This document shows, piece by piece, positions 1-64,000 of a DNA stretch of 64,000 nt (within the stretch, counting starts at the first letter, position 1; each line of letters begins with the position of its first letter). The DNA is taken from assembly GCA_041287245.1 (NCBI GenBank), contig JBEULP010000062.1, positions 1 to 64,000 on the forward strand, in the 5' to 3' direction. Position numbers and translations under genes: made by a program. The notes beneath the pieces are model-generated. The model saw only the letters and a program-made list of their open reading frames with translations. It had not been told where the DNA came from and did no database searches. The DNA is from Infirmifilum sp. GTDB lineage: Archaea; Thermoproteota; Thermoprotei; Thermofilales; Thermofilaceae.

Positions 1-151
1 TACATTGCAGCGGGGACACGATGAGAAGCACCCTAGCCCAGGAACACCCAGAAAAATATCTCAACTGCCACGTCGGAAGCATAATCGAAATCCCACCGGC
101 ACGTCAATAAGCGAAGAGAGGACACGGCTAGAATACCCCAGCCACAGAGCT

Positions 152-228
152 CATAGTCTATACACTTCTATCAGTGGGCTTTCAGATCAGATTAAAGCTA
201 TGGAAGAAAAATGGCATTTAGACACTAC
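152..228. repeat. 77-bp direct repeat, copy 1 (copy 2 at 2811-2887)
   Basis: CATAGTCTATACACTTCTATCAGTGG...TTTAGACACTAC matches 2811-2887 with 5 substitutions by eye. Confidence 0.9.
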
Positions 229-263
229 TATCTTCTCCGAATCATACGCGAATCTCTCTATTA

Positions 264-557
264 TCATATCTGCTTAGATCGCATCTCTTCTCTCAAAGTA
301 TTAAGTATGGAAAAGAGTGAGAGCATGGCGCAGCTGACTGCGTAATAACCTTTTCGGGTTAAGATGAATCCGTCTCCACTCTCTTCAATATAGACAAGTA
401 GTTTCGCTACATAAAGCCCTTTCGAGAATGAGCATACTGATTTGCCGAGGATATTCTCAAAGATTTTCTTGTTAAGTCTCGTGTTCAAGAGATAATAATA
501 GGCGAGCTCTTTCCTGTTAAGTCTTTTTTCTCTAACAACAGGTATTAATCCCCACAC
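264..557 (-). pseudogene. Gene fragment, possibly the C-terminal part of a HemN-like radical SAM protein
   Basis: 97-aa ORF with a 'GFILTRKGYY' segment like HemN C-terminal domains; no N-terminal domain, and it abuts the coiled-coil gene. Confidence 0.3.
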
Positions 558-565
558 ATCTTTTA

Positions 566-1099
566 TTAAAACAACATTTTCAGTATCAATGGAACAAGTA
601 TTGTGGAGGCCAACGTGATCACTATCGCGATCAGAGAAGCCCTGACGACGCTGTACAGATCGTTCATTCTCGCTTCTAATCCGCTCATCCTTGTCTCCAA
701 CACACTTAGTCTTGTCTCTAGATTGCCTATTCTTGCATCCAACCCACTTATCATCGTCTCGAGACTGCTTACCTTTGTCTCTAATCCGCTTATTCTTGTC
801 TCCAGATTGTTTACCTTTGTTTCTAATCCGCTCATTCTCGTCTCTAATCCGCTTACCTTTGTCTCCAACCCATTTAGCTTTGCATCCAACCCATTTAGCC
901 TAGCATTTATGTAGGATCTCAGATCCTCCTTAAGTTTCTCCAGATCCTCCTTGGTGGCAATCTCCCTCGATATGGCCAGAAGCATTGCCTTCCTGAGCTC
1001 TCTGTGCCTTAAAACCTCGGGCAGAAGCTCCTCAGCTAATGCTACCTTCAGCTCCTCATCTCCCCTCAGCTCCTCCAGAAGCTGTCTGCCGATCGACAT
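566..1099 (-). CDS. Coiled-coil heptad-repeat protein with C-terminal membrane anchor (paREP-like)
   Basis: ATKEDL motif, about 11 xxGLETK/R heptads, hydrophobic C-terminus. Confidence 0.8.
   Translation of the reverse strand: MSIGRQLLEELRGDEELKVALAEELLPEVLRHRELRKAMLLAISREIATKEDLEKLKEDLRSYINARLNGLDAKLNGLETKVSGLETRMSGLETKVNNLETRISGLETKVSSLETMISGLDARIGNLETRLSVLETRMSGLEARMNDLYSVVRASLIAIVITLASTILVPLILKMLF
668..900. repeat. Imperfect 21-nt tandem repeat encoding the heptads
   Basis: Units such as TCTAATCCGCTTACCTTTGTC recur every 21 nt. Confidence 0.8.
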
Positions 1100-1336
1100 G
1101 TCCTTGCTGTGTAAACTAAGGCGTTTGCATATAAAAAGATATCACATTTTCACGCCTTAGTTGGACTATCGTAAAGTCGCTATCTCACATGTTTGTCCTT
1201 TTTCTCTCATCTTCCGGTTTAAAGCCCGATTCCGAGCTATGTGGCCTTAAATAGGCTTACGTAGCTCTTGGGTTCTTCAGCCCTTTCATGGTGAGCCCAC
1301 TTTAAACGTTCATAAGCTTACCGAAGAGCTTTGGGC

Positions 1337-1468
1337 TTAAGGTAGACCCTGTGACCAAACCTTCTCAACTTTTATGCCAAGCTTGGAAGCAATTTCATTG
1401 AGCAATGCAAATGTTGTGCTATACATCTCCTTAAGAGCAACAATCTTATCCCCAGGCCTCAGCCTCAA
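1337..1468 (-). pseudogene. Fragment of a PLP-dependent Cys/Met metabolism enzyme (cystathionine gamma-synthase-like)
   Basis: Manual translation LRLRPGDKIVALKEMYSTTFALLNEIASKLGIKVEKVW resembles the family segment LxPGDxIVxxxDLYGGTxxL...GIxV; flanked by stops. Confidence 0.5.
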
Positions 1469-1574
1469 CACGAGTATCTAGTACAATAGTCTTATCATCT
1501 CCCTAACCACTGTTGCTATGGCCACATAGATTTTTATGAAAGAATTGTGTAGAGGAAAAACAGGTGTATGAGTC

Positions 1575-1964
1575 TTGAGAAAGATTAGACTTGCAAGTGA
1601 ATGGGTTGAGAAGGCAGAGGTTTTCCTTAGTGACTCTGAAAAGCACCTAGGCGAAGGCCACTATTGGCTAGTTTGTTTTGAGGCTCATCAAGCAGCTGAA
1701 CTATATCTAAAGTCTCTGCTTGTCTCTATAACAGGATTTCATCCATATACACATGATTTGCTAGAGCTTCTTGACGCTGTAAAAAGTATTGGCGTTGAGG
1801 TGGAAGACGATGTTATAACAGCATGCGAGATTCTCACGCCACACTACATATTATCCCGATACCCTGGTAAAAGAGCTATAGCCTATACCAAGACACGTGC
1901 TGAGAGATGTGTGTTCTATGCTAAGAAGATTGTTGAATGGGTGAAGAGATTTGCAGACCCTTGA
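1575..1964 (+). CDS. HEPN domain protein (HEPN-MNT toxin)
   Basis: CFEAHQAAELYLK, THDL, SRYP motifs; overlaps the MNT gene. Confidence 0.85.
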   Translation: MRKIRLASEWVEKAEVFLSDSEKHLGEGHYWLVCFEAHQAAELYLKSLLVSITGFHPYTHDLLELLDAVKSIGVEVEDDVITACEILTPHYILSRYPGKRAIAYTKTRAERCVFYAKKIVEWVKRFADP

Positions 1965-2295
1965 ACAGCTTAAAAATCTTATGGTCAAGAAATTTTATGA
2001 GAATGTTGTTTCTAGGGAAAAGCTATTCAGAGAATTTGTTGAAGAGTTGTGTCGTTCTAGACTTGTTGAAGAGGTTTATTTAGTGGGTTCGAGGGCAAGA
2101 GGAGACAATATTCCTTCAAGCGACTTTGACATTATAATCGTTGTTAACAACAATATGGATCTAATTGAGACGCTAGAAAGAGTGTATAAGTTGAAGAAAC
2201 ATCCTATACCCATAGACATCATAGCCCTGCATAGCGAAGACCTTAACGATCCACTATACAAAGAAATGCTTAAAGATAGAAAAAGGCTATGCTAA
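1951..2295 (+). CDS. Minimal nucleotidyltransferase (MNT antitoxin)
   Basis: GSRARGDNIPSSDFDIIIV motif (GSx10DxD). Confidence 0.88.
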   Translation: MQTLEQLKNLMVKKFYENVVSREKLFREFVEELCRSRLVEEVYLVGSRARGDNIPSSDFDIIIVVNNNMDLIETLERVYKLKKHPIPIDIIALHSEDLNDPLYKEMLKDRKRLC

Positions 2296-2352
2296 ACCAT
2301 CCCCCAACAATAACATCAAGACCTTCAGTTGTAACTGCATTATTTTTATAAG

Positions 2353-2768
2353 ATGTTTGATGAAGAAGATGGCGAATACCTAGTTTCACTATCTGAGGAG
2401 GAGATACGTTTCTGTGAGAAGCTTAGACTTAGCATAGGAGCTAGTATTCTTAGAGATCGGGAGAGATGGATAGGTAAAGTAAAAGAAGCTGCTAACGAAA
2501 ATACTGGCATCAAATATGATTGGTGTCTACCTGTTTGGAAGTGCGGTTACAGGAGAGCCGGTCGCCTCTTCTGATGTTGACCTGCTGGTTGTTGAAAAAC
2601 CTACCAAAGTCCATCCTTAGCAGGTCAGAATTAAAAGAAAAAATAATAGACAAATCCGGCCTGCCTCCGGCTCATCCATTTGAGATTCACTTAGTAGATG
2701 AGGATGAGGCATAGATTTACTTTAAGCATATTGGCAAGAATTCCTTAAATTATGAAAATTATGAGTAA
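2353..2768 (+). pseudogene. Decayed second HEPN-MNT pair (HEPN C-terminal remnant plus frameshifted MNT)
   Basis: VYLFGSAVTGEPVASSDVDLLVV is read in a third frame at about 2525-2595; the C-terminus ...HPFEIHLVDEDEA is in another frame with an internal TAG at 2712-2714. Confidence 0.7.
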
Positions 2769-2810
2769 CTTTATTCGCTAGGTTAATGAAAGTTAATAAA
2801 ACAGTCGAAG

Positions 2811-2887
2811 CATAGTCTATACACTTCTATCAGTGGACTTTCAGATCAAATTGAAGCTATGGAAGAAAAATGGTATTTAGACGCTAC
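2811..2887. repeat. 77-bp direct repeat, copy 2
   Basis: Matches 152-228. Confidence 0.9.
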
Positions 2888-3317
2888 GACCAAACGGACT
2901 GCGGGGTTTGGTTTTTATGGCTACTTTCACGTTTCTCTCCCCCAACTACTAGTACAGCAGGGGATTTTGCTAATATAGTCCGTTTATATCCAGCCCCCAC
3001 TACCCACTTCTCAACAGCCATCCCCCATCCAGGGGGTACACCCCGCGCCCACCCCTGTGTAAGGTGAGAAAGCTCATGGAATTTCCCAAGTGTAGCCAGA
3101 AGCACCCCCAACGGGCATAAACAAACCCCGCAAACATTAAGAGGAAAACAGCCCTGGACGAGCATACGATGCCTTCGCGGTTCCCTGCCGTAGCAGCTCC
3201 AAGACGGTGGTGCTCGGGCGCTAGCCCGGGTGATGGCCCTCCAAGGATCGTGGTGACGCCGGCCGTGCCTGACGGGACGAGCCCCCACGTTTCCCCGCTG
3301 AAAGCGGCGAACCCCAG

Positions 3318-3875
3318 CTATATCGGGTACCCGAAGTTGCTCTCGGCCTCACTGAGCCCCGGGCACCCCCTATCCCTCTCGCTCAGCATCGCCCCCTCCC
3401 TGATGGGCCACGGTATCCCCAGCTCGGGGGCGTCCCAGCGGATGCATCTCTCGTGCTGGGGGCTGTACTCCTTGGTGACCAAGTACAGGAAGTGGGAGTC
3501 TTCGAGGGCTTGGAAGCCGTGGGCGAAGCCCGGCGGTATCCACATGAGCCTGCCAGGCGTCAGCTCGACCATGACGTACCTGCCGTGCCAGGGCGAGCCC
3601 ACCCTAATGTCCACAGCCACGTCGAAGACCTTGCCCGAGGCCACTGTGACCAGCTTCCCCTGTTCCATCGGCTTAAGCTGGTAGTGCAGCCCGCGCACCA
3701 CCCCACGCCTCGAGAAGCTGAGGTTCACCTGGACGAAGTCGTAGGGCACACCACCCGACAGAAACTCTGTTCTCTTGTAGAGCTCTGCGAAGAAACCCCT
3801 CACGTCCTCGAAAACCTTAGCCTCTATAAGCACGACGTCCGGAATGCCTAGCCGCTTGAAGCCGAACGGCATCAA
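3318..3875 (-). CDS. rfbC: dTDP-4-dehydrorhamnose 3,5-epimerase
   Basis: DVRGFF, RGLHYQ, DVAVDIR, GFAHGF motifs. Confidence 0.95.
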   Translation of the reverse strand: MMPFGFKRLGIPDVVLIEAKVFEDVRGFFAELYKRTEFLSGGVPYDFVQVNLSFSRRGVVRGLHYQLKPMEQGKLVTVASGKVFDVAVDIRVGSPWHGRYVMVELTPGRLMWIPPGFAHGFQALEDSHFLYLVTKEYSPQHERCIRWDAPELGIPWPIREGAMLSERDRGCPGLSEAESNFGYPI

Positions 3876-4765
3876 ACCACCTCCCTGTAAGACTTCACGA
3901 AGTGCTCAACGCACTCCCTTAGGGGGGGCATCGCCAGCCCTAGCGAAGACGCCTTAGAGGTATCAAGGCTTGAGTCTCTAGGGCGTCGGGCGACGAGCTT
4001 CGCGCTCCCCATCGGGACAGGCCTCACCAGGGCCTTGTCAGCCCCAGCCGCCTCGGCTATCATCAGCGCGAAATCCACGCGTGAAGCCCTCTCCCCTGCA
4101 AGGTGTAAGACGCCGGACACGCCGCGCTCGACCGCACGCACAAGCCTTTGAGCTAGAAATGGCACGTAGGTCGGTGAGAGATACTGGTCGCTGAACGCGT
4201 TGACAGCCGAGCCCCTCGCGAGGCTCTCAAGCGCTATGAGCCCGAAGTTCTTCTTCCCCGTGGGGCTGAAGCCGAAAAGCCCACTCACGCGCACTATCAG
4301 GGCTCTCTCCTGCAACCGGCTAGCCACCGCAACCTCCCCGAGAAGCTTCGTCAAACCGTAGAAGTTAACCGGAGCAGGGATATCATCCTCCCTGTAAAGC
4401 CCCCTCTCCCCGTCGAAGACGTAGTCTGTCGACACGTAGACGAGGAAGGCCCCAGCCGAGGCCGCGGCCCCAGCGAGCCAGCTTGTCGCTAGATAATTAA
4501 CACGGTGTGCAAGAGCCCTATTGGTCTCACAACCGTCCACGTCCGTGTACGCGGCCGTGTGCACCACAACCTCAGGTTTCACGCGGGAGAGACAGGTTTC
4601 AGCCCCTCTCGGATCCTCCAGATCTATGGGAACCCATTCTACGCCCTCGAGAGGCGGAGGCTGAGACCTGTGAAAAGTAGCGTAAACCTCGTGGCCGCGA
4701 GAGACGAGATGGCTGAGTAGGTGGTATCCGAGAAGCCCGGTACCCCCTGTGACCAGCACCCTCAT
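3872..4765 (-). CDS. rfbD: dTDP-4-dehydrorhamnose reductase
   Basis: GGTGLLG, AAYTDVDGCE, STDYVFDG, YGLTK; start set to ATG 4765. Confidence 0.93.
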   Translation of the reverse strand: MRVLVTGGTGLLGYHLLSHLVSRGHEVYATFHRSQPPPLEGVEWVPIDLEDPRGAETCLSRVKPEVVVHTAAYTDVDGCETNRALAHRVNYLATSWLAGAAASAGAFLVYVSTDYVFDGERGLYREDDIPAPVNFYGLTKLLGEVAVASRLQERALIVRVSGLFGFSPTGKKNFGLIALESLARGSAVNAFSDQYLSPTYVPFLAQRLVRAVERGVSGVLHLAGERASRVDFALMIAEAAGADKALVRPVPMGSAKLVARRPRDSSLDTSKASSLGLAMPPLRECVEHFVKSYREVV

Positions 4766-4769
4766 AGCC

Positions 4770-5753
4770 TCACCACGGCTCATCCGACAACACGTACCTC
4801 TCGTCCACCAGGGGCCTCCACCACCAATCGTTCTTCAGGTACCACTCTACAGTCCTCTTCAACCCCTCAGCTAGCCCCACCTCAGGCCTCCATCCGAGCC
4901 TCCTTATCTTCTCACATACCATTGCATACCTCCTATCGCCCCCGGGTCGGTCACCGACACGTACATAACTTGAAGCCGGGTCCACACCCATCACCTCGGC
5001 TATCCTCCTGACAACCTCCACCACGGTCGCAAACTCACCCCTACAAACGTTGTACACCTCCCCGTCCATACCAGCTTCCACCACTGCGAGAATAGCCTTT
5101 GCACAGTCCTCCACGTAGAGCCAGTCCCTCACCTGGCCACCGTCCCCGTACACCACCGCAGGCTTTCCGTGCAGGAGCCTGATAATAGTCTTGGGGACGA
5201 GCTTCTCGGGGTGCTGGCGCGGCCCGTAGTTGTTACAGGGGCGGACAATCCGGTAGCGCAAACCATAAGTCCTTCCATAGGACATCACCAGGAGGTCCCC
5301 GCCACCCTTCGAGGCGGAGTAGGGGCTCGATGGGCGTAGAGGAGATTCCTCAGAAGCGAAGCCCTCGGCAATGTCCCCGTAAACCTCGTCTGTCGAGACG
5401 TGTACGAGCAAGACCTCCCTGTGGCGGCGCAGCACCTCCAGCATGGCGTAAACTCCGAGCACGTTGGTCCTGATGAAAGGCGCGGGGTCGTTTATCGACC
5501 TGTCTACATGTGTCTCAGCGGCGAAGTTCACCAGGACTTCAGGCTCAAAGCGCTTTAACACGTCGCCGAGCAAGGCTTCGTCTCCAATATCCCCCTTCAC
5601 CAGCTCTATCTTTTCGGAAACCTCCTTCAGGTTCTCAGGCCTCCCGGCGTAAGTAAGCTTGTCGTATACGAGCACATCCCACCCGCGCTCCAAGGCGACA
5701 CGTACAAAGCTACTCCCTATGAAGCCCGCCCCGCCTGTCACTAGAACCCTCAA
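4770..5753 (-). CDS. rfbB: dTDP-glucose 4,6-dehydratase
   Basis: GGAGFIG, AAETHVDRSI, STDEVYG, YSASK, NNYGP. Confidence 0.95.
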   Translation of the reverse strand: MRVLVTGGAGFIGSSFVRVALERGWDVLVYDKLTYAGRPENLKEVSEKIELVKGDIGDEALLGDVLKRFEPEVLVNFAAETHVDRSINDPAPFIRTNVLGVYAMLEVLRRHREVLLVHVSTDEVYGDIAEGFASEESPLRPSSPYSASKGGGDLLVMSYGRTYGLRYRIVRPCNNYGPRQHPEKLVPKTIIRLLHGKPAVVYGDGGQVRDWLYVEDCAKAILAVVEAGMDGEVYNVCRGEFATVVEVVRRIAEVMGVDPASSYVRVGDRPGGDRRYAMVCEKIRRLGWRPEVGLAEGLKRTVEWYLKNDWWWRPLVDERYVLSDEPW

Positions 5754-5765
5754 CTTACATCACCG

Positions 5766-6830
5766 CTAAAGGTAAACCTCAGAGTAGTCCCCGACGCTGA
5801 GCCTTAACAACCTGCGATCCCCTGCCTTCCTAACAATCCTCGCGTAACGCCCAACGAGGCTCTCTTCCATCCTCTCCACCCCCTCCACCACGGCACCTTC
5901 CAACAGGATACTATGCTCCAAGGCGCTGTCAACAACCCGCACACCCCTACTCAGGCTCGTGTAAGGCCCTATGAAAGACCTCTCCACCACAGCCCCCTCC
6001 CCAACGAAAACCGGCCCCCGCACAACACTGTCGATAACCCTGGCACCCCTACCGATCATCACACGCCCCTCAACCCTCGAGCCGCTAACCTCACCATCAA
6101 TCCTACGCTCAGCCCTCCCATCCAACAACAGGTAGTTCGCCGTAAGGACGTCGTCCTTCTTCCCCGTGTCAAGCCACCACCCCTCAACCACCCGGTACCC
6201 CACCCTGTACCCCCAGTCGAGCAGAAGCTGTATAGCATCCGTTATCTCGAGCTCCCCCCTCCAGCTCGGCTTAACCGAGTCAATCGCCTTGAAGATGACC
6301 GGTGTGAAGAAGTAGACGCCCACCAAGGCCAGGTTGCTCGGCGGCACCTTTGGCTTTTCAACCAGCCGTACAAGCTTCCCGCTCGCATCGAGCTCAGCCA
6401 CGCCGAAACGCGTAGGGTCGTCAACCTCCTTTAAAAGCACCATTGCATCATAACCCTCCTTCTCAAACACCTCCACATAACTCCTTATACCCTGCTCGAG
6501 CAGGTTATCACCCAGGTAGACCACGAAGCTGTCATCGCCCACGAAGCCCCGGCACAGGCCCACGGCGTGCGCGATGCCCAGGGGCTTCCCCTGCTCAACG
6601 TACGAAACCCTGGCTCCGAAGCGCGAGCCGTCCCCGTAATACTGCCTGACAAGCTCAGGGAAAGTCTCCCCAAGCACAATCGCCACATCACGGATGCCTG
6701 CCGCCACGAGGTCTTCCAAGACCCACTGCGACACAGGCTTCCCGGCAACCTCGATCAACTGCTTCGGACCTGAGAACGTCAACGGCCGCAGACGTGTGCC
6801 GGCACCACCATGCAGAACAACACCCTTCAT
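5766..6830 (-). CDS. rfbA: Glucose-1-phosphate thymidylyltransferase (long form)
   Basis: GGAGTRLRPLT...PKQL, GELEITDA, C-terminal hexapeptide region; start set to ATG 6830. Confidence 0.93.
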   Translation of the reverse strand: MKGVVLHGGAGTRLRPLTFSGPKQLIEVAGKPVSQWVLEDLVAAGIRDVAIVLGETFPELVRQYYGDGSRFGARVSYVEQGKPLGIAHAVGLCRGFVGDDSFVVYLGDNLLEQGIRSYVEVFEKEGYDAMVLLKEVDDPTRFGVAELDASGKLVRLVEKPKVPPSNLALVGVYFFTPVIFKAIDSVKPSWRGELEITDAIQLLLDWGYRVGYRVVEGWWLDTGKKDDVLTANYLLLDGRAERRIDGEVSGSRVEGRVMIGRGARVIDSVVRGPVFVGEGAVVERSFIGPYTSLSRGVRVVDSALEHSILLEGAVVEGVERMEESLVGRYARIVRKAGDRRLLRLSVGDYSEVYL

Positions 6831-7414
6831 AGCATAACACACACTCTCCCAGCATTTAAAAATTGTGACTGAAAAGAGCAGCGAGCACCTCAAGGCTTGG
6901 TTTTGTTACATCTTGAGATGGCTTTGAAACCACGAGACCCAGAGAAGCCCGGTAGTCTAGCCTGAACCGCCGCGTGAGAACAGGGAAAGGCTGTAAGGCT
7001 TCGACTGCCACGGGTATGCCTGCTCCCTAGGTTATCTAGAGATCCAAGACTGAGAAATTTCATTCTCGGTCATGCGCGCCTTGGAAGGCGAGGCTTTTAG
7101 TTGTAAATTTTAAATTTACCCGTTGGAATTTTGGTAACCTTATTATCGCGCTTGACGCGCGTATCAAAAATCTATCCAGTTATCCTTTACAGGCATCGCG
7201 TAAATGGTTATCCTAGAAGCTTTCTGAGGAGCTAGCCGTCGATAACATATGAGTTACTTTTAATTCATCGCATGCGGCTCATGTGGAGACATTTCCGAGA
7301 TTGACCTGATACTTCGCACACCTCGCGGAGCTGTATTTCCTTGTTGATACTGTAACGTATACAGCCGTTATTGCGCCAAGTAAAGGTTATTACTTTTTCC
7401 CATGGTTTATACGT

Positions 7415-8833
7415 GTGCGGAGAGTTTTTATCGTCATAGGCCTGCTGGTTTTCATCTTCGCCGCTAGTACCGCCTACCTGGCTTTGCGGCTCGACGTCCC
7501 CGTCCGGGAAGGTTATTTTTACACGAACGGGGCTTTCCTACGCTACCTCGAGTGGGAGCCCGTCAACACACAGGCTAGGGGGCTAGTGGTCCTCTACCAC
7601 GGCTATGGTGGGAGCGCGGAGATGATGGGCTGGCTGGGAGTTGAGCTGGCGAGGAACGGGTTCCTCGCTGTAGCCTTCGACAACAGGGGGCATGGGAAAA
7701 GCTCTTCGACCTTCAGCTTCAACGCCTCCTTCGTCAAGGGCGACTTTGAAGAGCTACTGAGGCATGTTGGATACGAGGGCTGGGCGCTTGTGCTGATAGG
7801 CCACAGTATGGGCGGGTCAGCAGTCCAGTCTGCCGCGAGGAGCGGGATTCCGGTTTACGGGCTTGTAGTGCTGGCTTCTAAGCCGTTGCCGGTTGCGCCT
7901 GTAAATCGCTCACTACTGGTACTGGGAGGGCTAGACGAGATTTTTCCCCCGTCGAGTATACAGGATTTGAAGCTTCAAGGCTGGGATGTGGCTGTTTTTC
8001 CGCGAGACGACCACCTGACGATACTATATGATCCCGGCGTGATCGGCGGTGTGCTTCAATGGCTTATCGGCAGCCACGTGAACTACTCGGGTGAGAGGAT
8101 CGCGGTTACTCTTTTGCGTAGTGTCTCAGTTTTGCTTCTTCTACCGTTACTGCCGTTACTATTCACAGGGGAGAGGGCCCCTCAAAGCACCTCAATATTT
8201 TCTGGGAAGTTCTGGTTCGCCGCTCTCGGGGGTTTTCTAGCGCTTCCAATCTACTATCTCCTGTCCCTGGCGGTACCTGCCCCCGTGGCAGTCTACGTGG
8301 TGGCTGTGCTCTACGCCGAGGCGCTTGGTTTTCTAGTGGTGTTTGCCAAGCGGCTCCCTGTAGTCAGCCCCTTCGCCAGGCTTAGCCCTCAGACGCTCCT
8401 GGCCAGCGTTGGAATTGCGCTTGTATCATATGTTTTAATCCACGAGGCGTTGCAGCCTTTCCTTAACGTCGAGCCAAGCTGGTATCGCTCGTCTCTGGTT
8501 CTCGAGCTTTTACTTCTCCTGCTACCCCCTGTGTCCGTGTCTGAGCTTTTCGTGCGGCCATACCTGGGCGGCTCGGGAAGGCTGGGGCTTTTTAGGGTTG
8601 TTGCGCTGAGGATCGCATGCTTTATGACTGCTTGGGTTGGCGCGGCTCTAGTGCTTGGACAAGGAGGCTTCACGGGATACCTCTTGGTGGTGACGCTTAT
8701 GAGTATGCTGCTTATCCTGCCCATCGACGCGGCTGCCAGTTCATGGCTAGCCCGGTTTCCGCCTGCTGTAAATGCGATATGGGTTTCGCTTGTTCTAGCA
8801 GTGCTTTTAGGGGCTGTTAGCCCTGTGGTTTGA
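7415..8833 (+). CDS. Membrane alpha/beta hydrolase (N-terminal anchor, hydrolase domain, multi-TM C-terminus)
   Basis: HGYGG, DNRGHG, GHSMGG nucleophile elbow, candidate Asp (GGLDE) and His (DDHL). Confidence 0.8.
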   Translation: MRRVFIVIGLLVFIFAASTAYLALRLDVPVREGYFYTNGAFLRYLEWEPVNTQARGLVVLYHGYGGSAEMMGWLGVELARNGFLAVAFDNRGHGKSSSTFSFNASFVKGDFEELLRHVGYEGWALVLIGHSMGGSAVQSAARSGIPVYGLVVLASKPLPVAPVNRSLLVLGGLDEIFPPSSIQDLKLQGWDVAVFPRDDHLTILYDPGVIGGVLQWLIGSHVNYSGERIAVTLLRSVSVLLLLPLLPLLFTGERAPQSTSIFSGKFWFAALGGFLALPIYYLLSLAVPAPVAVYVVAVLYAEALGFLVVFAKRLPVVSPFARLSPQTLLASVGIALVSYVLIHEALQPFLNVEPSWYRSSLVLELLLLLLPPVSVSELFVRPYLGGSGRLGLFRVVALRIACFMTAWVGAALVLGQGGFTGYLLVVTLMSMLLILPIDAAASSWLARFPPAVNAIWVSLVLAVLLGAVSPVV

Positions 8834-9091
8834 GATTTTTCTATTATGTAGCGACGAGGAAAGGAGACGCTCTTAGCATCCTCTGACGTTTCATCTACCT
8901 GTCTTCCCCAAATTATCCTTTACAAGCTACAAAAAGTTTTGTAGGGGGCCACTGCCATGTCTTACCTTTTTTTGAATTTAGGCCTAGCATCGAGAGTTGC
9001 CTTGAGCTCACTACTCCATTGAACTATGTAAAAAAGACAATACAGGAAATATTAAAAAAAGTTTATATTTTAGTCTTGTTCATCATATTTA

Positions 9092-10870
9092 ATGAACACA
9101 ACAAAAAAAGTTATTTTTATCTTGGCTACTATCCTCGCAATGGTTCTCGGTTCTTGGCTTGCCTATATGGTTACGAGTAGCTTTGGCTATGTGACGGTTC
9201 AGGATATACGATTCTATGGCCCTAACAGTGAGGTAATCTCCGCGCATCTCTATGTACCTGCAGACGCGACCGCTCAAAATCCAGCTCCAGGTATTCTGGC
9301 GATTCACGGGTATAATAACCAGAAGGAGTACATGGCTAATACTGCGCTAGAATTGGCCCGTAGGGGGTATGTTGTTCTAGCGATAGATATGACTGGCCAC
9401 GGCTTCTCCGAGGGAGCTGTAGGCTCTTTCTCGTACGGGGCAGTAGCAGGGCTGAACTACCTTCGATCCCTAGCCTACGTCGACAAGAACAACATAGGAC
9501 TTGTAGGTATGTCGATGGGTGGCTGGGCGATACAGGCGGCGGCTCTTGCTGTCCCAGATGGCTACAAGTCAATGTTCTATATGGATTCCTATGTCCTGCC
9601 TCCAACACTCGCGCCAAGGCTGAAGAACGTTGCAATTCAGATGTCCTTTGCGGATGAATTTACTCCCTATTGGCTTCAGGTGCCTACGGGGCGTGATATA
9701 CCTAAGTCTCCTGTGCTGAAGATCATTTTCAATGTTACGGAGGACATTGTCCCCGGAAAGGTCTATGGGGATATATCTAAGGGAACGGCGAGGATTCTCT
9801 ATGAACCCTATATTGACCACGCCGCCTCTACTGATGATCCTGTGAGCATTGGTAATGTTGTCGAGTGGATGGGGATGACGCTCCAAGGCGGGAAGAATAT
9901 CCCTCGGGATAACATGATCTTTCCGTTGAAGCAGCTCTTTACCAGTATTGCCTTCATCGCTGCAATTGCATTTATTTTTATATTTGGGTCTTTCTTGCTT
10001 GACCTAAGGTTCTTCCAGGATCTTGTGTCTCAGCCTGCAGAGTACAAGGGCTTCACAGGAGTTAGCTACTGGGTCGCCGCCCTGATAACCACAGCTCTAG
10101 GGCCCCTCCTATTCTTGCCTACCTTCATTGAGTGGGGCATGAATACGTTGCTTATCAACGAGATTACCCCGCAAGCGCCGACTAACAGATACGTGATTTG
10201 GATGGACACAGTTGCGGTGGTAACTGTTGCGCTGCTTCTATTGTTCTACTATCTCACCTTGAAGAAGAAGGGGTTCACAGTTGAGAATACTGGCCTAAAG
10301 CTGCCCTTTGAGAAGATACTTAAGAGTTTCTTGTTTGCTGCTGTCACACTAGCACCTGTTTACGTGATCCTGGCCTACTGTTATGCCGTCTTTAGAGTGC
10401 CGTTCACTTTGGCTGGTCTCCCAGAGCCCATCGTCCTAAGGCCAATGAGCCTTGTTCGATTCAGCTTCATGGCTTCGTATTTCCTTCCGTTTCTTTTCTA
10501 CTATTTGGTAATAGCTGTGCTGTTCTATGGCTTCATGAGATATAGAGAGGGTAAGGTAAGCGTGGTGAAGGAGATATTGATAAATTCCATAATTATCTCT
10601 GCAGGCTCCGTCGTCTTCCTTCTTTACTATTACTTGCCTCTTTACCTCGGGATGCCTCAGACGCTTAGCTGGAGCTATGTCTTTGGAGGTGTACCCTTGG
10701 CCATGATATATTACATTGTTGTACCAATAATCAGTATTATAACAGTCGCGATCATCACTTTCTTCAACCGTAAAACTGGGAGTGTCTGGACAGGAGCTTT
10801 CATAGCTGCTCTGCTTATCACGTGGTACAATGTTGCCTTTGCAGCATTCCACGTTCCAATGCCCCCTTAA
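9092..10870 (+). CDS. Membrane alpha/beta hydrolase, same architecture as the upstream gene
   Basis: HGYNN, DMTGHG, GMSMGG, ADEF, IDHA; many TM helices in the C-terminal half. Confidence 0.82.
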   Translation: MNTTKKVIFILATILAMVLGSWLAYMVTSSFGYVTVQDIRFYGPNSEVISAHLYVPADATAQNPAPGILAIHGYNNQKEYMANTALELARRGYVVLAIDMTGHGFSEGAVGSFSYGAVAGLNYLRSLAYVDKNNIGLVGMSMGGWAIQAAALAVPDGYKSMFYMDSYVLPPTLAPRLKNVAIQMSFADEFTPYWLQVPTGRDIPKSPVLKIIFNVTEDIVPGKVYGDISKGTARILYEPYIDHAASTDDPVSIGNVVEWMGMTLQGGKNIPRDNMIFPLKQLFTSIAFIAAIAFIFIFGSFLLDLRFFQDLVSQPAEYKGFTGVSYWVAALITTALGPLLFLPTFIEWGMNTLLINEITPQAPTNRYVIWMDTVAVVTVALLLLFYYLTLKKKGFTVENTGLKLPFEKILKSFLFAAVTLAPVYVILAYCYAVFRVPFTLAGLPEPIVLRPMSLVRFSFMASYFLPFLFYYLVIAVLFYGFMRYREGKVSVVKEILINSIIISAGSVVFLLYYYLPLYLGMPQTLSWSYVFGGVPLAMIYYIVVPIISIITVAIITFFNRKTGSVWTGAFIAALLITWYNVAFAAFHVPMPP

Positions 10871-10991
10871 AAATGTTTTTTCTTTTAAGTAATACTCAGT
10901 TCTCCGAATTTTAAAAGAGGGAATATCTGTTTATCTGAATATCATTATCCTTTTTATAAGAATATTTGCCGGAAAATATAAGTTAGACACA

Positions 10992-12395
10992 ATGATGATA
11001 CTCTTTGTGGCTGAAGGTTTCTACGATGTGGCTGTAGCGGGGGGTGGCGTTGTCGGGTTGATGACTGCCTACCGCTTGGCGCACTACGACTTGAAAGTTG
11101 TTGTCTTCGAGGCTAACCCCGAGCCTGGCTGGGGGGTCTCGAAGGCCCATGCGGCTGTGGTGCACGTGGTGCAGATGCCCTTCAGCTCGGTGAAGAGCAG
11201 GATGGCGCGGGAGGGTAACAGGAAGATTGAGGAGGTTTGCCGTAGCCTAGGCGTGCGTCTCCAGCGTACAAGCTCGCTTGTAGTCGCCACGAAGTTGCAC
11301 CATTTCCTCGCTCTCCCGTTCGTAGCTTTATACTTGCGTCTCAACCTAGGGAAGGATTTCCCAGTGAAGTTGCGGGGTAGAGGCTGGCTCAGGAGGGAGG
11401 AGCCCGCGCTGACCAAGAAGGCGTTGGGGGCGGTCGAGGTGGAGGGCTACGGGCTTGTTGACAACTTCGACCTCCTCTACGGCTTGTATGAGTTCGCCAG
11501 GCTTAACGGGGTGGAGTTCCGCTTCTCTGAGAGAGTCACCGGCGTCGAGGCGCAGGGAGACTATGTGGTCGTCACGACTTCTAGTGGCGTTTACAAGGCG
11601 AGGTTCTTCGTGAATGCTGCGGGCCTATGGGCAGACGAGATAGCGAAGAAGACCGGGGATGATATAGAGTTCGAGCTAGGAAAGGGCGTGTTATTAGTCT
11701 TCGATAAGAAGGCTACGAAGAGGTTCGTCGCGCCTATGTACCTCAAGCCGGATCCGAAGACGAAGGGCGGCGCCATAATGTTCACGGTGGATGGGCACGG
11801 CTTGTGGGGTCCAAACCTCAGGCCTGCTAGGGATAAGTCCGACACATCCGCAGACGAGGAGGACATTGAAGCGCTACTCGGGAAGTTCTCGCCTCTCTTG
11901 GAAGGAGACCCTGGTATACCCTTAAAGGCATATGCAGGAATTCGCCCCATACCTCCGGAGAACGACTTCAGGATAACATACTCGAGGGTGTCTAAGCGCA
12001 TTGTACACCTCTTGGGCACCGAGTCCCCTGGGTTCACAGCTTCTCCTGTAATAGCCGAGAGGGCTATCACAATGCTGCGCGACGCAGGCCTCGAGCTGAA
12101 GCCTAAGAAGGTAGCTCCTAGGCAGCCATTCCCGAGGCTCAGGGATAATCCGAAGAGCGGGAAGGGTAGGGTCATCTGCCCCTGCCATCTCGTCACCGAG
12201 GAGGAGGTCAGAGAGGCTGTCCGCAGGGGATCGAGGACACTCCAAGGGGTGATGTTTCGAACGGGTGTGGGGATGGGAGTGTGCCAGGGTTCACGCTGCC
12301 TCGCCGAGGTACTGAGGATTATGGCTGATGAGATGGGTGTGCCTGTTGAGCAGATTACGCTGAGGGGTGAGGGCACGTGGCTGGTCAGGAAGTAG
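10992..12395 (+). CDS. FAD-dependent glycerol-3-phosphate dehydrogenase-like oxidoreductase (GlpA/LhgO type) with C-terminal BFD-like [2Fe-2S] domain
   Basis: GGGVVG, NAAGLWAD, TKGG, CPC...GMGVCQGSRC. Confidence 0.8.
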   Translation: MMILFVAEGFYDVAVAGGGVVGLMTAYRLAHYDLKVVVFEANPEPGWGVSKAHAAVVHVVQMPFSSVKSRMAREGNRKIEEVCRSLGVRLQRTSSLVVATKLHHFLALPFVALYLRLNLGKDFPVKLRGRGWLRREEPALTKKALGAVEVEGYGLVDNFDLLYGLYEFARLNGVEFRFSERVTGVEAQGDYVVVTTSSGVYKARFFVNAAGLWADEIAKKTGDDIEFELGKGVLLVFDKKATKRFVAPMYLKPDPKTKGGAIMFTVDGHGLWGPNLRPARDKSDTSADEEDIEALLGKFSPLLEGDPGIPLKAYAGIRPIPPENDFRITYSRVSKRIVHLLGTESPGFTASPVIAERAITMLRDAGLELKPKKVAPRQPFPRLRDNPKSGKGRVICPCHLVTEEEVREAVRRGSRTLQGVMFRTGVGMGVCQGSRCLAEVLRIMADEMGVPVEQITLRGEGTWLVRK

Positions 12396-13333
12396 TTGTC
12401 GTTGGCGGAGGCCTCTCAGGCCTCTCCCTGGCTGCGGAGCTCGGCAATGCTATTGTGGTGGAGACGAGGGACAATGTGGGTGGCTTCTTCGCAAATGACG
12501 AGCTGCCTGTTAACGGTGTGGCTGGTCGCCAGCTTGTCCAGTCACTCGCCTCTAAGGTTAAAGCGCTTACAAGGCTTACTGCGTTCCAGGTGGAGCAGGG
12601 GGGCGTGTGGGTAGTAGGGGAGGAAGGGGCAAAGCTGCTCAGAGGTCTGGTGGTAGGCGCGACGGGTTTCAGAGAGAAGACGGCGGTTGAGCTCGGGATA
12701 ACAGGCTATAGGCCTGCCGGGATGTGGTACTTGACTGCTGCCTGGGATCTGGTCAACATGGGGTACTCGCTTGGTAGCAGCGTGCTGGTCTACGGGCTAA
12801 ACCACTTCTCTCTCGCGCTTGTACAGAAGCTGCGCGGAAAGGCTGACCGAGTGTACATAGCCTACGATGAGCCTTCGCTGGTACACGCGCCCGAGGTGGC
12901 GGTGGAGATGGGCGCGGAGGTTTTGAAGGGTAGGGTTAAGCGTATCGAGGGATTAAGTAGGGTTGAGAGGGTTAAGGGGGTGTTCGGGGAGCTGAGGGTA
13001 GATTCCCTCGTCCTAGCGGTGCCGGCGCCATGGAACCCCCTTGGCTCCGAGATGCTAGCTGGAAACGCCGCAATAGTCATAGAGGATCCCTCCAGGGTGG
13101 TTGAGCTCTCAAGGATAATTGCCCAGTCCTTGAGGGCTGGGGGCGAGGCTGCGGAGGTTCTTTCAAGCGCACCTGTATACCCGAGACGGGTTCCGTGGAG
13201 CGTCGGTAGAACAATGGTTGCAGCGCCGAGGGGTGCCAGGATAAGGATAGGTGACAGGGTCGTGGAGGCCGAGGAGCCCTACCCTGTGGTTGAAGTGCCT
13301 CGTGAGAGGAAAGTACGCATAGAGGTCGTTTAG
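12377..13333 (+). CDS. FAD/NAD(P)-binding oxidoreductase, probable partner subunit of the GlpA-like enzyme
   Basis: GGGLSG, ATGFRE, GITGYRPAG; overlaps the upstream gene. Confidence 0.7.
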   Translation: MAGQEVVVVGGGLSGLSLAAELGNAIVVETRDNVGGFFANDELPVNGVAGRQLVQSLASKVKALTRLTAFQVEQGGVWVVGEEGAKLLRGLVVGATGFREKTAVELGITGYRPAGMWYLTAAWDLVNMGYSLGSSVLVYGLNHFSLALVQKLRGKADRVYIAYDEPSLVHAPEVAVEMGAEVLKGRVKRIEGLSRVERVKGVFGELRVDSLVLAVPAPWNPLGSEMLAGNAAIVIEDPSRVVELSRIIAQSLRAGGEAAEVLSSAPVYPRRVPWSVGRTMVAAPRGARIRIGDRVVEAEEPYPVVEVPRERKVRIEVV

Positions 13334-13335
13334 CC

Positions 13336-14778
13336 GTGTACGCCGTCATCGACGTAGGCACGACTGGCGTAAAACTCGCTGTCTACAACGAAAATCTCCA
13401 ACGTGTACACATCGAGAGGGTGGAGCTAGGCTTCGAGCGTACCGGGCAAGGCTTCGTTGAGCAGAGCAGCTCTAAGCTGGCAGAGGTGGTGGAGGGCTTC
13501 GCGGGGAAGGCCAGGCTTATGGGGGCCAGGAAGCTAGGGCTTAGCACCTACCGTGCCTCTGTTCTCGCCTGGGCGAGGAACGGAACTCCAATCACCAACG
13601 TCGTCACGTGGATAGACGGGCGTGGACGCGAAGTAGTCGAAAAGCTACCGGCCTACGCCAAGACCCTCAGAAGGATTAGCGGCGCTCTAAACCAGATTCT
13701 AAGCCCCGACTCTCCAGCCGTCCTCATGAGGTGGATCCTAGACCACACGCCAGGCCTAAGGGAGAAGGTTGTAAGCGGAGACGCATTCCTCTGGACGCTA
13801 GACGCATTCCTAGCCTACCGTCTCACGGGCAGGTTTTTCTCGGACGCTACTAACGCGACTCTCACAGGGCTGGTCCACCCGAAGACAATCCAGGAGGTGG
13901 ACATAGTCTTCAGCATCCTGGGGCTCCCACGGGCCTTGCCGGAGATCACGGACAACGTTCACGAGTTCGGATCGTTCGAGGGGCTCGAGGTAGCAGCCCT
14001 GATAGCTGATCAACAGGCAGCCTCTGTCGCGGTCGGTGCTCTTGAGAGGGGAAGGGTAGAGAGCGTTCACGGCACCGGCTCCTTCGTCGAGCAGTGCACC
14101 GGCGAGTTCAAGATGGTGGGCGGTGGGCTCGTACCCCTCATCATACTCAGCCTCGACGGTGCTAGGGTCTACGGCGTTGAGGGCTTTATCAGGACTACAG
14201 GATCCGTGGTGGAGTGGCTCCGCCGGGCAGGCTTCTTCGACAGTTACGAGGAGATGGAGTCGCTGGCCTCCCAAGGCAGCAGGGGGGTTTTGGTTGTGCC
14301 GTCGTTCGGCGGCTTCAGGATTCCGCGGGCACCGCAGCTTAGAGGAATAATAACTGGGCTTAGCCTAGGCACGGGCCGGGCAGACATTGTATCGGGGCTG
14401 GCCTGGGGGGTAGCGTTACACATAGCCCTGATACTAGATAAGATTGGAAGGCGTGTGGGTGCCCCTGTAGAACCTCTCTGGGCCTCAGGAGGCTACTCAA
14501 AGTCTAACACCTTCCTCCAAGTGCTATCTGATGCTACAGGAATGCGGGTGGCACGCCCCCTGGATGTGGAGTCCAGTGCCCGCGGCGTCGCGAAGCTTCT
14601 GCTACTAGCCGACGGAAAACTCTCCAGGAGAGAGCTGGCTGAATCACCCCCCGTGGAGCGTCTTTTCGAGCCTCGCATCGGTGAGGCTAAACGGAGAGAG
14701 CTAGTCGGTAGTTATGAAAAGTTTTTAGAGGTGGTGGGGAAGTGGGAAATGTTGCAGGTTCTAAGGGGGAGTTTCTAA
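13336..14778 (+). CDS. FGGY-family carbohydrate kinase (glycerol kinase-like)
   Basis: IDVGTTGVK, SDATNA, ADQQAA, GTGSF. Confidence 0.85.
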   Translation: MYAVIDVGTTGVKLAVYNENLQRVHIERVELGFERTGQGFVEQSSSKLAEVVEGFAGKARLMGARKLGLSTYRASVLAWARNGTPITNVVTWIDGRGREVVEKLPAYAKTLRRISGALNQILSPDSPAVLMRWILDHTPGLREKVVSGDAFLWTLDAFLAYRLTGRFFSDATNATLTGLVHPKTIQEVDIVFSILGLPRALPEITDNVHEFGSFEGLEVAALIADQQAASVAVGALERGRVESVHGTGSFVEQCTGEFKMVGGGLVPLIILSLDGARVYGVEGFIRTTGSVVEWLRRAGFFDSYEEMESLASQGSRGVLVVPSFGGFRIPRAPQLRGIITGLSLGTGRADIVSGLAWGVALHIALILDKIGRRVGAPVEPLWASGGYSKSNTFLQVLSDATGMRVARPLDVESSARGVAKLLLLADGKLSRRELAESPPVERLFEPRIGEAKRRELVGSYEKFLEVVGKWEMLQVLRGSF

Positions 14779-16139
14779 GGAAGGTTGAGGAGCTGCTGCC
14801 CGGTAGAGTGGCTCTAGACGCGGAGACTTTGAGATTATACAGCCGCGACTACTGGCCCTTGGCCCTGCTTAAGGAGGTCAGGGGTGAGCCGCTGCCAAAG
14901 CCGCTTGCCGTAGCATGGCCCGAGAGCACCGAGGAGGTCGCCAAGCTGGTTAAACTTTGCAACGAGTATAAGGTTCCCTTCGTGCCCTACGCGGGCGGCT
15001 CTGGCGTCATTGGCGGCACGATGTGCGAGGGCTGCCTCGTCGTCGACGTCAAGAGGATGAACAAGGTGCTCAGCTTCTCTGAGGAGGACGCTATAGTCGT
15101 CGTAGAAGCAGGCATGCTGCTGAGGAAGCTAGAGGAGTACCTAAACGAGAGGGGCTTCACGCTTAGACATGTCCCCCAATCTTTCCCCGAAGCGGCGCTA
15201 GGCGGCTTAATCGCCACTATGAGCACAGGTCAGTACAGCACGAAGTACGGCGGAATAGAGGAGCTTGTGCTGGACCTGGAGGTCGTCTCGCCCGACGGGG
15301 AGGTTATACCGATGCGGAGGAACATTGTACCGCGAGCGGCAACCGGTCCTGACTTCAAGCGCATGTTAATAGGGAGTGAGGGCCAGCTCGGCATAATCAC
15401 CAAGGCGGCGCTTAAGGTTTTTCCGCTTCCCCGGCATGAGTGGAGGATGGCCTACGCTTTTCCAAGCTTCGAGTCGGGTCTAAAGGCGATGCGGGAGGTC
15501 ATGCTCTCATGGGTGACGCCCGCAGTGGCAAGGTTGTACGACAAGGATGACAGTGCTGCCCGCTTTCACGACCCGAGGGATATACTCCTCTTGATCGTCG
15601 AGGAATCCGAGGAGGAGTTGTTGCGTGCAAAGGTGTCCATTATCGAGAGGATAGTCGCCCGTCACGGTGGTTCGCGGGTCGGCGAGGAGTACGTGGAGAA
15701 GTGGCTGAGGACCAGGTTCGACGTTATCAGCGAGCTCAAGAAGCTGGTTGTCCCCCTGAACCTGTGGTTCGACACCATCGAGACTGCTGCGACGTGGAGC
15801 AGGCTTCCAGCTGTATACTTCGAGTTTAAAAGGCGTGTCAAGGACGTGGACGGGGTATACGCTGTTCTCGCTCATGCCTCGCACTTCTACACGACGGGGG
15901 CGTGCATCTACTTCACTCTAACATACGAGGCAAGCGAGGAAGTATACTGGCGGATGTGGAGGGAGGCAATGAAGACTCTACTTGAAACGGGTGCTACGAT
16001 CAGCCACCACCACGGCGTCGGCCTTCTACGGCGTGAGTGGGTCTCGGAGGAGATAGGCAACGCTCTCGAATACTTCAGGAGGGTAAAGAAGGCATGGGAT
16101 CCTCAGGGCTTGAGCAACCCCGGTAAGTGGCTCGGGTGA
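14742..16139 (+). CDS. FAD-binding oxidoreductase, alkyl-dihydroxyacetonephosphate synthase-like
   Basis: YAGGSGV, HVPQS, GQYSTKYG, GSEGQLG, HFYTTGACIYFT, ISHHHGVG. Confidence 0.8.
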   Translation: MGNVAGSKGEFLRKVEELLPGRVALDAETLRLYSRDYWPLALLKEVRGEPLPKPLAVAWPESTEEVAKLVKLCNEYKVPFVPYAGGSGVIGGTMCEGCLVVDVKRMNKVLSFSEEDAIVVVEAGMLLRKLEEYLNERGFTLRHVPQSFPEAALGGLIATMSTGQYSTKYGGIEELVLDLEVVSPDGEVIPMRRNIVPRAATGPDFKRMLIGSEGQLGIITKAALKVFPLPRHEWRMAYAFPSFESGLKAMREVMLSWVTPAVARLYDKDDSAARFHDPRDILLLIVEESEEELLRAKVSIIERIVARHGGSRVGEEYVEKWLRTRFDVISELKKLVVPLNLWFDTIETAATWSRLPAVYFEFKRRVKDVDGVYAVLAHASHFYTTGACIYFTLTYEASEEVYWRMWREAMKTLLETGATISHHHGVGLLRREWVSEEIGNALEYFRRVKKAWDPQGLSNPGKWLG

Positions 16140-16145
16140 ACAGGC

Positions 16146-16919
16146 TTGGTCAGCCTAACTGTCCTAAGAGCCATCAAGCTTACACCCAGCCTCGTTGCAC
16201 GTTTCGCCTTGCTCCCGGTTAGGAAGGTTAGGAACCCCTGTCTCTACTGCCCGGGGATTTGCCTAGCCTCTTGCCCTACTTTCCTCGAGAGCGGGAGCAT
16301 GCTGTTAAGCCCCCTAGGCTATTCTCGCAACCCAGTCTTGGGTTTAGAGAAGTGTGCAAAGTGTTGGCGCTGCGTCCAGGAATGCCCCTTAGAGTTCCCG
16401 CTACCTGAGACATACACGCGCAGCTCCACCCGCGTCTACATGAAAACAGTCAAGGAGGGGAGTCCACTCCTAGTAGCTGTCGAAGGGCTAGATGTCGAGT
16501 ACGCGGAGCAGCTTGCCGAAAAGCTAAAAGCAGGCGTAGCCGTCGTAAGCGGCTTAGAGGCCAGGTACATTGGAGGACAGCGCCTAGAACCTAAATCCGC
16601 GAAAAAAGTCTCCAACTTCCTTGCAGGCCGCGATGCTTACGCTCTCTCTCCGGAAGCCTCGCATGCTCTGGGGATTGAATTTCTCCCAGAAGTCCTCCCA
16701 AGGCTTGGCTTTAAGGTTAAATACGAAGGTCCCGTCCACATCCCCTGCCTCCTTAGAAGGAGGGAGCAAAGCATTCTTGATTCTCTAGCGTCCGCTGGGG
16801 CAAGGATTACTTCTGTAGACCGGGACAGTTGCTTGAAGGTCAAGCCTCGAGGCGGCGTGCTATATCTTTGTCCCCGTGCCCGCTTCCTAGGCGTTAAAAA
16901 CCTTTACGACATCCTCTAG
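16146..16919 (+). CDS. Fe-S oxidoreductase subunit (GlpC/HdrC-like, two Cys clusters)
   Basis: CLYCPGICLASCP and CAKCWRCVQECP. Confidence 0.7.
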   Translation: MVSLTVLRAIKLTPSLVARFALLPVRKVRNPCLYCPGICLASCPTFLESGSMLLSPLGYSRNPVLGLEKCAKCWRCVQECPLEFPLPETYTRSSTRVYMKTVKEGSPLLVAVEGLDVEYAEQLAEKLKAGVAVVSGLEARYIGGQRLEPKSAKKVSNFLAGRDAYALSPEASHALGIEFLPEVLPRLGFKVKYEGPVHIPCLLRRREQSILDSLASAGARITSVDRDSCLKVKPRGGVLYLCPRARFLGVKNLYDIL

Positions 16920-17168
16920 AGCCACACTTTTTTACCAATGTATATTTTTGTATTTTATTCTGAGAGTTTTATGTTTTGGGAGAAGTTTCTATGCAGAATC
17001 TCTCGAGGATGGTAGCGGCTGTATTGGATCGAACGTCCAAGGAGAGGGGTTCAACTGTTACGTGGGCCTTAGAGGTGGGAGCCTCTTAGAAGATTATCAA
17101 CCCCTATCATCAGTTTAGATGAGGGGCTAAACCTTTTTACTACCCCCTTTTCCTTTTCGTTTGAGAGT

Positions 17169-20003
17169 GTGTCTGTGGCTGCTGAACAGCCTGTTACCGC
17201 GCTTCGGGGCGTGTTGCATGAGAGGCTTGTGGACCTGCTTGAGAGGGAGGGGTATCGTAGCCTAAACTATATTCAGCTCGAGGCTTTGAGGCGCAAGAAC
17301 TCTCAACACCTGTTAATAATAGCTCCTACGGGCTCTGGGAAGACGGAGGCAGCTGTCCTCCCCATTCTTGACAGCCTCCTCCGGGAGGGGGGGAAACCAA
17401 TATATGCTCTCTACGTCACGCCTCTCAGGGCTCTTAACAGGGACATAAACCTTAGGCTCCGTAGGTTTTTCACCTCTCTGGGCTTCGCGGCTGAGATAAG
17501 GCACGGTGATACGCCCCAGGCACAGCGTAGGAGAATAGCTGAAAACCCACCCCACTTTTTGATAACCACGCCTGAGACTCTCCAGTTCATACTCGTAGAC
17601 AAACGGTATAGGGAGAGCCTCGGTAATCTCCGCTGGCTCGTCGTCGACGAGCTTCACGAGCTGATAGACGATAAGAGGGGGGTTCAGCTAAGCCTCGCCC
17701 TGGAGCGGCTCCGCTTACTCTCAAGGGGGCTTCGAGTCATAGCCCTGTCTGCTACGCTGCGCGACCCCCTGGAGGCCCTCGGATTTATAAGCGGCGGCAG
17801 GGGAGGAACTGTTATCGAGTGGTCTCAGAGGAAAAACTACAAAATCATGCTTGCCGACCTTCCAGAAGCACGTGAGGGTGAGCCAGGTGGCCTCGCCCCC
17901 GAGCTCTATGAGAGGATAAAGCTTCTCGTTGATGAGGTCTCGAAAGGAGGTGTGATAATCTTCACTAATACACGTGACACTGCAGAGCTTGTAGGGCGTA
18001 TATTGTCCCACGAGTTTAATCTGGACGTCAGGGTTCACCACGGGAGCCTTTCACGGGAGGAGCGAGAGGAGGCTGAGTCGCTCTTCAAGGAGGGTAAGGT
18101 TAAAGCCATCGTAGCAACTTCTAGCCTGGAGCTGGGGATAGACATCGGCTATGCGAGGCTCGTAGTACAGTTCGGTTCTCCGCGGCAGGCTATAAAGCTC
18201 GTACAGCGCATAGGCCGCTCCAGGCACAGGCTCAGCGAGACCTCCGAGGGGATACTAGTTCCCCTTGGGTTAGAGGACGCCTTAGAGTCAGTGGTTCTCG
18301 GGAGGAGGGCTGTTAACGGGGACCTTGAACAACTCGACTTGTACACAGCCCCCCTCGACGTCCTTGCCCACCAGGTCGCGGGGCTCCTTATGGAGTACCG
18401 CGAGCTCCCCTTGGAGACGCTTTACAGTGTGGTTACTAGGGCACAACCCTACCACAACCTGACCTACGGGGCTCTCTTGGACCTCCTACGCTTCATGGAC
18501 TCCATAGGGACTGCCCGACTCCTAGGGGACAAGGTCAGGGTGGGCAGGCGTACCATCAGCTACTATTACAACGCTGCCTCCATGATACCTGACAACCCCT
18601 CCTTCGAAGTGGAGGACATGGCTTCGAGGAGGAAGATAGGGCACCTAGACTACTCCTTCGCCTCCATCATAGATAGGGGCAAGGTGATCATCCTGGGGGG
18701 CAGGGCCTGGACAATAGAGGAGATAGACATAGAGAGGAACAAGGTCTACGTGACTGAATTCACAAGGGAGCTTGGAGAGCCCCCCGTATGGACAGGCCAG
18801 ACGCTCCCAGTCGAGTACCGCGTGGCCCGGGAGGTCGGCGCTTTTTACAGGAGGCTCGACAGCCTCTTAAAGAAGGGTAGGGAGCACGAGCTCTTCTCGC
18901 TTTACGCTCTACCCCGTGTAGCCTCCCTCCGGCTAAAGGAACTCGTTGAGAAGCAGCGGGCTTTCGGCTTCATGCCCTCAGAAGCGGATCTCGTGGTTGA
19001 GGTTGCCAGGAAGAACGGGAAGACCCTCGCGGTCTACCACACATTCCTAGGGACGAAGGGTAACAACCTGCTGGCACTACTCCTAGCCTTCTCGATAAGG
19101 GGGTTCTACGGCGTAACTGTAAGGTACTACTCGGATCCCTACCGGATATTCCTCTACGCAGACAGCGAGCTCCAGCCTGATAAGCTTCGCGATGCAATCT
19201 TGAAGGGCGTCCCATGGGCCCTCGAGAGGCTTGATGAGGCGGTACGTGACAGTAACGCTTACATGCTCGAGCTTCTCCAGGTTGCGGTACGCCTTGGCGT
19301 GCTGGAGAAGGGTAAGGGTAGAGTCGAGTCGGGCTACCTTTCAACGCTAAAGAGGAAGCTTAGAGGCACTCCGGTAGACCGAGAAGCAATAAGCTCCTGT
19401 CTTGTTGAGCACTTCAACCTAAGGGCTGTTGAAAGCCTGCTTGAGTCCCTAGCCTCTGGCCGGAAGAAGATCCATTTATACACGGTTCCCGATCTAAGCC
19501 CAATCGCGCAGCTGATCTTCGAGAAGCCCTTTGTGAGAACCGGGGTGTTGTCCTCTGGCCTCCCAGTCTCAGCAGTCTTCAACGCGGTGCTAAACCGCCT
19601 CGAGAACAGCAGGGTCTTACTCTACTGTATCCACTGCGACGAATGGTACGCCGAGCTTCGCGTACGCGAGGCGAAGGACATACGTGCATGCCCCAGGTGT
19701 GGCTCGAAGGCTCTAGCCGTGCTCAGACCCTACGAGGCGGACAGCTTGAAGGTGATAAAGAAATGGAAAAAGGGTGTTAAGCTGTCCCCAGAGGAGGCGA
19801 GGTTCGTGGAGAAGGCGAGACAGACAGCCTCCCTTTACATGTCATATGGGTATCCCGCGATTCTGGCGCTCGCAGGCCATGGTATAGGACCCTCAACCGC
19901 CAAGAGCCTCCTATCGAAGAGCAGGGATACGGAGACGCTTGTGAAGAACATCCTACTAGCTGAGGCAAACTACACGAGGACTAGAAAATACTGGGAGGAA
20001 TGA
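17169..20003 (+). CDS. lhr: Lhr-family SF2 helicase
   Basis: APTGSGKT, TTPETL, DELH, HHGSLS, SSLELGIDIG, QRIGRS, C-terminal CxxC..CxxC. Confidence 0.9.
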   Translation: MSVAAEQPVTALRGVLHERLVDLLEREGYRSLNYIQLEALRRKNSQHLLIIAPTGSGKTEAAVLPILDSLLREGGKPIYALYVTPLRALNRDINLRLRRFFTSLGFAAEIRHGDTPQAQRRRIAENPPHFLITTPETLQFILVDKRYRESLGNLRWLVVDELHELIDDKRGVQLSLALERLRLLSRGLRVIALSATLRDPLEALGFISGGRGGTVIEWSQRKNYKIMLADLPEAREGEPGGLAPELYERIKLLVDEVSKGGVIIFTNTRDTAELVGRILSHEFNLDVRVHHGSLSREEREEAESLFKEGKVKAIVATSSLELGIDIGYARLVVQFGSPRQAIKLVQRIGRSRHRLSETSEGILVPLGLEDALESVVLGRRAVNGDLEQLDLYTAPLDVLAHQVAGLLMEYRELPLETLYSVVTRAQPYHNLTYGALLDLLRFMDSIGTARLLGDKVRVGRRTISYYYNAASMIPDNPSFEVEDMASRRKIGHLDYSFASIIDRGKVIILGGRAWTIEEIDIERNKVYVTEFTRELGEPPVWTGQTLPVEYRVAREVGAFYRRLDSLLKKGREHELFSLYALPRVASLRLKELVEKQRAFGFMPSEADLVVEVARKNGKTLAVYHTFLGTKGNNLLALLLAFSIRGFYGVTVRYYSDPYRIFLYADSELQPDKLRDAILKGVPWALERLDEAVRDSNAYMLELLQVAVRLGVLEKGKGRVESGYLSTLKRKLRGTPVDREAISSCLVEHFNLRAVESLLESLASGRKKIHLYTVPDLSPIAQLIFEKPFVRTGVLSSGLPVSAVFNAVLNRLENSRVLLYCIHCDEWYAELRVREAKDIRACPRCGSKALAVLRPYEADSLKVIKKWKKGVKLSPEEARFVEKARQTASLYMSYGYPAILALAGHGIGPSTAKSLLSKSRDTETLVKNILLAEANYTRTRKYWEE

Positions 20004-20091
20004 TAACTCGGGGTTTTTTGCTTCATCCGCTTGGAATCATGCTGGTCTTAGAAGGGCAGAAAAGGTAGTTCTTATAGAGGTTCAGCCGTTT

Positions 20092-21120
20092 TTATAACTT
20101 CTTCTCTACCGTTACTGGTCTACCCTCCCGCACACTCCGCCAGCACGCCTCGGCAATCTCGACTACACGTAGCCCGTCTATTCCCGTTACCGGTGGCGTC
20201 TCGTCCCTCAGAACCGAGTTTATGAAAGCTTGATCCTCGCGCACGTAGGCGTCGTAAAACCTAGACCAGAACCACTGCACCCCCCGGTAGGTAAGCCCAC
20301 CCTTCGTCCCCAGGGCGAAGTTCGGATCTGTCTGGCTGCCAACGTAGATGGTGCCGTCAGTCCCCAGAACCTCCGTCCTCAGGTCATACCCGAACACGCT
20401 CTTCCTACTCCCATGGAGAACCCCGTAAGCCCCGCTCTCAAACTCGAAGTTGACGTTTACGAGGTCGAGGTCGCCCTTAGCTTTAATCTCCTCGTAGAGC
20501 ACCGCAGAGCCCGAGACGTATACCCTGGATACATCGCTTCCAAGGAGGAATCGTGCCATGTCGAAATCGTGGCTGAGCATGTCCAGGAAAATACCCCCGC
20601 TGAGCCTGGGGTCCTGAGCCCACCCGGGAGGAGCGCCCGGGTCCCTAGCTATGTTGATGAACGCGACGGGTCTTCCTATAGAGCCCTCTGCTATGCGCTT
20701 CTTAGCCTCCATGTAGGAGTCGTCGAAACGCCTCATGTAGCCCACCATCAGCTTAAGCCCCTGTCTCTCAGCCTTCCTCACTACCTCCAATGCCTCCTCA
20801 ACCGTCACGGTTATAGGCTTCTCGGTGAAAACGTGCTTACCCGCCTCCAACGCCTTGATTATCATCTCACGATGCAGATGTGTAGGCGTGGTCACGAATA
20901 CGGCGTCCACCTCGGGGTCCTTCAAAACCGCGTCGTAGTCCGTGTAGGACTTGACCTTGAACTTCTCCCCCGTCGACCTTGCCAAGCTCTCCACGACGTC
21001 TACAACCGCTACCAGCCGGGCCTGCTCAACCCTGTATGAGAGGATCTCAGCGTGAACAATGCCGATTCGTCCCAGCCCTGCTACGGCTACACCTAGAGGC
21101 TTCAAGCAACCACCGTTCAA
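20092..21120 (-). CDS. Gfo/Idh/MocA oxidoreductase (inositol 2-dehydrogenase-like)
   Basis: GLGRIG, EKP, GYMRRFD, GGIFLDMLSHDFD. Confidence 0.88.
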   Translation of the reverse strand: MNGGCLKPLGVAVAGLGRIGIVHAEILSYRVEQARLVAVVDVVESLARSTGEKFKVKSYTDYDAVLKDPEVDAVFVTTPTHLHREMIIKALEAGKHVFTEKPITVTVEEALEVVRKAERQGLKLMVGYMRRFDDSYMEAKKRIAEGSIGRPVAFINIARDPGAPPGWAQDPRLSGGIFLDMLSHDFDMARFLLGSDVSRVYVSGSAVLYEEIKAKGDLDLVNVNFEFESGAYGVLHGSRKSVFGYDLRTEVLGTDGTIYVGSQTDPNFALGTKGGLTYRGVQWFWSRFYDAYVREDQAFINSVLRDETPPVTGIDGLRVVEIAEACWRSVREGRPVTVEKKL

Positions 21121-21161
21121 GAAGAGTCTAAAACTTCTGTTAAAACTTTTTAGAAAAAGTT

Positions 21162-21644
21162 TTATATTAACCCCTCGAGAGCCTGAAGAGCCTCCTCCAT
21201 CCAGTTCTCAATCTCGACAACCCTCCCGCACCCAGAAAGCTTTACACGGGGCCTGACGCCCCAGTTCATTTCGACCAGCAGCCCGTACAGCGCCGCCTGA
21301 ACGACCTCGAACCTCCGGAACCCTCCATAACTTTTCAGCTCAACAACCTCCCGGGGGAGACCCTCGACGAACAATACCTGGTCTGCCACCCCGTAGAGCC
21401 AGCCGAACCGAAACCTCCAGGCGAGTGGTAGAGGTGTTGATGCTATCTTCTCGCTCAGTACGAGGCTTAAGTCCCCCCAGAAACGCTCGTGCAGGTAGCG
21501 CCCCTCCGCGGCGCCTCTGCCCCTGCCTCTCCGGTACCTTCCAGCTACCTGGGTTACCGTATATTTCCTCTCATGGGAAGCTAACGCGCGCTCGAAGCGT
21601 TGTAGGGATTGGGATAGGAGCGAGTTGACTATGCTACTTCGCAT
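21162..21644 (-). CDS. PD-(D/E)XK nuclease, RecB/Cas4-like, without Fe-S cysteines
   Basis: GRYLH, GVAD, VELK, QAALY motifs I-IV; start assumed at ATG 21644, overlapping the radA-like stop. Confidence 0.72.
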   Translation of the reverse strand: MRSSIVNSLLSQSLQRFERALASHERKYTVTQVAGRYRRGRGRGAAEGRYLHERFWGDLSLVLSEKIASTPLPLAWRFRFGWLYGVADQVLFVEGLPREVVELKSYGGFRRFEVVQAALYGLLVEMNWGVRPRVKLSGCGRVVEIENWMEEALQALEGLI

Positions 21645-22590
21645 CGTGTAGACCGTCATCCTCTATTCTGAACTCCGCACTAACCCCCTTGGCGAGCCGG
21701 GGGCTGTCGAGAACCTCTACGAGGAAGCTATCCCCGGTCTTCTTCATTAGGAAGCGGTGTGTACTCGCGTGCGCTATGATGTTCCCACCCGCGGGCAGCT
21801 TAACCGCGACACCCCACGCGCTGGGAACGCTAACAACCTGGTTCGTGATGACAGCTACAAGGCTGTAGAGCCTGGAGAGCCTCTTAATCCAGTCGAGCAT
21901 ATAGTTGATCCGCTGCTGCCTCATCGCTAGCCTCTCCCGCCCGCGGAACTGAGCCCTGTAGAGAGCTATAACCGAATCTATGACTACAAGCCTCGCATCA
22001 TTCTTCAGGTACTTCGACAATTCCCTCACCACAAATTCTTCAAGCTCGTCGACGCTGAGCGGCCGTACAACATATATGTTCGCCAGGGGGTCTTCAACTC
22101 CAAACCTCTTAGCTATAGCCTCAACCCTCTCAGGGCTAAACGTCCCCTCAGTGTCCACGTAGACTGCAGAGCCCCCCAGCCCGCCGTGCGATGGGGACAG
22201 CTGAACCGTGACTGCCAGCTGGTGGCAGAGCTGTGTCTTACCACTCCCAAACTCACCGGCAAACTCGTAGATATCGTAGGCAGTCAACCCGCCCCCGAGG
22301 AGGGAGTCTATGGAGCTAACCCCGGTTGTAAGCGAATCGCGCTGCCTAAGCATCGAGGCATACTCCTTCCCGCTTATAGCCTTAGCCTCCCAGCCTATAA
22401 TCCTCCTAGCAGTCCTTACAATCCTGAAGGCTCTCTCGAAGTCGATTCCAGCCATCTCCTCCAGCTCCTCAGGATTGAAGAGCACGAGGTCTTCCAGTGT
22501 TTCAATGCCCGCTGCCTTCAGCCTGGCCACCGTAACCTTGCCGATCCCCTCCTCATGCAAGAGCTCGTCAACGCTGTGCACCGGCATCAC
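21634..22590 (-). CDS. RadA/Rad51-like recombinase, divergent paralog with N-terminal HhH domain
   Basis: GIGKVT HhH, GEFGSGKTQ Walker A, DTEGTF, VIDS Walker B, TNQV, GGNIIAHAST. Confidence 0.88.
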   Translation of the reverse strand: MMPVHSVDELLHEEGIGKVTVARLKAAGIETLEDLVLFNPEELEEMAGIDFERAFRIVRTARRIIGWEAKAISGKEYASMLRQRDSLTTGVSSIDSLLGGGLTAYDIYEFAGEFGSGKTQLCHQLAVTVQLSPSHGGLGGSAVYVDTEGTFSPERVEAIAKRFGVEDPLANIYVVRPLSVDELEEFVVRELSKYLKNDARLVVIDSVIALYRAQFRGRERLAMRQQRINYMLDWIKRLSRLYSLVAVITNQVVSVPSAWGVAVKLPAGGNIIAHASTHRFLMKKTGDSFLVEVLDSPRLAKGVSAEFRIEDDGLHDAK

Positions 22591-23128
22591 CGCAGAAAAC
22601 CTCGTCGTCTACAAGACACTTCCCATCCGCTGTGCAGACAATCCTCCTCGTAAACCTACCTATCTCTTCGAGCCACCTATCCCCGGAAACAACTACAGGC
22701 ACCTTGTAAGTAGCTGCTATACGCCTAAGGATGTCCAGCGCGTAGACAATACCACTGTTCGCGTCCCTTGTAAAACGTTGGTCTAGGTCTTCGACGATCA
22801 CGGGCTTTCTCTCCACGTCGAGCTTCCGGGGAAGATCGAACAAAAGATACTCGAGGAACTCCCCGTCGAGGACTGCTGGGACATAAAAACTCCTCGGGAT
22901 TTCAAGGTCTATCCCGCTTACGAGGATAACCCCGTGGGGTAAAATAACCCTGCTGGAGCAGACCTCGACCTGAGTTGTAAGGGGTTGAAACAGTACCGTG
23001 GTTTCTAGGCTGATCCTCGAAGCCTCATCTGCTAGCTCTCCAAATATCGCTCGGAGCTCCTCATCCCTGAAAACCTTAAGATGGGCTCTCGAGAAGCCCT
23101 CCCTTCCTATAACTATCAACGAGCTCAT
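22568..23128 (-). CDS. Hypothetical protein, possibly a degenerate (Walker A-less) RecA-fold protein
   Basis: PVIVEDLD (Walker B-like) followed by LRRIAATYKVPVVVS, like the RecA-family helix-strand; overlaps both neighbours. Confidence 0.5.
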   Translation of the reverse strand: MSSLIVIGREGFSRAHLKVFRDEELRAIFGELADEASRISLETTVLFQPLTTQVEVCSSRVILPHGVILVSGIDLEIPRSFYVPAVLDGEFLEYLLFDLPRKLDVERKPVIVEDLDQRFTRDANSGIVYALDILRRIAATYKVPVVVSGDRWLEEIGRFTRRIVCTADGKCLVDDEVFCGDAGAQR

Positions 23129-23496
23129 AGGCCCAGCCTCTCCCTCCCCCTCCTGGCTATCACTTGTAGCCAGGGGTTGTCTGCTATAAATGAGGGTGTG
23201 CCCGCGTCCTCTACCGGAGGGCTCTCATGAGTTGTCTCCTCACTCTCCTCCTCCCTGGGTACTACGATGCCGACTAGCTCTCTGAGCTCCCGAAGCCTAC
23301 GGTACAGGTTAATTCCTTTCTCCGAGAGAGAGACGAGGTGTATTCTTCCTTTTTTCCTCGTTCTAATCAAGGAGTATTTTTCTAAAAGCTCTACCGCCTC
23401 CTTTGCCTTTTTCACGTTCTTAGATAATTCCACAAGGGTTTTTTCTCCCTCTCCAATCTTCCAGACCCAGAAGATTATACGTTCAAACTCGTCCAC
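23125..23496 (-). CDS. Winged-helix DNA-binding protein with acidic linker and PSFxxDNPW tail
   Basis: LEKYSLIRTRKKGRIHLVSLSEKG wing signature; first gene of the operon. Confidence 0.7.
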   Translation of the reverse strand: MDEFERIIFWVWKIGEGEKTLVELSKNVKKAKEAVELLEKYSLIRTRKKGRIHLVSLSEKGINLYRRLRELRELVGIVVPREEESEETTHESPPVEDAGTPSFIADNPWLQVIARRGRERLGL

Positions 23497-23519
23497 AAGG
23501 ATTATTGGATTGTTTATGT

Positions 23520-23553
23520 ATAAATATGTTATTATTGAGTATAATCTTGTTAT
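23520..23553. promoter_or_regulatory. Two 13-bp palindromic boxes, 21 bp apart, over the wHTH operon promoter
   Basis: ATAAATATGTTAT (23520-23532) and ATAATCTTGTTAT (23541-23553); the first overlaps the minus-strand TATA-like TTTATACA about 25 nt before the start. Confidence 0.6.
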
Positions 23554-23605
23554 TGTTAGTAGCCGGCGAAAATAACATTATAACGACCCCCCTCTTTAAC
23601 CCGTT

Positions 23606-24385
23606 ATGTCTACAGAGCTCAAGAAAAAGATATTCTGCCCCCAATGCCAAGACTACGTAAAACCAAGGGTCGTTAGAAGCTTCACCCTCTCAGGAGAAGT
23701 GATAATAGAGTATTATTGCCCGAAGCACGGCTTCATCACCTCTGAGAGGAAGACACTACCCCTCCCCCAGAGGAACATAACCCCAGGCGGGCTCTACATA
23801 GTTTTTGAGGGCATTGATGGAAGCGGGAAGACAACCCAGGCGGTAATGCTCTACGAGTACCTTTCGAGGAAAAACTACGAGGTAGTATTAGTCAGGGAGC
23901 CCTGGGTGAAGGCGATAAAGGACTTCCTGTATAAACACGACCTAGACCCCGACGCCGAAGCGTACCTGTTCGCAGCCGACCGGATAATCCTTCAAAAGGA
24001 AGTGGTGCTTCCTGCACTCGAAGCTGGAAAGATAGTTATTTCAGACCGCTCGGTATTCGCGAGCCTAGCGTATCAGGCCGCCCGGGGCCTACCGGAGGAG
24101 TTTATCATGGCTATTAACCGCTCCATACGCCTACCCGACATTGTGATCCTACTTGACCTCAACCCGGATGAGGCTGTGAAGCGGCTTAAAAACAGGGGTG
24201 AGACCACGAGGTTCGAGGATCCCGAGTTTATGGTGAAGGTTCGAGACAAGTATTTGAGCCTCGCCCAGAACTACAACTCCCTATTCGTGGTAGTCGACGC
24301 TTCAAAGCCGATCCGAGAGGTTCACCGGGATATCATCGCAAAGCTAAAGGAAAGGCTGGGCCACAGGTCCATCAACCTGGACTAG
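23606..24385 (+). CDS. tmk: Thymidylate kinase with N-terminal Zn-ribbon extension
   Basis: FEGIDGSGKTT, REP, AADR, SDR..SLAYQ; N-terminal CPQC...CPKH. Confidence 0.9.
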   Translation: MSTELKKKIFCPQCQDYVKPRVVRSFTLSGEVIIEYYCPKHGFITSERKTLPLPQRNITPGGLYIVFEGIDGSGKTTQAVMLYEYLSRKNYEVVLVREPWVKAIKDFLYKHDLDPDAEAYLFAADRIILQKEVVLPALEAGKIVISDRSVFASLAYQAARGLPEEFIMAINRSIRLPDIVILLDLNPDEAVKRLKNRGETTRFEDPEFMVKVRDKYLSLAQNYNSLFVVVDASKPIREVHRDIIAKLKERLGHRSINLD

Positions 24386-24414
24386 CGATAGAAAACAATT
24401 TAACTTCTTGGCGG

Positions 24415-25005
24415 GTGATTTTCCCGGTGGTCATGTTGCGCCGAGGCTCTGTCACCTCAGTGCTCTTGCTGGTACTTCTCCTTGTAGGACTGGCCTTCAT
24501 AGCTGGATACTACTTCGGCATCCGCGGACAGGCACCTTCACTCGGGACGCAACCCGTCGCTACGGGGGTGAGCATTAAGATAATTAACGATAGGGACTAC
24601 TACCCCGTGCTGATGAGCCTACTGTCCAACGCGAACAAATCCATCTATATAGCAATGTTCGAGTTCAAGAGCGATACGGACGAGATCTCCCAAATCGTCG
24701 AAACCCTTATTTCAAAGGCGAGGAAGGGCGTCGACGTTAAAGTAGTGTTGGAAAACTCTATAGACTCCAACGAGCTTACCTACAGGAGACTCCTAGACAA
24801 CGGTGTGGCAGTCAGGTTTGACACGAGGTCTAGGACAACCCATGCAAAACTTATAATTGTAGACGGCAGGTACGTGATAGTGGGCTCCCACAATTTTAGC
24901 TATATGGCGATGATGCGGAACCATGAGGCTAGCGTCCTTATAGACAGCCCCGAAATAGCTAGCGCAGAGACACAATACTTCATGCAGATATGGGGTGGAA
25001 ACTAG
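24415..25005 (+). CDS. Membrane-anchored phospholipase D / Nuc-family protein (single HKD)
   Basis: N-terminal TM; HAKLIIVD...GSHN...NHE; start may be ATG 24433. Confidence 0.85.
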   Translation: MIFPVVMLRRGSVTSVLLLVLLLVGLAFIAGYYFGIRGQAPSLGTQPVATGVSIKIINDRDYYPVLMSLLSNANKSIYIAMFEFKSDTDEISQIVETLISKARKGVDVKVVLENSIDSNELTYRRLLDNGVAVRFDTRSRTTHAKLIIVDGRYVIVGSHNFSYMAMMRNHEASVLIDSPEIASAETQYFMQIWGGN

Positions 25006-25295
25006 TGGAAAAGGACAGTATAGTCGGTCTAATTCTAGTAATCTTCGCACTAACCGTAGGCTCCGCGTATATCTACCTCCTCTTCTTCGCTGGGGAGGCT
25101 CTAAGCCTTCTAATCTTGAAGATCACCGCTCTCCTCACGGTGGGATCATTCCTATTTGTTATACTTGTTATAGGCTTTTCACTCCTTATTTCACCGCCAA
25201 CGGTGAAGATAGAGGAGATGGAGAGAAAATTAGCTGAGGAGCTAAGGAAACTTAAGGAGAAAGGCTACCCCTTCCCCTGGGCGGAGCAAGCATAA
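24990..25295 (+). CDS. Small two-TM membrane protein
   Basis: Two hydrophobic helices plus a charged tail; overlaps the PLD gene. Confidence 0.6.
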   Translation: MGWKLVEKDSIVGLILVIFALTVGSAYIYLLFFAGEALSLLILKITALLTVGSFLFVILVIGFSLLISPPTVKIEEMERKLAEELRKLKEKGYPFPWAEQA

Positions 25296-25416
25296 ACCTG
25301 CCGGCGTCTTTCAAGGCCTCAAGTGAAACTCCGATTCTAACCTGAAGGAAGCGGGAAAAAGACCCCTGGATAAAAGTATTTCTGCGTTTATAGTTTAAAG
25401 AATTCAGGGGTTACTG

Positions 25417-26799
25417 TTGAAGCTGGGTAAAATTCCTCTGAGGAGACTTAAGGAGATCTTAGAGAAAGCAGGAGTTACGGTCACTCTCGACTCAAATCCT
25501 CTTGACCAAGATACGGTTGTATCCACAAACCCCGCGATCGGCGTCCCCCTAAGGGCCCTTGGCTTCTTCGCTTTTCACTACACTGCGACAAACATCGCTG
25601 TCTCTCACGCTAGACCTGTTTATGCCACTCTATCAATACTCGCCCCTCCTGACACTGGTGATGAAGAGCTCGAAGCTATACTCAAGTCTTTCCTGAGAGA
25701 GTGTGAGAAATACGGGGTTCGCCTGGTAGGGGGTCACACTGCGCGATATGAAGGCATAGAGTACCCCCTTGCTGTCTCCACAATACTGGGTAAGAAGACA
25801 CGCGAGAGGGAAAAACCCTCCCCCGGCGACATCATCTATCTAGTCGGCAGGGTTGGCGCTGAGACTGCATGGCTACTGGGGAAAGAGGTGCCCCTAGAGG
25901 AGCTGTCTCCTCTAGATGAAGCCCTCCGTCTCCAAACGGTAACAAGCGTCAAGTTGATGCACGACGTATCGGAGGGAGGTATCCTGGGAGCCCTTTTAGA
26001 GGTCTCTCACCAGTACCACGTTAAGATCAAAGTTACGGCTCGAAGTATAGAAACTTATCCTGGGTTTCCAGAGGGCTACGAGCCTCTAGCCTCACCCACA
26101 TACGGCGCCCTCATCGTCTTCACCTCTCCCGCAGAGCCGCTCGAGGGCTACTGTGATGAAAGGGGCGTCACGTGCACACGGCTAGGTTTAGTGGAAGCCC
26201 CCGGGGTCGGGGTCGAGTATAAGGCGCAGCTCCTAACCGAGACGCCTGAGACGCCCCTAGTGGAGCTATACAACCCCTACACGCCTGGGAGCTGGGAGCC
26301 GGCGCAGGTTCTCCTGGCCGCCAAGAAGTTCGTCAGCATACCGGGGGTTGAGAGGATAATCCCAGAGGTTGGGACGAACATAGCTTATTCAAAGTTTAAA
26401 CCCGAGAGACCTGAGGACGTGGCTGCTATAGAAGGCAGAATAGTGAGGACCTCGCGTGGGGCGCGGATCTGCGGCTTTCCAGCTTACGGGGCGTCTCGGC
26501 ACCTGGCTCGAGTCATAATTGAGGCGTCGAAGCACGACGAGAACCTCAGGTCAGCTATAAACTTGAAGCCCGAGCCCAGGCTTATTGAAAGGCTTAGACT
26601 TCTAGGTGTAGACGTCCGTGAGATAAAGGATTTTTCCTCGTTTTGCCCTGTCAGCGAGGCCCTGGCCAGGGGCTCCAGGGGGCAAGCGTTCTACTACCGT
26701 GACCTTCCCAACCTAGAGCCTTCACTGGTTGTGCTGGCTGAAAACCCGCATGTCCTCGTTGAGACCGTCAGGAAGGCCCTAGCCGAGGACCTTCATTAA
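25417..26799 (+). CDS. AIR synthase (PurM/ThiL/HypE)-like domain fused to a ThiN-type thiamine-phosphate synthase domain
   Basis: GGHT and MHDVSEGG in the N-terminal part; IPEVGTNIAY, DVAAIEGRI, GASRHLAR, AINLK in the C-terminal part. Confidence 0.78.
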   Translation: MKLGKIPLRRLKEILEKAGVTVTLDSNPLDQDTVVSTNPAIGVPLRALGFFAFHYTATNIAVSHARPVYATLSILAPPDTGDEELEAILKSFLRECEKYGVRLVGGHTARYEGIEYPLAVSTILGKKTREREKPSPGDIIYLVGRVGAETAWLLGKEVPLEELSPLDEALRLQTVTSVKLMHDVSEGGILGALLEVSHQYHVKIKVTARSIETYPGFPEGYEPLASPTYGALIVFTSPAEPLEGYCDERGVTCTRLGLVEAPGVGVEYKAQLLTETPETPLVELYNPYTPGSWEPAQVLLAAKKFVSIPGVERIIPEVGTNIAYSKFKPERPEDVAAIEGRIVRTSRGARICGFPAYGASRHLARVIIEASKHDENLRSAINLKPEPRLIERLRLLGVDVREIKDFSSFCPVSEALARGSRGQAFYYRDLPNLEPSLVVLAENPHVLVETVRKALAEDLH

Positions 26800-26843
26800 C
26801 GCTGAGGGAAAACCTAAATATTAGCCCTTACCGTTCAAGCTTG

Positions 26844-26897
26844 ATGATGACTTCGCTTGCCCCCCGGCGATCGGTGAGCCGGATTGCCGCGGACTGA
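26844..26897 (+). ncRNA. Box C/D guide sRNA
   Basis: Box C ATGATGA 26844-26850, box D CTGA 26894-26897, degenerate D'/C'; intergenic, TATA-like CTAAATA upstream. Confidence 0.7.
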
Positions 26898-26944
26898 AAC
26901 CCTATGGGAAAACGTTATATTACTGCTGTTTTCTTTAAAGGTTA

Positions 26945-27667
26945 ATGGCGAAGCTACTATTCCAGTATGACAGCTACATCAAAGAGTTTGAGGCTACGGT
27001 GACGCGCGTATCAGGCGAGAAGGTATTCCTTGACCAGACAGCCTTCCACCCGGGACCAAGCGGTGGCCTAGACACTGATACCGGCTGGCTTATCCTGCCC
27101 GACGGGCAACGCGTTGAGGTCGTTAAAGCCGTAGAGGAAGGTGGCGATATAGCCCACGTGTTGTCCTCGCAAGCCAACATACCCCAAGGCGCCAGGGTAA
27201 GGGGCTTAATCAACTGGGATAGGAGGTACAGGATGATGAGGCTGCACACAGCCAGCCACGTCTTGGCATCCGTCCTCTACAAAAAGTATGGTGCTCTCGT
27301 AACAGGGGGTCACATAGAACCTGAGGGTGCGCGCGACGACTTCGACCTGCCTGGAGCCGTAGACTGGAAAGCGGCCTTAGCCGAGGCTATAAGAGAGTCA
27401 AACGAGATCATTAGGAGGTGCGTAGAGGTCAAGGTGTACTGGCTCAGGCGCGAAGAGGCTTTGAAAATACCGGGCATCGTTAAGCTTGCCGGAAGGTTAC
27501 CTCCCGAGGTGGAGGAGATAAGGATAGTTGAGATCCCGGATGTAGACATACAGGCGGACGGCGGGCCACACGTTAAAAACACGTGCGAGATCGGGGAGAT
27601 ACTCCTAGTGAAGACCGAAAGCAAGGGGGCTAAACGGAAGAGAGTTTATTATACTCTAAATCCCTAG
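26945..27667 (+). CDS. alaX: Alanyl-tRNA editing protein (AlaX-M type)
   Basis: DSY, LDQTAFHP, MRLHTASH, ADGGPHV. Confidence 0.9.
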   Translation: MAKLLFQYDSYIKEFEATVTRVSGEKVFLDQTAFHPGPSGGLDTDTGWLILPDGQRVEVVKAVEEGGDIAHVLSSQANIPQGARVRGLINWDRRYRMMRLHTASHVLASVLYKKYGALVTGGHIEPEGARDDFDLPGAVDWKAALAEAIRESNEIIRRCVEVKVYWLRREEALKIPGIVKLAGRLPPEVEEIRIVEIPDVDIQADGGPHVKNTCEIGEILLVKTESKGAKRKRVYYTLNP

Positions 27668-27677
27668 CACTTCTAGT

Positions 27678-27774
27678 ATAACATTGTTATACTTTATATT
27701 AACAATGTTATATTTTTCAAAAATAATGTTTTGCTACAACATACTAAGGTTATATTCAAATATAACATAGTTAT
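27678..27774. repeat. Array of five 13-bp palindromic boxes (consensus ATAACAnTGTTAT) at exact 21-bp period
   Basis: ATAACATTGTTAT 27678, TTAACAATGTTAT 27699, AAAATAATGTTTT 27720, ATACTAAGGTTAT 27741, ATAACATAGTTAT 27762. Confidence 0.8.
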
Positions 27775-27816
27775 TACAAAAATCTTCGTTAGTATGGTTT
27801 TTATAGCCGGAAGTAG

Positions 27817-28503
27817 TTGGAAAATGTGTCCAGCGAGATAGCCCACCTATTCTCGAGGCACGCCGGCGAATACGATTCCTGGTACGAAACCCCTTCCGGC
27901 AGGGTTGTGCTTGAAGCCGAGGCTCGGCTCTTAGACAAGGTGCTTCCACTTGGAATAGGCTTAGACTTGGGCGCGGGGACAGGCGTTTTCGCCGAAAGGC
28001 TCTCCCGTACCAGGGAAATTGTGTGTCTCGACCCGTCCCCCGGGATGCTAGAGCGGGCTCGAGGAAGATGCCTGCACATGGTTCTAGGTGTAGCCGAGTT
28101 CCCACCATTTCGACAAGGCTCCCTTGACTTCATATACATGGTTACCGTCTTAGAGTTCCTCCAAGAACCTCTCCAGGCCCTAAGCGCGGCCAAACAGCTA
28201 CTAAAGCCCACGGCTGTCCTCGCGATACTCTCAGTCGAGAAGAATAGCAGTTGGGGTAGGCTATACCAGGAGTTAGCTGCCGAGAATAAGGATCCCATCC
28301 TAGCAGCCGGGAGATTCTACTCGGAGGGTGAGGTTGAAGGGCTCCTCGGCAGAGCGGGTTACCACGTATACGCTAGGGGCGCCACCCTCGACTACGAGCC
28401 GTTAACGGTCCCGGATAAGCCGCCGAAGATCTACGTAAATGAGCGCTGCCCTTCATGTGGCGTTTTCCTCCTCCTTGCCGCTCCCCCTCCTAGGCAACCC
28501 TAA
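27817..28503 (+). CDS. Class I SAM-dependent methyltransferase
   Basis: YDSWY, LDLGAGTG, LDPSPGML. Confidence 0.88.
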   Translation: MENVSSEIAHLFSRHAGEYDSWYETPSGRVVLEAEARLLDKVLPLGIGLDLGAGTGVFAERLSRTREIVCLDPSPGMLERARGRCLHMVLGVAEFPPFRQGSLDFIYMVTVLEFLQEPLQALSAAKQLLKPTAVLAILSVEKNSSWGRLYQELAAENKDPILAAGRFYSEGEVEGLLGRAGYHVYARGATLDYEPLTVPDKPPKIYVNERCPSCGVFLLLAAPPPRQP

Positions 28504-29700
28504 CACTCTACCTAGACCTCCTTGCAGTGCGATTCTCAGGAAAAACCGCGGCCATTTAAAGACGCCTTTGGAGAGGAACTCCCACGTCACGTCGCCAGCG
28601 GAGACGCGCTCAAGTACCTCGATGGGCGTCATCTCAAGCATTACCGCTCTCTCCTCTGGTGAGGCGTTCTCCAGTGCGTTAAGTATAGCCATCTGTATTC
28701 GAATGTTCAAAAACAAATTGTACTTGGCTAGGGTTTCCCGGAACCCCCCCTCCCCCTTTATCTCCCTGTAGGCTGCTATGGCAGTGATTAGAGACGGCCT
28801 GATCCCCTCCCCCGTCAAGGGCATTACAGCCCCGGCGGCCTCGCCTATCCTGTAGTAGCTACGATGTCTATATAGTCTCAGCCCCCCAGATGCTATCCAG
28901 CTACCCTTAGTCGGAGTGTTTACCTCTACTCCAGTGGTTCTGACGAGTCTTTTAAACAGCCCTGCTACAAGCGCGCGGTCTTTGCCGCCCACCCCAACCT
29001 TGACATGTGAGCCCCACATGGGGAATATCCAGCCGTATCCGACTAGCTCTGGGAAGAAGAAAAGATGCACTTCATCTCTAGGAGCATTCTTCATCCTCCC
29101 TTCGACCTGCAAAGCCAGAGCCTTGGGTCCGGGGTATGCCACGTGTCCCCGCGCGTCTACGACAAGTAAATAATTGTCGAGGCTTGCGGGGTCAGCCCAC
29201 CTTCTCGTGACTTCTATGCCGCTAAGAAGCTCTGTAAGGAAGATTTCCTTGTCGATAATGTACCCGTAGTGTCTAGCGTGGCTCTCGAAGATCAGCTTGT
29301 CGCCGATGTAGACCTTATAGCCTTTGACTTTGACGAGTATCGCGTCTTCCGGGAGCCTAAGTACGCTATCTATGGTGTAGGGCACTCCCCACCCGCAAGG
29401 TTTTAAAGCCAGTCTATAGCTCCCCTCGAAAACGTCAATCTTATAACCGCTATCGCTCAGGAGGCGGGCAAGGTAAGCCCCGGATGGCCCTGCCCCAATT
29501 ATTGCTATTTTTTCCTTTGTGCCCTTACTAGGTAAAAGGATTACTCCTTTAGCTCCTACGATTCGTGCTCGCGAAATTTTTACGCCGCTACGCGAGGAGC
29601 CCATCTCCATAGGCCTGGCTTTAACGCCATCTGGTGAGCGAACACGGTCTTTTGACCCCGCTTCCTGGCTCATGCGCATCACTTCATCTGACTTCCTCAC
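28453..29700 (-). CDS. Geranylgeranyl reductase-family FAD oxidoreductase (start uncertain)
   Basis: GAGPSG, KPCG, GYGWIFP, IGEAAGAVMPLTGEGI; the Rossmann motif begins about 65 codons into the ORF. Confidence 0.8.
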   Translation of the reverse strand: MRKSDEVMRMSQEAGSKDRVRSPDGVKARPMEMGSSRSGVKISRARIVGAKGVILLPSKGTKEKIAIIGAGPSGAYLARLLSDSGYKIDVFEGSYRLALKPCGWGVPYTIDSVLRLPEDAILVKVKGYKVYIGDKLIFESHARHYGYIIDKEIFLTELLSGIEVTRRWADPASLDNYLLVVDARGHVAYPGPKALALQVEGRMKNAPRDEVHLFFFPELVGYGWIFPMWGSHVKVGVGGKDRALVAGLFKRLVRTTGVEVNTPTKGSWIASGGLRLYRHRSYYRIGEAAGAVMPLTGEGIRPSLITAIAAYREIKGEGGFRETLAKYNLFLNIRIQMAILNALENASPEERAVMLEMTPIEVLERVSAGDVTWEFLSKGVFKWPRFFLRIALQGGLGRVLGLPRRGSGKEEENAT

Positions 29701-29721
29701 CTGCGCGCGCCGGCAGCAGTC

Positions 29722-29979
29722 CTAGCCAAGCTTTCTCAGCGTCTCCTCGAACTCCTCTATGGTAAGCTTGCTGAACTGTAGTATTACTTGCACCTTGTCG
29801 GGTTTCACGACGCTAACAATAGCATCCTTGTAAACCCCTTTAACAAGAGGCCCGAACCGAGCTGTTACCTTGCCCTCACTCTCCAGGAGAGACACAACCT
29901 TGTCGATGCACTCCTCGCGCACCTTGAAGACGTAGGTCTTCGAGGAGGAGCACACGAGGCTACGGGATACAACACACAT
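29722..29979 (-). CDS. Hypothetical protein
   Basis: Leaderless ATG 29979 with TATA-like CTTAAATA about 25 nt upstream. Confidence 0.6.
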   Translation of the reverse strand: MCVVSRSLVCSSSKTYVFKVREECIDKVVSLLESEGKVTARFGPLVKGVYKDAIVSVVKPDKVQVILQFSKLTIEEFEETLRKLG

Positions 29980-30097
29980 ATAATAGACGCACATCGAACA
30001 GCTATTTAAGCTTGAAGCCAAAACGATCGACCAGCGACGCTCCCGCCTAGGCTTTGCCTGGAAATCCCCGGGGCGTGAACTAGGCAGGCCCCAGGGC

Positions 30098-30360
30098 TAT
30101 CGACCGAAAGCCTCGCCGTTTACAGTAGGGGTAGTGGAAACGTTCGACTGTGTGTTCTCCGGTACGTTGTTTGGAGCGCTTAGAGCGGGCTGGGTGAAGC
30201 CTAGAAGCGCCGTAGAGGCCGTGGCCCGGCGACCCGCGTACAACCCCCGCGCCGAGCAGGGCAGGGGGCAATACGCCCGAGGCCGGACGCAAGGCTGAAC
30301 TCAGTTAAGGCTGCGCATGTAGCCCTTAACCCCGGCTCATCGGGACGGAGAGGAAGTCAG
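30098..30360 (+). mobile_element. Non-autonomous IS200/IS605 derivative (degenerate left end, omega-RNA-like interior, right end)
   Basis: AAAG+CCTCGCCGTTTAC left-end hairpin remnant; ends in GAGGAAGTCAG; left boundary approximate. Confidence 0.65.
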
Positions 30361-30384
30361 CAGGTTGGGATGGTTGAGCTTCCT

Positions 30385-30429
30385 CTGACTCCCCCCCCCG
30401 CCCTAAAGGGGCGAGGCTTGCCTCGTTTT
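30385..30429 (-). mobile_element. 45-bp minimal IS605-derived palindromic element (PATE-like)
   Basis: Minus strand TGAC|AAAACGAGGCAAGCCTCGCCCCTTTAGGGCGGGGGGGGGAGTCAG; near-identical to 52001-52044. Confidence 0.8.
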
Positions 30430-31497
30430 GTCAGGAGAGGTGTAGACGAGCCTTTTTATTCATCTGCATCCAGTAGAAGTTAAAGAGGGGGTTGAGGCTG
30501 CGTGATTTTTCCACAATCTTAGCCCACGTCCTGTCAAGCCTGAGCCCCTCTTTAAAAGCACGCTCCGTCAGGGCGTAGAGGGCTTCGCGTGAAGCGGTTC
30601 CGGCAAGGTATTCTCTCCGGAGCTTTATCGCCTCTCTGACGAGCTGCTCCTCAACCTCTTTAATCTCGCCAAAAATTTGGGCTGCGTATCTCGGATAGGA
30701 AGCTAGAAGCTTCCTATGCAGTTCCTCATGGATCCACCAGAAAGCCTGTGGGTCATAGCTGTCAGTAGGGCTTGGGCCGAGGTCGGGGAGGCCTGACTCG
30801 ATGAACACCGGCTTATACAGTGATATGCACGGGCTAGACGTGCCCGTGGCGAATATTATGGGGGTTTTCTCGTAGAGGAACGCTATGACGGAGCCTGCTG
30901 TCTGGCTGGGCCTAGTAAGCCCTCCGGCGTGCATGCATATATCTCTCATCGAGCCTCTCGCTGGGGAGTAGCCCTCGTCCCCGGCGTGGCTACGCATTAG
31001 TGAGCTTATCTTCTCGAAGTCCAACCGGCCCGCGTTTTTCTCGAGGAAGCTCTGTGTAAACCTTTGCCTCTCCACGCCTTTGGCTATCCTGGTATAAAGG
31101 AAGTCTGAGAAGTGGCCTGAGAAGTCGAGCTCTTCTTTCTCGAGGTGTTTCTTCTCGAGATACTCAAGCAGGCTCCTGCTAACCTTATCCCAACGGCTAT
31201 GTATGGTTAAGGCGTTTGAAATACTTCTTACACTCTTCACCTTCTCCGCAACCCAGTAGGGGCCAGCCGTCTCGAGAACCCAGGCCTCGTTCGGGTCTGC
31301 TATGATAAAGGAGTTGTGGTAGTAGAGCTTACCTGATCTGCTGCAATTCCCTCCCTGTCCGTACTCCTCCAGGAGCCCCGTGACAACGCTTAGTGCCTCC
31401 GCAGCACTCCTAGACCTCTCCAAGCCTAGGCGCACGAGATCCATCCCTGTTAAGCCTGTTTTCCGGTAGGGCAGCTTCGTAAAAACCGCCTCGTTAA

Positions 31498-32848
31498 CAT
31501 AAGCTGAAAGCCTCGCCCCTTTAGGGCGGGGGTGAGTAGAAACTCTTATAAACCTCTCTTGGTTTGTTGTCTCCGGGGGGCATAGAGTTCTACGAGGGCA
31601 TAAAGAGGAGAGGTAGGGGTGTTCTTTGTGGGCGATGAGGGTTTCCTAACCCTGACTGTCGGGGTGAGGGTTAGCCCCGAGCCCGAGGTGGTAGAACTCT
31701 TGAAGAGGTATAGGTCTGCCCTGTGGCACTCCATAAGGGCTATACACGGCCACGTGGTGAGGAGCAACTTGAAGAGGGCGCCATCCCTCTCAACCACGCA
31801 CAGGCTTCTCTACAACGACCTCAGGGAGGGGTTCGGCCTCCCGTCGAGAATCGCAATTGATTGTTACAGGGAGGCCCTGGCAATCTACAAGTCTTGGCTT
31901 AACAATAGGGACAGAGGCAGACTGCCAACTCCGAGAAAACTAAGGATGTGGCTTACGCACGGGCAAGGGTATAGAATTAGAGACGGCTTCATCGAGATCA
32001 TCGGTGGTATCAGGCTCAAAATCGTTGGTTGGGATAGGAGATATGATTCTTACGAGAATAGAGAGGCTAGGCTTGTGTTCAGAGGAGGCAAAATGTTTCT
32101 AATGGTGGTGAAGAGGATCCCGAAGCCCGAGAAGATAAAGTCCTCAGGAGTTCTCGCGGTCGACGTGAACGAGAAGAAGATCGTGTTCGGAAATAGCGGG
32201 GCCTCCAAGTCTATTGATACGCCTGTGGGGAAGGCCCTCCACTACAAAAGGCTCGCTGAGGAGTTGCAGAGAAAGTACTCGAACGGCAAGTACAGGCCCT
32301 GGCTGGCGAGGAGGGGGATTCGCGAGAGAATAAAGAGTTTCGATAGAAAGGCTAGAAACGCCGTCGAGGACTGGGCTAGGAAGACGGCCCTAGAGATCGT
32401 GAGAGAGGCCGAGAGGCACTCCTACGCGGTCGCGAGGGAGGGCTTGAACGGACTGGTGGAGTCCTTGAGGAAGCTGCCGAAGGATCATAGGGTGAAGCTG
32501 ATGATACTGTCGTACAAAAGGCTGGGATACTGGATCGACTGGCAGGCCTCGAAGCACGGCGTGCCCGTCGTAGTCGTGGATCCGAGGAACACCTCATCGA
32601 CATGCCCAAGGTGCGGGTCGAAACTGAGAGGAAGCGGCTACAGGAGGCTGAGATGCCCGAGATGCGGGTTTGAGGCGGACAGAGATTTCATAGCGCTGCT
32701 GAACATCGAGAAAAAAGCCCTACAAGAAATGGGAGGAGCTCTGACCCCCTCGACTGCCCCGCAGATGAAAGATGTAAACCCGAATAGATGCCGGGGAACC
32801 TCCCCGCCCCGAAGGAACCCTCGCCCTTCAGGGCGGGGAGGAGGTCAG
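31498..32848 (+). mobile_element. IS200/IS605-family, IS1341-type (tnpB only) element, 1351 bp, no target duplication
   Basis: Left-end hairpin AAAG-CCTCGCCCCTTTAGGGCGGGGG; right end GAAC-CCTCGCCCTTCAGGGCGGGG-AGGAGGTCAG; removal restores the host frame. Confidence 0.9.
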
Positions 32849-32872
32849 CGATTGCGACGCCGTACTCGTTAA
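31619..32872 (+). CDS. tnpB: TnpB RNA-guided endonuclease
   Basis: RuvC-I LAVDVN, RuvC-II VAREGL, Zn finger CPRC..CPRC, RuvC-III DRD; the ORF reads through the right end. Confidence 0.92.
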   Translation: MFFVGDEGFLTLTVGVRVSPEPEVVELLKRYRSALWHSIRAIHGHVVRSNLKRAPSLSTTHRLLYNDLREGFGLPSRIAIDCYREALAIYKSWLNNRDRGRLPTPRKLRMWLTHGQGYRIRDGFIEIIGGIRLKIVGWDRRYDSYENREARLVFRGGKMFLMVVKRIPKPEKIKSSGVLAVDVNEKKIVFGNSGASKSIDTPVGKALHYKRLAEELQRKYSNGKYRPWLARRGIRERIKSFDRKARNAVEDWARKTALEIVREAERHSYAVAREGLNGLVESLRKLPKDHRVKLMILSYKRLGYWIDWQASKHGVPVVVVDPRNTSSTCPRCGSKLRGSGYRRLRCPRCGFEADRDFIALLNIEKKALQEMGGALTPSTAPQMKDVNPNRCRGTSPPRRNPRPSGRGGGQRLRRRTR

Positions 32873-33132
32873 CACCCATCTCCGCCCCCCACATCCACCA
32901 GGGGCGGGATAGAAACACCGCATAGGTCTCTTCTACCTGGGGGACGCGTATGTAAGTGCAGGATACGTATTCCTCCGAGTGGCGCCGCCGGGGCACCACC
33001 TCCAGAACTTGGGCCTCGTTTGGTTCTCGGTCGCTGTTCTTGGCAAAGATAGAAACCTTCTCGGACGTGTACTCTTTCAAGGCGATGATAGTGTCACACA
33101 CAGGTGCTGATACAACCACCGGAAATTTATAC

Positions 33133-33852
33133 CTACCTGGTACAAGCCGGGATCTCGTAGTTGAGCCCTGCAGCCTCCTTTACCTCCAAGGGCACGCTGC
33201 CCTCCCCCCTCCAAAGGATTTTACCATCTACAAGTACGTATAACCGGCTCGCCATCCTTTCAGCTAGGTTGCTATCCTGAGTCGCCACGAGAACCCCCTT
33301 ACCCTGCGATTTCAGCGTGCAGACAAGGCCTAGGAGTGCGGCCAGGGACTTCGAGTCGAGGTTCGCCGTGGGCTCGTCGAGGAGTAGATACTGGGGGTCG
33401 TAGACGAGAACAGACGCTAGAGCTACCCGCCGCTTCTCCCCGAAGCTTAAAGCGTAGACAGGCCGCTTTAGCAGGTGGTTGATGCTGAGCAGGGTGGCTA
33501 CTTCCTCCAAACGTTCACGCTTCTCGCCTTCCCCCAGGTCAAGCTGGTTAAGCGTGAAGAGCAGCTCGTCCTCGACGGTGGGGTTGAACAGCTGATCGTC
33601 AGGGTCCTGAAAAACCACCCCTATCCTTCTCCTGGCCCAGGGCAGTTGACTCTGTAGCTCCACGCCGTCCAAAAACACCCTGCCACGCTGGGGCTTCAAG
33701 AGCCCGGCCAGCGCGAGTATTAAGGTTGACTTCCCGCTACCGTTTGGCCCTAGCAGCACCGCAATCTCTCCAGGCCTCACCTCGAAATCTACACCTTTTA
33801 AAACCTCGCCAGTACCGGGCAGTGATACCCACAGGTCCACGCATGAAAGCAT
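33133..33852 (-). CDS. cbiO: Co/Ni ECF transporter ATPase
   Basis: GPNGSGKST, FQDPDDQLF, LSFGEKRR, LDEPT. Confidence 0.88.
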   Translation of the reverse strand: MLSCVDLWVSLPGTGEVLKGVDFEVRPGEIAVLLGPNGSGKSTLILALAGLLKPQRGRVFLDGVELQSQLPWARRRIGVVFQDPDDQLFNPTVEDELLFTLNQLDLGEGEKRERLEEVATLLSINHLLKRPVYALSFGEKRRVALASVLVYDPQYLLLDEPTANLDSKSLAALLGLVCTLKSQGKGVLVATQDSNLAERMASRLYVLVDGKILWRGEGSVPLEVKEAAGLNYEIPACTR

Positions 33853-33855
33853 AGC

Positions 33856-34590
33856 CTACACCAGGCAGAGAGCAGCTATAAGGATTGTCACCGCTGCAAA
33901 CCCAAGGTCGCTAAGCCGTATGCTCCCGAATCTAACCTCACCACGCTGGCCCCCAAATGACCTCGCGTTGAAGGCTAACCTGGAAGTGTAAGCTTTGCTG
34001 AACCCCCCTGCTATGAGATCCCCGGCGACGCTAAGGTGCATCTTCCATGCCAGCTTCCTTTCGATTTTGGTGGTGAAAATCCTAGCTTCCCGAGCCATCA
34101 GCATTCTAGCAGCTCTTAGCGCGAAAAGCGGGATGAATCTTAAGGTGAAAGCTATTTCGTTCTCAAAGCCTCCCAGCATCTTGAGCCTCCTCAACCCTTT
34201 GAGTAGACCAAGCCACCCCATATAGCTGTAGAAGCCCGTGAACACCGAGGATGCGACCGTGACCCGAGCAATGAAAAGGGTAGGGCTCACCGCTGCCGAA
34301 CTAGGGATCAGCTGTAAAATGTAGGGGATGGATACAACGAGGGAGAAGAACATGGCCACCAGCGTCACAACAAGCCACTCCCTCGCTTTGCCAGCCATCG
34401 CCGCGAGAACCCCTCCGAGGGCGGCCGATGCGAGCAACCCTGGAATTCGCGTAGCGAAGGAGGCTGCGACTGTTAGCGAAACCCCCACAAGCAAGAGCAC
34501 TCTCTCGTCCACCCTGGCCCGCGATCCCGCAGAAACACCGTCTGTCAGGCTGGCGATAATGTAGAAAAAACGGTAGGTTTCGCTCAACAA
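33856..34590 (-). CDS. cbiQ: Co/Ni ECF transporter T component
   Basis: Multi-TM, LRFIP, AREAR and NARSF motifs; start set to TTG 34590. Confidence 0.75.
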   Translation of the reverse strand: MLSETYRFFYIIASLTDGVSAGSRARVDERVLLLVGVSLTVAASFATRIPGLLASAALGGVLAAMAGKAREWLVVTLVAMFFSLVVSIPYILQLIPSSAAVSPTLFIARVTVASSVFTGFYSYMGWLGLLKGLRRLKMLGGFENEIAFTLRFIPLFALRAARMLMAREARIFTTKIERKLAWKMHLSVAGDLIAGGFSKAYTSRLAFNARSFGGQRGEVRFGSIRLSDLGFAAVTILIAALCLV

Positions 34591-34592
34591 AT

Positions 34593-34901
34593 CTACCTCA
34601 AAACTTTGAGGAGGAGGAATGCGAGGACAATGACCACTGCTGCGCCGATCACACCTGAGACGATATAGCCCAGCCAATCTGGAAGCCCCGGAACCGTGTA
34701 GTCGAGGAAAGGCGTCCAGTTTATCTCCTCTGTTGTTTCCTTCAGGCCCAGAACCTGCGCAGCGATATCTAGGGGCTCATGGTACCCGACTATGCTTGCC
34801 AAGTACACGCCGAACAAGGGGCTGATAATTATTAGTAGACCTATAAGGGCGAAGGCGGTTCTATGTTTGGAAACATACTCCTTCAAGCTCATCCCGCTCA
34901 C
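34593..34901 (-). CDS. PDGLE-domain Co/Ni transport accessory subunit
   Basis: Two TMs, HEPLD..PFLDYTVPGL; lies between cbiM and cbiQ. Confidence 0.75.
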   Translation of the reverse strand: MSGMSLKEYVSKHRTAFALIGLLIIISPLFGVYLASIVGYHEPLDIAAQVLGLKETTEEINWTPFLDYTVPGLPDWLGYIVSGVIGAAVVIVLAFLLLKVLR

Positions 34902-35512
34902 CCTTTAACAAGCCCCGGGTGTTTCGCTTTAAGGTAGGCGTACACGCCCGCGGTGATAAGGCCCTCCACAACCCCCAGCAGGGCGTGCCATCCTCCCATT
35001 ACGGGAACCGTCACGGACAGGCCGTAGATGAAGCTACTGGAGAGCCCGAGCTCCAATCCGCAGACGATGCCGGCAAGGGTTATGCTGAGCCAGCCGGCTA
35101 CAAAGCTTCCAAGAACCTTGTGCCTCTCGGGGAAGAGCTTGTAGATAAAATATCCTGTGAAAACGGCAACTACACCCATATTCAGTATATTAGCACCAAG
35201 CGTTGTTATCCCCCCGTCGTGAAACACGAGGGCCTGTGTTAATAGCACAAGAACCATGGACAGATATGCCAGCCAGGGCCCCATTAGAATAGAAGCCAGG
35301 GCACCGCCTACGAGGTGGAGCGATGTCCCACCAGGTATAGGCCAGTTCAGCATCTGGGCCACGAAGATTGCCGCCGCCATCACGGGGAGGAGTGTCTTAG
35401 CCTCCTCAGGGGAGCCTTTTGCCTTTTTAGCCGCATAAAAGCCGACTACGAGGGAAATTAGGTAGGTGACCGCGCAAGTTATAGGGTCTAGGTATCCGTC
35501 TGGTATGTGCAT
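34898..35512 (-). CDS. cbiM: Co/Ni ECF substrate-binding component (CbiM/NikM)
   Basis: N-terminal MHIPDG, GTSLH, DGGITTLGAN. Confidence 0.92.
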   Translation of the reverse strand: MHIPDGYLDPITCAVTYLISLVVGFYAAKKAKGSPEEAKTLLPVMAAAIFVAQMLNWPIPGGTSLHLVGGALASILMGPWLAYLSMVLVLLTQALVFHDGGITTLGANILNMGVVAVFTGYFIYKLFPERHKVLGSFVAGWLSITLAGIVCGLELGLSSSFIYGLSVTVPVMGGWHALLGVVEGLITAGVYAYLKAKHPGLVKG

Positions 35513-35642
35513 GCCTATCAGTATTAGATTTTCGGAAACCAAAGATAAATATTTTATTATGTTAGTACCTTATTATAATATTGTATTACGCATTCCTAAG
35601 TAATGGAAGAGCATATAAAGGCTTCAAGGAATAGCACCTTGT

Positions 35643-36539
35643 ATGAGCAGCCTTAAGCAGTGGTTTATTGCGACACGCCCATGGTCGTTCGTAATGACTG
35701 CGATGTCGATAACTGCCGCTGCAGCATACACCTTCTACCTTACTCAAGGGATAAACATTCCATTCTATGTTGCCACACTCCTAGGCGTGACACTCTTACA
35801 CGCCTCCGCTAACGTCCTTAACGACTACTACGACACGATAAGGAAGGTAGACGTTCCGGGAGCGCCTACAACCCAGTACAGGCCTCATCCAATACTGACA
35901 GGCTTTGCGACACCCGAGAAAGTCAGGAACTTCGGGCTACTCCTGCTAGCTTCAGGGCTCTTATTCGCGGGAATCCTATCAGTGTACAGAACCCTTCTAG
36001 TAATCATCTTAGCATTATCAGGCGTTTTCTTCGTTATCAGCTACTCGGGGGTGCTGGGGCTCAAATACAAGGCCCTAGGGGAGGTCGCCGTATTCCTCAG
36101 CTGGGGCCCCCTGATGTGGCTTGGAACCTTCTACGTCCTCACCGGGCACCTGGACCCAGCCCCCGTCCTCGCAAGTACTCCCATCGGGCTCCTCGTAGCA
36201 GCTGTGCTCACCGCAAACAACCTCCGAGACATAGAGTTCGACAAGAGTCACGGGGCCGTTACTCTGGAAGTGCTTCTCGGACTCGAGAGGGGACGCCTAT
36301 TCTACGCGTACTTCGAAGTCTTCCTCGCGTACGTCGTGCTCCTTATTCTTGCCATAGCCGGCGTGGTTCCGCTCCTTGCCTTGCTCGCCCTTCTCAGCCT
36401 CCCGAGGGCTATAAAGCTTGTAAGGATGTTTGAGAAGGAGATACCGGCGGATGCCGACCCTCGCACCGCTATGCTCGTGCAGGACTTCGGATTACTTTAT
36501 ATTGCTGGGATAATCTTAGGAGCAGTCCTTAAGATCTAA
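35643..36539 (+). CDS. menA: UbiA-family prenyltransferase, MenA-like
   Basis: ATRPWS, NDYYD, NNLRDIEFD. Confidence 0.75.
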   Translation: MSSLKQWFIATRPWSFVMTAMSITAAAAYTFYLTQGINIPFYVATLLGVTLLHASANVLNDYYDTIRKVDVPGAPTTQYRPHPILTGFATPEKVRNFGLLLLASGLLFAGILSVYRTLLVIILALSGVFFVISYSGVLGLKYKALGEVAVFLSWGPLMWLGTFYVLTGHLDPAPVLASTPIGLLVAAVLTANNLRDIEFDKSHGAVTLEVLLGLERGRLFYAYFEVFLAYVVLLILAIAGVVPLLALLALLSLPRAIKLVRMFEKEIPADADPRTAMLVQDFGLLYIAGIILGAVLKI

Positions 36540-36556
36540 AAACTCTTGTTATTCTT

Positions 36557-37411
36557 TTATTTTAAAAGTAGAGCCAGGAAGACTATAGCCATAAACATGT
36601 TTACGACCTTGAAGGCCTTGTAGGACCACTTCCTATAGGAAGTATCTTTTAATCCTCTTATAAGGAAGTATACTGCTATGATCAGAGGTAAAGCCGAGAA
36701 CGCAAGACCCCAGATGCTTAGTAGTCCTGTCACAAACATCCCAGCAAGTATCGAGAATATTATGAGGGAAGCTGCCAGCGAGCCCAAAACTCCAGCCTTT
36801 TCCCCCTTAATGGCAGGCAACATGGGGACATTAGCCCTCCTGTAATCATCCACATAGTAAGTGGCTAGCGTCCAGATGTGAAGATTACTCCAGACCGCAA
36901 CGAGCAGTAATAGTAGAACGCCCTGTACATCTACGCTCCCGGTAGCTCCAGCCCAGCCTCCAAGAGCCGGCATCCCTCCTGCAAAGCCCCCGAAAACCGT
37001 GCTCCACGGGCTTCTTCGCTTAAGCAGATACGTGTAAAGAATAATGTCTATGAGGAATCCGAGCAGGCCAGCGGAGAAGACCCAGAGGTTAACTGAAAGG
37101 GCAAGTACCAGTCCACCAACCGTCGCGAGAAGACTCAGAAGAGACCCTTCGAGCTTGTTGAGTTTTCCAGAGGGTATGGGTCTCCGGGAGGTTCTAAACA
37201 TCAAAGCGTCTATGTCGGCGTCGAGAACCATGTTAATGCCTGTCGTCCCCATAATTGTCAAGAGCATGGACATGCTAGTTAGAGCTAGCTTGGGTAAGTC
37301 TGGTCTTAGGTTAGAGCCGGCTATGAAGGCAAAAACCCCGGTCCACAGTAGCAATAGGCTCTGCTTCAGCTTAAAGAAGTCAACCAGTATCTCCTTAAAG
37401 TTCGCCTTCAT
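36557..37411 (-). CDS. ctaB: Protoheme IX prenyltransferase (heme O synthase)
   Basis: NMVLDADIDALMFRTSRRPIPSG, YTYLLKR, DYRRANVPMLP. Confidence 0.85.
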   Translation of the reverse strand: MKANFKEILVDFFKLKQSLLLLWTGVFAFIAGSNLRPDLPKLALTSMSMLLTIMGTTGINMVLDADIDALMFRTSRRPIPSGKLNKLEGSLLSLLATVGGLVLALSVNLWVFSAGLLGFLIDIILYTYLLKRRSPWSTVFGGFAGGMPALGGWAGATGSVDVQGVLLLLLVAVWSNLHIWTLATYYVDDYRRANVPMLPAIKGEKAGVLGSLAASLIIFSILAGMFVTGLLSIWGLAFSALPLIIAVYFLIRGLKDTSYRKWSYKAFKVVNMFMAIVFLALLLK

Positions 37412-37465
37412 CGCTTCTCACGCTGTAAAGCGAGATAAAAACCATTATGTAAGCATAAAGACAGT

Positions 37466-38128
37466 TTAGGGCCTTACGATCGACGAGGGGACTCCCACTT
37501 TAATTATTCTATATTCTAAGGAGCAATACCCTTCGTCGCCCTTGAACACTACGAGAAGGCTTGTGGGATAGCCGTCTCCCGTCACCGCGACTTCCCCAGA
37601 CCATATTCTAGGCGTCTTAAAGTTTGAGCTTATGATACCGGTAGCCTCACTGAAAACATTCTGGCATTCTACGGTACAGGTACCGTTGAAGAGGATGGTT
37701 GCTAGACTTCTCTCTTGTTTAATATAGAACTCCCTCGCCTTGCCCGCGGCCTCCAAGACCTTGCCCAGCAGCGTGTCTTGTGGCTTCCAACCCGAGCCAC
37801 TTATAATCCATCCCCCCTCCACGTTAACCATTGAAAGGGATTTGTTTGAGTAGAAAAGGTATATTCTCGGCGCTGCCCCTCGAGGAACAACTGTTATAAT
37901 GGTCGACAGCTCGTTGGTGACTATACTCACGTTGCCTGCGATTAGGGCATACCCGTCGCTACAGTTTATCTTCTCCATGAAACTCCATCCAGGCGAGTTT
38001 AAAACTTTCTCACGCGCATCTGCTAACAGGCTTTGAGGGGTTCTTCTCGTCAGGCTCGCTCCAAGGAGTATAATGGCTATTACGAGTAGTATTGGGACTG
38101 CGATGAGAAGCACATGTTTACGCTCCAT
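37466..38128 (-). CDS. Hypothetical membrane-anchored protein
   Basis: N-terminal TM followed by a soluble domain. Confidence 0.65.
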   Translation of the reverse strand: MERKHVLLIAVPILLVIAIILLGASLTRRTPQSLLADAREKVLNSPGWSFMEKINCSDGYALIAGNVSIVTNELSTIITVVPRGAAPRIYLFYSNKSLSMVNVEGGWIISGSGWKPQDTLLGKVLEAAGKAREFYIKQERSLATILFNGTCTVECQNVFSEATGIISSNFKTPRIWSGEVAVTGDGYPTSLLVVFKGDEGYCSLEYRIIKVGVPSSIVRP

Positions 38129-38196
38129 GTGGCTATACGCCGTTTAAACCATAAATAAAATTTAAGCTTAAGTATCTGTTGAAGAGTAGGCTGACT

Positions 38197-39459
38197 ATGT
38201 TGCGTAAAGCAAGGGATACTGTCTCCTCCCTGCGAAAACTGCCTAAAAACATTAAAGTTTTAGCTGTAGGGTGGCTATTTTGGAGCCCTGTCCAGGCGAT
38301 GGCAGGGCCATACCTACAGCTCTACGTAAGTAGGTTAGGTGCTACCCCGGAGGAATTATCGCTTGTGCAGTCAATACAACAATACGCAAACGCCGCTGCT
38401 AGGGTTATAGGAGGCTATATCTCCGACAGGCACGGTAGGAAGAAGATAATATGGATCGGGACGCTGCTCGTATCACTCGCATACCTGATAATGGTTTTCG
38501 CTTCTGATTGGAGAACCTATGCATTGGCTTCCGGGCTTAACAGTTTATTCCTATTCTACCAGCCCGCGCTCGAGGGAATACAGGCCGACTCTGTGGCGCT
38601 GGAGGCCAGGGGGAGAATATACTCTTTCGTCAGCTTTATGAGCGGGCTAGCCTCCTCCGTCGCACCTCTCGGCGGCGCTACCGTTGTAAACGCACTCGGG
38701 CTTATAGAAGGTGTGAGGCTGAGCTTCCTCTTAAGCGCTGTTATAGGTTTTTTCATAGCTTGGATACGGATGAAATACATGGAAGAGACGCTCACACCTG
38801 ACGAAAACGGGGAAGGTTTTGTTGAGGCTTACAAGAAGACGCTCGTTATATTGAAAGGAAGTATAGCCGTTTTAATGATGGTGGATATCGCCACTAATTT
38901 TATCGGTGGGATTGCATTCCTAGGCGGCTATTACCAGTACTACTATCTTGGAGTCGATAAAACCGGGCTGGGGGTGCTAGCCACGATAGGAGGCGTTATA
39001 AGCCTCATCCTAACTTTGCCTGCAGGCTACATAGCTGATAAAAAGGGCAGAGGTTTCTCGATATTCTGGGGCTTCACCCTGGGCACGGTGAGCCTCTTAT
39101 TATTCGTCCTCACCCCACCCCGCTCATACATAACCTTCCCACTCCTAGTAGCTTCAACCGTTTTCGGCTCAATCGGCGGGCCTCTCTACGGAATCGCCTA
39201 CTCGACGCTTCGTGCAGATCTAGTCCCTAAGGAGCAGCGAGGAAGGGTCTACGCCGTCCTCGGAATACCTCCGACAATAGCTTGGAGCGTGGGGGCGGGC
39301 CTGGGAGGGTGGATGTATAGTAGCCTGGGCCCACAGGCACCATTCACGGCAAGCCTACTGTTAAGGCTACTTTTGACCCCGCTCTTACTTTACTTCTTCT
39401 GGACAATAACAAAGCAGGTTGACGCGAAGCTCAGAGATAACGAAGCGAAGGCTCAATAA
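38197..39459 (+). CDS. MFS transporter
   Basis: GYISDRHGRK and GYIADKKGR motif A; about 12 TMs. Confidence 0.88.
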   Translation: MLRKARDTVSSLRKLPKNIKVLAVGWLFWSPVQAMAGPYLQLYVSRLGATPEELSLVQSIQQYANAAARVIGGYISDRHGRKKIIWIGTLLVSLAYLIMVFASDWRTYALASGLNSLFLFYQPALEGIQADSVALEARGRIYSFVSFMSGLASSVAPLGGATVVNALGLIEGVRLSFLLSAVIGFFIAWIRMKYMEETLTPDENGEGFVEAYKKTLVILKGSIAVLMMVDIATNFIGGIAFLGGYYQYYYLGVDKTGLGVLATIGGVISLILTLPAGYIADKKGRGFSIFWGFTLGTVSLLLFVLTPPRSYITFPLLVASTVFGSIGGPLYGIAYSTLRADLVPKEQRGRVYAVLGIPPTIAWSVGAGLGGWMYSSLGPQAPFTASLLLRLLLTPLLLYFFWTITKQVDAKLRDNEAKAQ

Positions 39460-40228
39460 CAGGGGGGGTCCGGCGTTTATGTTCACTAGCCGCATGCATC
39501 TCCAGTATACGCTTAACAACACCCTCACTTACTCCAGTCAACTTGCTGACCTCTGCCGGCTCAGCCTTCACGTCGAAGAGCCAGTATAACACCTCGTCTA
39601 TAACCTCGTAAGATAGCCCCAGCTCCTTCTCAGCCTCATGTCCGGGCCAGAGCCTAGGGCTGCTGGGCTTTAAAGCTATTCTCTCAGGCAATCCTAGGTG
39701 CAGGGCTAGCTGGCGTACATAAGTTTTGTAAAGTCCCCCTATAGGCAAGAGGTCCACGCCGCCGTCCCCGTATTTTGTAAAGTAGCCTATGAGCAGCTCG
39801 CTCCTGTCGCCGGAACCCACGACTAGGCTCCCATATTTATAGGCTCGTTGATGGAGGATGGACATCCTTACCCTTGCAGCTAGGTTCCCCCTCTCTATGG
39901 CGGACATAGAGCCTAATGCCCTGTCGAAACAGCTCAGGATGGGCTCGATCTCTATAAGCTCTACGTTCTCATGGGGAATGCCAGCCTTGTCCACCACCGT
40001 CCATGCGTCCTCTACGTCCTCCTTGGGGGTTGACGCGCTTGGGAGGATAAGGGCATGTACGTTTCTGCTCCCTAGAGCCTCAGCTGCTAAAAGTGTTGTG
40101 ACGGCACTGTCGACGCCGCCGCTCACGCCTATGACTCCGCCTCTCTTGCCGGCTTCCTCAAAGACATATTTCCTAAGCCTACTGGTGATCGACCTTCTCG
40201 CTAGCTCAAGGTCTATCTTCGGCAACAT
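39431..40228 (-). CDS. nadE: NH3-dependent NAD+ synthetase
   Basis: SGGVDS, GNLAARVRM, GYFTKYGDG. Confidence 0.93.
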   Translation of the reverse strand: MLPKIDLELARRSITSRLRKYVFEEAGKRGGVIGVSGGVDSAVTTLLAAEALGSRNVHALILPSASTPKEDVEDAWTVVDKAGIPHENVELIEIEPILSCFDRALGSMSAIERGNLAARVRMSILHQRAYKYGSLVVGSGDRSELLIGYFTKYGDGGVDLLPIGGLYKTYVRQLALHLGLPERIALKPSSPRLWPGHEAEKELGLSYEVIDEVLYWLFDVKAEPAEVSKLTGVSEGVVKRILEMHAASEHKRRTPPVIEPSLRYL

Positions 40229-40270
40229 GTGCTTCGAAAACCCTTTTAATCTACTCAATATTAAAGCCTA

Positions 40271-40558
40271 TTGGGATCCATGCTTGTAAATAAATCAAAG
40301 CTCCTCTCGTTTACCAACCGTAGTGGACTCTACGTCGTCAAGGAGAGTGGAGATAGGCTAACCCTCACGTTTTCTTCGGTTGTATTGGAGGAGGTGCTGG
40401 GGGAGTATTCCGAGATAACAATTTCGGGGCGGGTCCTCGGGGAAAACGTGGACATAGATAAGGTAGTAGTGCGGCGGGCTGGTACGAGCGAAGAGGTCGA
40501 TCCAAGGGTCATTGAAGGATGGCTCAGATACATAGAGCAGACAGAAAAAACATACTAA
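40271..40558 (+). CDS. Hypothetical protein
   Basis: 95-aa ORF filling the gap between nadE and apgM. Confidence 0.55.
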   Translation: MGSMLVNKSKLLSFTNRSGLYVVKESGDRLTLTFSSVVLEEVLGEYSEITISGRVLGENVDIDKVVVRRAGTSEEVDPRVIEGWLRYIEQTEKTY

Positions 40559-40609
40559 CATTGCTTAAAACGTATTAGATATAACTTCCCCCAACTTATT
40601 TATCCCCGT

Positions 40610-41881
40610 ATGAAGCTGATATATCTTGTTCTCGACGGTGTGGCAGACAAGCCAGGTGACGGGAGGACATCTCTCGAAGCGGCGAACCACCCCTCGCTCG
40701 ACCACATTGCTAGGAGGTCTAAAGCTGGACTTATGTATACTATCGGTAGAGGTGTAGCCCCTGAGAGTGACGCCGCAGTAATATCCATCCTAGGATACAA
40801 CCCTCACGACGAGTACACTGGGAGAGGCCCCTTAGAAGCTGTAGGAGCGGGTCTCTTCCTTCGGGAGGGATACGAGGTTGCCTTCAGGGCAAACTTCGCC
40901 ACCATCGACCCCGAGTCCCGTAGGATTTTAGACAGGAGGTGTGGGCGCAACCTGACAAGCGAGGAGGCACATGAGCTTGCCAAAGCACTGGACGGCATGA
41001 GCCTTGGAGCTTACGACGGGTATGCTAGGGTAGTCGCTACTATAGGGCACAGGGCAGTCGTGATAATTGGGAGTAAAACAAACAGGCTGAGCGACGCGGT
41101 TGACAACACAGACCCGGCCTACTCCAAGGAGGGCTACGTCTCTGTGGCAAAGCCCACGTTCGAGCCCTACATTCCAGGCGCGAGGCCGCTGGAAGACACC
41201 GAGGAGGCTAGGCGTACAGCAGAACTTGTAGACAGGTTTACAAGTCTCTCAATCTCTATCCTCGAAAACCACCCTGTAAACAAGAAGCGGAGAGAGGAGG
41301 GTAAGCTACCCGCAAACGCCATCCTTTTACGGGACTCGGGAGGCAGGCTTCCCAGGCTCAAGCCGATAAGGGAGAAGTTCGGGTTGAGTTTTGGAGCTGT
41401 AGCAGAAATGCCTGTGGAGATAGGCATAGCTAGGGTTCTAAAGATGGATGTGGAGCCTGTTCCCCCGCCTACAAACGACAAGAGGGGCGACTATAAGGTG
41501 AGACTAGAGGCGACGCTGAGGCTGCTCGAGCGGAGCGACGCTGTTTACGTGCACCTGAAGGGGCCCGACGAGCCTGGACACGACGGGAACTTCAAGGCTA
41601 AGGTTGAGAGCATCGAGATGATAGACGAGTACTACGTTAAGCCTCTAATAGAGGCGATTAAGGACAGAGACGTGGCCGTCCTGGTAACAGCTGACCATGC
41701 CACGCCATATACCCGGAAGTCCCACACGGATGACCCCGTACCCATAATCCTCTACCACCCGAGCCTACCCCCCGACAATATAACGAGGTTTACCGAGAAG
41801 GAGTGTGCAAAAGGGTCTCTTGGAGTGTTCGAACATGGTTGGCTGATGCTTCCAGAGATCCTGAAACTGTTGAGGAAATAG
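40610..41881 (+). CDS. apgM: Cofactor-independent phosphoglycerate mutase (archaeal type)
   Basis: LDGVAD, PESD, GRGPLEA, HLKGPDEPGHDG, TADHATP. Confidence 0.92.
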   Translation: MKLIYLVLDGVADKPGDGRTSLEAANHPSLDHIARRSKAGLMYTIGRGVAPESDAAVISILGYNPHDEYTGRGPLEAVGAGLFLREGYEVAFRANFATIDPESRRILDRRCGRNLTSEEAHELAKALDGMSLGAYDGYARVVATIGHRAVVIIGSKTNRLSDAVDNTDPAYSKEGYVSVAKPTFEPYIPGARPLEDTEEARRTAELVDRFTSLSISILENHPVNKKRREEGKLPANAILLRDSGGRLPRLKPIREKFGLSFGAVAEMPVEIGIARVLKMDVEPVPPPTNDKRGDYKVRLEATLRLLERSDAVYVHLKGPDEPGHDGNFKAKVESIEMIDEYYVKPLIEAIKDRDVAVLVTADHATPYTRKSHTDDPVPIILYHPSLPPDNITRFTEKECAKGSLGVFEHGWLMLPEILKLLRK

Positions 41882-42481
41882 CTAAAAGGGGATATTTACA
41901 CTTCCTAGGCGCTTAATCACGAGGTACGTGTAGGGGAGCGAGCCTGCCAGGATAAATAAGGCCCCCGCAAGCTCCAAGATAGCTACGCTGGGCCACCCAA
42001 CAGTGTAATGGATGAGCACACCAAGCGGGATGGCCGAGACTCCGAGGAAAAGTATAACCGAGCCCTCCAATACCTTTTTCTGGAGCAGGAGGCTCAGCCC
42101 CATGAAGGACATTCCCAGGTAGCTTTGAACGTAAAACCATGTTGAGACGAACGTGTGAGGTCTCGTCCCGCTGGGATAGACTCCTATGAGGATGAGAAAT
42201 ATTCCGGCTGTGAACAAAAGCCCCGTCGAGAACGCCTCAAGCCTAGACTTGCTAGAAGCGAGGGCGGCTAGAGAGTACAAGGTGAAGAGCAGTCCTGAAG
42301 CTATCAGGGTATAGTTGAAAATCCAGGGGTTGTTAGCCCCGCTTCCGCCGAGGTCGCTGAACGCATTCCTGTACAAGCTCCACCACGGGTTGTGCTGAGC
42401 GGCTATTATAACTCCTATGGCGAAGACGGCGAAGGAGAGCGGTCCCGCAAGTATCAAATACCTACTCATTCTCTGCTTCAT
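41882..42481 (-). CDS. DUF998-family membrane protein
   Basis: NPWW...NAFSDLG...FN, GVYP...PH. Confidence 0.75.
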   Translation of the reverse strand: MKQRMSRYLILAGPLSFAVFAIGVIIAAQHNPWWSLYRNAFSDLGGSGANNPWIFNYTLIASGLLFTLYSLAALASSKSRLEAFSTGLLFTAGIFLILIGVYPSGTRPHTFVSTWFYVQSYLGMSFMGLSLLLQKKVLEGSVILFLGVSAIPLGVLIHYTVGWPSVAILELAGALFILAGSLPYTYLVIKRLGSVNIPF

Positions 42482-42551
42482 AGTTATGATTAGATGCTGT
42501 TTAGCAAGTTAAACTTTACCTTGATAAACATAGCCCCCTTGAACGTTACTG

Positions 42552-43286
42552 ATGAAAACACTACCCAGGTCTCTGGCAACCTCACTGGTAGCGATAAACG
42601 CAACGCTCTACGCTGTGATAGGATACCTCACTTATTTGGGAGTCTTTACTCCAGTCATAGGCACTGTAAGGTTCTGGCCAAGCGTGTTCGTACCAGCTGT
42701 CTTCTCCATAGCATTCTCACCCCTAATAGGAGGGCTCGGGGCGGCAATAGGGATATTCATAAGCGACATGCTCGTGCACGGAAACCCGTTGCTCAGCCTC
42801 TCGGTTGGCGTCCCTGCAAATTTCCTAGGTTTCTACGCGGTCGGCTTAACATATAAGCACGTAAGGAACACTAGGAGCGCACTCCTCTTAACACTTGTCG
42901 AGGTCGCGGCAACCAGCCTAGCCCTATACCTTGCCTATCAACACGCTCTCGTGGACCAGAACTTCTACTTCGCCGCGTCGATAGCCATTGTCTCAACACT
43001 AGGTCTCACGCTAGCCTTCATAGCCATATATAAGGGGGAGGCTTCAAGAATAATCTTCGCAGGCTCGACTGGACTCATACTTGGATCTGCGGTAATAGGC
43101 ATAGGGGTCTGGCTTTATAGCCAGAGCTTCACATTACCCTCAGGAGCCAAGGCCCTACCAGCCTGGGCCTCTCTCGTATGGTTCCTCTGGACATACCTTA
43201 CAGAAGTACCATTCATAGCCCTCCTAGCTCCGCCCACAATCGCCCTCCTCAGGCGAACAGGACTCTCAAGAGAGGAGGAGAGATGA
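42552..43286 (+). CDS. ECF transporter S component
   Basis: ATLYA, VRFWP, GAAIGIFISD; multi-TM. Confidence 0.75.
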   Translation: MKTLPRSLATSLVAINATLYAVIGYLTYLGVFTPVIGTVRFWPSVFVPAVFSIAFSPLIGGLGAAIGIFISDMLVHGNPLLSLSVGVPANFLGFYAVGLTYKHVRNTRSALLLTLVEVAATSLALYLAYQHALVDQNFYFAASIAIVSTLGLTLAFIAIYKGEASRIIFAGSTGLILGSAVIGIGVWLYSQSFTLPSGAKALPAWASLVWFLWTYLTEVPFIALLAPPTIALLRRTGLSREEER

Positions 43287-44182
43287 ACTGCGCTAAAGCA
43301 TGGAGCCCCGCCGGGCTATCAGCTATATTCGAGGCGCATCCAGTAGAGGGAGACCCTCTGCGGTCTGGAGCCCGAGGGGCCGGAGTAGCGCTAGAGAAGG
43401 GCGTAACGGCGGAGGTCTGCCTTAATAGCGGGGGAGAATACAAGAGCTATCTTAACGGTGTCAGAGGAGAACATGAAGTCGCTCTAAAGGCGGCTAGAGA
43501 AGTCGCGAGAATAGCAGGGTACAACGGCGGCCTATCAATAAGACAGGAAGTCGAGGTTCCGATTGGCGGAGGCCTCGGCACAAGTGGCGCAAGCGCCTTG
43601 GCAGTCGCCCTAGCCACGGCAAGCCTACTAGGCTTAAAGCTGAGCTACACCGCTATAGCCAGGATAGCCCATAAGGTAGACGTCGAGGCAGGCACAGGAT
43701 TAGGCACGGTATCCGGCCTCGCAGTTGGGGGCGCGTGTATAGTCCTCGAACCCGGGGCTCCTGGCTTAGACAAAGTGGATAGAATACCCGCGCCCCAGGA
43801 CGCACTAGTAGTTGTAGGCTTCTTTGCACCTATAAAGAAATCCACCCTCCTGCGACACACAAGTCTCCAAAGGATAAACACTATAGGTAGAAGACTCATC
43901 GAGGAACTGGCCCGAGAACCTACCCTGGAAAACCTCCAGAATGTTTCAAAACAGTTTTCCCTTGAAACACAACTAGCTACAGAAAACGTGCAAAAAGCCT
44001 ATAAACAACTCCTCGAATACGGGTTCCCACATGCGGGGCAGGCAATGGTGGGGGACACGGTCTTCACAATAGTCCCGGAAGAGAAGGCTGGTAAGGCTGA
44101 AGAGATTCTTAAAAGACTAGGCGCCACGACACTAACCTCCAAGATCTCCTGGAAGCCGGCTGTACTTCTCTCAGCCGAATAA
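43283..44182 (+). CDS. GHMP kinase, pantoate kinase-like
   Basis: GARGAG, PIGGGLGTSGA, GTGLGTV, PGAPG, QAMVG; start set to ATG 43283. Confidence 0.8.
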   Translation: MNCAKAWSPAGLSAIFEAHPVEGDPLRSGARGAGVALEKGVTAEVCLNSGGEYKSYLNGVRGEHEVALKAAREVARIAGYNGGLSIRQEVEVPIGGGLGTSGASALAVALATASLLGLKLSYTAIARIAHKVDVEAGTGLGTVSGLAVGGACIVLEPGAPGLDKVDRIPAPQDALVVVGFFAPIKKSTLLRHTSLQRINTIGRRLIEELAREPTLENLQNVSKQFSLETQLATENVQKAYKQLLEYGFPHAGQAMVGDTVFTIVPEEKAGKAEEILKRLGATTLTSKISWKPAVLLSAE

Positions 44183-44239
44183 CCCCTGGGAATAACCCTT
44201 CACCTTGCTTTCCCCTATGAGACCAGGCAACAAGATGAC

Positions 44240-44579
44240 AAAACGAAGCAAGCCTCGCCCCTTTATGGGGGTTTCTAAGCCCCGGATACGGTGGGTTCCG
44301 TGGGGCCTCGTGCGGGGAAACTCGTCTAAGTGGTATGGTCAAGCCTCGGCTGTGCCCCCCGCACGCGCACGCATATCCCCGAGTCCCAGAGAAGCGGGGT
44401 CCTCTCCCACCAAGGGATAGGGGTAAAGGGCTTAAGGCCAAGCCCGCGGTCCACCGCTAGACGAGCCGGGGGTGGCGTAAGCCACCAGCAATGAGGCAAT
44501 GAAAGTGAAGACGGCAAACCACAAACCAATGACCCCCCCAAAGGGAACACCCGCCCCTTCAGGCCGGGGAGGAGGTCAG
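44240..44579 (+). mobile_element. 340-bp non-autonomous IS605 derivative retaining the tnpB 3' / omega-RNA region
   Basis: TGAC|AAAACGAAGCAAGCCTCGCCCC left end; GAAC-hairpin-GGAGGAGGTCAG right end; no transposase ORF. Confidence 0.82.
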
Positions 44580-44630
44580 ACGTGGGGGAATGGATTTATT
44601 GAGGGTTTACAGGTTTTGTAGGGGGTTGCA

Positions 44631-44912
44631 GTGGCTGGTAAGGTGCGTGCACACATCTATGTCTCAGGCCTAGTACAAGGTGTTTTCTTCCGCGCCTCTA
44701 TGCAGGAGGTAGCACGGGACCTAGGTGTCACAGGGTGGGTTCGCAACTTGCCAGATGGTAGGGTTGAGGCGGTGTTGGAGGGGGAGGAGGAGAGCGTAAA
44801 GAAGGTTATAGAGTGGGCTCGTAGGGGTCCTCCTCTGGCTAGGGTTGAGGAGGTTAAGGTCGTCTGGGAGGAGTACAAAGGCGAGTTCAACGACTTCTAC
44901 ATTAGGAGGTGA
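44631..44912 (+). CDS. acyP: Acylphosphatase
   Basis: [21 protein letters not shown]. Confidence 0.95.
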
Positions 44913-46117
44913 GGCGATTGAGGCAGCTTCACAGCGTATCGATGGTTCTCGGGGAGGCTCTGAAGTATCTTAAGCCGCCCGGAGAGCTAGAGGTACCTGT
45001 CGACTCCGCCCTCGGCATGTACTCTGCTGAAACACTTTTTTCTTCCTTCAAGCTGCCACCTGCTCCGAAGAGCGTCGTCGACGGCTTTGCCGTCAGAGCT
45101 GTCGACGTTGAGGCTGCTTCACAGAACTCCCCAGTGGCTCTGAAGCTTCGAGCGGAGGTCTTAAGGCCTCTCGGCAGGCCGGGGTTTTCGCTAAGCGCTG
45201 GGGAAGCTGTGAGGGTTGAAACCGGCTCGTTGCTGCCCGAGGGCGCTGATGCTGTTGTCCCTGTCGAGGATACCTTCGTAGAGAACGGCAAGGTCTTTGT
45301 CCTTAAACGCCTAGCGGCCTACGAGAATGTCTCCCTACCCGGGGAAGAGTACGATGAGGGGCTTACCATTGTAAGGAGGGGAGAGAGGTTGAAGCCTCAG
45401 AGTATAGCCGCCTTGATTTTGGAGGGTAGAGAGAGACTGAGAGTATTCGACACCTCTGCGAGAATCCTCAACATAGGTGATGAGATAGTTGGGGGGACTT
45501 TCTTCCGTCCTTTCACACATTTGTTCGTCAAGGCGTGGCTTGAAGAACACGGGTTCCGCGTAAATGAGGTCTCGCTCGCCCCTGACGATCCGGACAAGGT
45601 TTACTCGTGGATCGAGAGGGGTGGGGCCTACCTGCACGTTTTGCTCGGCGGGACCTCGATGGGCGGCCACGACTTAACTGTGAAGGCTGTTGAGCGCCTC
45701 GGTGCTGAGTATCTCGTCCACGGGTTTGCGGTGCAGCCCGGGAAGACGGCTTGCCTGGCAGTGTGGAACGGCGCGCCGGTTCTAGCTATGAGCGGGCTAC
45801 CTGTGGCAGCAATGTCAACTCTTGAAATAGTTCTGAAGCCCCTGCTTACCCGCTTAGGGCTAGAGCTACCAGAATATCCGAAGGTTAGAGCCGTGCTGAC
45901 AAGACGTGTCTCCGTGAAGATGGGTGTTACGGGCTTCGCGCGTGTCAGGGTTTACAGGTGCGAGGCGGGGTTCTGCGCTGAGCCCGTTATGCTCGGAGGC
46001 TCAGGGTCTCTGACTAGCCTTCTAAGGGGGAATGGCTTCGTGATCGTCCCCGAGGGTGTTGAAGGCTACGAGGCGGGTGAGACGGTTGAGGTTCATCTTA
46101 TAAGAGGTGTAGAGTAG
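44909..46117 (+). CDS. moeA: Molybdopterin molybdotransferase MoeA
   Basis: [33 protein letters not shown]. Confidence 0.88.
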
Positions 46118-48072
46118 TGGGGGAGAGGAAGATATACAGGAGCCTCGTGAGAGTGGATGAAGTACTAAGGATTCTCGAGTCTTACAGGCCACTAGAGCCA
46201 TTGGGCGAGGAGGAGGTTAGCCTAACTGAGGCATTAGGCCGCGTCCTAAGCAGGCACGTTTTCTCGCCTATAGACTACCCTCCGTACACCAGGGCCCTCG
46301 TCGACGGTTACGCGGTTATAAGCCAGGATCTCGTAGGAGTTTACGAGGATAGGCCCCGCACGCTTCGCCTCGTAGGTAAGGTCTCCACAGGGGAGACGAG
46401 ACTACTGAGGATAGGGCCCGGGGAGACGGTTGAGGTATCGACGGGCGCTGTTCTCCCATACCCGGCTGACGCGGTGGCATACATCGAGTATACGCAGGCA
46501 ATCGGGGACAGCGTCACCTTCTACAGGAGCGTTTCGCGGGGAGATAACATCGACATGGCGGGTTCGGACATAGCGAGGGGTGAGATCGTTGCGTGGAAAG
46601 GCGATATTGTAACACCATTGGTCGTTTCAGCGCTGGCGGCTACAGGGGTGAGTAAGGTATGGGTCTACAAGCGTGCCAATGTGGGTATTATACCCACTGG
46701 GAACGAGATCCGCAGCCCCGGTGAAAGGCTGGAGTACGGCCAGTTATACGACTCGAACTCCTACATGGTTTACAGCCTATTGAAGCTTCTCGGCGCTAGG
46801 CCAAGAGTATATGAGAGGGTTCCTGACGATCTGGCAGCTATAGAAGAGACTCTGCACAGGGCACTTAGCGAGAACGACGTGGTGGTGACTATAGGGGGCA
46901 CGAGTGCCGGCCTTGAAGACTATACGTTCCGAGCAATGTCGAAGCTGAGCCCCGGGATAATCGTCCACGGCGTGCGCGAAAAGCCCGGGAGACCCCTTGT
47001 CGTCGCTCTCCACGGCGAAAAGATAATCTTCGGGCTCCCAGGCTTTCCAATGTCATGTCTACTAGCGGCGAACCTATACCTCTTACCCGTCGTAGCCAGG
47101 CTGCAAGGCCTTAAGCTGGACACGACGTCTACCTTCAAGGCTGAGATAACACTCCCCATCAAGAACGAGCCGGGGATAAGGTATTTCGTCCCAGCGGTCT
47201 TGAAGCAGGAGGGGGGAGTCTACAAGGCGTTCCCGCTTCCTGGGCACAGCGGGAGAGTGTCGTCGATGGTACTGTTCGACGGCTTCATCGTGGTTAAGGA
47301 AGAGGATGAGTATCTGCCTCAGGGGTCCAAGGTAGAGGTCATGCCCAACCCCTTTTCAAAGCCTTACGAGGTGAATATTATTGGGAGTCACGACCCGCTT
47401 CTACAGGAGATCGTCGGGGGGCTGCCCCAAGGCGTTGTTAGGATGGTGAACGTGGGGAGCACCGCTGGGCTCCAGGCTGTGAAGAGCGGAGTGGGAGACA
47501 TAGCCGGGACGCATCTGCTGGACCCTGCAACCGGAGAGTACAACTTGCCGTATCTAAAACAGTATGGGATAACAGGGGCTGTGTTGGTGCGTGGGTACCT
47601 ACGTGAGCAGGGCTTCGTGTTTAGACACGAGATAGGCAGCGTAGAGTCCCTTCTAGAAGTCGTGTCAAGGGGGTTGAGCTTTGTTAACAGAAACCCCGGG
47701 AGCGGTACTAGGGTTCTAATCGACAAGATGCTAGAAGAAGAGTCTAGACGGAGTGGGGTCGATCTTGAAGAGATCAAAAAGAACCTCAAGGGCTACACTT
47801 TTGAGGTTAAGACACACGAGGCTGTCGCATACCTAGTCTCACAGGGGGTTGCAGATGTAGGCGTAGCGCTAAGGTTCGTAGCTGAGAAGTACGGCCTAGC
47901 CTTCAAGAGCCTTACATGGGAAAGGTATGACCTCCTTGTCAACGCTAAATCGCTCTCAAACCCCAGGGTTCGCAGCATAATAGAGAGGGTTAAAAACCTG
48001 ACCCGAGAAGACCTCGAGGCCTACGCGGGTTACAAGGTCGATGGCGAGACAGGGAAAGAGATAACGTTTTAG
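46117..48072 (+). CDS. moeA: MoeA fused to a C-terminal periplasmic-binding-protein-like domain
   Basis: VDGYAV, TGNE, GGTSAG, KPGRP, GLPGFP; C-terminal GSHD, NRNPGSGTR. Confidence 0.9.
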   Translation: MGERKIYRSLVRVDEVLRILESYRPLEPLGEEEVSLTEALGRVLSRHVFSPIDYPPYTRALVDGYAVISQDLVGVYEDRPRTLRLVGKVSTGETRLLRIGPGETVEVSTGAVLPYPADAVAYIEYTQAIGDSVTFYRSVSRGDNIDMAGSDIARGEIVAWKGDIVTPLVVSALAATGVSKVWVYKRANVGIIPTGNEIRSPGERLEYGQLYDSNSYMVYSLLKLLGARPRVYERVPDDLAAIEETLHRALSENDVVVTIGGTSAGLEDYTFRAMSKLSPGIIVHGVREKPGRPLVVALHGEKIIFGLPGFPMSCLLAANLYLLPVVARLQGLKLDTTSTFKAEITLPIKNEPGIRYFVPAVLKQEGGVYKAFPLPGHSGRVSSMVLFDGFIVVKEEDEYLPQGSKVEVMPNPFSKPYEVNIIGSHDPLLQEIVGGLPQGVVRMVNVGSTAGLQAVKSGVGDIAGTHLLDPATGEYNLPYLKQYGITGAVLVRGYLREQGFVFRHEIGSVESLLEVVSRGLSFVNRNPGSGTRVLIDKMLEEESRRSGVDLEEIKKNLKGYTFEVKTHEAVAYLVSQGVADVGVALRFVAEKYGLAFKSLTWERYDLLVNAKSLSNPRVRSIIERVKNLTREDLEAYAGYKVDGETGKEITF

Positions 48073-48096
48073 AGCGCCTAGTAAGCCGCTCGAAGG

Positions 48097-48870
48097 CTAA
48101 ACTGAAACTTTCTCTAAAACAGCGCTGCGCGTAAGCCCGGAGAGAAGCTCGTAGTACCGTGAGGCAAAATCTCCGTCAACCTTCCACTCGCCGACAACCC
48201 TGCCCAAGAAGAGAATAGCCGCCCTCTTTGCCACCCTCTGCGCCTGGGCCGGGTCGTGCGTAACGATAACTATGCTCATCTCCCTCGACAGCTCCCGTAT
48301 CACCTCTTCAATCTTCGCCGCGTTCACCGGATCCAGGTTCGCCGTAGGTTCATCCATAAGGAGGATTCGCGGCCGGAGCGCTAGAGCCCTCGCAATACAC
48401 AGCCTCTGCTGCTGCCCCCCGCTCAGCGTGGACGCCGGCTCCCGCAGGCGATCCTTAACCTCTTCCCATAGGGAAGCCTTCTCTAAAGCCCATCTCACGG
48501 TGTTTTCTAGCGCCCTACCCTTAGAGATGCCGTGCAGCCTAGGACCTATAGCTACGTTGTCAAAAATGCTTAAGTGCGGGAAGGGGTTAGGGATTTGGAA
48601 CACCATCCCCACGATCTGCGAGAGTTGCTCGGGGCTTGCAGAATTGCTGTAGACATTCTGGCCGTATACCTCAACCACACCCTGCACCCTGCCGCCTCTC
48701 AGTGTTACAAGCCGGTTTATGGTTCTGAGAAGCGTGGACTTCCCGCAACCCGAAGGTCCCATGACCGCATAGACTTCTTTCTCGGGTATCCTCAGGTTTA
48801 CGTTGAACAATACCTGTTTCTCGCCGAACCAGACGTTCACATTCTCCATGCGTATTGCTAGCCGGCTCAT
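48097..48870 (-). CDS. pstB: Phosphate ABC transporter ATPase
   Basis: GPSGCGKST, FQIPNPFP, LSGGQQQRLCIARALA. Confidence 0.92.
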   Translation of the reverse strand: MSRLAIRMENVNVWFGEKQVLFNVNLRIPEKEVYAVMGPSGCGKSTLLRTINRLVTLRGGRVQGVVEVYGQNVYSNSASPEQLSQIVGMVFQIPNPFPHLSIFDNVAIGPRLHGISKGRALENTVRWALEKASLWEEVKDRLREPASTLSGGQQQRLCIARALALRPRILLMDEPTANLDPVNAAKIEEVIRELSREMSIVIVTHDPAQAQRVAKRAAILFLGRVVGEWKVDGDFASRYYELLSGLTRSAVLEKVSV

Positions 48871-49712
48871 GCGAACTTCACCTCCCCTACAAGGGCTCGT
48901 GTGGCTGTGGAGAGTAAAACCGAGGATATGAAGAGGATGGTGCTCGCAGCCCAGGCCAGGAGTCTAAGGTTCTCGAACGGGGTTTGCGCGAACCTGTATA
49001 TTACCAGGGAGAGTGTGTTCGACGGGCCTGTAAGTCCGTAAAACCCGTATAATGCAAAGCCTGCAGTTAAGAGAACAGGCGCCGTCTCGCCTAGAGCCTT
49101 CATCAGTCCCAGGAGAATTCCCGCTGCTATACCTGTCCTGCCCATGGGTACAAGCACAAGCCAGACGGTCTTCCACCTCGGAGCTCCTAGAGAGTATGCA
49201 GCCTCACGGTAGGCTTCCGGTATGGAACGTATCGACTCTCTCACCTGAGTGGTAATGAAGGGCAAAATCGCGATAGCAAGGGCGATGGATCCAGCTATGA
49301 GTGAGTAACCGCCCAATGGGAGACACACCACTGTGAACACGAAGAGCCCTATGAGGACTGTTGGAATTTCAGAGAGCATCTGAACCATATTGGATGTAAA
49401 GCTGGCGAGCCTACCGGAGCGCTCCTCACCCAAGTATACACCCACCGCCAGGCTTACAGGCGTCGCCAGAGCCACAGCCAAGACTACCATTACAGTGGTA
49501 TTCAGCAATATTGGCCCCAAGCCTCCGACCTCTCCCTCCGGGGGGCCTGGGGCTTGAACCAGAAGACCAGCCCCGCTGCTGATAAACGCCGGCAAGCTTT
49601 TGACTATTGAGGAGAGGGCGACGTGGAGTATAAACCCTGCGAAGAGGAGTGTAGAAACCGTGGTGAAGGCCATGAAGAGCCTGTCAAGGAGTACCCATCT
49701 AGAGCCCAACAC
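48867..49712 (-). CDS. pstA: Phosphate ABC permease
   Basis: YREAAYSLGA, GETAP. Confidence 0.88.
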   Translation of the reverse strand: MLGSRWVLLDRLFMAFTTVSTLLFAGFILHVALSSIVKSLPAFISSGAGLLVQAPGPPEGEVGGLGPILLNTTVMVVLAVALATPVSLAVGVYLGEERSGRLASFTSNMVQMLSEIPTVLIGLFVFTVVCLPLGGYSLIAGSIALAIAILPFITTQVRESIRSIPEAYREAAYSLGAPRWKTVWLVLVPMGRTGIAAGILLGLMKALGETAPVLLTAGFALYGFYGLTGPSNTLSLVIYRFAQTPFENLRLLAWAASTILFISSVLLSTATRALVGEVKFA

Positions 49713-50586
49713 TGGTCACCTTTCTAACCCTTTCCACGAGCCTAAGCCCTAGTAGGATGAAGAGGGTGTTAATCACGAGCATTACGAAGGCGGCAGCATA
49801 GAGGGCGCTGAACATGTATCTGTAAAGCGCGGCCTCTGAGATATAGTTCACAATAACGCTTGAAACGGTGACCCCTGGCTCGAACGGGGAGATGGCGAGA
49901 TTGAAGGAATTACCCACGACCATCGAGACTGCTGTCGTTTCCCCTATACATTTGCCGAATGCCAGGAGTAGAGCCCCCAGGACTGCTCCTCCAATCATCC
50001 GAAAGTTTACCCAGAATCTGTCGAAGCCATAGGCACCTAGACTGTGGAGCGCCTCGATGTAGGTAAAGGGTATGGCGCGGTAAGCCTCCCCAACTATTAA
50101 GGTGATGTAGGGTAGATTCATCAATGCCAGGACGATCCCAGCCGACATGATTGACTGACCTGTGGGCGACGCTCCAGGGAGGTTTAGGAGAGCGGACACC
50201 ACTCTAATCATCGGAGTGATGAACTCTAACCCCCACAGACCGTAGAGCACTGTGGGGATGGATGCTGAATAAAACGTCAGGCTTTGTAGGAAATCTCGCA
50301 CCTGCTGTGGAGCATACTCATAGGTAAAGGCCACGATTCCTATAGAAAGCGGAAAAGCTATCAGGATGGCTATGCCAGAGGTGTATAATGTCCCCCATAG
50401 TGCAGGAAGAACCCCATAGTATTCCTCTGTTGCCGACCACCTGGTCGAAAGCAAAAAGGAGGCTCCTTCACGTGTCAAAACAGGTATTGAGAAATAGACC
50501 ATGACCGCGAAAAGTCCCACTAGTAGGGCGATAGTCAATCCTACAAAGGGAAGCGTTGTCAGTGTTAAAGTATCACTTCCTCTCAT
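49699..50586 (-). CDS. pstC: Phosphate ABC permease
   Basis: IPTVLYGLWG, GETTAVSMVVGN. Confidence 0.88.
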   Translation of the reverse strand: MRGSDTLTLTTLPFVGLTIALLVGLFAVMVYFSIPVLTREGASFLLSTRWSATEEYYGVLPALWGTLYTSGIAILIAFPLSIGIVAFTYEYAPQQVRDFLQSLTFYSASIPTVLYGLWGLEFITPMIRVVSALLNLPGASPTGQSIMSAGIVLALMNLPYITLIVGEAYRAIPFTYIEALHSLGAYGFDRFWVNFRMIGGAVLGALLLAFGKCIGETTAVSMVVGNSFNLAISPFEPGVTVSSVIVNYISEAALYRYMFSALYAAAFVMLVINTLFILLGLRLVERVRKVTSVGL

Positions 50587-50703
50587 TTTCTTCAGCCTAT
50601 ATAAATATATAGCTTCTTATAAAACTTTCGTTCTAATATGTAGTATGTCTACAATAAATATAGAAAAAATAATAATTCATTTAAAAATATATTCGTAAAA
50701 AAC

Positions 50704-51840
50704 TTATTTCCTCCCTAAAAGCTCATTTGCAACTTTGAGACCTGCGTCCACAAAGGGCCCTGAAATGGGAGCATAACCCTCGATAATGTTCCCCGGCTTC
50801 TGTCCCTCGGTGAAGACCCACTTTAGGAACAAGCCTAACGCCAATGCTTTTTCCCTTGGATACTTGTCAGGGGCTTTTACGATAACATAAGTAGGCGTGA
50901 CAATCGGGTATGCACCGCTAGCCCTAACGTTAAGCATCTGTGATAGCAAGTCATACTTGCTTACGTCGGCTGAAGGGTCATAGGATATGGAAACCCCGCC
51001 TGCAGCTTTTGAAACAGACTCAGGGGTGGGAGCGACGTATTCCCCAACCGCGTTTTCTAGCAATGCCACTTGCAAGCCCTTAGTGTATGCCAGCTCGACA
51101 TAACCCATGGAATAGGGCGTGCTCTTAACAGCTTGAGCCACTCCCGGGTTTCCCTGCCCCCCAATACCTCTGCCTTGCGCGTCTAGAGGCCAGTTAACGG
51201 TTAATCCAGCCCCTACCTTACTCTTCCACTCGCCAGATATTTTAGAGAGAAAAGTTGTGAAAACCGCATTGGTCCCGCTTGCGTCGCTTCTGTGAACGAA
51301 TATGATTTTCTGGTGCGGTAGGCTTAGGCCGGGATTGAGAGACTTGAGCATAGGGTCGTCCCAGTATTCTATCTGACCCAAGAGGATTTTAACGAGAGCC
51401 TCCTGCGACAGTCTAAGCTGTTTGCCACCAAGCTCTGGAATGTTGTAAACGATTGCTATCCCCCCTACAAGCCACGGTAGCTGGTAAACCTTGCCGTACT
51501 TTTCTGTAGCGGCTGCCCATTTGTCAGACGCGAGGGGCACGTCGCTTCCGGCAAAGTCTACAATGCCTGAGAGAAAATCGGTCTGCCCCTTTCCGCTACC
51601 CCCTCCTGCGTACTCGATCCTTATCTTAGGGTATGCTGCGCTAAACTTTTGAACCCAAGCGTTTATCTGTGGCTGCGGGAATGTTGCGCCGCTCCCGCTC
51701 AAAAGGGCTGAGACTTCCTGGATGTTTGGCTGGTTTTGAAGGTATATCACGCCTGCAGCTATGAGAACCAGTGCTAGAACTGCAGCATTAACAATTATCT
51801 CGCTTTTTGTAAACTTGAGCTGCATTTGGATCGGTTTCAT
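50704..51840 (-). CDS. pstS: Phosphate ABC substrate-binding protein
   Basis: GSGATFP, GSGKG, DFAGSD, RSDASGT. Confidence 0.92.
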   Translation of the reverse strand: MKPIQMQLKFTKSEIIVNAAVLALVLIAAGVIYLQNQPNIQEVSALLSGSGATFPQPQINAWVQKFSAAYPKIRIEYAGGGSGKGQTDFLSGIVDFAGSDVPLASDKWAAATEKYGKVYQLPWLVGGIAIVYNIPELGGKQLRLSQEALVKILLGQIEYWDDPMLKSLNPGLSLPHQKIIFVHRSDASGTNAVFTTFLSKISGEWKSKVGAGLTVNWPLDAQGRGIGGQGNPGVAQAVKSTPYSMGYVELAYTKGLQVALLENAVGEYVAPTPESVSKAAGGVSISYDPSADVSKYDLLSQMLNVRASGAYPIVTPTYVIVKAPDKYPREKALALGLFLKWVFTEGQKPGNIIEGYAPISGPFVDAGLKVANELLGRK

Positions 51841-52000
51841 AACTAAATAGTTCTATATAAGTTTTTCCCCTTTCTATCTAGATTAGTTTTTTCGTATTGA
51901 AACCTATATAGAAGAAATAGAGTTTAATCAAACGGCTCTCCTCAAGGATTGAGAACAAGAATAGTGAGAAGTCTCGGTTCGTCGCCGCGAAACTAATGAC

Positions 52001-52044
52001 AAAACGAGGCAAGCCTCGCCCTTTTAGGGCGGGGAGGAAGTCAG
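52001..52044 (+). mobile_element. 44-bp minimal IS605-derived palindromic element (PATE-like)
   Basis: TGAC|AAAACGAGGCAAGCCTCGCCCTTTTAGGGCGGGGAGGAAGTCAG. Confidence 0.82.
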
Positions 52045-52067
52045 AGCTAAGGGAGAGGCGGCCATGC

Positions 52068-52691
52068 CTAGGATGTTCCTTGTCCTCGGCATCTTCTCTC
52101 GGCTGTCTCCACGTCCTTTTCAGTGTTCACGTTCAGGAATTCTATTTCAGGATTATCAGTCAAGCTCCGTATGTCGATATACCTTGTCCTCAATCTCTGA
52201 AGTACTGAGGCTACTCGTATATCCATCCTGTCGAGCCTTTTTAGCTCCTCGCTAAGGACAGCACGTCTGTATACTGCTATTAGAGGCTCAACATAACCGT
52301 TGGGCCATAAGGGCACCACGGCGTCGACCGCCTCGTCAAGCGCTTCCTGAAGCCTTTTTAGCGTGAGACCAGTTATAAAGGGGGTGTCCGCTGGCACAAC
52401 AGTGAGTATGGTATTTTTAGAGTGAAGGGTGGCTGTGTAGAGACCTGTCAGTGGAGAATATACCTCTGCTGCGTCCCTTAGTATCACGGTTTCAACTTGA
52501 AATTTCCTGAGTAGAGGGGACACAAGCCTCTCCTGCTCTTCGGTATGTACGACCACTAGGATTTTCTGAAAAAAGGGACTTGTATTCTCAATAACTCTTG
52601 CTAAGAGGGGCTTCCCGCAGATCGGGAGCAATGGTTTATAGACGCCTTTTAGCCTTCTTGCCGCACCGCCAGCTAGTATAGCGATCTCCAA
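52068..52691 (-). CDS. mobA: Molybdenum cofactor guanylyltransferase
   Basis: LAGGAARR..K, PLTGL, ADTP, EPL, FLNVNT. Confidence 0.88.
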   Translation of the reverse strand: MEIAILAGGAARRLKGVYKPLLPICGKPLLARVIENTSPFFQKILVVVHTEEQERLVSPLLRKFQVETVILRDAAEVYSPLTGLYTATLHSKNTILTVVPADTPFITGLTLKRLQEALDEAVDAVVPLWPNGYVEPLIAVYRRAVLSEELKRLDRMDIRVASVLQRLRTRYIDIRSLTDNPEIEFLNVNTEKDVETAERRCRGQGTS

Positions 52692-52759
52692 AGAATCACC
52701 CTATTTAGCATGATAAATCTCTAGGAAATATTTAAGTTATAAGCAACGTCCTATTCATC

Positions 52760-53182
52760 GTGGAGCGTTATATTGAGCGTGCAGCGGGAGCGTTAATTAC
52801 ACTTCTCGAGGTACTCATAGCCGTTCTTCTTGCTGTTGCGGTGATACTCTCCTTGTCCAAGCTTGGGGGCGATGCGGTAAGGCTCGCAGCTGAGGCCAGA
52901 TTCGACAGGCAGAGCTTTGTAACTTTCCTCGACGAAGCCCTCCTGATGATAGTAGCCGTAGACCTTATGCGAACCCTTGTCGGCGGCATAGTGGAGAAGA
53001 AAATCTCGGTCATTGTGGTTCTCGAGGCAGCACTAATATTCATTATCAGGGAGATAATAACAATGGAGCTCAAAGAGGTTTCAGATATTCGACTCATACT
53101 CTATATAGTTGTCTTTACAGCACTATTCGTAGCCTGGCTTTTCTCAAAGAAGATAAACATCGGCTCTAGCGACGAAGTATAG
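52760..53182 (+). CDS. PsiE-family membrane protein
   Basis: Four TMs, EAALIFIIREII. Confidence 0.7.
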   Translation: MERYIERAAGALITLLEVLIAVLLAVAVILSLSKLGGDAVRLAAEARFDRQSFVTFLDEALLMIVAVDLMRTLVGGIVEKKISVIVVLEAALIFIIREIITMELKEVSDIRLILYIVVFTALFVAWLFSKKINIGSSDEV

Positions 53183-53264
53183 GTCAAAGTTTTTCCCATC
53201 CCCTGGGAGCCCCATCTATCCCCCTGTGCTTCGACTTCCAGGCTGCTCGCGTCCCAGCTGAGCA

Positions 53265-53651
53265 CTAGGGGTATAGTTCCAGGTAGCGTTGAGAGGATAT
53301 GCCCTTAGCTATGCTTCGCAGCTTTTGATCATCCGTCACCAGGGTTAATCCTTTCTCGCGCGCGGCCACGAGGTAGGATGCGTCATAAGCAGTTAAATTC
53401 AGCTGGACCGCTAGCCTAAAAACCTTGACGCCATCAACCTTGACTTTCGGGAGTGTTTCCCAAGCGGCTATAGCACCTTTCAGCAGCACGAGAGCAGCGT
53501 CATCCGGGATTCTCCTCAAAAGGCTGGCCTCCTTCCATACAGCGTTCACGATCTCGTAGAATGCCAGGTCTATCGTATAGCCGTCCAGGGATCTAGCCCT
53601 CCCCCTCTTCACTACGTTGAGGAGCGCGCTAGAGTCGAAGAGGAAGCTCAC
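53265..53651 (-). CDS. vapC: VapC PIN-domain toxin
   Basis: FDSSA, YEIVN, YDASY, TDD. Confidence 0.9.
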   Translation of the reverse strand: MSFLFDSSALLNVVKRGRARSLDGYTIDLAFYEIVNAVWKEASLLRRIPDDAALVLLKGAIAAWETLPKVKVDGVKVFRLAVQLNLTAYDASYLVAAREKGLTLVTDDQKLRSIAKGISSQRYLELYP

Positions 53652-53878
53652 CTAGACTCCCTGTCTTCTCTTATCAGCCTAGCTATCTCCTCGTCTCCAA
53701 TTCTGCCAAGCTCCTCTAAAACTTCCTTGACCTCCTCGTCCACTCGCTCCAGTATCTTTCTCCTAACGGCGTTCTCGAGGGCTTCACGTATCACCGGCCC
53801 GGGCTTTACCCCTAACTCTCTAAGCTTCTCAGCCAGCTCTCTGGGGATCTTAGCTGACACAGTCACATACCTACTCAT
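53648..53878 (-). CDS. vapB: VapB-type RHH antitoxin
   Basis: VTVSAKIP...IREDR; overlaps vapC. Confidence 0.85.
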   Translation of the reverse strand: MSRYVTVSAKIPRELAEKLRELGVKPGPVIREALENAVRRKILERVDEEVKEVLEELGRIGDEEIARLIREDRESR

Positions 53879-54093
53879 ATGATTACATTATTAATGACTA
53901 CTTATATAAGGTTTACATGAAAGCCATACACCCCCGATGGTATGAAAAGCAGATGCGTGGCCGATTAGATGTTTGAGGGGAACGTTAAAAAGGAACCTGG
54001 AGCCTAGTGCATACTTGCCCAGCTGGAGGGGGTATCCTATGGCTTCAAGATAACCTTTTATTTTTAGATAAATGTGATTGAAAAGGGGGTTAC

Positions 54094-54873
54094 TTGGAGC
54101 GTCTCTCTACGGGCGTGGAGGGTCTTGACGCGCTTCTAGCCGGAGGCATACCCGATGGCTTTTTTGTCGCCCTCGTAGGGATGCCCGGGACAGGCAAGAC
54201 TATTGCGTGTCTCCACTTCATCAACGCCGGACTAAACGCGGGCGAGAAGGCCATCTACGTGACAACTGAAGAGAGCCGTGAGAGCATTATTAGGCAGGCC
54301 TCTCAGTTTGGCATGGGGTTCGAGAGGGCCTACAAGGAGGGTAGGCTCGTCATAATTGACGCTCTAATGCGGGCCTCAAGCGACCAGTGGACTTTGAACC
54401 TGGTAACAGTGGAGGAGATGCTAGACAAGGTGATAGAGGCAAAAAAGCTTCTTGGACAAAAAGCCAGGAGGCTTGTCATAGACTCAATGAGCGCCTTCTG
54501 GTTGAGGGCCCCAGTCAAAGCCAGGGAGGAAAGCTACCTTGTGAAAAGGGTTCTAGCTAAATGGAATTTCACTGTGTACGCCACCTCTCAGTATGCGATA
54601 ACGACTGGAGGCGCGTTCGGCTGGGGCCTTGAGCACATAGCCGACGCGATTATCCATTTTAAGCGTAAGGTATCAGGGGGAGTTCTAACCCGTTATATAA
54701 TCGTTGAAAAGATGAGGCAAACACCACATGATTTAAGGGCATGGGAGATAGCTATCGTTGACGGTAAAGGACTAACTCTTGTGCGTCCCCTGAGTCGACG
54801 GGTTGAAGACGAGGTCCTCCCTGAGAGCGTGTCCAGGAAGATTAAAAAGAGCGTAGAGGAGGAAGGCTTTTAG
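54094..54873 (+). CDS. KaiC/RAD55-family single-domain ATPase
   Basis: GMPGTGKT, TTEE, VIDSMS, EHIAD, VEKMRQT. Confidence 0.88.
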   Translation: MERLSTGVEGLDALLAGGIPDGFFVALVGMPGTGKTIACLHFINAGLNAGEKAIYVTTEESRESIIRQASQFGMGFERAYKEGRLVIIDALMRASSDQWTLNLVTVEEMLDKVIEAKKLLGQKARRLVIDSMSAFWLRAPVKAREESYLVKRVLAKWNFTVYATSQYAITTGGAFGWGLEHIADAIIHFKRKVSGGVLTRYIIVEKMRQTPHDLRAWEIAIVDGKGLTLVRPLSRRVEDEVLPESVSRKIKKSVEEEGF

Positions 54874-54902
54874 GCTTCAAGGCTCGTATGTGATGCGGGA
54901 GT

Positions 54903-55874
54903 ATGAAGGTTGTGGTTACTGGGGGTGCCGGCTTCATCGGCCATAATACGGCTCTGTATCTGGCTGAGAGAGGCTACGAAGTCCTAGTGGTGGATTCGCT
55001 GGAGCGCTCGACCCGTCTCGCTCTTGAGAGACTCTCTCGAAGTGGTATCCGCGTGGTGAGGGATGACGTGAGGGATCCAGTGTTTCTCACAGGGTATCTG
55101 GAGAATGGAGACGTGGTTGTACACGCAGCGGCATATATAAGCGTTGAGGAGTCAGTAGCGTCGCCGGAGCGCTACCTTGAAAACAACGTCCTGGGCACGC
55201 TAAACGTAGCTAGAGCATGTCTAAGGAAGGGGGCTAGCCTTGTATTCCTCAGCTCCGCATCGGTGTACGGTACGCCTTTGAAGCTTCCTATAGGCGAAGA
55301 CCACCCTACAAAGCCTCTCTCACCATACGGCCTCAGCAAGCTATTCGGGGAGCTCTTGCTCGAGCTCTACGGCCGCGATGGACTAAGGTACACTATACTT
55401 CGCCTTTTCAACGTGTACGGCCCAGGTCAAACAGGCCCCTACGCGGGTGTGATATCTAGGTTTATCGAGTCCGCACTGAAAAGGGAAAAGCTCGTAGTCT
55501 TTGGAGATGGAACACAAACGAGAGACTTTGTGAACGTGCTTGACGTTGCGCGCGCCGTCGAATTAGCGATAACGAGCCAGGTATACGGGGAGGTGTTCAA
55601 CATAGGCTCAGGGCGGGCCACGTCTATTAACGAGTTAGCTAGCCTTGTCAAGAGCCTATTATGCGGCGAGTGTAGCGTCGAGTATAAACCCCCTAGGCCA
55701 GGCGACATCAAGCACAGCTATGCCGATATAAGAAAGGTTAGAGAGAAGCTGGGGTATAATCCGAGGATAACCCTCGAAGAAGGACTTAGAGAACTCGTTA
55801 AGTTCTACACTGCTGAGGGGTATGCAGTTGAGAAACTAGGAGAGTCTCAAACTGGAAATAAAACTATATCTTGA
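54903..55874 (+). CDS. NAD-dependent epimerase/dehydratase (UDP-glucose 4-epimerase-like)
   Basis: GGAGFIG, SSASVYG, YGLSK, NVYGP. Confidence 0.88.
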   Translation: MKVVVTGGAGFIGHNTALYLAERGYEVLVVDSLERSTRLALERLSRSGIRVVRDDVRDPVFLTGYLENGDVVVHAAAYISVEESVASPERYLENNVLGTLNVARACLRKGASLVFLSSASVYGTPLKLPIGEDHPTKPLSPYGLSKLFGELLLELYGRDGLRYTILRLFNVYGPGQTGPYAGVISRFIESALKREKLVVFGDGTQTRDFVNVLDVARAVELAITSQVYGEVFNIGSGRATSINELASLVKSLLCGECSVEYKPPRPGDIKHSYADIRKVREKLGYNPRITLEEGLRELVKFYTAEGYAVEKLGESQTGNKTIS

Positions 55875-55901
55875 CTCCTTGCTTAAACCTTTAGTGCTTA
55901 T

Positions 55902-56687
55902 ATGGACTGCGCAGAACCCCCTGGGAACTTATCTCTAATGCTCCGGGAAGCATGGCCCGAAATCAAGGTTTGCAGCTTTGACTACTGCCTAGAATCGTCG
56001 CAGGACATCGCCAAGAGGCTACACCGGGATCCAGGTCCCACTCTAGTTCTATGCGGAGAGATCAGAGAGGCTAGAGGGCGAGCAGGTAGGAGGTGGTTCG
56101 CCGGGAGAGGAGGCTTGTGGTTTACACTGGCCTTCAAGCATGATAGCCCTAACCAGCTTGGGGTGATAGCGCTGGGGGCGGGCGTAGCGGTAGCGAGAGC
56201 CATTTCATCATCAACGGGACTAGAAGCTAGAGTAAAGTGGCCGAACGATGTTTTGGTGAACGAGAGGAAGGTTGCCGGAATCTTGATAGAGGCTTCCCCA
56301 ACTGATGGCGGGAACTACCTGTTACTGCTCGGCGTGGGTGTCAACGTGAACAATAGTTTGCCCATTGATTTGGCTGGACAGGCAGCCACCCTTAAGGATT
56401 ATCTAGGAGCACCAGTTAATGAGTACTCTTTGCTGGCAAGGGTTGTTGGGGAGCTTCACAGCATGTACTCCGAGCTTAAGAGTGGTAGTGCATTTGAGAT
56501 TCTACGCCTCTGGAAGTCTCTCTCAGCAACCCTTAGCCGTCCTGTAAAGGTTACCCTATCCGACGGGGTTGATGTGCAGGGAGTGGCTGTAGATGTAGAC
56601 GAGAATGGAGGTCTTGTTGTGGACACAGGTGGGAAGCGCCTCGTCTTTTACTTCGGAGAGGTTATACACTTGAGGCACCGGCTATAG
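55902..56687 (+). CDS. birA: Biotin-protein ligase (no HTH domain)
   Basis: RGRAGRRW, KWPND, KVAGIL, GVGVN. Confidence 0.88.
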   Translation: MDCAEPPGNLSLMLREAWPEIKVCSFDYCLESSQDIAKRLHRDPGPTLVLCGEIREARGRAGRRWFAGRGGLWFTLAFKHDSPNQLGVIALGAGVAVARAISSSTGLEARVKWPNDVLVNERKVAGILIEASPTDGGNYLLLLGVGVNVNNSLPIDLAGQAATLKDYLGAPVNEYSLLARVVGELHSMYSELKSGSAFEILRLWKSLSATLSRPVKVTLSDGVDVQGVAVDVDENGGLVVDTGGKRLVFYFGEVIHLRHRL

Positions 56688-56768
56688 AGTCTCTCTGGGC
56701 GGAGGTTATTAAAAGGCATTATTTCATTAGTTTTTTGGAATACAGTAATTCCAGTTTTCTGTGGAAAC

Positions 56769-57230
56769 ATGACGACCCCGGAGGTTCCGTGTATGGTTCT
56801 AATGGAGCTGCTAGCTGTGCTTTCGTCGGCGTTTGCCCCCCTAAATGTTCCTAAGTCCAGCGCGTTCATACTAGCCCTACTCTACGCCATTAGGAAGCCT
56901 CTAGACACAAGCGAGATTGAGAGGATTACAGGTTATAGCAAGTCCGCTGTTTCCGCAGCTCTTAAGGTACTCGAGAGCCATAAGCTTGTCAATAGGTTTA
57001 GAAGCGGTAGAAGAAACTTGTATCTGCCATCTACCCCTCTGCCGAGGCTCTTAGCCGAGTCACACATTCGTATGCTTAAATCTATAAATGAGAGGCTTCG
57101 AGAAATTTCTAGGCGCTCCCCTGAGGTTGGAGAGCATCTTAGCCACATCAACTCTGAGCTTATTGTAGCGATTAAGGCTCTCGAGGCTGGTCTTCATGGA
57201 ATTGATAATGGAGGCATACTCAAAGAGTGA
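56769..57230 (+). CDS. GbsR/MarR-like winged-helix transcriptional regulator
   Basis: TSEIERITGYSKSAVSAALKVLE HTH; start may be 56802. Confidence 0.78.
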   Translation: MTTPEVPCMVLMELLAVLSSAFAPLNVPKSSAFILALLYAIRKPLDTSEIERITGYSKSAVSAALKVLESHKLVNRFRSGRRNLYLPSTPLPRLLAESHIRMLKSINERLREISRRSPEVGEHLSHINSELIVAIKALEAGLHGIDNGGILKE

Positions 57231-57390
57231 CGTCTACAAGGCTATCAGTGAGGCGCGGAAAAACGGTGTGAAGAGAATTGTACTCCTGGTTGACGCTTCC
57301 GACCCTGCCGGAGCGCTGGAGCTCGTTAGGGATGCTATGGCTGAGGCTACGTTCCTGACGATAGAGGTGAGGGTGAAAAAGAATGTATGA
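57196..57390 (+). CDS. Small hypothetical protein
   Basis: Overlaps both neighbours in an apparent operon. Confidence 0.55.
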   Translation: MELIMEAYSKSDVYKAISEARKNGVKRIVLLVDASDPAGALELVRDAMAEATFLTIEVRVKKNV

Positions 57391-58936
57391 CGTAATCATA
57401 ACAACGGATAGGACGATGATGACGAACCACCACAGAAAGGAGTTCATAGGCTTTTTTACGACAGCCCCGCCCGTAGGCATGCCTGAACGTGTCTGGATGT
57501 GGCTTAGCGCTCCAAAACCCAAGGTTGATAGGTTGGGGAGACCCCTTGAAGCACCCTACGGTCTGAGGAAGGTTGAGGCTAAGCTCCTCGATGAGGGGTT
57601 TAAGGCTGCTATCATAGACCCAGACTCTCTCGACAGGTACATGTCCAAGGCTAAAGTTCTCATGCTGGGGCACCACGACTACTTCGCGATGAACTCTCCA
57701 AGCGTTGAGTGGTGGGCAATCACAGGGTTGGAGCCTGTAAACAGCAGGAGCTTTAAGCGCTTGATGACCAGGAGGAGCATACGGGAGGCTAAACAGCGAG
57801 GTTTGAAGATAATAGCTGGGGGGCCAGCTGCCTGGCAGTGGCTGTGGCATACGGACGAAATGCGTAGCTTTGGGGTCGACACGGTTGTTGACGGTGAAGC
57901 GGAAAGGGTTATTGGTGACCTTGTACGGAAGGCTTTGGAGGGAGATGAGCTCCCGGCATATCTTTACGTGGGACCTGACGACGCGCCAAGCTTGGAAGAA
58001 ATCCCTGAGATAAAGGGTGCGAGTATAAACGGGCTAGTCGAGGTTATGAGGGGGTGTCCCAGGCGCTGCAGGTTCTGCCCCGTGACGCTCAGGCCTGTTA
58101 GGTACTACCCCCTCGAGAAGATCGAAAAGGAGCTGCAGGTGAACGTGAAGGCGGGCATCAAATCGGGAGTTCTTCACTCAGAAGACATTCTACTCTACGG
58201 TGCGAAGGGTATCGAGCCTAACCCGGACGCCCTGTTAAAGCTTCACGTTCTCGCTAAGAGGTATTATAGGACGATAGCCTGGAGCCACGTGACCCTGGCA
58301 GGCGTCAAGTACGCGCAGGAGAAGTACAAGCTAATAACGAGGCTGACAGACATAATATACGACGAGCACCAGGACTGGCTCGGCGTCCAGGTGGGGCTTG
58401 AGACAGGCGGTCTACACCTCGCTAGGATAATCATGCCCGGGAAGGCTGCGCCATACCCTATTGAAAAGTGGCATGAGGTCGTTGAGGATGCTCTCTCGAT
58501 AATGCATGAACACAGGATAGTCCCAGCTTTAACTCTAATCCTCGGCGCCCCAGGAGAGACTGAGGAAGACCTAGTCCAGACTAGCGAGCTCCTAGACAAG
58601 ATCAAAGATTATCGGAGCCTAATTGTACCCATGTTTTTCGTGCCAATGGGCTATTTAAAGGACAGGGAAGGCTTTTTGAGGGAACGAATTACCGAGCAAC
58701 ACGTAGAAGTCATGTGGCGCGCACTCCAACACTCGCTGAAATGGGGCGAGGATATAGCGTTCAAGATGTACCTCCGGTCCCCGAAGCACCTTCCGTTAAA
58801 AATACTCTTCAGAGGCTTCCTACTATATGTAAAAAAGAGGCGAGACGAAATACAGAGGATAATCGAAGAACAGGGGTATCAGGCGCTTTTGCCTTCACGC
58901 CCTGTCCCAATAGAGCCTAGTAAAATATTGGCATAA
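57383..58936 (+). CDS. B12-binding-type radical SAM protein
   Basis: APYGLRK, GGP, DGEAE, RGCPRRCRFC. Confidence 0.85.
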   Translation: MYDVIITTDRTMMTNHHRKEFIGFFTTAPPVGMPERVWMWLSAPKPKVDRLGRPLEAPYGLRKVEAKLLDEGFKAAIIDPDSLDRYMSKAKVLMLGHHDYFAMNSPSVEWWAITGLEPVNSRSFKRLMTRRSIREAKQRGLKIIAGGPAAWQWLWHTDEMRSFGVDTVVDGEAERVIGDLVRKALEGDELPAYLYVGPDDAPSLEEIPEIKGASINGLVEVMRGCPRRCRFCPVTLRPVRYYPLEKIEKELQVNVKAGIKSGVLHSEDILLYGAKGIEPNPDALLKLHVLAKRYYRTIAWSHVTLAGVKYAQEKYKLITRLTDIIYDEHQDWLGVQVGLETGGLHLARIIMPGKAAPYPIEKWHEVVEDALSIMHEHRIVPALTLILGAPGETEEDLVQTSELLDKIKDYRSLIVPMFFVPMGYLKDREGFLRERITEQHVEVMWRALQHSLKWGEDIAFKMYLRSPKHLPLKILFRGFLLYVKKRRDEIQRIIEEQGYQALLPSRPVPIEPSKILA

Positions 58937-58981
58937 GCCTTCCGGCATAAACGTTATAAAAAACTACAGCAGGTAAAGCTT

Positions 58982-59030
58982 GTGATGATTGACTCCAAAT
59001 CTGAGTCGTGATGATTGGTGACAAATCTGA
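58982..59030 (+). ncRNA. Box C/D guide sRNA with canonical C, D', C' and D boxes
   Basis: GTGATGA-12nt-CTGA-GTC-GTGATGA-12nt-CTGA; TTATAAAAA upstream. Confidence 0.88.
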
Positions 59031-59105
59031 AAATTCTACAGTAGAGCAGTACAACAAGAACGGAAAACAAGAATAAGAGTACCAGGAAGGGATGAATGAG
59101 AGATG

Positions 59106-59426
59106 TTAGGGGCTGATAACTATAGCTCTTCGCTCTACGAGCGCTCTCACAACTTTTTTACGTCCGCTTTCTAGGATACGCCATAAGGTTGTCTTAGACA
59201 CGCCCATCCGTTCTGCAGCCTCGTCCTGTGACAAGTCCTCGAGATATACGAGGCGCATGGCTTCCAGCTCATCAGGGGTTATGATTACAGGCTCTCCCAA
59301 GAGAGGACTGCCGTCTTCGGCGAAGGGCATAAACTTTACCCCTAGTATCTGGCTCCAGATCCGCCTAGCCTTAGGAGGTCTACCTCTGCCACAGCCTTTT
59401 CTCCAAGCCCAGGGAGGTCCATGCAT
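59106..59426 (-). CDS. DUF134 (UPF0251) HTH protein
   Basis: GRP, DELEAMRL, QDEAAERMGVSKTT, GRKK. Confidence 0.85.
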   Translation of the reverse strand: MHGPPWAWRKGCGRGRPPKARRIWSQILGVKFMPFAEDGSPLLGEPVIITPDELEAMRLVYLEDLSQDEAAERMGVSKTTLWRILESGRKKVVRALVERRAIVISP

Positions 59427-59463
59427 ACACTACAATCTAAGTTGTATCTAGGAGTTGAAAAAG

Positions 59464-61026
59464 TTATTCGTATTCTATAGTTGCGGGTGGCTTGTGCGTT
59501 ACGTCGTACAGCACGCGGTTAACCCCTTCAACCTCGTTTACGAGGCGCTCAGCTATTCTCTCCAAGATGTCCCATGGTATCCGTGCGAAGCTAGCCGTCA
59601 TGGCATCCTCGCTCTCCACTGCTCGAAGAGCTATTACATACTCATAGCTCCTAACGTCGCCTTTTACCCCTACGGTTTTCACGGAAAAGAGAGCTGGGAA
59701 AGCCTGCCAAAGCTTTTCATATAAGCCTGCCCTCTTTAGCTCTTCCTCTACGATTCTAGTAGCTTTCCTTAGTATCCTCAGCTTCTCCTCTGTAACTTCT
59801 CCTACTATTCTGACGGCAAGCCCAGGTCCCGGGAAGGGGTGCTGCATCACTATTTCTTCAGGCAATCCTAGGCTTCTAGCTACCCTCCTGACCTCGTCCT
59901 TATAGAAGTCGGCTAGCGGCTCGACGATTTCTAGCCCCGGTATCGCCTCCATTACAACGTTGTGGTGGCTCTTTATTTTAGCTGTAGCCTTACTTGTGGC
60001 GCCGCTCTCAACCCTGTCGGGATAGATAGTTCCCTGTGCTAGGTACTTGAACCCCCCTAGCTTCTCATTAACCTTAACAGCCACCTCCCTGAAAATCTCT
60101 GCAAAAGTGCTGGCGATTATTCTCCGCTTCTCTTCAGGGTCCACTACTCCCCTTAGCCTAGAGAGAAACCTCTCACTGGCGTCAACATAGGTTACGTTCT
60201 CGAAGCCAAGGGTATTCAGCGTCTCCAGGACGCGTTGGCTCTCATTCTCGCGTAGCAGTCCTGTGTTAATGTGGACGAGGTAAATGTTTTCCTTTCCCAC
60301 AGCCCTCAAAATCATAGTAGCCGCAGTTAGGGAGTCTACACCCCCGCTTACAGCCATGAGAACTTTACCCTTAAGCCTTTCGCGCAATCGACTAATGATC
60401 TCTCTCGCCTCGTCCTCCACAAACCAGTTAGGTGAGAGCCCAGCAACCCTGGATAAAAAGTTTCCAAGGATTGTTTTCCCATACTCGGTATGTCTAACCT
60501 CAGGGTGAAACTGTACCCCATAAACAGGAAGTTTCTTATGTTTGAAGGCTGCAACCTCCGAATAATCCGTAGAGGCTAGCGTCTCAAACTCTTCTGGGAG
60601 TTTTTCCACAGCGTCTCTATGGGACATCCACACTTTTTGTCTCTCAGGCGTTCCTTCGAAAAGAGGATCTTTTTTCAAAACTCTTAGGAGGCTGAGACCA
60701 TACTCCCCCTTTTCGCGCCGAGCTACATGCCCACCGAAGACGCTGGCTATAAGCTGGTGACCATAGCAGATGCCCAGCAAGGGCAGGGGCTTATCGAGAA
60801 TATACCTAATCACCTCTGCGCGCGGCTTAGGCGCGTTCTCAACATATATACTCGAGGGCCCTCCGGAAAATATAACAGCGGATGGTTTTGTTCTGAGAAA
60901 TGCGTCTAACGTAGCGTCATATGGGAGGAGCTGCGAGTAAAAATTGAGTTCTCGGACCCTACGGGCTATAAGATGGGCATACTGCCCACCGAAGTCAAAC
61001 ACGACGACGCTCTCTCTAGACTCCAT
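59464..61026 (-). CDS. guaA: GMP synthase (glutamine-hydrolysing, fused)
   Basis: DFGGQY, GICYG, HPE, SGGVDS, KSHHNV, PFPGPGL, KPPATIEYE. Confidence 0.95.
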   Translation of the reverse strand: MESRESVVVFDFGGQYAHLIARRVRELNFYSQLLPYDATLDAFLRTKPSAVIFSGGPSSIYVENAPKPRAEVIRYILDKPLPLLGICYGHQLIASVFGGHVARREKGEYGLSLLRVLKKDPLFEGTPERQKVWMSHRDAVEKLPEEFETLASTDYSEVAAFKHKKLPVYGVQFHPEVRHTEYGKTILGNFLSRVAGLSPNWFVEDEAREIISRLRERLKGKVLMAVSGGVDSLTAATMILRAVGKENIYLVHINTGLLRENESQRVLETLNTLGFENVTYVDASERFLSRLRGVVDPEEKRRIIASTFAEIFREVAVKVNEKLGGFKYLAQGTIYPDRVESGATSKATAKIKSHHNVVMEAIPGLEIVEPLADFYKDEVRRVARSLGLPEEIVMQHPFPGPGLAVRIVGEVTEEKLRILRKATRIVEEELKRAGLYEKLWQAFPALFSVKTVGVKGDVRSYEYVIALRAVESEDAMTASFARIPWDILERIAERLVNEVEGVNRVLYDVTHKPPATIEYE

Positions 61027-62110
61027 ATCTCTCAAAGGCAAGCTTTACAGCCTCTTCTTTAATCTTTTTAACATCAGAGCCGCTCAGGTTCATCCTGGGA
61101 ATGTTATTCTCGTAAACTGCAATCACGCCGTCGACGAGCACGGCTCTCGGGCGTACCTCGCCGCGAAGCACCCTCTCAAGGTCTGCGTCGAAAGCCACGA
61201 TGTCGCCGCTACTCTTCATTCTTAGTATTCTGTAACCCCCTGCGGTGGCTTTTTCGAGAAGCTTTATGCCCGCACCATGAATCCTTACGGCATCAAGATA
61301 GGTCTTAGCTACTGTTCCCGTAACTAGAGGCCAGTCGCTCCCCAGGGCGTCGAAGTATTCTATGTTGTTCAAAGTGCGGTTATATAAGTAGGTGTTGGAC
61401 GTCGGACAGTGGACAACTCTAATTCCAAGGCTCTTGCACTTCTCAGCTCCTACTATACAGTGCACAGCAATAATATTCTCCGAGGCGCCGCCTAAAACCT
61501 CCACAAGCGTGTCAGACTCGTCTATACCCTCGGATAGATGAAGGGCGAAGGGTATGCGAAGCTTCAAAGAGGTCTTGTACGACGCTAGAAGGTATGAGGG
61601 GCTTGTTCTCCGCAGAGAGTGGACGAAAAACCCCATATTGAAGAAACCATCCCACCTTGACAGGTTCCTTATATACTCTGCATAAACAACCTCAGGAGAG
61701 CTCCAACCTTCTCTATCCATAACGGTAGGCAACAAGACTACACGGGGACTCACGGGTAGAGAAAGTAACGCCTTAACGTTGCCCTCAAGGCTTCCCGTCA
61801 AAGCTACGAGAGTAGCCCCCTCCAGCAGCGAGGACAATAGTGTAGCCCTGGCTAGTAGTGATGATAGCTCCGCGTCCCTCCGTATCCCAGCCTCGTCTAC
61901 CCTCAAACGCCTGTTTTCAAGCCACTCGTACGAGTTAGCCCACCGACCGGGCTCACCAACGTCTACCACCTGGGGGTGAGCGTGAGCGTCACTGAAACCA
62001 GGTGCGACCGCCGAGGCGAAGTAAAAGTCTTCTACTCCTTTATATGGGATCCTCACATTCCTCCTCACAACCCCGTGATCAAGAAACTCTGAAACCTCTA
62101 TAACACCCAT
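61016..62110 (-). CDS. Metal-dependent amidohydrolase (deaminase-like)
   Basis: PGFSDAHAH, HS, HLSE, VHC, HCPTSN, GSD. Confidence 0.8.
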   Translation of the reverse strand: MGVIEVSEFLDHGVVRRNVRIPYKGVEDFYFASAVAPGFSDAHAHPQVVDVGEPGRWANSYEWLENRRLRVDEAGIRRDAELSSLLARATLLSSLLEGATLVALTGSLEGNVKALLSLPVSPRVVLLPTVMDREGWSSPEVVYAEYIRNLSRWDGFFNMGFFVHSLRRTSPSYLLASYKTSLKLRIPFALHLSEGIDESDTLVEVLGGASENIIAVHCIVGAEKCKSLGIRVVHCPTSNTYLYNRTLNNIEYFDALGSDWPLVTGTVAKTYLDAVRIHGAGIKLLEKATAGGYRILRMKSSGDIVAFDADLERVLRGEVRPRAVLVDGVIAVYENNIPRMNLSGSDVKKIKEEAVKLAFERYGV

Positions 62111-63159
62111 TAGTACTTCACCTCTAAAAGCCCACGTGGTCCGCTTTCCCTATACCCGGCCCCCAGAAGCCTTACAAAGACGCTCTTCTCCTGTAACTCC
62201 TTTATACTCCTAGCCCCAACATACCCCATTCCCTGCTTGACGCCACCTACTATCCAAGCCACCACGCTGGACGCGCTCCCACGGCACTCGACAAGCCCCT
62301 CCACCCCCTCCGGAACCCTCTTAAACTCCCCATACCTAGTCGACCCGCTAGCAAGAGCACCACGGCTCCCCATCCCCCTGTAGACCTTAAAACACCTACC
62401 GTTCTTGAAAACCAAGGCTCCTGGTGCCTCATCGGTGCCTGCTAATAGGTATCCAAGCATCACCGCGTCGGCGCCGGCCGCTAAGGCCTTAACCGCGTCA
62501 GCTGGCTTCTCAATCCCTCCGTCCGCTATTACGGATACACCGTGTTCCCTGGCAACGTCTGCGACGGAGGCGATAGCCGTCAGCTGGGGACACCCAACGC
62601 CAGCTACTTCACGAGTCGTACACGCGTGACCCGGTCCTACACCAACCCGCAGCGATACCGCTCCAGCCGTGATTAGATCCTCGGCTGCCTCACCTGTAAC
62701 GATATTCCCAGCCATCACCATTGCACCAAGAGATGTAAACCTTTTAGTAGCCTCCACAACATTCTTGCTGTGGCCGTGAGCCGTGTCTATAACTATCAAG
62801 GAAGCACCCGCATCCAGGAGCCTCTTAACTCTCTCGTCGTCAAACGGGCCTACGGCTACGGCGACTGGGATCTTTTCATGGGACGACTCTCTGACTATTT
62901 TCAGTGCCTCGTCGAGGGGGAGATTCCTAGGAAGAACGCCAAGCCCGCCAAGCCTGCCCAGTGTAATAACCATCTCTCTGCCCGTCACTGTATCCATGGG
63001 AGAACTAAGAACAGGTATTGAGATTGTTAGGTTAGGCGCTATATGAGCCGAGACATCAACCTCGTTTATATTCACATCAGAGTATCTTGGGAGTAGCAGT
63101 ACGTCGTCGAAGCTTAGAGCTATCTCGGCTGTTCTCAGCTTATCAGCAAATTTTCCCAT
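62110..63159 (-). CDS. guaB: IMP dehydrogenase (no CBS domains)
   Basis: SFDDVLL, SPMDTVT, DTAHGHS, VGPGHACTTR, ADGG, YRGMGS, VPEGVEG. Confidence 0.9.
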   Translation of the reverse strand: MGKFADKLRTAEIALSFDDVLLLPRYSDVNINEVDVSAHIAPNLTISIPVLSSPMDTVTGREMVITLGRLGGLGVLPRNLPLDEALKIVRESSHEKIPVAVAVGPFDDERVKRLLDAGASLIVIDTAHGHSKNVVEATKRFTSLGAMVMAGNIVTGEAAEDLITAGAVSLRVGVGPGHACTTREVAGVGCPQLTAIASVADVAREHGVSVIADGGIEKPADAVKALAAGADAVMLGYLLAGTDEAPGALVFKNGRCFKVYRGMGSRGALASGSTRYGEFKRVPEGVEGLVECRGSASSVVAWIVGGVKQGMGYVGARSIKELQEKSVFVRLLGAGYRESGPRGLLEVKY

Positions 63160-63242
63160 ATAACACAGCCGTCACGCTATACTAATAAGAATATTCTTTA
63201 TACAAAAACAATCTATATAAACATGTATATACTTTTTCAACT

Positions 63243-64000
63243 ATGAGTACACCGAGGAGGCTTTTCAAGCTTGGAAAAGCCAGCCTAGCAGTAACCCTCC
63301 CGAGGAAGTGGGTCGACAGGAATAACCTTAGAGAAGGCGACTCTGTCTTCGTAGAGGAATATGACAATTACCTCCTAGTCTCCCCGGCTAAGCCCCGCGA
63401 AGAGGCATTCGAAGAGACTAAAGTCTTAGAGGCGGCTCAGGGAGACGAGGACACAGTCGAAAGAATGATAATCGCGCTTTACCAGGCGGGCTACTCGTCA
63501 ATTAAAGTGGTATCGAGATCTGGTAGGGTTCCCTTGTCTCTACGTGAAGCTATACGTAGAACCTTGAAGCGTCTCGTTGGACTTGAGGTTTTCGAGGAAG
63601 GTTCTGATTATATACTTCTCCAGATGCTTGCCGACACCGCCTCCATCGAGGTGCCTAAAATACTAAACAGAATGGAGATCCTCATACTTAATAGTATAAA
63701 GGATTTGGAAGAGTTTGCCAACACGGGGGATACTTCCTACCTTAAAGATATAATTGAGAGGGATGAGGAGATAGATAAATTCTATTTTCTCCTGAGCAGA
63801 CAGATAACGCTTTCACTTCTATACTCCTGGTATCCAAGTAAGATAGGTGTGCAGGAAAAGACTTTGCTTCTCCCCATGTTTAACTACGGGAAAACACTGG
63901 AGAGGATAGGAGATGTCATAGTTAACATAGCGAGAATAGCATACACCATTGATTTTACAGTGGAGATCGTCAACTTGATACGCTCAGCCTTTGAAAACGG
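63243..64000 (+). CDS. AbrB-PhoU phosphate uptake regulator (3' end outside the window)
   Basis: Manual translation MSTPRRLFKLGKASLAVTLPRKWV...LVGLEV...ERDEEIDKFYF...LERIGD; missing from the ORF track because it runs off the window edge. Confidence 0.85.
   Translation, partial: MSTPRRLFKLGKASLAVTLPRKWVDRNNLREGDSVFVEEYDNYLLVSPAKPREEAFEETKVLEAAQGDEDTVERMIIALYQAGYSSIKVVSRSGRVPLSLREAIRRTLKRLVGLEVFEEGSDYILLQMLADTASIEVPKILNRMEILILNSIKDLEEFANTGDTSYLKDIIERDEEIDKFYFLLSRQITLSLLYSWYPSKIGVQEKTLLLPMFNYGKTLERIGDVIVNIARIAYTIDFTVEIVNLIRSAFEN

Follow-up and report, generated by a model that had tools for sequence, protein, structure and literature searches.

Four overlapping genes on the minus strand of a 64,000-nucleotide stretch of DNA (hereafter the window) from the hot-spring archaeon Infirmifilum sp. 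are best read as a Rad51-paralog mediator module that has so far gone undescribed in archaea and may be tethered to actin. The genes overlap head-to-tail and encode, in order of transcription, a winged helix-turn-helix (wHTH) protein (23125..23496, 123 aa, GTG start), in which an N-terminal wHTH is followed by a variable linker and a C-terminal arcadin-2-type peptide; orf186 (22568..23128, 186 aa), a shrunken protein of the RadA/Rad51 fold without a P-loop; RadA2 (21634..22590, 318 aa), a full-length RadA paralog with intact HhH domain and ATPase motifs; and a predicted nuclease of the PD-(D/E)XK superfamily, RecB/Cas4/Exo5 group (21162..21644, 160 aa; the ATG at 21644 gives the protein-database form, and an alternative ATG at 21659 gives 165 aa). 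orf186 immediately precedes RadA2 in 21 of the 21 loci that contain it (loci chosen by RadA2). The four overlapping genes and the conserved order in relatives on which the initial annotation had staked its recombination module both stand. The nuclease gene is absent next to RadA2 in seven loci of the family, and in two loci (G012 and G017) frameshifts or erosion have damaged the orf186 and wHTH genes; therefore, the four-gene set is not obligatory. No published description of the operon was found in the literature searched (subscription papers and supplements, such as arCOG tables or RadA-paralog surveys, lie outside that scope), which agrees with the earlier view of the module as undescribed, and PADLOC indicated no defence system for the cassette.

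A canonical radA is located elsewhere in the genome (G000:C25:30520-31602), and its product passes the RadA profile TIGR02236 (score 445, cut-off 361.15), which RadA2 fails (263.5); the two proteins are 41.6% identical. Grouping RadA2 with the canonical RadA of the genus was rejected with a p-AU of 3e-8 in a 30-row test from which the requested row L163 is absent, both RadA trees being quick trees. By this placement RadA2 belongs to a clade separate from canonical RadA, and the suggestion that the RadA-like protein is a paralog is borne out, the gene not being the only radA and the L1/L2 departures, Walker A/B motifs and HhH domain all being present as originally quoted. The Phe of the FxxA motif is the polymerisation residue of RadA. 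It is found in 12/12 canonical RadA proteins and in 0/48 RadA2 paralogs (four divergent rows, L002, L061:3823, L062 and L109, excluded), and A71-I-S-G74 stands at the corresponding site in RadA2. Eight different residues, none of them aromatic, occupy the Phe position in the 48 paralogs, a spread more in keeping with relaxation of the interface than with its rewiring, while Ala or Gly is kept at the fourth position in 46 of them, so that the loss of Phe may be compensated and RadA2 might still polymerise. The Walker A Lys, catalytic Glu and Walker B Asp (K118, E148 and D205 in RadA2) are conserved in 48/48 paralogs, as are the L1 Arg, the His and the ATP-cap Asp; L2 is altered, with an aromatic residue in 41/48. 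The HhH domain scores above the PF14520 cut-off, and the RadB profile TIGR02237 is failed (111, cut-off 172). RadA2 also exceeds the looser RadA cut-off of PRK04301 (282 vs 259) and can therefore be mistaken for a true RadA in annotation and phylogenies.

The predicted structure of orf186 (pLDDT 91.5) matched yeast Rad51 with a Z of 11.2 over 179 residues (rmsd 4.2) in a structure comparison, and the top five matches were Rad51, Dmc1, XRCC3, RAD51C and RAD51D. The P-loop, the catalytic-Glu strand and the sensor Gln are missing, an invariant Glu113 takes the place of the Walker B Asp, and the N-terminal helical part is retained. As modelled, orf186 is a P-loop-less Rad51 fold with a degenerate ATPase site, in keeping with the degenerate RecA-fold partner that had been proposed for the gene upstream of RadA2. 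Alignment by hhalign gave 95% to RadA2 and 1.6% to canonical RadA, which places the origin of orf186 within the RadA2 clade. The idea that orf186 is a fragment split from a larger protein was rejected, as the 18 representatives found reach a maximum length of 199 aa, and no homology to the degenerate neighbour of radB was detected. Searches of Pfam, NCBIfam, PHROGs and PADLOC gave weak matches and nothing significant for either orf186 or the nuclease, and a sequence search of the PDB gave no match for either.

In the nuclease, H52, D88, E102, K104, Q116 and Y120 (160-aa numbering) are invariant across 58/58 aligned homologs. CRISPR Cas4 contains four Fe-S cysteines, whereas this protein holds one Cys and scores below the cut-off of the Cas4 profile TIGR00372 (15 vs 65 bits). 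RecB-family motifs without the Cas4 cysteines had been correctly recognised at the outset. Its model aligns with Cas4 (Z 11.0, rmsd 4.2, 135 residues) and Exo5 (Z 8.5), which makes it a predicted nuclease of the Cas4/Exo5/RecB-type PD-(D/E)XK fold without Fe-S cysteines.

The wHTH protein, whose family carries an invariant NPW, matches the profiles of AF1382 (E 3e-5) and AspA (E 1.5e-4). Its predicted crenactin-binding tail (23143..23199, minus strand; codons for residues 100-118, with W109 central) has the same motif that ends the gene beside crenactin, the true arcadin-2 of this genome (G000:C49:104570-105289). The tail is predicted to bind crenactin: their co-fold scored 0.89 against 0.22 for the best control, with contacts agreeing to at least 95% and a partner pLDDT of 71, and the mark applied is reached by 116/157 solved pairs and 2/215 mismatched pairs. 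This co-fold may owe its pass to memorisation of PDB 5LY3, the arcadin-2 entry, by the model, a complex of this kind having been solved; a sequence search of PDB chains of at least 20 residues did not find arcadin-2. Crenactin is present in 72 of the 74 genomes positive for the tail pattern, and 2 of 190 crenactin-negative genomes match it, counts that mostly reflect arcadin-2 itself and include kin that are not independent. In at least six further loci, a neighbour of RadA2 is a tail protein whose DNA-binding head is of a different, unrelated kind (C2H2 finger, AbrB-like), which indicates that the link between tail and RadA2 recurs; the RadA2-SWIM operons of the crenactin-positive f52 and f35 genomes have no tail gene.

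Among 20 out-of-class genomes with the SWIM family, all 19 that were examined have a RadA-like gene directly before a gene encoding the CxC..CxHxxA motif, which is invariant in 15/15 and is described for Shu-complex proteins in PMC6316741. The SWIM gene of the present genome (G000:C38:28223-28615) is unlinked to the RadA2 operon. The small protein encoded after SWIM (‘mini’) does not align to RadA2 and has no detected homology to orf186; its RecA-like label was given by eye only. This SWIM partner in related loci, the loss of the FxxA Phe and the arcadin-2-type tail had all escaped the initial annotation of the cassette.

Gene order, paralogy, the residue losses, the origin of orf186 and the arcadin-2 motif of the tail constitute the observed layer from which a mechanism can be proposed. 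RadA2, which keeps its ATPase residues and has lost the polymerisation Phe, is likely to form a pair with orf186, its copy without a P-loop; this pair would nucleate or cap a canonical RadA filament at one end, and the DNA end would be trimmed by the predicted nuclease. The wHTH protein, predicted to bind crenactin through its tail, would either tether DNA to the actin filament or locally disassemble the filament, giving crenactin a putative role in repair, and the SWIM protein would be a further subunit. We put at about even the chance that the operon is an accessory homologous-recombination mediator resembling eukaryotic Rad51-paralog complexes, with the wHTH tail on crenactin. The more specific version, in which a Shu-like complex of a non-polymerising RadA2, orf186, SWIM protein and nuclease is tethered to crenactin via an arcadin-2-peptide adaptor for actin-guided homologous recombination, different DNA-binding heads having been recruited independently, is tentative and has clearly less than an even chance.

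RadA2 could instead be specialised as recombinase or loader of DNA that arrives from other cells, by Ced/Ted-like exchange or on integrative elements; in this case a membrane protein and a HerA-like ATPase, both encoded in an older form of the operon, would pass the DNA on to RadA2, and the nuclease would process it. The first genes of the operon in many other lineages do encode a membrane protein and a HerA-like ATPase, the latter degenerate and with a wHTH at its C-terminus; the Pyrobaculum copies adjoin HerA-like and SWIM genes, and the neighbours of a second copy in G005 look by eye like VirB4/HerA, ParB and Orc1 genes; CedB, CedD and TedB are HerA-FtsK ATPases according to passages of PMC9905601 and PMC11823120. 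However, most of the HerA-like proteins are devoid of a P-loop, and Pfam assigns them to no family (one weak DUF87 match in six), the cassette shows no pilin or channel genes, and RadA is unmentioned in the passages on the ted locus in these two sources. Viral contigs gave only one distant match (27%), and a viral origin of the cassette was likewise rejected. DNA uptake is unlikely as the primary function, although mechanistically compatible with a mediator.

Less probable still is that RadA2 is a self-polymerising second recombinase of the DMC1 kind, with a private interface that bars mixing with RadA and with orf186 as terminator. Its full length, HhH domain, catalytic residues, L1 Arg, the aromatic residue kept in L2 in most paralogs and the PRK04301 score would all suit such an enzyme, but the assortment of non-aromatic residues at the Phe position points to relaxation of the interface.

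Equally improbable is the SOS-like reading of the initial annotation, a self-repressed damage cassette in which orf186 would be the inactive RadA partner (iRadA/ImuA-like) of a translesion polymerase. The wHTH gene is first in the operon, and a candidate operator, palindrome 1 (23541..23553, minus strand; ATAAC-N3-GTTAT, one mismatch), lies 57 nt upstream of its start; palindrome 2 (23519..23532, minus strand) follows 21 bp later and overlaps a TATA-like box, TTTATA (23524-23519), with PWM matches at both. Among 17 cassette promoters examined, the best palindrome match falls at -56 to -58 in seven, and eight have no palindrome. The promoter in the window ranks 12 of 1710 for a motif that was built from it, whereas seven repair-related genes, including canonical radA, the radB-like gene, the extra PolB, SWIM and HerA, score at background (ranks 587-1630 of 1710), and the best sites genome-wide lie near methyltransferase, thiamine, cas and sugar-kinase-like genes; a repair regulon was rejected. 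LexA-type SOS repressors carry a self-cleaving S24 peptidase domain, and profile searches of the 123-aa wHTH protein gave no match to one. The polB2-iRadA-PPB2 operons are damage-induced, with lexA in some bacteria, according to PMC11791011 and PMC4104785, and both G000 and G005 have an extra family-B polymerase gene adjoining SWIM, yet no polymerase, polB2 or PPB2-like gene (the last judged from gene content) occurs in any cassette, and orf186 descends from RadA2 and keeps an N-terminal helical part. The SOS-like and self-regulated labels are thus not supported, but the wHTH protein may still regulate its own operon, given the phased palindromes at the TATA box. A ParR/AspA-like partition adaptor that would position chromosomes by connecting 21-bp-phased palindrome arrays with crenactin, the recombination genes only sharing its promoter, is very improbable: AspA is among the best wHTH matches, several intergenic sites carry phased arrays (one at 27677-27775 of the window) and ParR occupies the groove of ParM equivalent to the arcadin-2 site on crenactin (PMC5173319), but the 21-bp spacing accounts for just 6/92 close palindrome pairs genome-wide, and tails with other heads recur beside RadA2.

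Archaeal mediators of recombination are, to our knowledge, ill defined, and no cellular cargo has been established for crenactin. RadA2 is a widespread full-length paralog that lacks the polymerisation residue and travels with a SWIM protein in several Thermoproteota lineages; together with its derived, ATPase-dead copy it offers a counterpart to the eukaryotic Rad51-paralog and Shu complexes that is small, thermostable and open to testing. With its arcadin-2 peptide, the wHTH protein gives direct access to the question of whether DNA or repair sites are positioned by archaeal actin.

RadA2 has in common with archaeal RadA the catalytic residues and the combination of an HhH domain with an ATPase domain; it differs in the missing FxxA Phe, the sub-threshold TIGR02236 score and its own clade. 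Among the described archaeal RadA paralogs (RadB, aRadC/Sso2452 and Sso0777), RadB and aRadC have no N-terminal HhH domain, unlike RadA2. The cassette nuclease has the fold and H-D-ExK-QxxxY set of the Cas4, Exo5, MGME1, AdnAB and RecB nuclease domains, but is a stand-alone protein without Fe-S cysteines and has no cas1/cas2 neighbours in the loci examined. Like arcadin-2, the crenactin depolymeriser (PDB 5LY3), the wHTH protein ends, beyond a variable linker, in a short Trp-containing helix for which entry into the crenactin groove is predicted, whereas it has a winged-helix head instead of a core of ~200-250 aa and is encoded within a recombination operon outside the arcade cluster; the same Trp-containing helix and predicted groove entry recall ParR of ParMRC. 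As in the PolB2-iRadA-PPB2 mutasome and bacterial lexA-imuABC, an ATPase-dead RadA-fold protein sits in a conserved operon, but polymerase, PPB2 and LexA are replaced by a paralog with intact ATPase residues and a nuclease. There is a likeness to the eukaryotic Rad51-paralog complexes (RAD51C-XRCC3, BCDX2, DX2-CX3), in that paralogs would be paired, one of them (orf186) ATPase-dead with a RecA fold nearest the Rad51 family, and to the Shu complex (SWS1-SWSAP1), in that a CxC..CxHxxA SWIM protein is genetically linked to RadA2 in related lineages. There are also differences: the archaeal set was duplicated independently, from the RadA2 clade, its RadA2 is full length and ~42% identical to RadA, and it adds a nuclease and a tail-bearing DNA-binding protein.

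Four overlapping minus-strand genes make up the cassette: a wHTH gene (23125–23496), orf186 (22568–23128), which encodes a 186-aa P-loop-less protein, a RadA-like gene designated radA2 (21634–22590), and a nuclease gene (21162–21644 or 21162–21659, with alternative starts). The ORFs, whose successive overlaps in this order are 4, about 20 and 11 bases, match the description in the initial annotation. The nearest named homologs of their products are found in Infirmifilum and Thermofilum, which places the host in the Thermofilaceae (assembly 99.99% complete, 5.05% contamination). The cassette is real and conserved, and we judge it to be of the Rad51-paralog mediator kind, in a form so far undescribed. 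The order, which the initial annotation had marked for comparison across relatives, is intact at nine loci (this genome, six genus relatives and two other family genomes) and recurs at L044 and L054 in two other families, with a permutation at L069 in one family. In a seventh genus relative, the last three genes are visible up to the contig end; five family genomes have the first three genes and lack the nuclease, two carry these three in eroded form, and two retain RadA2 alone. At L073 (genome G012) and L188, the wHTH gene and orf186 are frameshifted or eroded and RadA2 is intact, which reflects either decay or assembly error. At L063–L068 and L184, in relatives, canonical radA lies only about 2–7 kb from the cassette, together with rps25-like and Lhr helicase genes; in the present genome, Lhr (17169–20003) is still nearby and radA is on contig C25.

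Elsewhere, the order is membrane protein, degenerate HerA-like ATPase with a wHTH, small protein, RadA2 and a SWIM protein, often followed by a further small protein and sometimes by a protein bearing an arcadin-2-type C-terminal tail. A RadA-like gene immediately precedes the SWIM gene in all 19 genomes covered of the 20 out-of-class genomes with the SWIM family (18 loci read and one taken from coordinates). The SWIM and HerA-wHTH genes of the present genome are located away from the cassette; C96:3966–4820 encodes an orphan degenerate HerA-like protein with its wHTH at the C-terminus, of the kind that stands at the head of RadA2-SWIM operons elsewhere. At C38:26105–28615 (locus L091), an extra family-B polymerase (684 aa, DTD motif intact), possibly PolB2, immediately precedes the SWIM gene, as also in G005 and not in G006. 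The SWIM family is multi-copy in G007, G058, G211 and G275 (4 to 10 matches, several broken), which suggests that a mobile repeat also carries it. G005 has a second RadA2-nuclease-C2H2-tail cluster (L041 and L173) with SWIM and HerA/VirB4-like genes, in surroundings that resemble an integrated mobile element. A cassette role in DNA exchange between cells, for which the Ced and Ted systems form the background, is unlikely, and the portions of the source papers that describe the ted loci do not mention RadA (PMC9905601; PMC11823120).

The cassette was initially annotated as SOS-like and self-regulated. Of 17 cassette promoters, 7 carry the palindrome ATAAC-N3-GTTAT 56–58 nt before the start, 2 carry it at different offsets and 8 lack it. 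In the present promoter, a second palindrome follows 21 bp on, overlapping a TATA-like box, a placement that fits repression, but the matrix was built from the cassette promoter sites themselves; the cassette may regulate itself. Upstream of radA, the radB-like gene, the extra PolB, SWIM, both HerA genes and Lhr, the palindrome is at background level (ranks 587–1630 of 1710 for repair-related genes), and the best sites in the genome adjoin unrelated genes. Because of these background scores, and because the cassette contains neither a peptidase domain nor a polymerase, the SOS label is unsupported, and an SOS or mutasome cassette is quite improbable. Four similar palindromes, spaced by 21, 21 and 42 bp, lie at 27677–27775 in the interval that separates an alanyl-tRNA editing gene from a methyltransferase gene; similar phased arrays occur near cas genes, a CRISPR array and a tRNA in G001, G004 and the present genome.

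RadA2 is a paralog of canonical RadA, as initially suspected. The genome encodes a second full-length RadA (C25:30520–31602; 41.6% identity to RadA2), which scores 445 on TIGR02236 against a cut-off of 361; RadA2 scores 263.5, below this cut-off and above the looser one of PRK04301. Profile scores in the 301-genome phylum sample fall into two groups (≥413 and ≤347 bits), and quick trees set apart a 48-row paralog clade (SH-aLRT 93) and reject a forced grouping of RadA2 with the canonical RadA of its genus (p-AU 3e-8). The edge of the clade is fuzzy: some SWIM-linked copies from distant families score nearer the canonical profile and branch near canonical RadA. RadA2 is present in 21 of 23 family genomes, was not found in G008 (79% complete) or G011 (90%), and occurs across the order; examples of RadA2-type genes in named records come from Thermofilaceae, Vulcanisaeta and Pyrobaculum. 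All 48 rows retain the Walker A Lys, catalytic Glu, Walker B Asp, L1 Arg, L2 His and ATP-cap Asp. The Phe of the FxxA motif is required for RadA filament growth; with four divergent rows omitted, it is present in 0/48 RadA2 rows versus 12/12 canonical rows. RadA2 as a self-polymerising second recombinase is a reading we hold to be as improbable as the SOS one. The oligomerisation motif is placed between the two RadA domains in the section concerned of PMC11791011. At L002:5019–6267 (contig C96), a 175-aa gene without a family match, by eye a degenerate RecA fold, overlaps a RadB/Rad51C-like gene of 249 aa; the two are a possible second paralog pair.

The upstream protein, initially described as a Walker A-less RecA fold, is a dead, shrunken RadA2. 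Its confident model (pLDDT 91.5) best matches yeast Rad51 among 48,161 chains (Z 11.2, rmsd 4.2, 179 aligned), followed by DMC1, XRCC3, RAD51C and RAD51D, and Foldseek agrees on the predicted fold (E 4e-4). The P-loop and the next helix and strand are deleted, an invariant Glu stands in place of the Walker B Asp, and there is no sensor Gln. Since its profile matches RadA2 (95%, E 2e-8) and not canonical RadA (1.6%), a duplication of RadA2 is the most likely origin of orf186. The family has few members (15 clusters at 90% identity, 18 at 50%), and the gene immediately precedes RadA2 in 21/21 orf186-bearing loci, all chosen by RadA2. The nuclease is RecB-type, with H52, D88, E102, K104, Q116 and Y120 invariant in 58/58 homologs, and its activity is predicted; the model (pLDDT 89.7) resembles Cas4 (Z 11.0), the nuclease portion of a DinG fusion, Exo5, MGME1, RecE and AdnAB. 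With a single Cys and a score of 15 against a cut-off of 65 on TIGR00372, it is not a CRISPR Cas4, in line with the absence of Cas4 Fe-S cysteines first described.

The wHTH protein ends in a conserved P-x-F-xxx-NPW tail, and the gene adjoining crenactin in this genome (C49:105311–106591; E 4e-119 to the solved protein) ends in the same motif. A strict DNA pattern identified the motif in 74/301 genomes (reversed control 0), 72 of which, kin genomes not being independent, have crenactin; of the remaining two, one is a genome of 85% completeness and the other contains an in-frame stop. The tail-bearing gene adjoins crenactin in 16/20 fetched hit loci, and one family has a shorter E-N-E-W arcadin-2 tail, outside the pattern's reach. 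Crenactin occurs in 111/301 genomes, including many families outside the class, usually with arcadin-2 alongside. In the part of PMC5173319 concerned, arcadin-2 is shown to bind the crenactin groove through a Trp in its C-terminal 17 residues, which depolymerise filaments. Co-folding of wHTH residues 88–123 with this crenactin gave 0.89 versus 0.22 for the best control (contacts ≥95% in agreement between runs, partner pLDDT 71, W109 contacts tightest), above a mark reached by 116/157 solved and 2/215 mismatched pairs; as 5LY3 is already solved, this predicted complex shows likeness to it, not binding. Ten genomes of families f42 and f34 yielded no crenactin, and the RadA2-SWIM operons read in them have no tail gene; but such operons in crenactin-positive f52 and f35 have none either, and here too kin are not independent. 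At other loci, tail proteins adjoining RadA2 have C2H2-finger or AbrB-like heads. Two further proteins of this genome end in arcadin-2-type peptides, an HTH plus coiled-coil protein (C64:15903–16592) and a coiled-coil protein whose surroundings resemble an integrated element (C26:5558–6316), giving it four candidate crenactin binders. That the wHTH protein is a partition adaptor, with the recombination genes as passengers, is very improbable.

We give roughly even odds to the following mediator mechanism, the most likely of the readings. RadA2 and orf186 would form a non-polymerising paralog pair presenting a Phe-accepting face, and would therefore seed or cap the canonical RadA filament; the nuclease would trim DNA ends, and the wHTH protein may link DNA to crenactin through its predicted tail contact. 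The folds and this contact are predictions; pairing, capping, cutting and tethering are inferences. The link to the archaeal actin cytoskeleton is a bold possibility.

Every cassette part falls in a known superfamily. A literature search, supplements aside, retrieved no description of the four-gene system, in keeping with the initial failure to recognise the module, and Sso0777 reportedly has a dedicated published study. Second RadA clades are reported only in Asgard archaea, with Thermofilum unmentioned, in the relevant part of PMC12722695, and the RADAB group, as partly outlined in PMC3637515, is euryarchaeal and different from RadA2. The polB2-iRadA-PPB2 operon includes a polymerase, unlike the cassette (sections of PMC4104785 and PMC11791011). 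The RadA2-linked SWIM protein has an invariant CxC..CxHxxA motif (15/15), in the form defined for Shu2/SWS1 of the Shu complex in the corresponding part of PMC6316741.

Follow-up and report, generated by a model that had tools for sequence, protein, structure and literature searches.

ParR, the adaptor of type II (ParR/parC/ParM) partition, has a ribbon-helix-helix (RHH) fold, SlmA of Escherichia coli has a TetR-type fold, and AspA of the Sulfolobus plasmid pNOB8 works with ParA and ParB. In plasmid R1, parC is reported to be both operator and centromere, with two sets of repeats split by a spacer (PMC2241845). For archaeal crenactin, residues 187-203 of arcadin-2 are described as binding the hydrophobic groove of the actin via a tryptophan (Kd 31 nM; complex in PDB 5LY3), the peptide depolymerises crenactin filaments in vitro and leaves them monomeric, and ParR is said to occupy the same groove on ParM (Izore 2016, PMC5173319). 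SlmA, activated on dispersed DNA sites (SBS), is reported to break FtsZ polymers (PMC4117426). Thermoproteales are described as having neither FtsZ nor ESCRT, with their division and the role of crenactin left open (PMC7617429, PMC7613921, PMC10936438), and as having a diverged CdvA orthologue (PMC10936438).

The locus described here lies in a stretch of 64,000 nucleotides (the window), contig C86 of an Infirmifilum sp. genome (G000) of 1.81 Mb in 119 contigs; relatives are designated by handles (G001, G002, etc.), genera by g1, g4, g6, g7 and g9, and one family by f10. Four genes on the minus strand form an operon that includes no actin gene. They encode, in order, a 123-aa winged-helix protein (wHTH, 23125-23496), a 186-aa protein with a degenerate RadA-like segment (22568-23128; probability 93%, E 3.3e-7 over 57 columns by hhalign against an alignment of RadA paralogues), a RadA paralogue (21634-22590) that shares 41.6% identity with the canonical RadA, encoded on contig C25, and a probable PD-(D/E)XK nuclease of 165 aa (21162-21659) that has no Pfam match of its own, its orthologue at L177 matching PDDEXK_1 (E 2e-4). 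BLAST matches to the 186-aa protein were found in 16 of the 18 neighbourhoods examined, and in G018 (L253) the RadA paralogue and the nuclease are present without an adjoining 186-aa gene. RadA-paralogue genes stand beside SWIM-finger genes in G025, G026 and G018; in G025, genes for MinD-like and pilus ATPases are also close by, and the wHTH gene of G009 is preceded by a gene recognized by eye as endonuclease III-like (loci L176, L178, L253 and L226). These neighbours hint at DNA exchange or repair. In the window, some 1.2 kb separate the end of the operon from an Lhr-type helicase gene (17169-20003).

By its AlphaFold2 model the wHTH is a generic winged helix (residues 1-75), followed by a disordered linker (81-97) and two short C-terminal helices (102-121). 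VIA-align placed the fold with the MarR/ArsR/PadR type (Z 10.8, rmsd 2.6, 78 aligned), and Foldseek returned generic ArsR/MarR/PadR regulators, with AspA at rank 9 (E 3.2e-3, 23% identity). AspA (PDB 5K5Q, 4RS8) is likewise a small archaeal winged helix, described as centromere-binding, but the wHTH matches it no better than it matches many ArsR/MarR regulators and the operon has no ParA/ParB genes. The wHTH sequence gave nothing meaningful against the PDB, weak winged-helix hints in Pfam, a blank in NCBIfam and leads at or below 0.90 in the ESM Atlas. The 123-aa protein has one named homologue, from Infirmifilum lucidum, and full-length matches to the wHTH with its tail are confined to families of the same order (120 genomes; 0 of 29 in f10).

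The operon shares a 110-bp intergenic gap with the divergent thymidylate kinase gene (tmk, 23606-24385, plus strand), which has a TTATAA at 23578-23583 and whose N-terminus (23606-23740) looks like a zinc-ribbon extension, with a weak Pfam match. As an earlier note on this DNA had pointed out, two phased boxes are found in this gap. They are 13-bp palindromes 21 bp apart, each one mismatch from ATAAC-N3-GTTAT: a proximal box at 23520-23532 (ATAAATATGTTAT; ATAACATATTTAT on the minus strand) and a distal box at 23541-23553 (ATAATCTTGTTAT), the latter between the wHTH promoter and the tmk promoter. On the minus strand, the last five bases of the proximal box together with position 23519 spell TTTATA (23519-23524, -28 to -23 from the wHTH start codon), which we infer to be the TATA box of the wHTH gene; the operon transcript is probably leaderless. 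The overlap of box and likely TATA, also noticed earlier, goes beyond this genome: TTTATA invariably replaces GTTAT at the end of the proximal box in the ten aligned promoters, and the overlap is present in all orthologues of two genera. Boxes are kept in nine orthologous promoters from two genera, usually at about -57 and -36 from the start codon (-35 and -14 in G003; three boxes in G001 and four in G010), the wHTH promoters of g1 and g4 having 2-4 boxes each. Contigs from three DNA runs of one study, which may be the source sample, covered both this promoter site and the five-box array described below with identical letters.

The phasing is beyond chance. With 24 arrays of other genomes, 100 boxes in all, as its only training set, a matrix found 11 pairs at 21-bp spacing in the 1.81-Mb genome, compared to 0-4 pairs at the control spacings (15-35 except 21) and 0-1 in 10 block shuffles. 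All 11 fall at four loci: the wHTH promoter, an array at 27.7 kb of the window, C18:1727-1845 and C49:12453-12529. Plain autocorrelation did not single out 21 bp, Tandem Repeats Finder detected neither the promoter pair nor the 27.7-kb array, Rfam gave zero matches in 23000-28200, and a sigma-70 promoter scan, a method unsuited to archaea, gave chance-level output.

In more distant relatives the promoter carries other palindromes. G025, of a third family, has ten ATAAC-N2-GTTAT boxes in 20-bp steps upstream of its wHTH orthologue, where 7 of the 9 pair matches of the genome, including all the exact ones, are located. The wHTH promoter of G026 (another family) has seven TCACA-N4-TGTGA boxes in 20-21-bp steps, and all three exact copies of this palindrome in the genome are within it. 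By eye, G009 has three TCACA-type boxes like those of G026, spaced 24 and 19 bp; it belongs to another genus, and its wHTH groups with that of G026, with weak tree support (73/89) and long branches. This change of palindrome with the wHTH orthologue is the strongest sign that the wHTH binds the boxes, which we consider likely. A box-bound wHTH would block access of TBP/TFB to the TATA, and the protein probably represses its own RadA-paralogue operon in this way. The autorepression proposed in the earlier note is therefore likely right, as judged from the TATA overlap and the covariation of palindrome and orthologue, although six orthologous promoters are box-less, one by eye (G012) and five by a scan of 8.5 kb around the gene (G013, G015, G020, G021, G022). 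The recognition helices of these box-less orthologues resemble that of the host wHTH. G030 has two wHTH copies and an ambiguous box status. In G012 (L230:1384-1794) the wHTH tail looks frameshifted or damaged. The pair pattern outside g1 and g4 gave 0-2 matches per genome against 0-8 for the reversed control and was not counted, and none of five g9 genomes had any match; degenerate pairs in G004, G005 and G009 escaped a de novo palindrome scan, so its blanks are weak. One genome, G002, has arrays without a wHTH match, on its face boxes persisting without the gene, which the earlier note had named as evidence against the binding. However, the contig ends inside the 186-aa gene, and since this is the next gene of the operon the wHTH gene would fall off the contig.

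What the earlier note had overlooked is the tail of the wHTH (23143-23202, minus strand; PSFIADNPWLQVIARRG), which is of the arcadin-2 type and is predicted to dock in the hydrophobic groove of crenactin. An HMM of six tails from proteins in the arcadin-2 position, no wHTH being included, ranked the wHTH first among 13,125 ORFs (E 1.3e-9), and a model of 32 arcadin-2 tails matched it with E 5.8e-8. Of 30 genes that directly follow a crenactin gene, 27 share this C-terminus, the match spanning the last 24 residues of the wHTH, and the common form of the tail is a C-terminal N-x-W-x-x-x-L-x-x-R helix. In G048, whose crenactin matches PDB 4CJ7, the next gene encodes 203 aa and ends in the NEW..L..R form of the tail, in agreement with the groove-binding peptide 187-203. 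Like arcadin-2 (Rkd2), the wHTH by its sequence carries this helix after an unconserved linker, but arcadin-2 has a core of about 200-250 aa and is encoded right after crenactin, while the wHTH is a 123-aa winged helix encoded before RadA-paralogue genes and outside the arcade cluster, which has its own arcadin-2. The crenactin of the host is on contig C49, above the NCBIfam cut-off and with the rest of the arcade cluster present, and the gene in the arcadin-2 position (C49:104570-105310) is separate from the wHTH gene. From these sequence comparisons we expect, with considerable confidence, that the wHTH tail binds crenactin. Tail and crenactin were both present in 50 of 61 genomes and both absent in 7, with the tail only in 3 (57-90% complete) and crenactin only in 1, a co-occurrence that is partly circular (arcadin-2 itself has the tail) and follows kinship. 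The seven genomes that are without both come from two families.

The same C-terminal tail is present on RHH, zinc-finger and HTH proteins, in some cases as two or three copies, and the tail genes on other elements are mostly without a clear array. In the host genome, C64 (L123:1907-6590) carries genes for a MinD/ParA-like ATPase, a pilus-type ATPase and a helicase and then a tail-bearing HTH protein, and C26 (L124:4559-5314) encodes a fourth tail-bearing protein (252 aa, no Pfam match) among a series of short genes of unknown function, apparently an integrated element. A zinc-finger/coiled-coil/tail protein of G005 (L243:3960-4900) has about eight related repeats ahead of it and, behind it, a gene with an AAA ATPase-like beginning; the locus is a candidate integrated element that would use the host crenactin. 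A small second replicon of 31.5 kb in G004 (contig C2, L241:8952-9350) has a 132-aa tail protein with no clear adjacent array.

The earlier note had also linked the promoter boxes to a five-box array 4 kb away. This array was found, with like geometry, at 27678-27774, with a 21-bp period and boxes at 27678, 27699, 27720, 27741 and 27762 (mismatches 0, 1, 3, 2 and 0). It starts 11 bp past the stop codon of alaX (tRNA editing protein, 26945-27667, plus strand) and is followed by a SAM methyltransferase gene (27817-28503, plus strand) that has its own TTTTATA at 27798-27804. The promoter stretch does align with the reverse complement of about 27734-27777, with 28 of 44 letters identical and 5 of 8 in the spacer, but other registers of the array score 24-27 of 44, so that the alignment shows no specific duplication. 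Nor is support seen for a special tie to this array, which is absent from the alaX-methyltransferase junction in 7/7 congeners and is one of several. All seven congeners have similar arrays of 3-5 boxes elsewhere, mostly at 3' ends of genes, with 3-15 pair matches each versus 0-1 for the reversed control. Against phage records the five-box array gave no real match.

The arrays found number about 2-7 per genome in the host genus and are spread round complete chromosomes, as in G001 where they lie at 357, 360, 437, 621, 1114, 1405 and 1634 kb. No array was found beyond the promoter array in G025, G026 and three g4 genomes, the latter with one pair match each, at the wHTH promoter. In other words, dispersed arrays are a trait of the host genus only. 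Of 40 loci scanned we kept 28 arrays, dropping the weak two-box matches (L094, L182, L118) and the pair-less loci. Their orientation relative to genes rests on a rough gene caller and a composition score, with hand curation using Pfam. By this curation 17 of the 28 start within 20 bp of a stop codon, and divergent gaps hold only 1-3 of 24 merged array sites, whereas 165 of the 464 gaps in the background are divergent (p 0.0007-0.026, Fisher test). Six of the 24 are in convergent gaps, which is not significant against the rough background (p 0.10); three convergent sites (L081, L095, L125) have Pfam support on both sides. The flanking genes have no common function and differ between species, although many arrays are near CRISPR, toxin-antitoxin and DUF3782 genes and some beside tRNA genes. 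At L082, L086, L127 and L128 no more than 260 bp separate the array from a coiled-coil gene; these genes are related, and two were confirmed as DUF3782 / PD-(D/E)XK.

Helical phasing is kept in these arrays: 62 of the 87 box gaps in 27 arrays are 21 bp and 15 are 42-45 bp. Arrays of the same genome have spacer letters in common (pairs in G001 are mostly 69-86% identical) and the similarity between arrays ends at the outer boxes, which points to spread by copying. The outer boxes are palindromic, but no target-site duplication or shared flank was evident in the array alignments. The positions turn over between species, and some sites persist across species. One site that recurs is upstream of dnaG, where boxes are present in 5 of 8 genomes and abut a TATA-like box in 4; it looks like an ordinary operator. 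The same place (L126:4580-4680 on C49 of the host genome, and L258-L262, L089 and L096) holds a conserved element, roughly 100 nt long, that has an inner hairpin and whose ends pair; it is present in 8/8 genomes and has no Rfam match, and we take it to resemble an archaeal H/ACA guide RNA.

How, then, would the boxes, the wHTH and crenactin fit together? Since 21 bp is two turns of the helix and 42-45 bp is four, one wHTH dimer per palindrome would place all dimers on one helix face. The protein would load not only on its own promoter but also on the longer arrays elsewhere in the chromosome, and its tails would grip crenactin there; a peptide that sequesters monomers when free might, as 4-10 clustered dimers, hold filament ends. 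On balance we lean towards the arrays acting as crenactin-coupling sites. The fuller reading, by analogy, of the wHTH as a ParR-like adaptor that autorepresses its operon and tethers parC-like chromosomal arrays to crenactin is the one we prefer, though we put it forward tentatively. The likeness to ParR/parC/ParM includes an array at the promoter of the adaptor itself (with the operator role suggested by the TATA overlap), arrays that are often two sets split by a spacer and are candidate attachment sites, and a DNA-binding head joined to a C-terminal helix that by sequence matches a binder of the actin groove. Such a double use has a precedent in R1, where parC is reported to serve likewise as operator and centromere (PMC2241845). 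However, the system described here is chromosomal and archaeal, with several arrays per chromosome in the genus; its sites are 13-bp palindromes at 21 bp instead of 11-bp direct repeats; its adaptor is a winged helix and not RHH; and the gene for the actin is on another contig, C49, with no phased pair near it, RadA paralogues and a probable nuclease being the partners in the operon. In its proposed working the system resembles type II partition, but it falls outside that class, as the actin is outside the locus and the adaptor is not RHH.

In favour of tethering are the avoidance of divergent gaps and the many arrays that begin near a stop codon, the conservation of the promoter boxes in nine relatives with a motif that follows the orthologue, and the resemblance of the tail to that of arcadin-2 in a genome that has crenactin. 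Against it, the known arcadin-2 peptide is reported to depolymerise crenactin, whereas a tether would require the reverse; a centromere made of several arrays per chromosome would be unusual; six orthologous promoters are box-less and the dispersed arrays belong to one genus; the dnaG-upstream site resembles an ordinary operator and the excess in convergent gaps is not significant; the co-occurrence of tail and crenactin comes partly by construction and kinship; G009 joins G026 weakly in the tree and its spacings of 24 and 19 bp are not 20-21; and the modelled fold is generic, AspA being ninth among many regulators. If the arrays were indeed attached, the system could help to position, pair or segregate chromosomes, and the RadA paralogues and nuclease transcribed with the wHTH may be connected with this. 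We offer as a still more speculative possibility that in Thermofilaceae an actin-based attachment of the chromosome exists in which the wHTH coats several phased arrays and hooks them to crenactin, with pairing or resolution of the tethered chromosomes left to the RadA paralogues and the nuclease. In that case no earlier example would be known of centromere-like or pairing-centre-like sites that are coupled to an actin of archaea.

The same parts are compatible with two other explanations. In animals MRTF is a transcription regulator that binds G-actin, and the wHTH could in parallel be a repressor that senses crenactin, its tail binding monomers so that the RadA-paralogue operon and a small number of other promoters would respond to the polymerisation state of crenactin, with the remaining arrays as extra operators or titration sites. 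We regard this as unlikely, but it accounts for a good deal: the box over the TATA in 10/10 promoters, the boxes before dnaG in 5/8 genomes, the five genomes where the promoter array alone was found and the recurrence of the tail on many regulator-type domains. The arcadin-2 peptide, which is described as making crenactin monomeric with nanomolar affinity (PMC5173319), also suits it. Less easily reconciled with sensing are the arrays between converging genes (L081, L095, L125) and the avoidance of divergent gaps, the functionally unrelated neighbours that differ between species, and the seven to ten boxes of G026 and G025, seemingly more than simple autorepression would need. If repression alone were true, the wHTH would still be a candidate actin-sensing transcription factor in a prokaryote.

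The second explanation, which we consider improbable, is a nucleoid occlusion like that of SlmA, with arrays concentrating depolymerising tails and so keeping crenactin filaments or a division structure off the DNA; induction together with the RadA paralogues could then make a damage checkpoint. Here the reported depolymerisation by the arcadin-2 peptide is an asset, as is the spread of arrays round complete chromosomes (G001), and the wHTH would share with SlmA, a sequence-specific DNA binder, the dispersed chromosomal sites and possibly a cytoskeletal polymer as target (PMC4117426). However, the target would be an actin and not FtsZ, the fold is different, and the sites are few: about 2-7 arrays were found in a genome of the host genus, and a single one in each of G025, G026 and the g4 genomes. 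What crenactin does in division, moreover, is left open in the literature (PMC10936438). Were either tethering or occlusion true, there would be a link from actin to chromosome in an archaeal lineage whose actin is the closest to F-actin in filament form. Whether crenactin contacts the chromosome is directly testable: the candidate protein is named, the site is 13 bp long, the positions of the arrays are exactly defined in five relatives with a single chromosome, and the peptide has 20 residues. The three natural variants of the motif are built-in specificity controls.

The other explanations, namely selfish copying, replication origins and an unlinked regulator, fit less well than tethering, sensing or occlusion. 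It is quite doubtful that the promoter pair is just an ordinary operator and the arrays a MITE-like cassette, selfish or neutral, tolerated at gene ends. The common spacer letters, the similarity that ends at the outer boxes, the turnover of positions and the vicinity of CRISPR, toxin-antitoxin and DUF3782 genes are all as expected of such a cassette, but neither target-site duplications nor shared flanks were evident, helical phasing is kept while the spacers diverge, some sites persist across species, and both the tail and the promoter arrays of 7-10 boxes would be left unexplained.

LexA is a repressor with a self-cleaving serine-protease domain, and the earlier note had framed the locus in the logic of either a LexA-like regulon or Rep/iteron systems. 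We have replaced this framing by the probable link to crenactin. The wHTH model shows winged helix, linker and tail helices only and there was no peptidase Pfam match; the recurrent sites are the own operon and dnaG only, the other neighbours being functionally unrelated and several arrays lying between converging genes, so that neither membership of LexA/SOS nor an SOS-type regulon is supported. As to Rep/iterons and to WhiP at oriC3, the likeness is that of a winged-helix protein beside repeated boxes (PMC4010727), and the idea that the wHTH fires origins as a WhiP/Rep-like initiator could draw on the repeats being AT-rich, intergenic and spaced by two helical turns, with tRNA genes next to some of them. 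The literature behind origins and pili (PMC4009838, PMC4010727, PMC4858521) reports three of the four Pyrobaculum origins without a precise mapped site (PMC4009838) and a Sulfolobus oriC3 that uses WhiP without ORBs (PMC4010727). However, we consider this idea very improbable: the boxes are palindromes and not iterons or ORBs, the protein is one winged helix with an actin-type tail, three separate cdc6 paralogues are present in 5/5 genomes with no phased pair in 8 cdc6 loci, in G001 and G006 at least some 35 kb separate cdc6 from the closest arrays, and array positions, that at 27.7 kb included, are non-syntenic and turn over. Equally improbable is an unlinked regulator that binds the boxes and has the wHTH gene merely as one of its targets. 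The close but box-less wHTH orthologues of g6, g7 and g9 would speak for it, but each of the three palindromes is concentrated at the orthologous wHTH promoter, and in G025 and G026 nearly all copies are there.

In the literature covered, with most subscription papers outside it, the boxes are undescribed and there is no winged helix with a crenactin-type tail. Two further observations concern other parts of the host genome. An AT-rich gap at C29:194601-194750 has four ATAAC-like boxes spaced 46, 36 and 54 bp, not phased at 21 bp, that precede a probable transporter operon and are perhaps the boxes of another regulator. In the window, a TnpB-like gene (31619-32872) seems, by eye, to split a peptidase gene into two parts (32688-33119 and 30431-31444) within 30431-33119.

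Follow-up and report, generated by a model that had tools for sequence, protein, structure and literature searches.

In ParMRC, parC is an array of repeated sites lying over the system's own promoter, and ParR is a ribbon-helix-helix protein. Scattered palindromic sites characterize the SlmA/SBS and Noc/NBS systems, in which the bound protein acts on the division apparatus, SlmA being an FtsZ-directed nucleoid occlusion protein. These have many single sites and FtsZ or the membrane as target, whereas the genome of the hot-spring archaeon Infirmifilum sp. under study here (G000; G001-G007 denote same-genus genomes) has few phased arrays and actin as the predicted target.

ParR, a small protein that binds DNA, carries at its C-terminus a peptide that fits the hydrophobic groove of an actin, ParM, and the corresponding site on crenactin is used by arcadin-2 of Pyrobaculum calidifontis, the last 17 residues of which bind the crenactin groove at 31 nM and depolymerise filaments in vitro (PMC5173319). 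In arcadin-2 a conserved C-terminal tryptophan-bearing helix follows an unstructured linker, and the available text of the same paper describes no DNA site for the protein (PMC5173319). AspA, of the AspA-ParB-ParA system of pNOB8, is a dimeric winged-helix centromere binder that recognizes a 23-bp palindrome lying ahead of its gene; it acts through ParB and ParA, spreading from one site (PMC5120986). In SegAB of Sulfolobales, a site-specific archaeal protein recognizes palindromes that lie upstream of the operon and have been proposed as centromere analogues; its motor is a Walker-type ParA, and the sites are described beside the operon. Otherwise, reviews present archaeal DNA segregation as little known and assign to Thermoproteales-type cells, which are without FtsZ and ESCRT-III, an undiscovered division mechanism, probably with crenactin (PMC7613921, PMC7617429). 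Thermofilum adornatum is reported to have juxtaposed chromosome arms (3C-seq preprint, bioRxiv) and, according to a review, has no clear SMC complex.

The 64,000-nucleotide stretch of Infirmifilum DNA analysed here, referred to as the window, resembles ParMRC in having an array of repeated sites and further sites over the promoter of the putative adaptor, and would do so in the adaptor too if this small protein, as predicted, binds DNA and fits its C-terminal peptide into the actin groove. The closest homologues, named as Infirmifilum and Thermofilum, place the organism in the Thermofilaceae. The genome contains an actin-family NTPase (crenactin) and arrays of repeated predicted adaptor sites, but actin, adaptor and centromere do not share one locus: the actin gene lies elsewhere and the operon is shared with RadA paralogues. 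It differs further from ParMRC in being chromosomal with several arrays per chromosome, in its palindromes at 21 bp and in its winged helix. The arrays and adaptor would work like ParMRC but fall outside it on gene linkage. With respect to arcadin-2, the difference is that the tail is attached to a winged helix whose gene lies away from the arcade cluster; as in AspA, there is a winged helix, an inferred dimer and a palindrome upstream of the protein's own gene, but the gene content of the operon includes no parAB. A full-text literature search, mostly of papers open without subscription, found no published account of these arrays, of the winged-helix protein or of tail-bearing DNA-binding proteins; the literature covered for novelty included, in part, PMC11946384, PMC3607249, PMC13722703, bioRxiv 2022.04.06.487207 and bioRxiv 2021.04.30.439615.

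The five-box array

The first-pass annotation had described five boxes at an exact 21-bp period, 8 nt apart, in an AT-rich gap between alaX and a methyltransferase gene, the first box extending to a perfect inverted repeat. Starts, spacing and inverted repeat were all confirmed (Table 1), and the gap measures 149 bp with 77% A+T, rising to 82% over 100 bp at the array, among the top 0.02% of segments of that length. Boxes 1-5 have 0, 1, 3, 3 and 1 mismatches to the 13-bp core ATAACAnTGTTAT, boxes 3 and 4 being degenerate, and between 27600 and 27830 there is no further site with four or fewer mismatches. A weight matrix trained on 41 boxes, all from other loci, scores the five at 21.8, 12.6, 11.1, 11.6 and 14.0 bits. 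Their sum of 71 bits was matched in none of 3000 dinucleotide shuffles, even with any period of 15-30 allowed (best 8.1), so that shuffled AT-rich DNA does not yield the equally phased matches which the annotation had named as grounds for dropping its reading. Tandem Repeats Finder did not report the array. It is unchanged in contigs from both of two sequencing runs, which belong to one study that is possibly the source of this DNA.

The methyltransferase gene has its own TATA-like element (~27798-27805) outside the array. Its position behind alaX is conserved in all seven same-genus genomes, with gaps of ~30-200 bp, and in none of these gaps is there a box with three or fewer mismatches. An operator of the methyltransferase gene is thereby rejected, in line with the earlier remark that five sites seemed too many for one such promoter. 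The array is also absent from 17 of 17 distant metagenome loci, but these are at most ~56% identical and hence uninformative for the species.

Table 1. Positions of the arrays, the promoter pair and the neighbouring genes. Coordinates refer to the window unless a contig (C) is given.
Feature	Position	Strand	Remarks
Five-box array	27675..27777	none	13-bp cores at 27678, 27699, 27720, 27741, 27762; 19-bp sites AnnATAACAnTGTTATnnT; period 21 bp
alaX (AlaX-like, tRNA_SAD)	26945..27667	+	stop codon 11 bp before first box
Class I methyltransferase	27817..28503	+	position behind alaX shared by relatives that have no array
Box pair	23517..23556	none	cores 23520 and 23541, 57 and 36 bp before winged-helix start codon
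Winged-helix protein, 123 residues	23125..23496	-	disordered linker and arcadin-2-like C-terminal tail, residues ~100-121
Conserved operon protein, 186 residues	22568..23128	-	no Pfam or NCBIfam family
Second RadA (RadA2), full-length	21634..22590	-	above PRK04301 cut-off
165-residue gene, operon end	21162..21659	-	putative nuclease, Cas4/PD-(D/E)XK-like by eye; family search without match
Six-box array	G000 C18:1727-1845		between converging cas6 and csx1
Long array	G000 C49:12453-12549		between tRNA and dnaG

A family of arrays

A genome-wide weight-matrix scan for phased boxes, a check proposed in the first-pass annotation, recovered two further long arrays in G000 besides that of the window, and one box pair at 23520/23541. 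Each of the 13 box pairs spaced at 20-23 bp in this genome is part either of one of the three long arrays or of the promoter site, and 12 of them are at exactly 21 bp. Arrays are present elsewhere in all seven same-genus genomes, at 2-7 each (seven in G001, five in G006, three in each of G002, G003, G004 and G007, and two, one of them weak, in G005), and with G000 therefore in 8/8 genomes of the genus. Reversed-pattern controls gave 0-1 hits per genome with the two-box patterns and 0-3 with the three-box one. Hits that failed the weight matrix were dropped (four weak ones in G005, two in G007, and eight in G014, G026, G027 and G032), and that at 726 kb in G005 was retained as a weak three-box array. 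The expectation of conservation in relatives is thus borne out for a genome-wide family of elements and contradicted at this locus, and with like arrays at unrelated places the proposal of a cooperative protein-loading platform holds.

The consensus AnnATAACAnTGTTATnnT summarizes 142 boxes, drawn from 37 of the 38 loci. The arrays are built of pairs at 21 bp, whose outer and inner half-sites show equal conservation (4.6 of 5, 25 pairs). The separation between one pair and the next is 22, 32, 42-44, 54-55 or 66 bp, close to whole helical turns, with a phase concentration of 0.91-0.93 at 10.5-11 bp. Single boxes outside arrays are modestly enriched over control, with no enrichment in G010. Long arrays in the five complete genomes seem more evenly spread than random, but the genomes are not independent and the combined p shifts from 0.002 to 0.18 with inclusion choices, so that even spacing is a weak hint.

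A gene 3' end lies within 50 bp of 19 of the 27 arrays examined (mechanical ORFs, hand count), and a divergent gap is possible for at most two of the 27, compared with 141 of 407 G000 gaps of 95-400 bp. The count covers 27 of 30 catalogued arrays, the three dnaG arrays of relatives being left out, and some of its loci are common to several genomes. Genes flanking the arrays have no common function; several arrays border variable regions containing, for example, csx1, a methylase or toxin-antitoxin genes. The conserved array before dnaG is an exception: it directly adjoins the promoter of an RNA gene. This conserved structured RNA of ~110 nt (L034:1353-1465; G000 C49, ~12575-12690) is present in genera g1 and g4, with compensatory changes in 12 of 33 predicted pairs among eight sequences and no Rfam match, and in G000, G005, G006 and G007 its promoter is where a box array ends.

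Outside the genus, genus g4 has the promoter pair, and G008 has an array of three boxes. The three g4 genomes, all incomplete, have 0-1 match as scattered arrays and the promoter pair only, and none of five genomes of genus g9 matches the motif. A scan of genomes of all species for the box pair gave at least 117 loci, among the matches listed nearly all bacterial and none from Thermofilaceae, and is uninformative. A Bathyarchaeota contig (L177) has a 21-bp box pair and two more boxes, of 8-18 bits, within 634 bp, which may have arisen by chance in AT-rich sequence or point to a distant relative.

The winged-helix protein and its operon

The promoter pair of the winged-helix gene is the most conserved of the box sites. 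At -57/-36 (±1) it is present in eight of ten genomes of two genera, the remaining two having shifted or single boxes, while none of nine more distant homologues is preceded by such a pair. The nearer box overlaps the TATA-like element of the gene, which lies 4 kb from the window array and heads an operon containing RadA-like genes and no actin gene. The succession winged helix, 186-residue protein, RadA2 is conserved throughout the order. For the 186-residue protein a likeness to the RecA/RadA fold is a lead only; a separate RadA-like gene on contig C25 is 42% identical to RadA2. In G002 and G008, which are 81% and 79% complete and have arrays, the winged-helix gene was not found.

The structure model of the 123-residue protein is a winged helix (pLDDT 81), and its fold matches are generic, of ArsR/MarR type; they include the centromere binders TubR and AspA, the latter at 20-23% identity. 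Sequence searches of solved structures with this protein or with the arcadin-2-position protein described below gave no match, the solved peptide having fewer than 20 residues.

Assignment of the arrays to this protein rests on co-variation. The homologues in G009 and G026 have the same altered recognition helix, judged by eye, and a different promoter palindrome, TCACA-N4-TGTGA. As predicted in advance, arrays of this second motif are present at seven other loci in G009, six of them with four sites arranged as two pairs. There are 17 exact copies in G009 and at most three in each of 119 other genomes, and all three exact copies in G026 precede its own winged-helix homologue. Since the promoter palindrome of G009 is also the motif of its arrays, protein type and array motif co-vary, and the 123-residue protein is likely to be the binder of the array boxes. 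The array gaps of G009 (three divergent, three tandem or unclear, one convergent) are unlike those of the genus of G000. In an exact search, the promoter palindromes of G025 and genus g9 were not repeated elsewhere as arrays. Scattered arrays were thus found in only some of the lineages with the protein and, not having been found in g4, G026, G025 and g9, are not a universal need.

An arcadin-2-like tail

The C-terminal motif of the winged-helix protein recurs at the end of the gene that follows crenactin, in the position of arcadin-2, in the complete arcade cluster of G000. That protein itself has no match to the NCBIfam arcadin-2 model, but in four of four more distant genomes tail-ending ORFs match the model, below its cut-off. 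The crenactin, on contig C49, passes the NF053560 cut-off and matches 4CJ7/5LY3 with E 4e-119; it lies on another contig than the adaptor operon and there is no box pair near its gene. All 73 tail hits place the motif within nine residues of the C-terminus. Their neighbours are crenactin in 10, a RadA paralogue in 22 and neither in 41, in a sample biased by the queries, and the tail is borne by HTH, zinc-finger-like and other small domains. In G005, at 1.38 Mb, further RadA paralogues adjoin tail proteins and an Orc1-like gene.

A complex model of G000 crenactin with residues 88-123 of the winged-helix protein scored 0.90, against 0.01 for the best of three controls. Contacts agree between runs to at least 84%, the partner has a pLDDT of 73 or higher, and the modelled W109 touches crenactin residues 162-168 and 393-406. 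Of 157 solved pairs 116 reached the mark used for such scores, as did two of 215 mismatched pairs, figures that apply roughly here, and the pass may have its source in memory of the solved crenactin-arcadin-2 complex. We consider it very probable that the winged-helix tail binds crenactin.

A second DNA-crenactin adaptor candidate is a protein with HTH, coiled coil and arcadin-2-like tail encoded at G000 C64:15942-16589 (L268) and matched in 36 of the 41 genomes of the order, its gene adjoining dnaG in G024 and G031. As binder of the boxes it was rejected, the box pair being absent from all 30 of its loci examined. The tail is also carried by the 31.5-kb second replicon of G004 and by a related element on contig C26 of G000. 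In these virus- or plasmid-like elements (G000 C26, L341; G004 C2, L327 and L328) the tail-bearing gene stands directly before a shared HTH gene and a gene for an acidic protein, which suggests that mobile elements hook onto host crenactin.

Possible functions of the arrays

We consider the arrays and the winged-helix protein to be, with a probability of about 0.45, a ParR/parC-like tether of the chromosome to crenactin. Very likely, one dimer sits on each box and neighbours 21 bp apart cooperate, with the pair as the unit of binding; the dimers would load along one face of the helix. Four to six of them per ~100 bp would cluster eight to twelve tails, enough for capture of a crenactin filament end, and the captured crenactin would position or separate chromosome copies along the long cell. 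Through the promoter pair, the protein would repress its own operon. Given dimer loading and crenactin binding, a role in tethering is probable.

Such a tether would provide a centromere-like link between chromosome and cytoskeleton in Thermofilaceae. It may be, although we hold this wider reading tentatively, that their chromosome is tied to crenactin through centromere-like arrays and an adaptor, in what would be the first actin-based chromosome positioning in archaea and in a group without known segregation machinery, and that the tail is a portable actin-binding module acquired by many DNA-binding proteins, plasmids and proviruses. Crenactin, the closest prokaryotic relative of eukaryotic actin, would then have as known regulators a whole family of DNA-binding proteins with this tail, where so far there has been one protein. 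The proposal can be tested in vitro with purified components: the site is defined within 100 bp, the candidate binder has 123 residues and a contact with actin is predicted.

Since the tail of arcadin-2 depolymerises crenactin (PMC5173319), occlusion fits as well as tethering in this respect: DNA-bound tails would dissolve crenactin near the chromosome and so keep division off unsegregated DNA, in the manner of SlmA. Sites that are scattered and relocated between species would suit such a function, as would the proposal that crenactin and the arcadins are the division machinery of this group (PMC7617429). We nevertheless judge occlusion unlikely, there being just 2-7 arrays on each chromosome, none of whose regions is clearly devoid of them, and tight phased clusters suggest a built structure over a diffuse inhibitor.

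A little less likely is a repressor of the radA2 operon that senses actin, its activity being set by crenactin monomers, and for which the long arrays would be sinks, roadblocks or occasional operators. The conservation of the promoter pair over a TATA-like element, the occurrence of the promoter site alone in several lineages, the many kinds of DNA-binding domain that bear the tail and the frequent position of G009 arrays between divergent genes could all be read in this way. The placing of most arrays of the genus at promoterless 3' ends could not, and the strict helical phasing of the pairs would be needless in decoys. An ordinary metabolic regulon of the RbkR or ThiR type was rejected, there being no functionally linked promoters and no conservation of loci across species; the consensus given for RbkR in Thermofilum differs from the array box (PMC5397151). 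Two box-like sites 36 bp apart (G000 C29:194647 and 194683; L033:4148-4196), between a ThiR-like gene and an ECF transporter operon labelled by eye, are probably a separate thiamine regulator site.

The company of RadA2 suggests that the arrays might load RadA2, its partner and the nuclease for the pairing of sister chromosomes or recombination. The conserved order of the winged-helix, 186-residue and RadA2 genes and the several arrays next to variable regions agree with loading, but the tail is common to arcadin-2 and to the 41 proteins adjoining neither RadA paralogue nor crenactin, and the complex model favours crenactin; we regard RadA2 loading as decidedly doubtful.

The first-pass annotation had offered a replication origin, a segregation site or an operator array. 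Segregation or anchoring, as in the proposed tether, fits best and an origin worst, no orc1 gene being nearby. In the five complete genomes and G000 no array lies beside any orc1/cdc6 gene, the nearest being at ~35-40 kb, and an Orc1 origin is rejected on account of this position. What we take, from the ORB consensus, to be ORB-like elements stand instead upstream of two of three orc1 genes. Array positions shift between close species, the boxes are palindromes and not direct repeats, the likely binder has one winged helix and ends in a tail of the actin-binding type, and a GC-skew analysis, which had been proposed as a check, shows no switch at the window array. Iteron-type origins are therefore very improbable, despite the high A+T, the few arrays per chromosome and the two arrays near tRNA genes, where crenarchaeal origins often lie (PMC4009838). 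Equally improbable are small mobile-element copies without host function: array presence at a locus differs between species and all nine aligned arrays of G001 and G004 have a common one-directional centre, which points to copying, but among ten contiguous arrays of G000, G005, G006 and G007 the similarity (at most 0.68) does not exceed what the motif alone would give (95th percentile of a motif-only null, 0.68), a conserved core promoter carries the same box, and another motif has the same layout in G009.

Other features of the window

Three further features of the window were noted. A protein encoded at 25417-26799 has an AIR-synthase-like (ThiL/SelD-type) domain fused to a ThiN domain. A coding-like 21/42-bp tandem repeat at 754-906 is unrelated to the array boxes. 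A peptidase-like gene (30431-33119) seems to be interrupted at 31619-32872 by a TnpB-like gene of the IS200/IS605 type, both labelled by eye.
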